IMG/VR virus record: IMGVR_UViG_3300020120_000075
Coordinates: 1 to 30,212 of that record
Length of the DNA: 30,212 bases
Direction: 5' to 3' (one strand)
Source: a virus
Taxonomy: Duplodnaviria > Caudoviricetes
Shown here: positions 1 to 30,212 of the stretch, one piece after another
Numbering within the stretch: position 1 is the stretch's first letter
Layout: each line of letters begins with the position of its first letter
Program-made: the position numbers and the translations under genes
Notes under the pieces: generated by a model
The model's input: the letters and a program-made list of their open reading frames with translations, nothing else
Told to the model about the DNA's origin: nothing
Databases searched by the model: none

Positions 1-2
1 CT

Positions 3-2030
3 GACACGAGCCAGCGCGACAAGCTCGTCGCCACGCTTGGCGCGCAGCACGGCGGTCTCGTTGGCACGCCCAGCACGCCCACCGTCAAGAATCCCAAGGA
101 CCCCAGCGGCGGCGAGATCCCCGGTCCGTATGACCTGTACAGCTTCGCGGACGGCAGCACGCTCGAGATCGCGCCCACCGGCGAGGTTTCCAAGTACACG
201 CCCAAGGCGACGACGGGCACCGTCGCCGGCTGGACGGATATCACCCAGGTCCGCAACCCCGACCAGACGATCACCTACTACGGCAAGGACCCCAAGGATC
301 CCGGCGGGCCACTGAAGCCGGTCGAGGGCCTGCCGACGAGTGCCGCGCCGACGTCGACCGCTCAGACGGCCACGCCCAGCGCCGAGCTCGACAAGCTCGA
401 CGCGCGCGGCAACGTCATTCCGCCCGGCGATACGACCACCAAGCCGGTGTTCACCCGCGACCCGAAGACGGGCACGACCACCCAGCTGAAGGACCAGCCG
501 ACGGCGACCAGCCAGTTGGACCGGATCGACGCCCAGGGCAAGGTGATTCCGCCGGGTGACACGACGACCAAGCCCGTCAGCCTGCGCGATCCGGTCACGG
601 GCACCGTCATCGACGTGCCCAAAGATGCCGCCGGTTCGGTCACCGCCGTCGGCGACACGATGTACGTCATCAAGCCGGATGGGTCGTCCACTCCGGTGGT
701 CGGGCCGGACGGCAAGCCACTGACGAAGCCGAAGGACGCCAGCCAGTTCAACGTGCCCGGCGTCGGCCTGGTCAATTACGACCCGTCGAGCGGCAAGGCC
801 AACGTCCTGATCGCGGCGCCGACGGGCGTGCAGGCCAAGGATCTGAAGCCTGAGGTCCGCGGCGGCAAGACCTACATCCCGGTCGACAACGGCACTGGCG
901 GCATCAGCTGGCAGGAGTCCGACCTCCCGACGGACACCCAGTACACCATCGCCCAGAACGATCCGCGCTCGCCGAACGTCCTGCTCATCGACCAGCAGGG
1001 CAATTCGAAGTTTGTCTCGAAGGGCCCGGACTGGAAGCCGCCGCCCAGTCCCGCGGCCGGGCAGGCCCTCACCCCGGACACGACCGCGCCGTTTGTGGTG
1101 ACCATCGGCGACAACGGCCAGCCGCAATTCACCAAAAACACCAACCAGCTGAGCATCAGCGACGCGCAGAAGCAGCTCATCCAGCAGCTCGGCCTGAAGG
1201 TCGCCAGCGGCGACATGTCCGAGAAGGCGGCGCAGGACCTGATCTCGAGCGCCACCAGCACGCTGACCGCCCAGGCCGCGCAGCAGAACGCGCAGGCCAA
1301 CATGCTGCAAGCGCAGACGCAGCAGCAGAACCTCGGCGTGACCGCGGCCGGCGACGTCCTGTCGAACGTCCAGAACGCGGCGCAGACCGGCGCGGGCATG
1401 CTCCAGAACCGCGTCACGGCGGCGACCGGCGCGCTCAACAACGTGCTGAACGTTGCGGGCCAGGCCAAGAACCTGATGAACGTGCCGGCTGGCCTCGGCC
1501 AGCAGCTGGTGGGCGGCCTCCAGGACTGGGCAACGCAGCTGGGCGGCGGCGCGGACGTCTACAACTCGGCGGCCAACCTGGTCCGGCGCGCCGATCCCAC
1601 CAACCAGCTCGGCGGCGACGCGGCCGGCGCGTACGCCGCGCTCGGCCAGATGCTGCAGAAGTACCGCGACCTGACCGGCCAGCCGCACCCGGCCGAGGCA
1701 CTCGCCAACCAGCCGCAGGCCAACACCGGCTTCAACGCGCCCGGACCTCAGGCAAACCTCTTCAATCCGCAGGCGTCGACCGCGGCCATGAATGCGGCCG
1801 GCTTTCAGGACACGCCCCAGGGCAGGCTTGCGGCGCAGCAGAGTAACCCCGGCTTGCTACAGACGCCCCAACCTGGCGCGCAGCAGCAGTCGTTTGCGCC
1901 ACCGCCCGGTGGCTATGCGCAGAGCCAGCCTAGCACGTACGGGCCGCTCACCGGCAACATGCCGTTTATGGCGCCAATGACCACGCCGACCTCGCCCTCG
2001 GCGCCCAAAGTGACCGTGAGCGTCGGCTGA
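3..2030 (+). CDS. Large virion internal/ejection-type protein, 5' truncated by window edge
   Basis: The frame of ORF 447..2030 is open back to position 3 (DTSQRDKLVATLG...). It has a T/P/G/D-rich N-terminal half with a 43-aa internal repeat and a Q/A-rich helical C-terminal half. Its stop overlaps the next ATG (TGATG). Function is inferred from composition and context. Confidence 0.6.
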   Translation, partial: DTSQRDKLVATLGAQHGGLVGTPSTPTVKNPKDPSGGEIPGPYDLYSFADGSTLEIAPTGEVSKYTPKATTGTVAGWTDITQVRNPDQTITYYGKDPKDPGGPLKPVEGLPTSAAPTSTAQTATPSAELDKLDARGNVIPPGDTTTKPVFTRDPKTGTTTQLKDQPTATSQLDRIDAQGKVIPPGDTTTKPVSLRDPVTGTVIDVPKDAAGSVTAVGDTMYVIKPDGSSTPVVGPDGKPLTKPKDASQFNVPGVGLVNYDPSSGKANVLIAAPTGVQAKDLKPEVRGGKTYIPVDNGTGGISWQESDLPTDTQYTIAQNDPRSPNVLLIDQQGNSKFVSKGPDWKPPPSPAAGQALTPDTTAPFVVTIGDNGQPQFTKNTNQLSISDAQKQLIQQLGLKVASGDMSEKAAQDLISSATSTLTAQAAQQNAQANMLQAQTQQQNLGVTAAGDVLSNVQNAAQTGAGMLQNRVTAATGALNNVLNVAGQAKNLMNVPAGLGQQLVGGLQDWATQLGGGADVYNSAANLVRRADPTNQLGGDAAGAYAALGQMLQKYRDLTGQPHPAEALANQPQANTGFNAPGPQANLFNPQASTAAMNAAGFQDTPQGRLAAQQSNPGLLQTPQPGAQQQSFAPPPGGYAQSQPSTYGPLTGNMPFMAPMTTPTSPSAPKVTVSVG
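384..606 (+). repeat. Two-copy 43-aa (129-nt period) internal protein repeat
   Basis: ELDKLDARGNVIPPGDTTTKPVFTRDPKTGT starts at 384 and QLDRIDAQGKVIPPGDTTTKPVSLRDPVTGT starts at 513. Confidence 0.85.
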
Positions 2031-3274
2031 TGGCTGGAGCCACAACGCAGGCGGAGCGCCAGGCGCAGGTCCTGGCGGCTGGCTACAACGGGCCCCTCAC
2101 CGACGCGGCGATCAATCAGGCGTACGCCAACGCGGCGACCCCGGCCGACCTGGCCTCGAGCGGGCTGACAGGATTCAGCTCGCAAGGCGGCACGCCGGCC
2201 GGCCCGAGCGCGCCCCAGGCGACAGTGCAGTCCGCGAACTCGCTGGGCGCCGGCGTCAACAGTCTGCTCGGAGCCATTGCTTCGGGGAACAAGCAGGCGT
2301 TCGACGAAGCGGTGCGCCAGTTCAACCAGACGTTTGGTCTGGACCAGCAGAAGTTCCAGGAAAGCGTTCGTCAGTACAACGAAGGGCTGGGCGTGACCCA
2401 GGCTGGACTGACCGGCCAGTACCAGGGCCAGCAGACCATGCAAGGCCAGCAGCAGGGTTTCAATCAGGCGCAGGCCATCGCTGGCATGACTGGCTACTGG
2501 AACCCGAACGCACCAGGTACCTGGGGCGGAGGTGCGGGCGGAGGTGGTGGAACAGCTGGGCTTGCGCCAGGCAACCTGTCGTGGAACCAGGTCTCGCAGG
2601 CGCTCCAGTCGGCCGCCGGCCCGGCCTACAACGATGCCGCGGCGAAGGCTCAGTTTCAGCAACTCGTGGGTGCGAATCCAGCCGCATTCAACGGCGGTGC
2701 GGCGGTGCCGCTCAATGCGGGCCAGCTCGCCCAGATCGCCGCAGCCGGTGGTGTGCCCGCTGCGGCGGCAGGTGGAGCTGCAGCAGCAGGTGGCGGCGTA
2801 CCGACGATGGCGCTTCAGCAGCAGCAGTACTCGCAGCAACTGGGTGCCATCAATGCGGCGGCGGCGCTGCAAGCGAATCCTTTCCGTCAGCAGCAGGTCC
2901 TCGGCCAACTGGGACCGTTGCTGACGGGAGTTGGCGGCGTGGCCGGCTTCAGCGCGCCGAATACCGTCGCCGGCGTGGGTACCCAGGGCGGCACCGGCCT
3001 CAACACGGGACTGGCGTACATGCAGCAGATCATCGATGACATCAAAAACCCTGGCGCCAATCAGACCAGCATGCAGGGCGTGCTGAATGCCATCCCCACG
3101 CCGAACCAGATCAACAGCCAGGACTTTTTGCGATCGTCACCGTCAACTCAGAACATGGTCCTGCAAGGCATGCAGGAGAAGTACAGCCTAGACCCGGCCG
3201 ATTCCCTGGCGCAGATAAAAAACACCTTGCCGGCGTTTCAAGCCCCAACTACTTTTGGGCAGATTAAGGGTTGA
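2030..3274 (+). CDS. Q/A/G-rich putative DNA ejection (pilot-like) protein
   Basis: 414 aa with repeated (E)xVRQ(F/Y)N motifs and Gly/Ala tracts typical of podophage internal proteins; translationally coupled to the upstream gene. Confidence 0.55.
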   Translation: MAGATTQAERQAQVLAAGYNGPLTDAAINQAYANAATPADLASSGLTGFSSQGGTPAGPSAPQATVQSANSLGAGVNSLLGAIASGNKQAFDEAVRQFNQTFGLDQQKFQESVRQYNEGLGVTQAGLTGQYQGQQTMQGQQQGFNQAQAIAGMTGYWNPNAPGTWGGGAGGGGGTAGLAPGNLSWNQVSQALQSAAGPAYNDAAAKAQFQQLVGANPAAFNGGAAVPLNAGQLAQIAAAGGVPAAAAGGAAAAGGGVPTMALQQQQYSQQLGAINAAAALQANPFRQQQVLGQLGPLLTGVGGVAGFSAPNTVAGVGTQGGTGLNTGLAYMQQIIDDIKNPGANQTSMQGVLNAIPTPNQINSQDFLRSSPSTQNMVLQGMQEKYSLDPADSLAQIKNTLPAFQAPTTFGQIKG

Positions 3275-3276
3275 TA

Positions 3277-3426
3277 ATGCCAGCGACTTCGAAGGCTCAG
3301 TACCGCTTCATGCAGGGCGTGGCACACGGGAATATCAAGGGGCCGAAAGGGCTGAGTAAGTCCAAAGCCGCCGAGTTCGTCAAAGGCCAGTCGCCGAAGG
3401 GCTTGCCCAAGAAGGCCAAGAAGTGA
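3277..3426 (+). CDS. Small basic protein, 49 aa (not in ORF track)
   Basis: MPATSKAQYRFMQGVAHGNIKGPKGLSKSKAAEFVKGQSPKGLPKKAKK; starts 2 nt after the upstream stop; Lys-rich, resembling small basic phage head-region proteins. Confidence 0.7.
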   Translation: MPATSKAQYRFMQGVAHGNIKGPKGLSKSKAAEFVKGQSPKGLPKKAKK

Positions 3427-3548
3427 AGCCCCGGCGTTTCGGCCGACACTGGGCCTGGCCGCGGCGCTGGAGGCCACTGCTCGTGGCGATGGGTTGGCGG
3501 GGTTGCGCCAACTGGAGCCACAACCTGACCTGGCGGGGAGTGATATGA
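3423..3548 (+). CDS. Arg/Trp-rich 41-aa peptide (not in ORF track)
   Basis: MKPRRFGRHWAWPRRWRPLLVAMGWRGCANWSHNLTWRGVI; 4-nt overlaps at both ends (GTGA with the upstream stop, ATGA with the downstream start). Confidence 0.45.
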   Translation: MKPRRFGRHWAWPRRWRPLLVAMGWRGCANWSHNLTWRGVI

Positions 3549-4462
3549 GCATCAACCTGGAACGCTCCATCCACCCCGACCTGCTCGAGGAGACCCTCAA
3601 CGAGGCCGAGACCGAGGCCAGCCCGCCGCCTCGTCGCCGACGTCGATCGACGCCACCACCTGAGGCCTCTCCTCCCGGAGCTCCCCAGTCCCAGGACGGC
3701 GCCGAGGGCGACTCCGGTGCGGACGGGGCAACTCCCTCAGCCCCACCGGAGCCTGCCGCTCCTGAGTGGCTTGCCGCCGTCACCGAGGCCCAGGATCCGG
3801 TCCAGAAGCTGGCGCTGCTGCTCAAGAACATCCCGCGCGACGAGATGGAAAAGGACGACACCGTCCGCGGCTGGTTGGGCGACGCGGCGCAGCAGCGCGC
3901 GCGCAGGATGCTCGAGGACGCCGAGCGGCAGCGCCAGGAGCGCGAGCGCCAACAAGCTTTCGACCGCGGTGACCTGTACAGCCTGGGCCAGATGACCGCC
4001 CAGGAGCTCCAGCAGCAGCGCGCGGCCCTCGAGGCACAGGCCCAGACCGCACTCAACCCGTACCTGAACGCCATCACCGCGTTCCAGCAGACCCTGCCCG
4101 AAGCCGTCCAGCGCGACGTCCAGGGCCGCACCTTTGCCCCCAACGGCACGCCGCAAGAGGGCTTTCAGGCCTACCTCCAAGCCGTCCACGAGTCTGCGAT
4201 TCGCCACGGACTCGAGGAAGAGGTGAAGAAGCGCGAGCCAGCGCTCAGGAAAGCTGAGCTCAACACAACCGTCGGAGATGAGCAAACCCCGGAGCTAGAC
4301 GGTGGACCTGCGCAGGCGTACCGCGAGATCACGGACGCCCAGGTCGCTGCCATGACGCTCGAGGAGTACGACCGCTACTTCGACGACAAGGGCCGACCGA
4401 GACCGGGCGTGCGCGTCCGTCTCGAGCGCGGCATCGATGTGCGCCGCGAACAGCGGCGTTGA
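3545..4462 (+). CDS. Capsid scaffolding protein (putative)
   Basis: ATG 3545 follows GGGGAG. Acidic/Pro-rich N-terminus, coiled coils and a C-terminal 'VAAMTLEEYDRY' motif; immediately upstream of the major capsid gene. Confidence 0.7.
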   Translation: MSINLERSIHPDLLEETLNEAETEASPPPRRRRRSTPPPEASPPGAPQSQDGAEGDSGADGATPSAPPEPAAPEWLAAVTEAQDPVQKLALLLKNIPRDEMEKDDTVRGWLGDAAQQRARRMLEDAERQRQERERQQAFDRGDLYSLGQMTAQELQQQRAALEAQAQTALNPYLNAITAFQQTLPEAVQRDVQGRTFAPNGTPQEGFQAYLQAVHESAIRHGLEEEVKKREPALRKAELNTTVGDEQTPELDGGPAQAYREITDAQVAAMTLEEYDRYFDDKGRPRPGVRVRLERGIDVRREQRR

Positions 4463-4466
4463 TCTC

Positions 4467-4486
4467 CTCACCCTATGCAGGGTGAG
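4467..4486 (+). promoter_or_regulatory. Stem-loop between scaffold and capsid genes
   Basis: CTCACCCT-ATGC-AGGGTGAG, a perfect 8-bp stem with no U-tract. Confidence 0.45.
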
Positions 4487-4505
4487 ACGCCGAAGGGAAT
4501 AGCGG

Positions 4506-5357
4506 ATGGCCACTGGGGCAACGGAATTCGTTGATAAGACGATCGCCGACGGCGTGTTTTCGCCAGATATCTGGTCGAAACAGGTCCTGCGCGCGACGGA
4601 GAGCAACCTGGTTTTCGCCAAGTGCGTCAACCGCGGCTTCGAGGACGACGCGAGCGTTGGCAAGAGCGTCAAGGTCGCCAGCGTGGGCAACGTCGCGGCG
4701 CGCGCCAAGGCCGAGAACACCGCGATCGTGTACGAAACGGTCGCCGAAACCGCGACGACGATCACCCTGAACATCTGGTCGTACGCCGCGGTCGGCATCG
4801 AGGACATTGTCAAAGTCCAGTCGATCGTCGATGTGCAAAACGAGTACCAGATGAAGCTGGGCTACGCCATCGCGCGCGACATCGACGCCAAGCTCGCCTC
4901 TGACGTGGCTGGCTTCACCCAGACGGTGGGCACGCTTGGCACCGCGCTCGCCGACGTGGACGTGGTCCGCGCCAATCAGTACCTGGATGACGCCGACGCG
5001 CCGGCGGACGACCGCTTCCTGATCATGTCGCCCGCGGAGAAGGCGTCCAAGATCGTCCTGGATCGCTGGTCGAACGCTCTGTACATCGGCAACCCCAAGC
5101 CTGCGGTCAGTGGCAGCCTGGGCGACATGTACGGGCTGAACATCATGGTCACCACCAACCTGGTCAAGCCGGCGGGTGGCCAGGCCAACAACTTCGTGTT
5201 CCAGCGCGAGGCGCTTGCGCTCATCGTGCAACGCTCGCCCAAGCTCCACCTGTTCTACGACATCGACTTTTTCACATGGAAGCTCGCTTCGGAGGTCATC
5301 TACGGCCACCAGATGATGCGTCCGACTTTCGGCGTGTGGGCCAAGGGCGTCGGCTGA
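4506..5357 (+). CDS. Major capsid protein (HK97 fold, P22/T7-coat-like)
   Basis: 283 aa with 'FSPDIWSKQVL', 'GKSVKV', 'KLGYAIARDID', 'LDDADAPADDRFLIMSP' and 'G.MYGLNIMVTTNL' motifs typical of podophage coat proteins. Confidence 0.85.
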   Translation: MATGATEFVDKTIADGVFSPDIWSKQVLRATESNLVFAKCVNRGFEDDASVGKSVKVASVGNVAARAKAENTAIVYETVAETATTITLNIWSYAAVGIEDIVKVQSIVDVQNEYQMKLGYAIARDIDAKLASDVAGFTQTVGTLGTALADVDVVRANQYLDDADAPADDRFLIMSPAEKASKIVLDRWSNALYIGNPKPAVSGSLGDMYGLNIMVTTNLVKPAGGQANNFVFQREALALIVQRSPKLHLFYDIDFFTWKLASEVIYGHQMMRPTFGVWAKGVG

Positions 5358-5902
5358 TGTCGGACCTGCTCGAGCGCCTGGAGCAGCGCGCGGCGCCATC
5401 GGATGGCAAGCCGACGTACTCCGGGCTCACCTACAACTACCCGCTGGCGTGGTACCGCCGTCCAGACGGCGACATTGTCCAGCTCCAGTCAGACCCCAAC
5501 AACCGCACCATGTACGAGGACCTGGGGTTCGTCTTCCTGCGTCCAGGCGAAGTGCGCGAGTGGCTCGAGGATGTCCGCCCCGACGTCGTCGTCCAGCAGA
5601 AGCGCCGCGCGCGGGTGATCACTGAGATCCGCAAGCTGGCTGCCAAGATCCCCCAGCTCAGCCTGACCGACGACGAGCAGCTCGAATTCCCCAGTGTGCC
5701 GATCGAAGAGCTGGAGGAGCGGTTCAAAGAGATCTGCGACCAGTTCGGCGTGAAGCCGCGTCTGCCAGCGATCAAGCCGGATTCGCCGCGCTCTGAACCG
5801 AAGCTGGCCGGCGTGGACACCGGCAGCATGGACGAGCTCGAATCCAAGATCAAGCGCGGTCAGGGCTACGACCCGCTCCGCGAAGGGAGGAGGCACCCGT
5901 GA
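5357..5902 (+). CDS. Hypothetical virion-associated protein
   Basis: ATG 5357 overlaps the capsid stop (TGATG); 181 aa; shares a Y-x-RPDGD...LGF motif with the next gene. Confidence 0.65.
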   Translation: MSDLLERLEQRAAPSDGKPTYSGLTYNYPLAWYRRPDGDIVQLQSDPNNRTMYEDLGFVFLRPGEVREWLEDVRPDVVVQQKRRARVITEIRKLAAKIPQLSLTDDEQLEFPSVPIEELEERFKEICDQFGVKPRLPAIKPDSPRSEPKLAGVDTGSMDELESKIKRGQGYDPLREGRRHP

Positions 5903-6201
5903 GCATGTTTCTTTCGGCGGCGCAGGCCAGCCCGTACATTCCGCCACTCGCGACACCCCCAGGCAACCTGTTTTTCACCTACCAGCGACCCGACGGCGAC
6001 ACCTTCATTGCTTCGGCGGCGCAAGCGGAGCTCTTCCTGCGCCTGGGCTTCACCGTCAGCGGCGAGCAGACGGTGGATGACTCGGACTCGTTTCGAGCCT
6101 TAGTCAGCCCGGGCTCACTCGCGCCACCAGCCTCGGGCGTTGAATTCTCTGAAGCCACTGCAACACCAGGCGTCAAGGCCGCGGCGCCGCCGGCGCCCTG
6201 A
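5899..6201 (+). CDS. Hypothetical virion-associated protein
   Basis: GTG start after GGAGGAGG, overlapping the upstream stop; 100 aa. Confidence 0.65.
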   Translation: MSMFLSAAQASPYIPPLATPPGNLFFTYQRPDGDTFIASAAQAELFLRLGFTVSGEQTVDDSDSFRALVSPGSLAPPASGVEFSEATATPGVKAAAPPAP

Positions 6202-6626
6202 TGCCGGTCGTTCCGACCACCGGCAACGCCGGTGGGCTCTGGACGCACACGCCAGTGGACTGGCGCGGCAACGAGATCGGCCTTGGCCGACCTTCGAACT
6301 GGCCCAATGACGCGGTCAACGGAGCCCAGGGGCTGGGCACGCGACCACTCGAACAGATGCCGCCGCCTGGCCTGACCATTCTCAGCGCAACGCCCGGCTC
6401 CGGCGCGGTGACGATTACCTGGACGACCAGTGTGCTAGCTGACTCGTCGATCGATCTGGGGATCACCACCAGCTACGGCCAGCACTACAACGACCCGACG
6501 CTGGTGACCAGCCACTCGATAGCGGTCAGCGGTCTGGCGCATACCCAGCTCTACAACTACCGCGCCAGCTCGCAGGGCAGCGGCTACGCGATCGTCAGCG
6601 CCAACAGCACCTTTACGACCACATGA
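6201..6626 (+). CDS. Fibronectin type III / Ig-like domain protein (candidate decoration protein)
   Basis: 'VTITWTT...SSIDLG.T.SYG...LVTSHSIAVSGL.....YNYRASS...S..STFTT' matches the FN3 / purple-acid-phosphatase-N-terminal pattern. Confidence 0.7.
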   Translation: MPVVPTTGNAGGLWTHTPVDWRGNEIGLGRPSNWPNDAVNGAQGLGTRPLEQMPPPGLTILSATPGSGAVTITWTTSVLADSSIDLGITTSYGQHYNDPTLVTSHSIAVSGLAHTQLYNYRASSQGSGYAIVSANSTFTTT

Positions 6627-7021
6627 GCCACCGTCACGGCTGCACGTTCGGGCCAGGCCTCTACCGCATCGTTCTGGCTGACGGCTCGCGCCATTTCTGT
6701 CAGGACGAGCGCGAGGTGGTCCAGGCGTGCAGCCTGCTGCGCGAGGGGGCCATCAAGAAGGTGCAGCGTGACGGCTACTGCCTCGACCAGGAAGACCTCC
6801 AATCGCCCGACATCATCGAGGGCAAGCGGTTCCTGGGCATGCCGAAACGCGAGGCGATGGCCGAGCTGGGCGTGGCCAGCGACGCCGAGTACCAGCTCGC
6901 CTATCGTGCCATCGAAGAGGCGGTGCTGGCCAACGACCGCCGCGGCGGGCAGGCAAGTGTGGTCATCAAGAAGAAGGGCAAAGTCGTTCTGGACATCGAT
7001 GCCACTGACTCCGCAGCCTGA
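6623..7021 (+). CDS. Hypothetical protein
   Basis: 132 aa; ATGA overlap with the upstream gene; normal codon usage. Confidence 0.6.
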   Translation: MSHRHGCTFGPGLYRIVLADGSRHFCQDEREVVQACSLLREGAIKKVQRDGYCLDQEDLQSPDIIEGKRFLGMPKREAMAELGVASDAEYQLAYRAIEEAVLANDRRGGQASVVIKKKGKVVLDIDATDSAA

Positions 7022-7376
7022 GTTCACCGAGTACTCGTCGATCCAGGGTTTTCTCCACGGCTACCTGCAGACTGGCGGCGCCAGCGGGACGGTGCTGGAT
7101 ATGATGATCGCCGTCCGTCCGGCGGTCATTCGTGCCGTTGTCGCCGCGGCGCAGGGCGGCGGCGCCACCACCGTGCTGGACCTGCTCAACAACGGCGTGA
7201 GTGTGTGGTCGAATCCGGCCGACCGCCCGACACTCAGCGGCACCGGCTCCGGACGGTTCGCTGGCGGACGCATCAACCACAGCGCGGTGCGCCTGGGCGA
7301 CGTGCTCGAGCTCGTCGTTGCGCAGGGCGGCAACAAGGAGCAACTCACGGCCACGGTGGCGCTGGAGCAGCCATGA
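6999..7376 (+). CDS. Beta-rich structural protein (candidate decoration/spike)
   Basis: Likely start is ATG 6999 (MPLTPQPEF), giving 125 aa with alternating beta strands; lies in the structural operon. Confidence 0.55.
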
Positions 7377-8335
7377 CCGAGACGCCTACCCTCAATCCGT
7401 ACCAGCCAACCACCGCACCACCACTGCAGCCGCTCAGCGGTGGGCCCACGCCGCCGCTGGTTCCACCAGGCGTGACGCCGCCTCCATCGCCGCCCTTCGT
7501 GCCTGACGTCCCGCCGGCGTGGATCGGTCCGCCAGGTCCTCCAGGACCGCCTGGCGCCGACTCTACCGTGCCAGGGCCGCAAGGACCCAAAGGCGACCAG
7601 GGTGATATTGGACCGCAGGGCAACGTCGGCAACACGGGCCCGCAGGGGCCACCGGGCGGTGCTCCGTCCTGGAAGGGCACCTGGTCGGCCAGCGTCGATT
7701 ATGCCAACAACGACGCGGTGAGCCTGAGTGGCTCCAGCTTCTACGCCGCGGGCGATCCACCGCTCGGCGTCTCGCCGCCTACTGCGCCGTGGCAGCAGAT
7801 CGCCGCCAAGGGGGACACCGGGCCGCAGGGACCGACCGGCGCGCAGGGGCCAACTGGCCCGACCGGACCTCAAGGACCTATCGGTAACACCGGCGCGCAA
7901 GGCATTCAGGGGCCGCAGGGCAACCCTGGAGCAACAGGGTCCACGGGTGCTCAGGGGCCTGCCGGCGCCGACTCGACCGTGCCTGGACCGACCGGTCCGC
8001 AGGGACCGACAGGACCGGGTGTGGCGACCGGCGGTGCCACTGGCCAGGTGCTGACCAAGACCAGTGCCACTGACTTCGCCACCAACTGGCAGACGCCGTT
8101 TTCCCAGGCGACCGCGGATGCGCGCTATCTGCAGCTCGGCGGCGGCACGCTGAGTGGTGTGCTGGTGGCCGGTACGTACACTGAGATCACCGAGATCTCG
8201 ACGCCGGCGGCCCCGGCGGCAGGCAAAATCCGCCTGTACGCCAAAGCCGACCACCATCTGTACCTCCTGGATTCGACCGGCGTCGAACGCAGACTCGACA
8301 TCACTACCCTCGAAGCGACCGTGTCGTATGCCTAG
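7373..8335 (+). CDS. Collagen-like fibre protein with carbohydrate-binding-like insert
   Basis: ATG 7373; Pro-rich N-terminus and two Gly-X-Y tracts separated by '[26 protein letters not shown]' (CBM5/12-like); '[20 protein letters not shown]' fibre motif. Confidence 0.75.
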
Positions 8336-9368
8336 TCTGGCCCAGTATCGCTCGACGTTCAGCGTCGAGGCCGGTCCATATATCGGTCCGGAGAGCTACG
8401 ACGTGCGCGCCACGTCCGGGTCGGACCTCACCCACCTGTACTGCGACGCGTACCCCATCAAGTCCGGCATCCCGCAGCAAGATCAACTCATTGACCGCCC
8501 GTTGTATCGTCCGCAGGCGGTTCAGCCCACCGACCAGAACCGCTACGTGCAGGCGTACACCCCATCGTCGGGGCTGATCACGCCAGACCTAGACTGGTCG
8601 ATTCCCCCGTTGGCCGACCCAGGTGCCGGCACGCCGTACCAGGGCCTGGAGGCCTTTACCTACGCCGAGCTCGAAACGCGCATTTACAACGACCTCGAAA
8701 ACACCGGACTGGCCGGCTTCGGCGAGCGCTTCGAAGTCCTCGGCGCCTTTGACGTGCCCACCACCCACCGCCTGATCAACGACGGGCTGAAACAGTGCTG
8801 GCTGGTGGTAGAAGTGGCGTGCATCCCGACCTACCTCAAGAGTCGTCACAACCTGTCGGTAGTGTGCCCCTGGCTGCAGGACCCGAGCGACGTGCTCCAG
8901 GTCGGCACCATCAAGGACTACCAGGACCGCGACCTGAGCGACCCGTTTGAGTCAGTCGTGCGCGGCATGGTCGAGCGCGACGGTGGCGATTTCTACCTGA
9001 ACACCGGCACCACCACGTTCGTGGACGGCGACATCCTCTGGCTGCGCGTGCTCAAGCGCGCCTACGACCACTGCCGCGCCTCGGGCGGCGTGTTCGGCGA
9101 GCAGAGCGGGCTCTACCTCGAGACCGACGAAGCGCCGTGTGAGCGAGACTGGGTGGCGTCCGCGGCGCTGGTGATCGCCTGGCGGCGCTTTGCGCACCTG
9201 CTCGAGCCGATGGCCAACCAACGCCTGGTGCGCGATCAGGCTGCAGCTGCCGCCTGGTTTACCGATCGCTGCCGCGAGCACTTCACCGCGCCGCTGCCGC
9301 AGCGCACCCTGCGCCGTCGACGCTACTTCGGCCCGCCGCGCCAGCTCGCCGGCCAGTACTGGGGTTGA
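8328..9368 (+). CDS. Putative head-tail adaptor / tail tubular protein A-like
   Basis: ATG 8328, 346 aa; '[13 protein letters not shown]' helix and position before a large beta-propeller gene. Function is inferred from synteny. Confidence 0.5.
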
Positions 9369-9372
9369 TCGA

Positions 9373-11322
9373 GTGAGCCTGTACGCCAAGCGGGAGCCCT
9401 GGCCCTTCCACGTCAAGGTCGGCGGCACCGGCTTTCTGATTGGCTCGCCCGGTCCTGGCCAGCCGGCGCTGGTCAGCTCGAAAGCCGAAGATATCGCGAG
9501 CGTCGATCCGCCCGACTTCGACTACGCCAACCTGTCGCCGCTCGCCGATCGCGAGGAGCCGTTCGAGTCGCTGACGATTGGCATGGGCATGCGCACCCAG
9601 CACAAGTGGCGCGACTATCGCTACCAGGAGGCGATGGGCCTCGACCTGAGCGTGCACCCCTGGTGCAAGGGCCCGGAGATCCTCGACTCGAGCGGGCAGG
9701 CCAATGGCGAGATCGTCGACTTCTTCGAGCTGGGCGGCACGCTCTACGCCGCCGGCGGCAGCCAGGTCCTGCGCTACACGCCAGCCACCAACACCTGGGC
9801 GGTGGCCCACGATTTCGGCGCTGGCTACCTGATCCAGGCGGCGACGGTGTTCGCCTCGAATTTCGATGGCGTCCCGCGGGCCTGGCTGGCCTTTGGCGCG
9901 GCGCACCCCGCGGCCTACTCCATTGACGGAACTGCCTGGACGTCGATGCCAACGTTTACCGCGCTGGCGTTCATCCGCATTGCGCGCGAGTGGTGGTGGG
10001 CCGACAACGTCAATCGCTTGAGAAAATGCGACACCAACGCGGACCCGACCCTCGAGGCCAATTACACCAGCCTGATCTTCCGCGTCGGCGACCAGAGCTC
10101 ACCGATCACCAGCCTGGTGGCCACCGCCGGCGGCGTGCTGGTCATCGCCAAGACCGATGGTCTGTACACCCTGGACCAGGCCGGCGACGACCATCCGCTG
10201 TTTCCGTTCCTGCAGTACGCCACCAACGCGCGCAACGGGCGCTGCCGCGGCCAGTTCCTCAACGATGTCTACTTCGGCTACGGCACCAATATGTCGCGTA
10301 TGGGGTCGGACCTGTCGCTCGAGGAGATCGGCCCCGAGACCCTGCCGGACTACGACGGACCGGTGCGCGGCCAGATCACCAGCTTCGCCGGCGTCGGCGC
10401 GCTCTTCGGCTACGCGGGCATCTGGAACCCGGACACCTCGACCAGCTACCTGCTCAAGTTCGGCGCGTACATCATCCAGGGCACCTTTTCGACGTACCAG
10501 ACCCTGGCCAATGTGCTGGCCAACCCCGAGCGCATCGACGCCTGGAACGGCAGCCTGACCCGCGGCTGGACTGGGAAGTTTCCCTCGCGCATCTTCACTA
10601 CCGCGATCGGCGCGCCGGGTGGCCACACGTTCACCCTGATCGGCTTCAACGACGGCACGATCTCGCGCCTGGTCAATCCTTGCGTCTTCAACCCGTTGGC
10701 GTGCAGCCAGTACCGCTTCGTGGTCGGCGACGACTGGGTCCGCCTGCCACAGTGGCACGGCACGTATCAGGCCAGCCGCAAGACGCTGCGAGCCTGGGGC
10801 GTCACCGGCCCGAAAATCGACGCGACCGACTTCGTCACGCTCGAGTACAAGACGGCGCCAGACCAGACGAGCTGGACGGATTTTGGGTACTCCTTCCAGC
10901 ACGGCACGTTCGATCGCCAGCCATTCCCGATCGGGACGGTGTGCATCCTCGCCGAGTTCCGCGTGCACCTGCACAACACGGTCAACACCAGCTCGCCGGC
11001 CATCGCTTCGGTGGCGATCGGCCACGCGCTGCGCCCGTCGAGGCTGATGACCTTCGAAGGCGACATTTTGTGCGCCGACGGACTGATGCGGCGGGACGGT
11101 GTGCCAGTCAGAATGGGGCGCACCATGATTCGCCAGTTGATCGAAGCGGCGGTGGACAATCCCGGCGCCGTCGCGGTGGTGCTGCCAGACGAGACCAACA
11201 CGTATTTGAGCTTCGTTGATTACAAGATGTCGCAGGCGTTCGACGAGGTCGGGCGGCAGTGGCGGGGATCGCTGCATATCAAAGCGGTGCAGTGGACGGC
11301 GGTTGAGCCGCCGCCGAGTTAG
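9373..11322 (+). CDS. Putative tail nozzle / tubular protein B-like beta-propeller protein
   Basis: GTG 9373, 649 aa; repeated beta-blade motifs ('FFELGGTLYAAGG', 'ITSLVATAGGVLVIAKTDGLY') consistent with podophage nozzle proteins. Confidence 0.6.
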   Translation: MSLYAKREPWPFHVKVGGTGFLIGSPGPGQPALVSSKAEDIASVDPPDFDYANLSPLADREEPFESLTIGMGMRTQHKWRDYRYQEAMGLDLSVHPWCKGPEILDSSGQANGEIVDFFELGGTLYAAGGSQVLRYTPATNTWAVAHDFGAGYLIQAATVFASNFDGVPRAWLAFGAAHPAAYSIDGTAWTSMPTFTALAFIRIAREWWWADNVNRLRKCDTNADPTLEANYTSLIFRVGDQSSPITSLVATAGGVLVIAKTDGLYTLDQAGDDHPLFPFLQYATNARNGRCRGQFLNDVYFGYGTNMSRMGSDLSLEEIGPETLPDYDGPVRGQITSFAGVGALFGYAGIWNPDTSTSYLLKFGAYIIQGTFSTYQTLANVLANPERIDAWNGSLTRGWTGKFPSRIFTTAIGAPGGHTFTLIGFNDGTISRLVNPCVFNPLACSQYRFVVGDDWVRLPQWHGTYQASRKTLRAWGVTGPKIDATDFVTLEYKTAPDQTSWTDFGYSFQHGTFDRQPFPIGTVCILAEFRVHLHNTVNTSSPAIASVAIGHALRPSRLMTFEGDILCADGLMRRDGVPVRMGRTMIRQLIEAAVDNPGAVAVVLPDETNTYLSFVDYKMSQAFDEVGRQWRGSLHIKAVQWTAVEPPPS

Positions 11323-11330
11323 GAGGATCC

Positions 11331-11975
11331 ATGGCACGAACCAACGCAACCAACTTCGCCGGCGCGCTGCAGTTTCCGTACGCCACCGCGGGAACGGACA
11401 TCTTCAAAAAGGAAGACGTCCAGGTCCTGGCACAGGCGGTGGACCAGCACGACCATACGAGCGGCAAGGGGGTGGCGATTCCGTTCGGGTCGATCCCGAG
11501 CGGCACGATCACCTCGGCGATGATCGCCGACGGCACGATCACCTCCGCGGACATCGCCGACGGCACGATCGCCACGGTCGACCTGGCCGCGCACGCTGTC
11601 AGCCAGGTGCAGCTGGTGGCTGGGACGACGCTCAACCCCACGAGCACGTCTGTCAGCTTCGTCGACTTGCCCGACATGTTGATCAGCATGACCACCACTG
11701 GCGGTGACGTGCTGGCGTTCCTGGTAGCCCAGATTGCGAACAATACGACTACGGCGGCAATCAACATTGCGCTCAATCGTGACGGCACCGATGGCTCCGG
11801 TATGACTGTTGCCGAACCGAGTGCGAACTACTCGGTGTGCATGATGACGATGGCGCTCTACTCAGCGCTCGCCGCGGGCGCGCACACGTTCAAGGGACGC
11901 TGGAGTGTGAGCAGCGGTACGGCGACGGCGATCTCGTCCCAGCGCTATCTCTGCGTGCTGGAGCTGAAGCGATGA
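11331..11975 (+). CDS. Tail fibre / receptor-binding protein
   Basis: AGGAGG RBS; 'HDHT' motif, 10-aa 'IADGTITSAD' repeats and a beta-sandwich C-terminus. Confidence 0.7.
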   Translation: MARTNATNFAGALQFPYATAGTDIFKKEDVQVLAQAVDQHDHTSGKGVAIPFGSIPSGTITSAMIADGTITSADIADGTIATVDLAAHAVSQVQLVAGTTLNPTSTSVSFVDLPDMLISMTTTGGDVLAFLVAQIANNTTTAAINIALNRDGTDGSGMTVAEPSANYSVCMMTMALYSALAAGAHTFKGRWSVSSGTATAISSQRYLCVLELKR

Positions 11976-12331
11976 CCGAGACGCGGATTCACGGTCAATC
12001 CACCGGTGGCAAGCCCATCAACCTCGCCCAACTGCAGGGTGAAATGGTTACGGCCGGCGTCCACGTCGATGGACTGGGCCTCACGGATGACTACGTGCAT
12101 CTGTATGACGGTGAGGGGCAGCCGGCCGATTTCGCGACGGCCGACCAGCCGATCGTGGACGCGGCGATCAGCGCGCACGTGGCCATGCGCGACAAGACCG
12201 ACGCCGAGTACGCCACCGAGTTTCAAGACCCGAACACGACGCCCGCGCGCAAACAGGAAATCCGCGACATCACCGCTGGGCTGCTGCCGCGCGAGCAGGT
12301 ACCGATGACCGCGGAGGATATGCCGCAATGA
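11972..12331 (+). CDS. Hypothetical protein (possible fibre chaperone)
   Basis: ATG 11972 overlaps the fibre stop; 119 aa. Confidence 0.6.
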   Translation: MTETRIHGQSTGGKPINLAQLQGEMVTAGVHVDGLGLTDDYVHLYDGEGQPADFATADQPIVDAAISAHVAMRDKTDAEYATEFQDPNTTPARKQEIRDITAGLLPREQVPMTAEDMPQ

Positions 12332-12519
12332 CCGACTACAACGTTGGGCCTGGGGTCGCCCAGGCAATCGCCGACAACGGCGACGAGGCTCGCTCAGACG
12401 AGCGATTCGTGATCCTCGAGGAGGGCCACAAGGTGTCCCTGACCCTGGCGCGCGACAGCCAGTACTGGTGGTACGAGGAGGATAACCGGGTCAACCGGTT
12501 ACCGTTTCGAGACTCCTAG
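12328..12519 (+). CDS. 63-aa N-terminal endolysin module (zero-frame product, candidate cell-wall-binding domain)
   Basis: Coupled ATG start; ends CCG TTT CGA GAC TCC TAG. Confidence 0.65.
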   Translation: MTDYNVGPGVAQAIADNGDEARSDERFVILEEGHKVSLTLARDSQYWWYEEDNRVNRLPFRDS

Positions 12520-12991
12520 CGAGCCACCGATCCTCTATGACCCGTGGACCTCACAACCGGGTCAGCTCTACGACTGGACGTGCAGCGCCTGTTCGTTGGA
12601 CTGGGTCAAGCGAGCGATGGGCCTGGTCACGGTCGACGACATCTACGGCAGCCGTCAGACGACGGTGTACGAGATCGGCTATCCGGACCAGATCAATGCG
12701 ACATACGGATTGATGGATAGTTCTGGCTCAGCGCTGCGCACAGTGCTGGACGGCTATGGGCAGCCCAGCGAGCAGGGCTGGTTGGACTTCGACACGACCT
12801 ACGCCCTCGCCCAGGGGACGATGGGCATGATGTCGGGCGCCGCCTGGTATCACTGGGTCGGCATCCGGGGTGTGGACGCTGGCTGCATCTGGGTGGCGAA
12901 TTCTGCACCTAACTACAAAGGTGTGGTCGACCACGTTTCGCGCGACGACTTCGCCCGACTGGGCGGCTTTAGCGTCGTCTGGCTGGTGTGA
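12328..12991 (+). CDS. C39-like cysteine peptidase endolysin, probably made by +1 frameshift at 12505-12508 (~220 aa)
   Basis: The +1 frame reads ETPSEPPILYDPWTSQPGQLYDWTCSACS...YHWVGIRG...IWVANS, giving the Q/C/H/N catalytic pattern. No ATG/GTG/TTG lies between the in-frame stop at 12440 and the Cys. Holin-like genes follow. Confidence 0.65.
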
Positions 12992-13005
12992 GGGAGGGAT
13001 TTCAG

Positions 13006-13167
13006 GTGCAGATAGGCGGCACCGCGGCACCCTGGCTGACGATCGGGGCGATCATCGCCGTGATCGTGTTACTGCTGGCGATCCTGGGACTGGTGGGCGT
13101 CCTGCCCATGAGCGCGACCGTGGTCTTTGGCCTGGTCGCGGCGCTCGCGGTTGCAAGGCTCGTCTAG
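13006..13167 (+). CDS. Holin-like two-TM membrane protein, 53 aa (not in ORF track)
   Basis: GGAGGG RBS and GTG start; MQIGGTAAPWLTIGAIIAVIVLLLAILGLVGVLPMSATVVFGLVAALAVARLV. Confidence 0.65.
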   Translation: MQIGGTAAPWLTIGAIIAVIVLLLAILGLVGVLPMSATVVFGLVAALAVARLV

Positions 13168-13182
13168 GTTGCTCTGAGGTTG

Positions 13183-13422
13183 GTGGACCATGCGCTGATC
13201 GCGCTGCTCAACTGGCTGGTCGGCAGCAGCAGTCCGCTCCTGGCGGGTTTCATTGGCGGGGCGATCGCGCAGGCCGCCGTCCTGCTGGCGACGCGGGGTG
13301 AGTCGGCGGTCCCACGTGCGGTCCGTGTGCAGATCGTGCTGATCTGGATGGTCATTCTCGGACTGCTGCTGATCAACGTGAACCAGGGGCAAAACATCCA
13401 ACAATTACTCGCGCCAACCTGA
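13183..13422 (+). CDS. Membrane protein, second holin/antiholin candidate
   Basis: GAGG RBS and GTG 13183; two hydrophobic segments; follows the endolysin and first holin-like gene. Confidence 0.55.
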   Translation: MDHALIALLNWLVGSSSPLLAGFIGGAIAQAAVLLATRGESAVPRAVRVQIVLIWMVILGLLLINVNQGQNIQQLLAPT

Positions 13423-13431
13423 CGACCTGGT

Positions 13432-13617
13432 GTGAGCGACGAGCTTCCGGCCGGGTGGCGCAGGATGACGGCGCAGCAGCTACGCGCCTGGCTCCAGGCG
13501 AGCAATCACCACATGCCCTATCTCTTCTACGCCCGCAAAGAGCACCTGATCAGGTGGATCGAGGAGCACGTCGAACACCAGCGGGCGCGCTGCCCGACGT
13601 GCGGCCAGCCGATCTAA
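13432..13617 (+). CDS. Small protein with C-terminal CPTCG knuckle
   Basis: 61 aa ending ARCPTCGQPI. Confidence 0.55.
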   Translation: MSDELPAGWRRMTAQQLRAWLQASNHHMPYLFYARKEHLIRWIEEHVEHQRARCPTCGQPI

Positions 13618-13943
13618 CCGCCGGGGAAGACCCACACCAGACCTGATTCAGCTTGGTGTGGCCCGTCGTGATCTGGCTCGCAAGTGCAGTATTCGACGGC
13701 TTCGCCCGCCACCGGCACGGGGTAGATCTTCCCGCAGTTCGCGGGTTTCCAGCACGTCAACTCAGCCCGCAGCCGCTCAATCTCGGCGCGGAGTTCGTCG
13801 CGCTCGGCCTCGAAGGTTTTCACCGACAGCAATAGCAACCCGACCTCGGCACGAAACCCGTCACGCTCAGCTTCTAACGCTTCGGTGCGATCTATGGACT
13901 GGGCGGCGATTTCCTTCCACGGCACCAGCGGTTCGTCAGTCAT
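13614..13943 (-). CDS. Coiled-coil protein with C...C-x5-H-x-G-x-H metal-binding motif
   Basis: 109 aa; 'EAERD' coiled-coil repeats and 'CTCEPDHDGPH'. Confidence 0.6.
   Translation of the reverse strand: MTDEPLVPWKEIAAQSIDRTEALEAERDGFRAEVGLLLLSVKTFEAERDELRAEIERLRAELTCWKPANCGKIYPVPVAGEAVEYCTCEPDHDGPHQAESGLVWVFPGG
13632..13661. terminator. Hairpin where the late (+) and accessory (-) operons converge
   Basis: CCACACCA...TGGTGTGG 8-bp stem; no clear U-tract. Confidence 0.25.
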
Positions 13944-14074
13944 AGCGGCAACAGGTCGATGCAGTCGATGGCATCAGTGAACCGTCGCTGCCGTCGCTGC
14001 CACGGTCTTCCCATCAGCAACCACGCGAGCCAGAGCGGCACGCCACACGTCCGACACTTGGTAGAGCTAACCAT
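13940..14074 (-). CDS. Small hypothetical protein, 44 aa
   Basis: MVSSTKCRTCGVPLWLAW...; its stop overlaps the next start. Confidence 0.35.
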   Translation of the reverse strand: MVSSTKCRTCGVPLWLAWLLMGRPWQRRQRRFTDAIDCIDLLPL

Positions 14075-14076
14075 CT

Positions 14077-14256
14077 TTATCTCTCTCTGACTGATTGGGT
14101 ACGCACCCAACAACCTGCGGCAACGTAGATCTGGCGGCAGCGCGGACAGGTGACCCGCTCGAGGTCCTCGCTGCTCACGGCCGTTGGGTCTGCTCTGCAT
14201 GCGAGCAGCGGCTCGGGTGACGGAAGAAGCCAGTGGACGTCAGTCAGGGTGTTCAT
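14077..14256 (-). CDS. Small zinc-finger protein, 59 aa (not in ORF track)
   Basis: MNTLTDVHWLLPSPEPLLACRADPTAVSSEDLERVTCPRCRQIY...; H..C..CxxC pattern; GAGG RBS. Confidence 0.55.
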   Translation of the reverse strand: MNTLTDVHWLLPSPEPLLACRADPTAVSSEDLERVTCPRCRQIYVAAGCWVRTQSVRER

Positions 14257-14262
14257 ACAACC

Positions 14263-14640
14263 TCAGTCCTGGGCCTGGTTGACCCACGCCAACCACTTGT
14301 CGGCGATCATCAGGACCTCGCTGGATTTCACATCTGGCCGACTGGCACCGAACGCGGCCGCGGCCTTGAGCACGGCCAATCTGGTGATGCGCTCGTCGCG
14401 CTCGGTGGATACAACTCCCGCACTTTTGAGTGGTTCCGACAGTTTTGAGTCCAGGACTTCGAGTTCTCGGATGAAGCCCTTGGCGTCGACACTCAGCCGC
14501 ACGTGAGCGCCCGCCTCGGGAAGTTCGACCGAGTGGAATTGGGAAACGTTGACCCACGCGCCACCGATCTTGAGTCCGGTGCGGTTGGTGGCCTCGACGA
14601 CGCCCTCGACCTGTTGCGTCGGGACGCGACCGTTCATCAT
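14263..14640 (-). CDS. OB-fold-like protein, candidate ssDNA-binding protein
   Basis: GGAGG RBS; beta-rich N-terminus plus C-terminal 'ITRLAVLKAA...V...A..WLAWV' helices. Confidence 0.5.
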   Translation of the reverse strand: MMNGRVPTQQVEGVVEATNRTGLKIGGAWVNVSQFHSVELPEAGAHVRLSVDAKGFIRELEVLDSKLSEPLKSAGVVSTERDERITRLAVLKAAAAFGASRPDVKSSEVLMIADKWLAWVNQAQD

Positions 14641-14813
14641 CGGAGCCTCCACACAATGACCGTCAGCGTCAGGAGCAGGATCGCCTGCGTCAGCAGCCAC
14701 CAGCGCAGAACGCGCACGCGGCGGTCGAGCTGGTCGAGTTGCAGCAGCAGCGACACTGCCAGTTCCCGCAGGTCGCGCACTTCCGTCTGGGTGAGCGGCT
14801 CGTCCGCCTTCAA
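14637..14813 (-). CDS. Coiled-coil protein with C-terminal TM helix, 58 aa (not in ORF track)
   Basis: TTG start overlaps the upstream stop; MKADEPLTQTEVRDLRELAVSLLLQLDQLDRRVRVLRWWLLTQAILLLTLTVIVWRLR. Confidence 0.55.
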   Translation of the reverse strand: MKADEPLTQTEVRDLRELAVSLLLQLDQLDRRVRVLRWWLLTQAILLLTLTVIVWRLR

Positions 14814-15085
14814 AACGCCACCTCGTCGTCTTCAAGGATGGGCCGCGGGCGGCGATCGGTGCGGCGCAGCAGATCCTCGACGCGGCCGTCCTCGAGCAGG
14901 CACAGCAGCTCGCGCAGCACGGGCACAAGGTCGACGAGTCGGGCGCTGTCCTGCAGTGCGGCACGGCCACCGGCGCGCCACGCGGCACCCCAGACGGCGG
15001 CCATGTCTTCCGACTCGCGCGGGTGATGATGCCTCCAGGCAAAGAACTGGCCGGCGGCACTGGTGAGCTGGAGCGGGGCTGGCAT
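14810..15085 (-). CDS. Hypothetical protein, paralog of 19847..20107
   Basis: GGAGG RBS; FFAWRHHHPRE...AVWGAAWRAGGRAALQDSA..LVPVLRELL. Confidence 0.7.
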   Translation of the reverse strand: MPAPLQLTSAAGQFFAWRHHHPRESEDMAAVWGAAWRAGGRAALQDSARLVDLVPVLRELLCLLEDGRVEDLLRRTDRRPRPILEDDEVAF

Positions 15086-15088
15086 GGC

Positions 15089-15589
15089 TCAGTCCTCCCG
15101 CTCGGTGCGTGGCACGAACGAGTGCGCGCCCGTGTGGTAGGCCGGCTTGGCACACACACGCTTGCGATCTGGCGTATAGGCCGTGCACAACGGGCCACAC
15201 AGCGGCTCGATGTCGTCGTCGTCCGACTCACCGACGTGGTTGGTGACGTAGGGCGCTGGCTTGCCCAGAATGCGACTGAGCGGCGCATCGTCCTCGAAGC
15301 GCTTGAAGATGTCGTCGTACTTCGCCGCGGTTTTCTCAGACTGTTCGGCGACCAGGTCGCAGTGCAATCGCACGGCGAGCATGTGCTTGCAGTCGTGGCG
15401 GCGAGCGTCGTAGCAGGTGCAGCTGGTGCGGGTGGTGAAGTAGACCTCGTTGCTGTCGGCGCTCGAGCGGATGCCGTAGGCCTTGCGGCCGTCATGGGTG
15501 CGGACTTTCAGCCACTGGCCGGCGTCGGTGGCGATGGCGACGGCTTTGGCGCCGCGCGGGTCGGATGCGGGAAGCAGTACGGTTGTCAT
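15089..15589 (-). CDS. SWIM zinc-finger protein
   Basis: ATG 15589 after AGGAGG; 'CTCYDARRHDCKH' SWIM motif plus a C-terminal 'CAKPAYHTGAH' motif. Confidence 0.75.
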   Translation of the reverse strand: MTTVLLPASDPRGAKAVAIATDAGQWLKVRTHDGRKAYGIRSSADSNEVYFTTRTSCTCYDARRHDCKHMLAVRLHCDLVAEQSEKTAAKYDDIFKRFEDDAPLSRILGKPAPYVTNHVGESDDDDIEPLCGPLCTAYTPDRKRVCAKPAYHTGAHSFVPRTERED

Positions 15590-15670
15590 CGGTTTGGACC
15601 CTCCTACGGTCTGAACCACGAGCAGGTCGGCGCCTCTAACGCTGGCCTGCTCTCTTTGCGTCACGTCTAA

Positions 15671-15699
15671 AGTATATTGCACACGCTACATGAGCGCAA
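15671..15699 (-). promoter_or_regulatory. Leftward sigma70-type promoter
   Basis: Minus strand TTGCGC-17 nt-TATACT upstream of the SWIM operon. Confidence 0.65.
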
Positions 15700-15707
15700 C
15701 ATATAAT
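15677..15707 (+). promoter_or_regulatory. Rightward promoter for a leaderless XRE gene
   Basis: TATAAT at 15702-15707 with ATG at 15714; TTGCAC -35 at a long 19-nt spacing. Confidence 0.55.
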
Positions 15708-15713
15708 GGTCAC

Positions 15714-15938
15714 ATGCTAAACATGAGTGAAACAGAATTCGCCGCGGCGCTCGCCGTCCGTGTCCGCACCCTGCGAATGCGGCACGCCTACTCTCAGGAA
15801 GAGCTCGCGAGGCGCGCGGGCCTCGCCCGCGGGGTCGTCATCAACGTCGAGAACGGTCAGCGCCTGGTCAGACCTGCCAGCGTGCGCAAGCTGGCCCGCG
15901 CCCTCGCCGTGACGCCGCTGCAGCTCACCAGCGACTGA
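15714..15938 (+). CDS. XRE-family HTH transcriptional regulator
   Basis: 'VRTLRMRHAYSQEELARRAGLARGVVINVENG...SVRKLARALAV'; no S24 peptidase domain. Confidence 0.85.
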   Translation: MLNMSETEFAAALAVRVRTLRMRHAYSQEELARRAGLARGVVINVENGQRLVRPASVRKLARALAVTPLQLTSD

Positions 15939-15963
15939 GTACCATCCCCGAAACAACAGAAGT

Positions 15964-15996
15964 GCCCCGCGTCGCAAGTTGGCGAGCGACCGGGGC
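15964..15996. terminator. GC-rich hairpin with minus-strand U-rich tail
   Basis: GCCCCG-C-GTCGC...GCGAC-CGGGGC, preceded on + by AAACAACAGAAGT. Confidence 0.35.
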
Positions 15997-16033
15997 GTGG
16001 CAGATCAAACAGTTTGGAAAGGACTGACCTGCA

Positions 16034-16231
16034 ATGACCAGTGTAACGAATACCACACCAGCATCCGACGGCCCCAGCCCGAGGCGTCGGAAGTCAAAAT
16101 ACCCCGAGCTTCGCATCACCGAGACCATGGTCGTTCACGATCCGGCTGCGCTTGGCAAAGCTGCCGAGGCCTTCGTGAAGGCGCTGTATCGAGTACGCGC
16201 AACGCAGCCACACGACGAGGAGCTGGCATAG
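16034..16231 (+). CDS. Small protein coupled to the integrase
   Basis: 65 aa; AAGGA RBS; its TAG overlaps the integrase GTG. Confidence 0.6.
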   Translation: MTSVTNTTPASDGPSPRRRKSKYPELRITETMVVHDPAALGKAAEAFVKALYRVRATQPHDEELA

Positions 16232-18297
16232 TGGTCACCCTGGCTGAACGACGCAGGCTTGCCGCCAGCCGCCGCGACTACCTCCGTGTCGTCGTCACCG
16301 AGCTCGAGCGCCCGCGTCGCGTAGCACTGATGGTTCGCGTCAGCACCGAGGAACAGAGCGAGCGCGAGACATACAAGGTACAGATCGACACGCTCGAGGC
16401 GTTGGCGCGGGCGCGGCAGCTGGACAGCACCCCGGACCGCGATCGCGTCCACGTCGTCCACCGCATCGTCGACGACGGCGTGAGTGGTACCAAGCCGCTG
16501 AGTGAACGCTCGGACGGTCGTCGTCTGATTGGCATGGTTTGCAGCCGCGCTGACGAAAAGTGCCGCGGCGAATGCGGTGGCGGTAGCGGCGTTGAGATTG
16601 ACGAGGTCTGGGCCACGCGCCTGGATCGCGTCGCGCGTCGTCTGCAGCTACTGATGGAGATCCACGTCTTCCTCGAGAGTCACGGCGTGAAGCTGGTCAT
16701 CGATGACCCGCACATCGACACCAGTGACGAGTTCGGCAAGCTGCTCTTCAACATCCTGGGTGCGATCGCCGAATGGGAGCGCGACATCATCGCCAAGCGC
16801 ACCGCGCAAGGCCGTCGCTCGAAGGTGGCACTGGGCAGGTGGAAAGGCGGCCTGCTGCCCTTCTGGTTATCCACTGATGAAAACGCCAACATCCTGGTTG
16901 AGGACCGACTGATCGACGCCTGTAAGCAAAGTGCGTCCGACCTGATGCGCGACATCATCCGCCGTATCACCAGCCACGAGGTCACACCCCAGGAAGAGTG
17001 CCTGCGCCTGACTGCGCTCGGCGTACCGCTCCAGGTGATGCCCAGTCTCGATGAGCCGGGCGTCCTGGTCGCCAAGCCCAACAAGAAGACGCGTGCCGAC
17101 GGCGCCTGGCGTCCGAGCCAGCTCCGCGACCTGCTGCACGACACCAAGCTAGCCGGCTACTACAAGATGGACATCTACGCCCGAGATCGGAACGGCAAGC
17201 GCATCAAGGGCGAGGACGGCAAGTGGATCGTCCAGGAGACGATCGAGTCGACGTCGCCGGCGTTGATCTCGCAGGAGGACTACGACGCGCTGCAGGCAGC
17301 GATTGACGAGAACAGCCACCTGCCTCCGCCCAATGCTTCGCGCACTTACCTGCTGAGTGGTCTGATCCGCTGCGGGCGACCTAACTGCGGCTACACCTGG
17401 TCAGGTTTCACCGCCAAGGACCCTGGTTCAAAGGGCCCCGAAGATCACTTCCGGACTGACGGCAGTCGCGGCGGTCCAGGCAGTCGCGGTGGCAAGGGTC
17501 GCAAGGCGGGCACCTGGAGCTACTACCAGTGCAGCGCCGGCAGCAGTGCGACGACCGAGCGCCACCAGGACGGCCGCGGGTGTACGACGCGTTCGGGCAT
17601 TCGCGCCCTGGAGATCGAGGGCGCGGTATGGGCGATCGTCGAAGCGATCGTGCGCAATCCGCAGCAGCTCCTTGAACGGGCCCAGGCGGAGATCGACGCC
17701 AGACGGGCTGACGTGCCTGCGCGCGATGCGCGTCTGGTGTCGATCCGCGAGCGACAATACGAGCTGTCACGCGAACGGGAACGTGTCGAGATGGCGCATC
17801 AGAAGGGCAGGAGCAGTTGGGCCCGAACTGAGCGCGAGCTGGACCACATCGACGCCCAGGTCGCCGAGCTAACCCGTGAACGCGCCATGCTCGAGTCGAA
17901 CGAGCGCATGCTCGATTCGATGAACGCGCGTCTGCAACGCTCAGGCGTTGTTATCGCCGAGTACCGCGACAAACTCGACGACCTGGATGATGAGCGCAAG
18001 CGCGAACTCATTCGGCTGTTCGTGCCCGAGGTGGTCGCTTTGCAGAGCGGGCGCAAATGGAAGGCGCGCGTGGTCGTCGACCTGGGGGCGCTGGTAGAGC
18101 GCGAAGCGACGGCGGCGCTTGGGGCGCTTGTAACCGCTTGTGGGCAGCAGTCGTTTCGAGGAGCAAACCAGCCGGAGGTCGCAAATTATCGTCGCTGGGT
18201 GATCGAGCAGGCTCAGGCTGCTGCGCAGGATCATGATCCTGCAGCCCGCTCGCTGCAGTTCGAGGTTGCCCTCTCGTCGTCCAGCGATCAGGACTGA
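16231..18297 (+). CDS. int: Large serine recombinase (integrase)
   Basis: Catalytic 'VRVSTEEQ', 'DDGVSG', 'RLDRVAR' and 'AIAEWERDII' motifs, recombinase domain, zinc ribbon 'LLSGLIRCGRPNCG...YYQC...C' and coiled coil. The GTG 16231 start is inferred. Confidence 0.92.
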   Translation: MVTLAERRRLAASRRDYLRVVVTELERPRRVALMVRVSTEEQSERETYKVQIDTLEALARARQLDSTPDRDRVHVVHRIVDDGVSGTKPLSERSDGRRLIGMVCSRADEKCRGECGGGSGVEIDEVWATRLDRVARRLQLLMEIHVFLESHGVKLVIDDPHIDTSDEFGKLLFNILGAIAEWERDIIAKRTAQGRRSKVALGRWKGGLLPFWLSTDENANILVEDRLIDACKQSASDLMRDIIRRITSHEVTPQEECLRLTALGVPLQVMPSLDEPGVLVAKPNKKTRADGAWRPSQLRDLLHDTKLAGYYKMDIYARDRNGKRIKGEDGKWIVQETIESTSPALISQEDYDALQAAIDENSHLPPPNASRTYLLSGLIRCGRPNCGYTWSGFTAKDPGSKGPEDHFRTDGSRGGPGSRGGKGRKAGTWSYYQCSAGSSATTERHQDGRGCTTRSGIRALEIEGAVWAIVEAIVRNPQQLLERAQAEIDARRADVPARDARLVSIRERQYELSRERERVEMAHQKGRSSWARTERELDHIDAQVAELTRERAMLESNERMLDSMNARLQRSGVVIAEYRDKLDDLDDERKRELIRLFVPEVVALQSGRKWKARVVVDLGALVEREATAALGALVTACGQQSFRGANQPEVANYRRWVIEQAQAAAQDHDPAARSLQFEVALSSSSDQD

Positions 18298-18491
18298 GGC
18301 GGCTGTAGCCCTGCCGCCTCGTCCTCCTCGATCCACTCAAGGATCTTGACGACCGCGGCGAGCATGTTCTGTCCGTAGAGCTCACCGCGTAACTCGACAC
18401 GCAACCGAGGTCCGTCATCCTCAGAATCGGGTACCGGCGGAAGAGGTTCCACGCCAAGGTGTCTGAAGCAACGGCGGGGCGGCTCGGCCAT
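18288..18491 (-). CDS. Small protein convergent with the integrase (candidate directionality factor)
   Basis: 67 aa; preceded by a copy of the GGACA module. The role is an inference. Confidence 0.5.
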   Translation of the reverse strand: MAEPPRRCFRHLGVEPLPPVPDSEDDGPRLRVELRGELYGQNMLAAVVKILEWIEEDEAAGLQPPQS

Positions 18492-18505
18492 GCCATCCAG
18501 TCTGC

Positions 18506-18558
18506 GCCGCCGGCATGGCCTGCCGGTGGACAGAGCTGGAAAGATTTAAAAGCTGTCC
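18506..18558 (-). promoter_or_regulatory. GGACA/TGTCC regulatory module, copy B
   Basis: Minus strand GGACAGCTTTTAAATCTTTCCAGCTCTGTCCACCGGCAGGCCATGCCGGCGGC. Confidence 0.6.
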
Positions 18559-18569
18559 ATCGCTGCAGC

Positions 18570-18845
18570 TCAGCGGGAGTCAACTTTGTCCGCTGGGTCG
18601 CTCAGGGCCAGTAATTCGTCGGGCTTGACGTGTAGCGCCGCGGCCAGCTTGCGGATCGTTTTCGGCCACGCGGGACGATCCTTTTCGAGCTTGATGATGG
18701 TCGAACGCGAAACGCCGGACGCCTTCTCGAGCTCTTCCTGAGACAACGAGCGCCGCTGGCGCCAGTATCTGAGGCGTGGCACGGGAAGCAGAGGCACGAC
18801 CAGAGATGGTCGTACACGCGCCTCAGGCTGAACAGTGCCGGTCAT
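18570..18845 (-). CDS. XRE-family HTH transcriptional regulator
   Basis: 'LRYWRQRRSLSQEELEKASGVSRSTIIKLEK...TIRKLAAALHV'; start uncertain (18845 or a downstream GTG); no peptidase domain. Confidence 0.85.
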   Translation of the reverse strand: MTGTVQPEARVRPSLVVPLLPVPRLRYWRQRRSLSQEELEKASGVSRSTIIKLEKDRPAWPKTIRKLAAALHVKPDELLALSDPADKVDSR

Positions 18846-18866
18846 GTGGCACCTGAATAGTACAGT

Positions 18867-18938
18867 AGTAGCGCGTGCTACTTGCACGGTCAAGTGCCGG
18901 CCGGCGTATTGACACGTTTCGTTTACGTGGCGTAAACG
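18867..18938. promoter_or_regulatory. Divergent promoter region with two palindromic operators
   Basis: AGTAGC-GCGT-GCTACT (18867-18882), TTGACA (18909-18914) and CGTTTACG-TGG-CGTAAACG (18920-18938). Confidence 0.55.
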
Positions 18939-19040
18939 TAGCGCTTACATAAACACAAGCGAAGTATGAGGGCTGCGCAGTGCGGCAGTTGCGCGCCCGA
19001 CGAGACCTGCACCCCCGCCGAGCACTGCGAGCCGCAACAT

Positions 19041-19059
19041 GGAACGGATGTTCTATCAT
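19041..19059 (+). promoter_or_regulatory. LexA-type SOS box abutting a -10 element
   Basis: GAAC-GGAT-GTTC (19042-19053) is followed directly by TATCAT (19054-19059), with an in-frame ATG at 19067. Confidence 0.55.
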
Positions 19060-19066
19060 CCTGGGA

Positions 19067-19600
19067 ATGGTGGGGGCCGCACGTGGGTGGAAGATCGTGC
19101 CGGTAGCGTCCAGTGGACAGATTTCAAATGTATCCGCGTTTGTCCTGCCGGAGCGCATGCCGGTGGCTGACGATGGACAGCAGCGCATGTTCCCCGAGCT
19201 CGACAAGCTCCTCGAAATCGAACGGCTGCGCCTCGAGCGCGAGCGACTGAAGCTGCTGCGCGAGGAGGCCAGGGCCGCGCGCCGGCACGCCAACAAGCCG
19301 GTCTCAACGTCGCCTCCCGAGTCGCCGCCCAGGCCCAAGCCTGCGTACCGGCCCCAGGACAAGAAACTGCGCGAGTACGAGACCTGCCGCGCCACCTTCC
19401 AGGGATACGAGCGGACAGTCCGCCTCACGGTGGGAGAGACAGGCGAGGTCACTCCGATGGCCATCTTCGTTGACGGCGGCGGTCCGCACCCCAAGACGCA
19501 GGCCAAAATCATGGGGCTATTCGGGCTGAGCTACCCGCGCCACTGGCCGCCAAGAACTTGGCCGGCGCACCCGCTCATCGAGCCCAACGGACAGATCTAA
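19067..19600 (+). CDS. Orphan protein, candidate SOS-induced activator/antirepressor
   Basis: Start is 19067, 19157 or 19187. Coiled coil, Pro linker and a C-terminal segment loosely resembling an HTH. Function is inferred from regulatory context. Confidence 0.55.
   Translation: MVGAARGWKIVPVASSGQISNVSAFVLPERMPVADDGQQRMFPELDKLLEIERLRLERERLKLLREEARAARRHANKPVSTSPPESPPRPKPAYRPQDKKLREYETCRATFQGYERTVRLTVGETGEVTPMAIFVDGGGPHPKTQAKIMGLFGLSYPRHWPPRTWPAHPLIEPNGQI
19115..19167 (+). promoter_or_regulatory. GGACA/TGTCC regulatory module, copy A
   Basis: GGACAGATTTCAAATGTATCCGCGTTTGTCCTGCCGGAGCGCATGCCGGTGGC; 38/53 ungapped identity to copy B by manual count. Confidence 0.6.
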
Positions 19601-19659
19601 ATCTGTCCAGGACAAATTTTTAAGCTGTCCATAGCTGTCACGCCAGGGGGGCCGGTGGC
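19589..19659 (+). promoter_or_regulatory. GGACA/TGTCC regulatory module, copy C, plus an extra palindrome
   Basis: GGACAGAT-CTAA-ATCTGTCC (19589-19608), then GGACAAATTTTTAAGCTGTCCATAGCTGTCACGCCAGGGGGGCCGGTGGC, ending 5 nt before ATG 19665. Confidence 0.65.
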
Positions 19660-19664
19660 GGTGC

Positions 19665-19850
19665 ATGCTGCAAGGCATGCGGGTGTACATGGAGGTTCCT
19701 GACGAAGACGCGGCGAAGGTGCACACCGCTGCCGTCAGGGAGGGGCGCGAGTTCCGCGGTCAACTCAAGTGGATCATTCATCTGTGGGCGCTGCTAGAGG
19801 CCCCGCTCGAGGAAAGAAGCGAACCTGAGCAGGTCGGCGAGGTCGCGTGA
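19665..19850 (+). CDS. Arc/ribbon-helix-helix-like DNA-binding protein
   Basis: Strand-helix-helix pattern 'MRVYMEVPDEDAAKVHTAAVREGREFRGQLKWII'; first gene of the early operon. Confidence 0.6.
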   Translation: MLQGMRVYMEVPDEDAAKVHTAAVREGREFRGQLKWIIHLWALLEAPLEERSEPEQVGEVA

Positions 19851-20107
19851 GCGATTCGTTCTTTCGGTGGCTGCACTACCACCCGGCTGAGGCCGACGCG
19901 TTGCGCGACGTGCCCGCGGGCGTGCTCAGCGCGGTCTGGGCCGCAGCGCTGAAGGCGGGTCGTCGCGAGGCGCTGCAGTCATCGGCCTACGTGCAGATCG
20001 TGCCGCTGCTGCAGGCGCTGCTCGACGAGCTGGTCGAGGACCGCGTCGACCAGGAGTTCGAGTCGATCGAGCCCAGTGAGTACTGGCACGACGAGGCGGT
20101 CCCGTGA
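19847..20107 (+). CDS. Hypothetical protein, paralog of 14810..15085
   Basis: FFRWLHYHPAE...AVWAAALKAGRREALQSSA..IVPLLQALL; coupled GTG start. Confidence 0.7.
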   Translation: MSDSFFRWLHYHPAEADALRDVPAGVLSAVWAAALKAGRREALQSSAYVQIVPLLQALLDELVEDRVDQEFESIEPSEYWHDEAVP

Positions 20108-20208
20108 TGTTCGAGCTGCCGTGGTGGGCGTGGCTGCTGGCGGGCTGGCTGCTGGCGAGCGTGTGCCTCACTCTGGCGCTAGCGCGCTGGTTCAGGTACC
20201 TCCGATGA
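20107..20208 (+). CDS. 33-aa single-TM peptide (not in ORF track)
   Basis: MFELPWWAWLLAGWLLASVCLTLALARWFRYLR; coupled at both ends. Confidence 0.6.
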   Translation: MFELPWWAWLLAGWLLASVCLTLALARWFRYLR

Positions 20209-20498
20209 GCATCGCGATCGAGACGTGTCGCTACTGCGGGCGCAGCGGCGGCGACGCGTTCAGCTTCGGGCCCGACGATCCGGCGCCCGGCGTGTGTCCG
20301 ACGTGCCTCGACGCACGCATGGCGGACGTTATGCGCAGTGCGGCGGAGCGGGCCGCGCACGAGCCCGCGTTCCAACTGAAGAGCTGGCTGCACAAGGAAT
20401 TGGTGCTGCTGGGTCTAACACCGACCTGGGCCCAGCGCTTCGTTGACGGGCAATTCACGGCGTTCGCCAGCGCCCGACGGAGGGTCAGCCGCCGATGA
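20205..20498 (+). CDS. C4 zinc-finger protein
   Basis: ATG 20205; CRYC...CPTC. Confidence 0.6.
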   Translation: MSIAIETCRYCGRSGGDAFSFGPDDPAPGVCPTCLDARMADVMRSAAERAAHEPAFQLKSWLHKELVLLGLTPTWAQRFVDGQFTAFASARRRVSRR

Positions 20499-20809
20499 CG
20501 CCCGACGATCGGGCCTGGGCGGACTACTCCGACGGATTTCGTCGCGAGGTCCTGCCGAAGCTCCTCGACTCCGCGGTGTTCCTGTCGATCCACTCGGACA
20601 ACCGCGACTTCGACGTCAAGCAGGCGACAGAGATGGGCGCCGCGCTGCTGATGGGCAAGCCCCTGCTGATCGTCGTGCCGCGTGGTCGCATCCTGCCAGC
20701 AGGCCTGCGGCGTGCCGCGGATGCGGTAGTCGACGACTGGGACGCCAGCGACCAGGGCGCCCAGCAGCGACTGCTCAACGCCATGCGCCGGCTAGGACTT
20801 ATGCCGTGA
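20495..20809 (+). CDS. Nucleoside 2-deoxyribosyltransferase-like small Rossmannoid protein
   Basis: 'TEMGAALLMGKPLLIVVP' matches the E-x-G-x-A-x3-GKP motif; 104 aa. Confidence 0.5.
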   Translation: MTPDDRAWADYSDGFRREVLPKLLDSAVFLSIHSDNRDFDVKQATEMGAALLMGKPLLIVVPRGRILPAGLRRAADAVVDDWDASDQGAQQRLLNAMRRLGLMP

Positions 20810-21255
20810 ACCTGGCCCTCCGCGGCCTGTCGTTCCCCGCGACGCGCGCCCAGGCGTACCGCGTCTCGCCGCGCGGCCCGTACTTCACCAAACACCGCCT
20901 GCTGCTGCTCCAGGGCGCCGGCGAAGACGAGCTCACCCGCTCGGTCAAGGCGTGCGCGAAGTACTACGGCTGGAACGGGGTGCACACCCGCGACAGCGAC
21001 GGCGTGATGGAGAGCGTCCACCTCGAGCGGCTGGACGGGTTCACTGAAGCCAAGGGTGTCCCGGATTGGTTGTTCTGGCACGAGGAGCTGGGCCAGCACT
21101 TCTGGTCGGAGCTCAAGGGCGCCACCGGACACCTGGGCCCCTATCAGAAGCGCGAGATCCCGTCGATGCGCCGAGGTGGCGCCGTCGTGTTCGTCTGGTA
21201 CCCGCGCGACGCGGTGACCATCGAGCGCGTCTTTCAGTACGGATTGGAGGCGTGA
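20806..21255 (+). CDS. VRR-NUC domain nuclease
   Basis: GTG 20806; 'EDEL...GVPDWL...SELKGATGHL...Q' PD-(D/E)xK pattern. Confidence 0.75.
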   Translation: MNLALRGLSFPATRAQAYRVSPRGPYFTKHRLLLLQGAGEDELTRSVKACAKYYGWNGVHTRDSDGVMESVHLERLDGFTEAKGVPDWLFWHEELGQHFWSELKGATGHLGPYQKREIPSMRRGGAVVFVWYPRDAVTIERVFQYGLEA

Positions 21256-21256
21256 G

Positions 21257-21550
21257 GTGACGCAGGAACCGATCAGGGCGCGCGTCAGTTTCCGCAAGCA
21301 GGTCTCGGACGGCAACTACGGCACCGAGGCGGCCGAGGTCACACTGGACGTGCCGCTCGGCGAGGTGTACGACCTGAGTTCGGAAGCGGTGGCTGCGACC
21401 CTGGCGACCGCGCGGCAGCTGGTGCATGCCGAGTTAGCCCAATCGCCGGCGTGGCGGGTCAGGGACGCGGTGACGCCCTCCGAGTTGCCGCCCGCAAGCA
21501 CCGGCACGCTGCCGGACGCCGACCCGGACCCGGAGGATCTGCCGTTGTGA
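21257..21550 (+). CDS. Hypothetical protein
   Basis: GGAGG RBS; 97 aa; 'VSFRKQVSDGNYGTE'. Confidence 0.65.
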   Translation: MTQEPIRARVSFRKQVSDGNYGTEAAEVTLDVPLGEVYDLSSEAVAATLATARQLVHAELAQSPAWRVRDAVTPSELPPASTGTLPDADPDPEDLPL

Positions 21551-21750
21551 GCGACGACGTGGAACTGGTGGAGGAGACGATCGCGCGCCTGCTCTTGGGA
21601 GTACCCGAGTTGTGCCAGCAGTTCGGCTGCCGGCAGCCGGTCCAGACGTGGTGTCCCCTTTGTCGTGCCTTCTTCTGCGACGAGCACGACGAGCTGTACC
21701 CCGTGAGAAAGCACGACTGCCTGCGCGGACGGGCCGAGGTGAGCGCGTGA
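21547..21750 (+). CDS. AN1/B-box-like zinc-finger protein
   Basis: GTG 21547; C-x4-C-x6-C-x2-C-x4-C-x2-H-x8-H-x-C. Confidence 0.55.
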   Translation: MSDDVELVEETIARLLLGVPELCQQFGCRQPVQTWCPLCRAFFCDEHDELYPVRKHDCLRGRAEVSA

Positions 21751-22208
21751 ACGAGCACCAGGAGCTCGCGCTGAAACAGCACTGTCGACTGGCGGCGGAA
21801 ACCGCGCATCCACGTTTCGGCTGGCGCAACGCGACCCATTCGATCGTGCTGTCGGTCAACAGTGGCTATGAGTGACTACAGATGGGACTGGGCGGGCCCG
21901 TGTGGCACGCGAGCGCGGCAGCAAGCCAAGGCTGGCCCATTGGTCGAGAGACGCTACGACGGTTTGCGCTCGAAGCGCTGGAGGGCGTCGGCGATGCGAA
22001 CCTTGGTGAATGGGAGGAGTGGACAGGCTATGCGTTTCACGTCCGACGTCGGTTGTCGGCTGCCGAACAGGAGCGCGTTGGCGATGTCATCGACATCCGC
22101 GGCACACCCGAAGCGCGGCGTCGGCTGCAGCGTGTCTGGCAGTACGCTAGCCGAAGTCCGCAGGGTCTCCGCGTTCTGCTTGAGGAAACGACCGGGGTGA
22201 GCGCGTGA
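21747..22208 (+). pseudogene. Hypothetical gene interrupted by one in-frame TGA (21873-21875); pseudogene or readthrough
   Basis: The GTG 21747 ORF and the 21882 ORF share a frame: ...SVNSGYE*LQMGLGGPVWHAS... Confidence 0.5.
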
Positions 22209-22291
22209 GCGACGACCAGCTGCGCATCGTGCTGCCGTTCGGCTTCCTGCTCGTGCTCATCCTGATCTTCGCCCTGCGGAGTGCGGGCTAG
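22205..22291 (+). CDS. 28-aa single-TM peptide (not in ORF track)
   Basis: MSDDQLRIVLPFGFLLVLILIFALRSAG; coupled at both ends. Confidence 0.55.
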   Translation: MSDDQLRIVLPFGFLLVLILIFALRSAG

Positions 22292-22494
22292 TGGCTTGGG
22301 CGCGTACGCAAGTTCGGCGTGGCCCCGTGCGCTGCAAGCTGGGTGGGCCGGCGCCGTGCATTGACGACCTGTGCCACGGGGTCGACGTCACGATGTGCGG
22401 CCTGCACTACGGCTTCGACCTGTGCGACCACGGCAATGATCCGGAGCTCTGCGACGAATACCCGTGCGACGTTGAGCGCGAGGACGACTTCTGA
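22291..22494 (+). CDS. Cys/Asp-rich small protein
   Basis: 67 aa with seven Cys; coupled at both ends. Confidence 0.55.
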   Translation: MAWARTQVRRGPVRCKLGGPAPCIDDLCHGVDVTMCGLHYGFDLCDHGNDPELCDEYPCDVEREDDF

Positions 22495-22904
22495 TGGCGC
22501 GCAACGTCGTCCTGGTCGCGTTCGGCATCGTCGTCGGCACGGTCTTCGGTGCGGCGCTGCAGATCCACGCCGCGGCTGAGGGCGGCGCCTCGGATCAGGT
22601 CGAGAAACCGGAAGTCGCGGAAGTGCCGGAAGTTGCGGAACCGACACCCGAACCGGGGTACGGCGTGTGGGACCGTCTTGCGCAATGTGAGAGCAGCGGC
22701 CGCTGGAACCGGAACTCCGGGAATGGGTACTTCGGTGGTTTGCAGGAGGACCTGGTGTTCTGGCGACGCCACGGCGGGCTGGCGTATGCATCGCGGCCGG
22801 ACCTTGCCACACGCGGGGCCCAGATCGCGGTCGCCCAGCAGGGCCTGAGTGTGCAGGGATGGCAGGCATGGCCCGTGTGCTCGCGTGTGATTGGAGTGCG
22901 TTAG
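22494..22904 (+). CDS. rpf: Resuscitation-promoting factor (Rpf)-type lytic transglycosylase with signal peptide/TM anchor
   Basis: 'WDRLAQCESSGRWNRNSGNGYFGGLQ...W...GG..YA.RPDLATR..QIAVA......QGWQAWPVCS' with the catalytic Glu and both Cys; hydrophobic N-terminus ending IHA-A; PEVAE linker. Confidence 0.88.
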   Translation: MARNVVLVAFGIVVGTVFGAALQIHAAAEGGASDQVEKPEVAEVPEVAEPTPEPGYGVWDRLAQCESSGRWNRNSGNGYFGGLQEDLVFWRRHGGLAYASRPDLATRGAQIAVAQQGLSVQGWQAWPVCSRVIGVR

Positions 22905-23197
22905 TGCCGAGTATCAACGTCACGACGCTCTACGGCCGCGACAACCGTATCCCGATGGTGCAGGTCGAAGTCCCTCGGGAGAAGGCGCAGCTGACCGTCG
23001 AGGAGGCCGAGGACCTGGCGCGCAACCTGGTGCATGCCTGCGAGGCGAGCCTGACCGACGCGTTCCTGATCGAGTTCTTTCAGCGCCCGGAGTGGGAGCT
23101 TCAGGACAACGTCTTGTGGGGGATCATCCGCGAATTTCGCGAGTGGCGCGAGGCACGCATCGCCAAACCACCCGAACAGGAGGCATCGACTGTATGA
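22904..23197 (+). CDS. Hypothetical protein
   Basis: GTG 22904 overlaps the rpf stop; 97 aa. Confidence 0.6.
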   Translation: MPSINVTTLYGRDNRIPMVQVEVPREKAQLTVEEAEDLARNLVHACEASLTDAFLIEFFQRPEWELQDNVLWGIIREFREWREARIAKPPEQEASTV

Positions 23198-24231
23198 CCC
23201 AAGCGATTGAACGCGCTGATCTACCAGCGCTCAGCGTCAAGCGGCAGGCGTCGAACCTCGCCCAGGTGACCGGCTTCAACGACCGTGTCATCCAGCTGAT
23301 CCGCCAGACGATCTGTCCTGGCGCCACAGCGCTGGAGCTGGCGACGTTCCTGTACAACGCGCGCCGCCTCGGGCTGGACCCGATGACGCGGCAGATCTAC
23401 TTCATCCAGTACGACCGCAACTCGCCCGGCGAGATCGTGGTCGGCATCAACGGCTACCGTGCCCAGGCCGAGGAGAGCGGCTGCTACGCCGGCTCCGACG
23501 AGGCGGTCTACGAATACGAGGACGTCGGCCAGCCGAAGGGCGCGCCGTCGAAGGCTACGGTCACGGTGTGGAAGATCGTCGCCGGGCAGCGTGTGCCGTT
23601 CACCGGCTCGGCGCGCTGGACGGAGTTTTACCCAGGCGAAGGCAAAAAGGGCGAGCAGTACCGCAAGCGGCCGCACAACCAGCTCGCCATCCGCGCCGAG
23701 TCGCACGCTCTGAGAAAAGGCTTTCCGCAGCAGACGGACCGCCTGCAGGTCCAGCCGGCGCCTGGCGCGTGGGAGGAGGCCGCCGCCGCGGACGAGCGCG
23801 TGCGCGACGACCCGGCGAAGATCGCGCGCGACGCGCGGACCTACGACCAGGTGTACGCCGCGGAGGACGACGTCGTCATTGCTGGCGATCGCGTCGTCGA
23901 TCGACAGACCGGCGAGGTGCTCTCGCGAAGCGCCGAGCCTGGATTAAATAGCGCTCAGGACCTCACCACGCCTGAGCCGTCGGGTGCGGCGGCGGACCCC
24001 GCATCTCCGTCGCCGGCACCACCCGACCAGCTGGTCGACAAGTACCGCCGCAATCGGGAGCTCGTCCGGCGTGCGCGCGAGCTGCACCTCGACGGCTTCG
24101 AGCCGCTGGCGCTCGGCAAGGCGGACGACGTCGTCGAGGCGGCCAACCTGGAGCTCGAGGACAGAATTGCGCGCTTCGAGTTCGAGAACGGCGAGGTCGA
24201 GCGCCAGCGGGCGAGCGAAGGGCTGCAGTGA
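23194..24231 (+). CDS. bet: Bet/RecT-family single-strand annealing protein
   Basis: ATG 23194 after AGGAGG; 'ELATFL...LGLDPMTRQIYFI...VGINGYR..A...G.YAG...AESHALRKGFP'. Confidence 0.85.
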   Translation: MTQAIERADLPALSVKRQASNLAQVTGFNDRVIQLIRQTICPGATALELATFLYNARRLGLDPMTRQIYFIQYDRNSPGEIVVGINGYRAQAEESGCYAGSDEAVYEYEDVGQPKGAPSKATVTVWKIVAGQRVPFTGSARWTEFYPGEGKKGEQYRKRPHNQLAIRAESHALRKGFPQQTDRLQVQPAPGAWEEAAAADERVRDDPAKIARDARTYDQVYAAEDDVVIAGDRVVDRQTGEVLSRSAEPGLNSAQDLTTPEPSGAAADPASPSPAPPDQLVDKYRRNRELVRRARELHLDGFEPLALGKADDVVEAANLELEDRIARFEFENGEVERQRASEGLQ

Positions 24232-24437
24232 CCACCAGCGAGGATCAGGTTGAACGTCTTCGGCACGACCTGTCCTGGCACTACGACGAGGTGGAGTATC
24301 TGCGGCGCGCGATGCGGCGGGCGCTCAACGCGATGCTGCGTCCGCAGTCGCTGGAGTGGCCCGGCGACGAATCGCCCATGATGGAGGCTTCGCCCATCTT
24401 GTCTGAGGCGCTGAGCCCTGCGCGGAGGCATCCATGA
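24228..24437 (+). CDS. Hypothetical protein
   Basis: 69 aa; coupled start. Confidence 0.55.
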   Translation: MTTSEDQVERLRHDLSWHYDEVEYLRRAMRRALNAMLRPQSLEWPGDESPMMEASPILSEALSPARRHP

Positions 24438-24703
24438 CCACGAGCGTGGAGCGGCGGCCGGGCGAGACCGAGCGGGAGTATGCCTGGCGGGCGTATCCCG
24501 ACGATGCGCGCGAGGTCCTCGAGGGCAAGGACGCGCCGTCGAGCCACTGTCGCCAGCCGATGTGCCACGCGCCGATCTGGTGGGGCCTCACCCGGGCGAA
24601 CGGCCGGCGTTGCCCGTTCGACATTCAGCCCGACGGCACCAGGACCGGCACCAGCCACTGGCGTACGTGTCGCGATAGACCTGGCCGGGGCCGCTCGCGA
24701 TGA
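24434..24703 (+). CDS. Small metal-binding phage protein
   Basis: GGAGG RBS; 'CRQPMCHAPIWW.LT...GRRCPFD...SHWRTC'. Confidence 0.65.
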   Translation: MTTSVERRPGETEREYAWRAYPDDAREVLEGKDAPSSHCRQPMCHAPIWWGLTRANGRRCPFDIQPDGTRTGTSHWRTCRDRPGRGRSR

Positions 24704-24918
24704 GCATTGCCGTCGATCATCTGCGCGAGCGGATCGAGCACCATCCCGCGGGTGCACGACTGCAGCGCTGGGAGGTCCAGCGTATCGCCGAAGCGTTCGA
24801 GAGACGGGGAGATTTGTCGACCCGTGATACGCCGCGACGCATGGACCTGGACGCCTATCTGAATGGCTGGTGCGACGCACTCCGCCAGCATCACTACGCA
24901 GGCTGGAAAGACGTGTGA
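24700..24918 (+). CDS. Hypothetical protein
   Basis: 72 aa; coupled start and stop. Confidence 0.55.
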   Translation: MSIAVDHLRERIEHHPAGARLQRWEVQRIAEAFERRGDLSTRDTPRRMDLDAYLNGWCDALRQHHYAGWKDV

Positions 24919-26126
24919 TCGAACTCGTCTCGCCGGCCGAGATGAGAGTGCGCGAACTGACCGCGGAGTTCGCAGACAGTTGGCGGCGCACCATCGCGCT
25001 CGCCGTCGAATTAGGACAGGCCTTACTCGCTCTGAAACGCGAACTCGGGCATGGTCGGTGGCTGCCGTGGATTCAAGATCCTAGCCATTTCCCGATGGGC
25101 GAGCGTATGGCGCAACACTTCATGGCGCTAGGGACAAATGCGAAAGAAATTTCGTATTTGCCAGCTGAGACCACTCTGAGCGCGGCGATCCTATGGCTAC
25201 AGTCGCAGCGACGAGCGCAGCGGAGCCTGCGCAATGGTTTGGTGCAGGAGGGCCTGCCGCGGCCGATTCCGCCGACGGTCCAGATTGAGCTCGGCGACGC
25301 CAGACGGTTGCCGCTGGACGACGGCTCAGTCCATCTCGTTGTGACCTCGCCGCCGTACAACGCCCGCCTCATGTATGACGGGTACGAGGACTGGCTGCCC
25401 TGGGAGGACTACTGGGATGGCCTGATCGTCCCGGCGCTGCGCGAGGCGTACCGCGTGCTCGTACCGGGTGGGCGCCTTTGTCTCAACATGGCCAACGTCG
25501 TGCGCCAGGATGTCGAGGGCGAAGCGCGTCCCGGTATCTATGAGGCGTGGCGGACGAATGGCACGCGCAAATGGAGGCCGCCAGGCTCGAATGGCCGTCC
25601 GTGGGCGGCATTCATCGACGCCTATCTGCTGCCTGCGCTGGAGGATGTGGGCTTCATGCTGCGCGAACGCATCACTTGGGTAAAGGGTGAGAGTCCGGAG
25701 CAGGTCACGTCGCAGTCGACGGCATGGGGCACCTGGTGCTCGGCGGAAAACCCGGTGCTGCGCGCGGTCGCCGAGCCCGTGTACGTCGCATCGAAGACGA
25801 CCTGGGCGCGCGAGCCGGCTGACAGCGACTTGGAGCCGGAGGAGTTCAAAGCGTGGACGCGAAACGCATGGTTCATTCCGGCAGTGCTGGAGTCGGACGC
25901 TTGGGGCAATCCCGCGGCCTTCCCGGTTGAGCTGCCGCGCCGGCTGATCAAGCTGTACAGCTACCCGGGCGACCTGGTGGCGGACCCGTTCATGGGCGGT
26001 GGCACGACGCTGGTCGCCGCAGCGAGGTTGGGGCGCTGGGCGTACGGCTGCGATGTCAGCGAGCGCTATGTCGCGGTGGCTCGCGCGCGTGTGGGAGCGG
26101 AGATCAATTCAGAAATGGAGCGATAG
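24915..26126 (+). CDS. Beta-class N4/N6 DNA methyltransferase with N-terminal DUF3102-like domain
   Basis: 'VVTSPPY' precedes 'DPFMGGGTT'; N-terminal 'ELGQALLALKRELGHGRWLPWI....ERMAQHFM' domain. Confidence 0.88.
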   Translation: MIELVSPAEMRVRELTAEFADSWRRTIALAVELGQALLALKRELGHGRWLPWIQDPSHFPMGERMAQHFMALGTNAKEISYLPAETTLSAAILWLQSQRRAQRSLRNGLVQEGLPRPIPPTVQIELGDARRLPLDDGSVHLVVTSPPYNARLMYDGYEDWLPWEDYWDGLIVPALREAYRVLVPGGRLCLNMANVVRQDVEGEARPGIYEAWRTNGTRKWRPPGSNGRPWAAFIDAYLLPALEDVGFMLRERITWVKGESPEQVTSQSTAWGTWCSAENPVLRAVAEPVYVASKTTWAREPADSDLEPEEFKAWTRNAWFIPAVLESDAWGNPAAFPVELPRRLIKLYSYPGDLVADPFMGGGTTLVAAARLGRWAYGCDVSERYVAVARARVGAEINSEMER

Positions 26127-26128
26127 CG

Positions 26129-26341
26129 ATGCAATTTCGTGCACGACTGGCGCAGGTGGTGGGCGCCGCGCCGAAGGATCCGGAGAAGCCACTGGCGATC
26201 ACGGTGAAGCTCGAGCCGATGCTGCTCGAGGATCCGGAATGGGTGTTCGATCGTCTGGGACGCTACCTCATGGTGGAACTCAAGGATGCGCCCGTGCCGC
26301 GCACGCCGATTGAGGACGAGATCGCGAAGTCACTGGGATAG
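26129..26341 (+). CDS. Hypothetical protein
   Basis: 70 aa; GGAG RBS. Confidence 0.6.
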   Translation: MQFRARLAQVVGAAPKDPEKPLAITVKLEPMLLEDPEWVFDRLGRYLMVELKDAPVPRTPIEDEIAKSLG

Positions 26342-26355
26342 GAGGAGCGATAGCG

Positions 26356-26724
26356 GTGGCGGTGCTGGACACGCACTGGCATGCCAATCCGAAGATTCTG
26401 GCGCTCGGGCTGGATGCGATGGGACTCCACGCGTGGAGCATCAGCTACTGCGATGACCTCCTGACAGACGGCTTCGTCCCCCAGGGCGCGCTGCCGCTGC
26501 TGCCGCGGATCAAGCAGGCGGTAAAAGCGTTAGTGGCAGCCGGTCGTTGGGAAGCCGTCGAGGGTGGCTACCAGCTCCACGACTACCTCCGCCACAACCG
26601 CAGCCGAGCGGAGGTCGCCGCGTATGTGGCGCACAAGGTGGCCGCCGGTCAAGCAGGTGGTCAAGCATCTGCTCAAGCACGTGCTAGAGCACCTGCTCGA
26701 CGAAATGGCAAGCACGATGTCTAG
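26356..26724 (+). CDS. Replication initiator N-terminal domain (lambda O/RepA-like)
   Basis: 'NPKILALG..AMGL...ISYC...LTDGFVP...LVAAGRWE..GGYQLHDYL.HN' followed by iterons; AGGAGG RBS. Confidence 0.7.
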   Translation: MAVLDTHWHANPKILALGLDAMGLHAWSISYCDDLLTDGFVPQGALPLLPRIKQAVKALVAAGRWEAVEGGYQLHDYLRHNRSRAEVAAYVAHKVAAGQAGGQASAQARARAPARRNGKHDV

Positions 26725-26776
26725 CACCTGCTCAAGCAACCGCTCAAGCAAACGGCAAGCAACCGCTCAAGCAAAA
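26647..26776 (+). repeat. Iteron array, probable replication origin
   Basis: About 11 tandem 11-12 bp units with consensus GCTCAAGCAnnn. Confidence 0.75.
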
Positions 26777-26975
26777 TCCAACACCCGGTCCCGGAGTACG
26801 TCGCTAGCTCTTACTTACTCCTCTACCGGCAGCAGCAGTAGCAGCCGGACCGGGAGCACGACCGGAGACCTGACGCCGGTGAGCCGCGCGCGCGAGAGTC
26901 GCTCGCTGAGTTCAGACGCGGGGCGACGCAGGGCTGCTGCTGCTGCTGCAATTTTGAATTTTTCGAGGAGTTACG

Positions 26976-27380
26976 ATGCCTGTTCGTGAGTCGCCACTGT
27001 CCGAGTCCGACGCGCGTCAGATGGCCTGGGACTTTCGAGAAAAGTTCAAAAATTCTGAGGCCTTCGAGTCGGCGTGGCACGCGCTCTTCGAGCTCAAAAC
27101 CAGCATCACGCCAGCCCTCGCACGCCGCTTCATGACCGAAGAACTGCTCAAGTACCGCGCTCACCTGGCAGGTCTCGACGAACCGCCACCGCCCGGCGGG
27201 CCACCACCCCAGCAACTCCGATCCGAGTCGTATCGCTGCCCGGGATGTGAGCGTGACCTGCCCGAGTGGTCACGCCATGGACATGCGGACGACTGTCGCA
27301 ATGCCAACTGTTACAGGCTCGAAGTTCGCTTCCGTGAGGCCAAGCGCCGCGAAGCCAACAAGGCCAGGGCCACGGCATGA
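26976..27380 (+). CDS. Hypothetical replication-region protein with Cys/His cluster
   Basis: GAGGAG RBS; 134 aa; 'CPGC...HGHADDC...C'. Confidence 0.6.
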   Translation: MPVRESPLSESDARQMAWDFREKFKNSEAFESAWHALFELKTSITPALARRFMTEELLKYRAHLAGLDEPPPPGGPPPQQLRSESYRCPGCERDLPEWSRHGHADDCRNANCYRLEVRFREAKRREANKARATA

Positions 27381-27883
27381 CAACCAGGTGGCTGCCAAAT
27401 GGAGACCCTGTGAACCTGCCAGACATCGATCGGGCTGATTGGATGCGGATGGCTGTTTGGCCCGACTCGGACGCGCATCCCGACATCGACGACTTGCGCT
27501 GCGACTCGCCGTTGGAGCAACGCTTCGCCTGGTTTGCCCACAAATACTTGCGTGAGCATGACTTGCGTTCACAGGTTCCCGTCGGACCCTATCGACTGGA
27601 TTTTGTCTTTGGTCCCGTCGCCTTCGAGTGCGATGGATTCCGCTTCCATTCATCGTCCCCGCAACAACAACGCGACGCTCGGCGAGACACGTTCATCCTG
27701 CAATCAGGCGCCGTCACGGCGCTCTATCGCATCCCGGGCCATGTCTTGCACGCTTGGCCAGAAGCATGCTTCGCGACATTCGCCGCGTGGAACCCTGAGA
27801 TCTTCAGCAGCCGCGGTCTGATCAATCTGGAGCGTTACGCGCAGGAGTCGCGCGACCTCGGCATTGTCCGAAAAACGGCGTGA
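27377..27883 (+). CDS. DUF559 / Vsr-like endonuclease
   Basis: 'DSPLEQRF...QVPVGPYRLDF...ECDGFRFH....RDARRD'. Confidence 0.8.
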   Translation: MTTRWLPNGDPVNLPDIDRADWMRMAVWPDSDAHPDIDDLRCDSPLEQRFAWFAHKYLREHDLRSQVPVGPYRLDFVFGPVAFECDGFRFHSSSPQQQRDARRDTFILQSGAVTALYRIPGHVLHAWPEACFATFAAWNPEIFSSRGLINLERYAQESRDLGIVRKTA

Positions 27884-27884
27884 C

Positions 27885-28229
27885 ATGCACTGCGTCTGCT
27901 GCGGCACACTCCTGGACGTCGACGTGATGCACCGCTACTGCTCGGTCCGCTGCGCCGAGGATCAACTGCGCGCCGTCGGTACGCTCCTGCACTCCACGCC
28001 ACGCCACGTGCTGTCGATCGAAGAGTGGCACGACCTCAGCGCCGACTACGCCACCGAGCTCGAGCTGCTCGGCCGTGTGGAGGGGCGGGGTGCCCAGTCT
28101 CAGGGGTCGTGCGGGCCGCGGGCTGGTCACCTCGTGACCCATACGCCAATGCCAGGTACCCGGGTGCCGCACTTCCGACAGTTCTGCGCGGCGTGCGGCG
28201 CCGACTGGCCCTGTGCTGGAGCCGCGTGA
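27885..28229 (+). CDS. Zinc-finger protein
   Basis: 'CVCCG...YCSVRC' and a C-terminal 'H.P....CAACGADWPC'. Confidence 0.6.
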   Translation: MHCVCCGTLLDVDVMHRYCSVRCAEDQLRAVGTLLHSTPRHVLSIEEWHDLSADYATELELLGRVEGRGAQSQGSCGPRAGHLVTHTPMPGTRVPHFRQFCAACGADWPCAGAA

Positions 28230-28233
28230 CCCC

Positions 28234-28611
28234 ATGCCGTCTGATCACCCCATACCGCCGCAAAAGTGCGGGCGGCGTACGCGCACCGGTGGCAAGTGCA
28301 CGCAGTGGGTGATGCACGGCCAGACCGTGTGCAAGATGCACGGCGGCAAGTCACCCCAGGCGCTCGCGTCCGCGGAGGAGCGCATGAAGGCGCTGGTGCA
28401 TCCGGCGCTCAGTCGCTTGCAGCAACTCATCAATCACGCGGACGCCGACGGCGTGTCGTTGAATGCCATCAAGTACGTGCTGGACTACGCCGGCTTCAAG
28501 GCCACCGAGAAGGTGACCACTGACGGCCGTCAGGTGATCGAAGTGGAGTACGTCGGCCGCGCGCCGGCGACGGTCTTCGACGTGCCGCACAACGGGATTG
28601 CGCTGGAGTGA
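28234..28611 (+). CDS. terS: Terminase small subunit (HGGxSTG-type zinc motif)
   Basis: 'CGRRTRTGGKC....G.TVCKMHGGKSPQ'; directly upstream of TerL. Confidence 0.7.
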   Translation: MPSDHPIPPQKCGRRTRTGGKCTQWVMHGQTVCKMHGGKSPQALASAEERMKALVHPALSRLQQLINHADADGVSLNAIKYVLDYAGFKATEKVTTDGRQVIEVEYVGRAPATVFDVPHNGIALE

Positions 28612-29856
28612 ATGCCACGCGTCAGACTGCTGGAGCCACACCCGGCGCAGCGTGAGATCCTCGCCCATGCAAAACGGTTCAATGTGGCATGTTTGGGGCG
28701 GCGCACCGGCAAGACCACGCTCGCGTTGAATGTCCTCGCCGAGGATGCCATTCACGCGCAACCGGTGGGCTACTTCGCTCCAACGTACAAATTGCTGGCC
28801 GAGTTCTGGCGCGAAGTGAAACACACGCTCAACGAAGTGATCCGCATCAAGAGCGAGCAGGACCACCGCCTCGAGTTGATCAGCGGCGGCACGCTCGAGT
28901 GCTGGTCGCTCGACGACGAGAACCCGGCCCGCGGACGCAAGTACGCCAAGATTGTCATCGACGAGGCGGCGATCGTGCGCAACCTGGTGGACATCTGGCA
29001 ACAGGCGCTGCGGCCGACGCTCGCCGACTTGCGCGGCGGCGCGTGGTTCCTGAGCACACCCCGCGGCCTGAATGCGTTCTATGACCTGTACCAGCTCGGC
29101 CAGGATCCACTGCGCGACCAGTGGGCGTCCTGGCGCATGCCGACCAGCGTCAACCCGTTCATCGACCGCGGCGAGATCGAGGCGGCGCGCGCCGAGCTGC
29201 CCGAACGGGTGTTTGCCCAGGAGTACCTGGCCGAGTTCCTGGTGTTCGAAGGCGGCGGCGTATTCCGCGGTGTGGATAGCGTGGCGTACCTGCAGCCGGA
29301 GCCGCCGCGCGAGGGGCACGTGTATGTCTTCGGCGTCGACTGGGGCCGCAGTAACGACTTCACGGTCATCAGCGTCCTGGACGCAAGCACCAACAGCCAG
29401 GTGGCTGTGGACCGCTTCACCCAATTGGACTGGGAGTTCCAGGCCGAACGCCTGCATCGTTGGGCAGACCTGTACCAGCCTCGAGCGATCGTGGCGGAGA
29501 CGAACGCGATGGGCAACCCGATCGTCGAGCGTCTGCAGCAGGGCTACTCGAGGATGATCGGCGACTCACGCCGCGCGCTACCGATGCAGCCCTGGCTGGC
29601 CACCAACGCCACCAAAGCCGCGGCCATCCAGGCCCTCAGCCTGGCCATCGAGAACGGCGACCTGGCGCTGCTCGACGACCAGGTGCAGACGTCCGAGTTG
29701 CTGGCCTACGAAGCGCAGCGGCTACCGAGCGGCATCCTGCGCTATGGCGCACCAGGCGGCGCACACGACGACACCGTCATCGCACTCGCATTGGCGTGGC
29801 TCGGCACGATACGTCCCGCGGTGAGTACGCGCTCGAGCTACGCCTTCTCGCGCTAG
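28612..29856 (+). CDS. terL: Terminase large subunit
   Basis: Walker A 'GRRTGKT', Walker B 'IVIDEAA', 'LSTPRG', nuclease 'GVDWG' and 'HDDTVIALALA'. Confidence 0.93.
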   Translation: MPRVRLLEPHPAQREILAHAKRFNVACLGRRTGKTTLALNVLAEDAIHAQPVGYFAPTYKLLAEFWREVKHTLNEVIRIKSEQDHRLELISGGTLECWSLDDENPARGRKYAKIVIDEAAIVRNLVDIWQQALRPTLADLRGGAWFLSTPRGLNAFYDLYQLGQDPLRDQWASWRMPTSVNPFIDRGEIEAARAELPERVFAQEYLAEFLVFEGGGVFRGVDSVAYLQPEPPREGHVYVFGVDWGRSNDFTVISVLDASTNSQVAVDRFTQLDWEFQAERLHRWADLYQPRAIVAETNAMGNPIVERLQQGYSRMIGDSRRALPMQPWLATNATKAAAIQALSLAIENGDLALLDDQVQTSELLAYEAQRLPSGILRYGAPGGAHDDTVIALALAWLGTIRPAVSTRSSYAFSR

Positions 29857-30098
29857 GTCTTGGGTGTGGTCTGCGCTGACGTGGACGTGGTCTGCTTGCT
29901 GGACGGCGCCGGCGCCGACGTGGGCGTGTCAGTCTTGGGCTGGACACCGGCGTTGCGCTGCAGGTTCTGGTTGCGCTCGTCCTCGAGCGTCTTCTGCTCG
30001 TCTTCAATCTCGTCAGGCGTCTTCGGCACGCCGGCCATGCGGGCCATCGTCTCTTCTGGCGTCTGGCGCCGCGGCTCTGGTTGTTGTGGTTGGCTCAT
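29853..30098 (-). CDS. Small low-complexity protein convergent with terL
   Basis: 81 aa, Q/E/T/P-rich; minus-strand TAGTGT 6 nt before the ATG suggests a leaderless transcript; stops overlap at 29853-29856. Confidence 0.55.
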   Translation of the reverse strand: MSQPQQPEPRRQTPEETMARMAGVPKTPDEIEDEQKTLEDERNQNLQRNAGVQPKTDTPTSAPAPSSKQTTSTSAQTTPKT

Positions 30099-30145
30099 GA
30101 GCCAACACTACCGCACGTGCAGTGCCACGACAGCAAGCCGGCTCA

Positions 30146-30177
30146 ATGTTTCACGACGATGTTTCACGGGCTACACT
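30146..30177 (+). promoter_or_regulatory. Probable late promoter with ATGTTTCACG direct repeat
   Basis: ATGTTTCACG at 30146-30155 and 30159-30168; TACACT at 30172-30177; GTG at 30187 opens a frame running off the window (portal expected by synteny). Confidence 0.45.
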
Positions 30178-30212
30178 GAGCGCGGCGTGGCCGACGATCC
30201 GCCGAGCGCGAC

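Follow-up and report, generated by a model that had tools for sequence, protein, structure and literature searches.

The DNA analysed here, referred to below as the window, is a stretch of 30,212 nucleotides from a soil phage (IMG/VR record IMGVR_UViG_3300020120_000075, positions 1 to 30,212). Its gene content is that of a temperate tailed phage, including a major head protein, a collagen-like tail fibre, a serine integrase, a repressor and a terminase. The same stretch was also present in 24 runs from 24 studies, which sampled soil, rhizosphere and in one case a microbial fuel cell; no run is on record as RNA.

The gene under study is divided between two reading frames (Table 1). ORF1 starts at an ATG that overlaps the TGA of an upstream 119-aa gene (ATGA) and ends in TTA CCG TTT CGA GAC TCC TAG. 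The +1 frame is closed upstream by a TGA at 12440–12442 and is open from 12443 to 12991, and it has no ATG, GTG or TTG codon until the TTG at 12596, by which point the conserved residues Gln (12563) and Cys (12581) have already been passed. When TTTC (12505–12508) is read as a single Phe, the two frames join into an open protein of 220 aa. A previous reading, made from the sequence alone (the sequence-only reading), had described a peptidase frame lacking a usual start before its catalytic residues, a 63-aa ORF with this same 3′ end, and a UUU to UUC slip leading into a linker and the peptidase. The layout of the two frames was confirmed, and the junction was as predicted. The window site departs from the family consensus in having CCG instead of CCC and in the four-codon distance to its stop.

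Table 1. Coordinates of the split gene, its RNA elements and other features of the window.
Feature	Position	Strand	Remarks
ORF1	12328..12519	+	ATG 12328 to TAG 12519; 63 aa (60-residue module + 3); 0-frame product
SD-like GAGGAGG	12475..12481	+	Glu-Glu-Asp codons; 5′ of hairpin; role not supported
7-bp hairpin TAACCGG-gtcaa-CCGGTTA	12483..12501	+	ends directly 5′ of E-site codon
Shift site CCG TTT CGA	12502..12510	+	family consensus CCC TTT YGN
+1 frame	12509..12991	+	Pro-rich linker and C39/papain-fold cysteine peptidase
0-frame stop TAG	12517..12519	+	4 codons past Phe
59-aa membrane protein, holin-like	12988..13167	+	overlaps peptidase stop; PHROG holin E 0.054 (weak)
XRE-like repressor ORF	15690..15938	+	
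Large serine integrase	15979..18297	+	phrog_95; flanked by the two XRE-like repressor ORFs
XRE-like repressor ORF	18570..18893	−	by resemblance only
Transglycosylase-domain protein	22494..22904	+	136 aa; hydrophobic N-terminus; phrog_29757, E 4e-19
DNA methyltransferase	24870..26126	+	extra N-terminal domain; phrog_67, phrog_15609, phrog_6146

The sequence-only reading had also raised an indel at the junction as a concern. Contigs from seven of eight other runs (four of four, then three of four further runs, X16 having no coverage of the junction) cross this point with no differences or gaps, in a comparison of assembled contigs rather than raw reads that includes three possible sources of the window itself (X8, X9 and X13).

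The peptidase was predicted with a pLDDT of 90.9, and a Foldseek search matched it to the C39 peptidase of PCAT1 (E 5e-6, TM 0.62) and to the pseudomurein peptidase PeiR (E 3e-5). The best viral fold match was an annotated endolysin of Gordonia phage OneUp (E 9e-6). The catalytic set of Gln 12563, Cys 12581, His 12851 and Asn 12899 (Q20, C26, H116 and N132) was invariant in 34 aligned sequences. None of the 34 peptidase members matched a Pfam peptidase family, neither the module nor the peptidase had a match in Pfam or PHROGs, and no match was found among isolated phages. A small hydrophobic ORF follows in 90 of 110 loci, compared to 0 of 101 control positions. The split gene is likely to be the endolysin gene of the phage. 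The transglycosylase-domain protein, which we take to be Rpf-like, lies in the early/replication region, outside the lysis cassette. A Chloroflexota MAG is the named source of one module protein, and a whole contig of 39.7 kb from a related phage, with a +1 junction (L215 and L292), lies inside a Gemmatimonadales MAG; co-binning is possible in both cases.

Frame relationships at homologous junctions

Homologous junctions were gathered by scanning viral, metagenome and genome contigs, several of the scans supplying their best 80 matches only. This yielded at least 139 junctions that were distinct over 150 bases, which left 135 for classification after removal of a free module copy (in L235) and three junctions at contig ends. 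A +1 shift was needed in 92 of these and a −1 shift in 32, three of which have, as assigned by Pfam, Amidase_2 in place of the peptidase; the remaining 11 were fused in frame. The junctions are not independent, the first 120 collapsing to 68 (+1), 14 (−1) and 3 (fused) at 85% identity. Single in-frame ORFs among the homologues had been named in the sequence-only reading as an observation that would speak against a shift, and they are the minority: the 124 split homologues have long open downstream frames, and all of the 11 in-frame genes carry a −1 slip site and stop.

Codon phase agreed with the direction of the shift in 135 of 135 junctions. The junction Phe was TTT-Y in every one of the 92 +1 loci and T-TTY in all 32 of the −1 loci. 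Because of runs of T, the sites of one +1 locus and of 14 −1 loci are competent in the opposite direction too. Elsewhere, TTT accounts for 16% of the Phe codons in the peptidase frames, for 21% in nine window genes, and for 40 out of 184 at the other Phe positions of the module in the +1 loci. The codon that follows TTT in the +1 loci was TGA in 45, CGN in 41 and another codon in 6. Among the Arg codons of the nine window genes, CGA makes up 6% and CGG 13%, and we infer from such usage that the A-site codon is slow, either as a stop or as a rare codon. The preceding codon was CCC in 76 of 81 +1 loci and TCC in one. A stop occurs within two codons of the Phe (one or two codons past it) in 87/92 +1 and 31/32 −1 loci, while the Phe-to-Cys spacing is alike in the three states (medians of 27, 28 and 25 for +1, −1 and fused). 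The +1 ribosomal shift at TTT that was first proposed from the window is strongly supported by this conservation and by the coupling between phase and direction, and the TTT-CGN or TTT-stop motif that the sequence-only reading had proposed to look for in homologues was found in 86 of the 92 +1 loci.

Among the −1 loci, 21 have the heptamer CCCTTTY, 10 have GCT-TTY and one has T-CCT-TTT. The ten with GCT-TTY alone would permit only a single-tRNA slip. They form a clade with GCT-TTY-stop and no full heptamer (L048, L068, L072, L081, L082, L085, L089, L093, L095 and L098), in which a strong hairpin of about −21 kcal/mol starts 3–4 bases on the 3′ side. This layout resembles a non-canonical −1 shift at a stop in PMC6321510, in the available text of which such a shift is possible given a bridging nucleotide.

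Two quick trees, one of the peptidase (108 rows) and one of the module DNA (135 rows), were used to count changes of state on starred branches only. On both trees the −1 label changes at least seven times and the fused label three to five times, counts of direction change that recombination may inflate. A single slip has CCC-TTT-Y at one end and C-CCT-TTY at the other: a ribosome on the former would move forward, and one on the latter back. A CCC-TTT-Y with a −1 or 0-frame partner, which a downstream indel would produce just as easily, was not seen in any of the 135 junctions. Together with the fit of phase to direction, this points to selection on ribosomal decoding and argues against polymerase slippage. 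A −2 shift was also considered and rejected, since tRNA-Phe is unable to pair on CCT and the base preceding CCC varies.

All 11 fused genes have C-CCT-TTY, that is, CCCTTTY in phase, with a −1-frame stop one or two codons on. Two fused clades have retained the rare codons of the heptamer: CTC-CCT-TTC-GGT and GTC-CCT-TTT, respectively, show no variation, against differences of 9–42% and 25–32% at four-fold sites; the rough chance of such invariance, as products calculated by hand, is ≈0.006 (14/54 × 4/26 × 4/26) and ≈0.008 (25/60 × 2/21 × 4/20). Since they keep the heptamer and the −1 stop, the fused genes would still free the module through a −1 truncation like that of copA and dnaX. One locus (L235, 2280–3714) carries a free 61-aa module gene, an antisense 211-aa ORF with what we presume to be HNH-like motifs, and then a fused module–peptidase gene that keeps CCCTTTT and the −1 stop. 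Distant in-frame N-terminal module fusions, available as proteins only (P0199, P0201, P0202 and P0021), continue P-F-G-D/E, which is compatible with a retained −1 stop; in P0021, P0199 and P0202 the partner is GH25.

The hairpin 5′ of the shift site

The window hairpin has a folding energy of −13.3 kcal/mol (12470–12504; z −1.98). In the +1 loci, the 18-base segment from −21 to −4 was 3.9 kcal/mol more stable than its synonymous shuffles (mean Z −2.5). It was the strongest of 45 such segments, non-overlapping ones ranging from −0.6 to +0.2, and its mean Z was −1.2 in the −1 loci and −0.4 in the fused loci. Covariation in the register of the window, calculated from 64 +1 sequences, was 0.218, compared to 0.102 for shuffled sequences (0/500, with a shuffle that ignores relatedness) and at most 0.108 when the register was slid. 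Only 56% of the cells were paired in the fixed register, with a stem of 4–7 bp, because the register of the hairpin moves between lineages.

The hairpin was stronger in the +1 loci than in the others (p 0.0004). Counted over independent pairs, it went with +1 by 5.8 to 0.1 of 7 pairs on the module DNA tree (p 0.031) and by 4.9 to 0.1 of 8 on the peptidase tree (p 0.0625). In the clearest sister pair, the +1 locus L111 has a hairpin of −9.6 kcal/mol, versus −0.4 in the fused locus L109, which has a 3′ stem of −17.7. The hairpin is weak or missing in some +1 loci (0 kcal/mol in L121 and L132) and present in several −1 loci. Structure on the 3′ side in −1 and fused loci gave an uncorrected p of 0.029 (control 0.35), which became 0.125 and 1 on the trees.

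From these comparisons the hairpin is likely to be a stimulator of the +1 shift. In the available text of PMC6321510, engineered hairpins next to the E site raise +1 and attenuate −1 shifting on E. coli 70S ribosomes. The two systems share this E-site adjacency, the association with more +1 and less −1, and the bridging nucleotide (T-TTY in our family). However, the hairpins in that study were synthetic, the effective one having a 12-bp GC-rich stem that was active in vitro only without RF2, whereas the present family offers a natural phage candidate with a short stem.

A 5-mer of the SD-like sequence upstream of the hairpin was present in 70/92 +1, 15/32 −1 and 1/11 fused loci. The spacing seen in prfB, where the SD lies 3 nt 5′ of the shift codon, was not found: the linear distance is 21–26 nt, with a median of 8 nt when the hairpin is looped out. 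The possibility that the hairpin brings GAGGAG to the prfB spacing was not supported, the independent pairs giving a p of 0.25 and the median spacing being 8 rather than 3 nt. The locus had no Rfam match and no tRNA.

The module and its partners

The module was predicted as a helix and a four-stranded sheet (pLDDT 93.5), and its mean column identity is 73%. Its best structural match among 48,161 chains was to the LGFP repeats of MytA (6swz; Z 7.3, rmsd 2.1, 55 of 60 residues aligned). MytA took the two top places (Z 7.3 and 5.9) and the next, unrelated chain had a Z of 5.0. The LGFP repeat (PF08310; C. glutamicum MytA, PDB 6SWZ) shares with the module a length of ≈55–60 residues and a helix with a three- to four-stranded sheet. 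However, MytA has five repeats in tandem, whereas the phage module is single and has neither a PF08310 profile match nor an LGFP motif. Because all Z scores were below 8 and there was no sequence match, we only call the module LGFP-like. A sequence search of the PDB returned T-cell-receptor noise only, and Foldseek gave no match at E ≤ 0.001. An SH3 identity suggested by ESM Atlas clusters (≤0.85) finds no support in the predicted helix-plus-sheet fold.

Besides the peptidase, the module is joined to Amidase_2, SLT, GH25, NlpC/P60 and glucosaminidase domains. Occurrence on several types of hydrolase is the pattern of a wall-binding domain, and according to the available text of PMC11299179, the LGFP repeats of MytA bind the cell wall. 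With its predicted fold, the module is likely to be a cell-wall-binding domain. In L054 (3001–3704), L252 and L267, the module with its −1 site runs into Amidase_2, from which it appears that the cassette moves between enzymes.

In other proteins the module is C-terminal, evidence that consists of protein sequences only; a search for the DNA of these genes (SLT-like) found none. Met was found at the first module residues in 14 of 22 such proteins among the matches listed (1.7 expected; 1 and 0 in upstream controls), and in 6 of 18 in a further set from which repeat-driven matches were left out (1.5 expected; controls 1 and 2). Pooled, 20 of 40 have Met, and 12 more have Val at the same place. 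This suggests that internal starts may free the C-terminal modules; Met at this place is also a possible relic of gene fusion.

Interpretation and comparison with known systems

The reading that best explains these observations is a split endolysin gene that yields a free binding module and a module–peptidase fusion through slippage of tRNA-Phe, to which we assign a probability of roughly 0.72. Most ribosomes would stop after the 60-residue module, while a fraction would slip by one base and add the peptidase. While decoding is held up by a slow A-site codon (CGA in the window; UGA or CGG in most relatives), the peptidyl-tRNA-Phe on UUU in the P site would re-pair +1 onto UUC, a slip that refolding of the hairpin beside the E site would likely aid. 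CCCTTTY could slip both ways, and in relatives where it is one base out of phase a −1 slip would serve instead, adding the enzyme in 32 loci and releasing a free module from the fused genes in 11. The purpose would be to set an excess of free binding module over enzyme, the two probably co-assembling into a multivalent enzyme as in Lys170 and LysP7951. The parts of this reading differ in strength: we regard the programmed ribosomal shift as highly probable and selection for the free module as probable, while the chances of a heteromeric assembly of module and enzyme, which is argued by analogy, appear about even.

A more ambitious version is offered tentatively, at slightly below even odds. 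A single seven-base site in a lysis gene would act as a reversible recoding switch that is read as +1 with the hairpin, as −1 to add the enzyme, or as −1 to truncate, and that has flipped repeatedly; with C-terminal relatives using an internal start, three unrelated translation routes would have converged on freeing a new LGFP-like subunit of a heteromeric endolysin.

The strongest alternative, though an unlikely one, is that the shift serves only as a throttle that keeps the enzyme low, in the manner of prfB and possibly with RF2 sensitivity, the free module being a by-product. TTT-TGA, found in 45 of the 92 +1 loci, is a shifty stop of the prfB type as given in the available text of PMC5009743, and a low lysin level could matter for the timing of lysis. 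However, the fused genes, in which the enzyme would be the main product, keep the −1 site and stop in 11 of 11 cases, C-terminal modules often begin with Met, L235 carries a separate gene for the free module, and the module is well conserved. The sequence-only reading had left a choice between setting the ratio of module to fusion and throttling lysis; the former is better supported, by the retained −1 stop of the fused genes and by the C-terminal Met, and the latter loses ground.

It is less probable still that the module is a virion component to which the shift adds a minority wall-digesting extension for infection, like the Ig-like domains on capsids and tails. The gene does sit after tail-like genes and is coupled through its ATGA to the upstream ORF, and Ig-like extensions made by +1, −1 or no shift are known from the available text of PMC5009743. 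However, the partners of the module are typical endolysin enzymes, a holin-like gene comes next in most loci, the best viral fold match is annotated as an endolysin, and the module is found C-terminally, too.

RNA polymerase slippage of the Roseiflexus IS630 type, stimulated by the nascent 5′ hairpin and giving transcripts one base shorter or longer, appears very unlikely. It could serve all three junction states, and the hairpin does lie 5′-adjacent to a pyrimidine tract, as for the T5C5 of IS630 (PMC5009743, available text). However, the T runs are just 3–5 long and broken in the window (CCGTTTC), with no T5C5-like tract. Moreover, such slippage is blind to codon phase, yet phase fits direction at every junction across repeated switches, and the next codon is a stop or CGN in 86/92 +1 loci.

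Even less plausible are two separate proteins, with the peptidase beginning at its own non-canonical or downstream codon. A common start (ATG, GTG or TTG) precedes the domain in 49 of 114 split peptidase loci, and SD-like GAGGAG is nearby; however, only 5 of the 114 combine a start with an SD-like sequence, at scattered positions. The ATA at 12482, which the sequence-only reading had suggested as an alternative start near AGGAGG, is in frame with the peptidase as stated, but this position is ACA in 54 of 85 +1 loci, and initiation there was rejected on this ground. Separate starts would also leave the invariant TTT-Y and the −1 phase unexplained. An assembly error or pseudogene, in favour of which the 11 in-frame homologues might be cited, is practically eliminated by the gap-free contigs from other runs, the many split homologues with long open frames, and the invariant catalytic residues.

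The preferred reading, a split endolysin gene with a programmed shift, has partial precedents. In the available text of PMC9430671, endolysins assemble with free binding domains at 1:3 to 1:5 or 2:2, and Lys170, LysIME-EF1, CTP1L/CD27L and LysP7951 likewise produce a full enzyme and a free binding domain from one gene. However, in the Lys170 type the free domain is C-terminal and comes from an in-frame internal start, whereas here it is an N-terminal module with a predicted frameshift, and co-assembly is proposed by analogy. The word “frameshift” is absent from the main text of PMC9430671, which treats two-polypeptide endolysins.

The available text of PMC5009743 describes UUU_Y as +1-prone in bacteria and provides further counterparts. 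In prfB (RF2), with CUU_UGA (UUU_U in a minority), and in YopN–TyeA, with UUU_Ynn, the P-site tRNA slips onto UUY while a stop or slow codon occupies the A site, as proposed for the phage; unlike prfB, which has an SD 3 nt 5′ of the site, the split endolysin gene has a cis hairpin there, and its short product looks functional. The fused relatives share with E. coli copA (CopA(Z)) and dnaX (tau/gamma) an X-XXY-YYZ heptamer with a −1 stop immediately after it, by which an N-terminal domain would be freed, but in the phage family one homologous site occurs in three interchangeable states, and truncation is only one of them. A short-to-long ratio is also shared with the G/GT tail chaperones and the Ig-like capsid and tail extensions of phages. 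However, those genes have structural or assembly roles, and the Ig-like extensions differ in direction because they were inserted separately, whereas in the present lysis gene the direction flips at one and the same Pro-Phe site. The parallel to influenza PA-X (UCC_UUU_CGU) that was drawn in the sequence-only reading stands in so far as UUU_CGN is shared by the window and 41 of the +1 loci. However, PA-X involves eukaryotic ribosomes, UCC is nearly absent from the phage family and about half of the loci use a stop instead, so that the bacterial UUU_Y and shifty-stop sites are the closest model.

Programmed frameshifts and two-polypeptide endolysins are each known, but their combination and the flips of direction at one homologous site did not appear in the literature searched and are apparently new. 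That search, mostly of open-access main texts, found no frameshift-built endolysin; lists of phage frameshifts in supplements could bear on this. In its available text, PMC9671017 goes no further than predicting shifts in genes that neighbour those for endolysins and holins, and the available portions of PMC10885494, PMC7724435 and PMC3989731 contain nothing on lysins. In the same literature, hairpin control of shift direction in bacteria was described for engineered constructs only.

If the reading is correct, lysis enzymes would join tail and capsid genes among the targets of programmed frameshifting in phages, and two-polypeptide endolysins would arise by a second route in addition to internal starts. 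Gene callers would then be splitting hundreds of such genes and truncating the enzyme ahead of its catalytic Cys; among the matches listed there were at least 710 clusters of short module proteins, compared to at least 23 of long ones. The module itself is an unannotated domain common to at least six types of hydrolase. The family amounts to a natural mutagenesis series in which one site occurs as +1, −1 and fused alleles and the 5′ hairpin is either present or missing, which makes it directly testable whether a refolding upstream hairpin sets the direction of the shift in nature.
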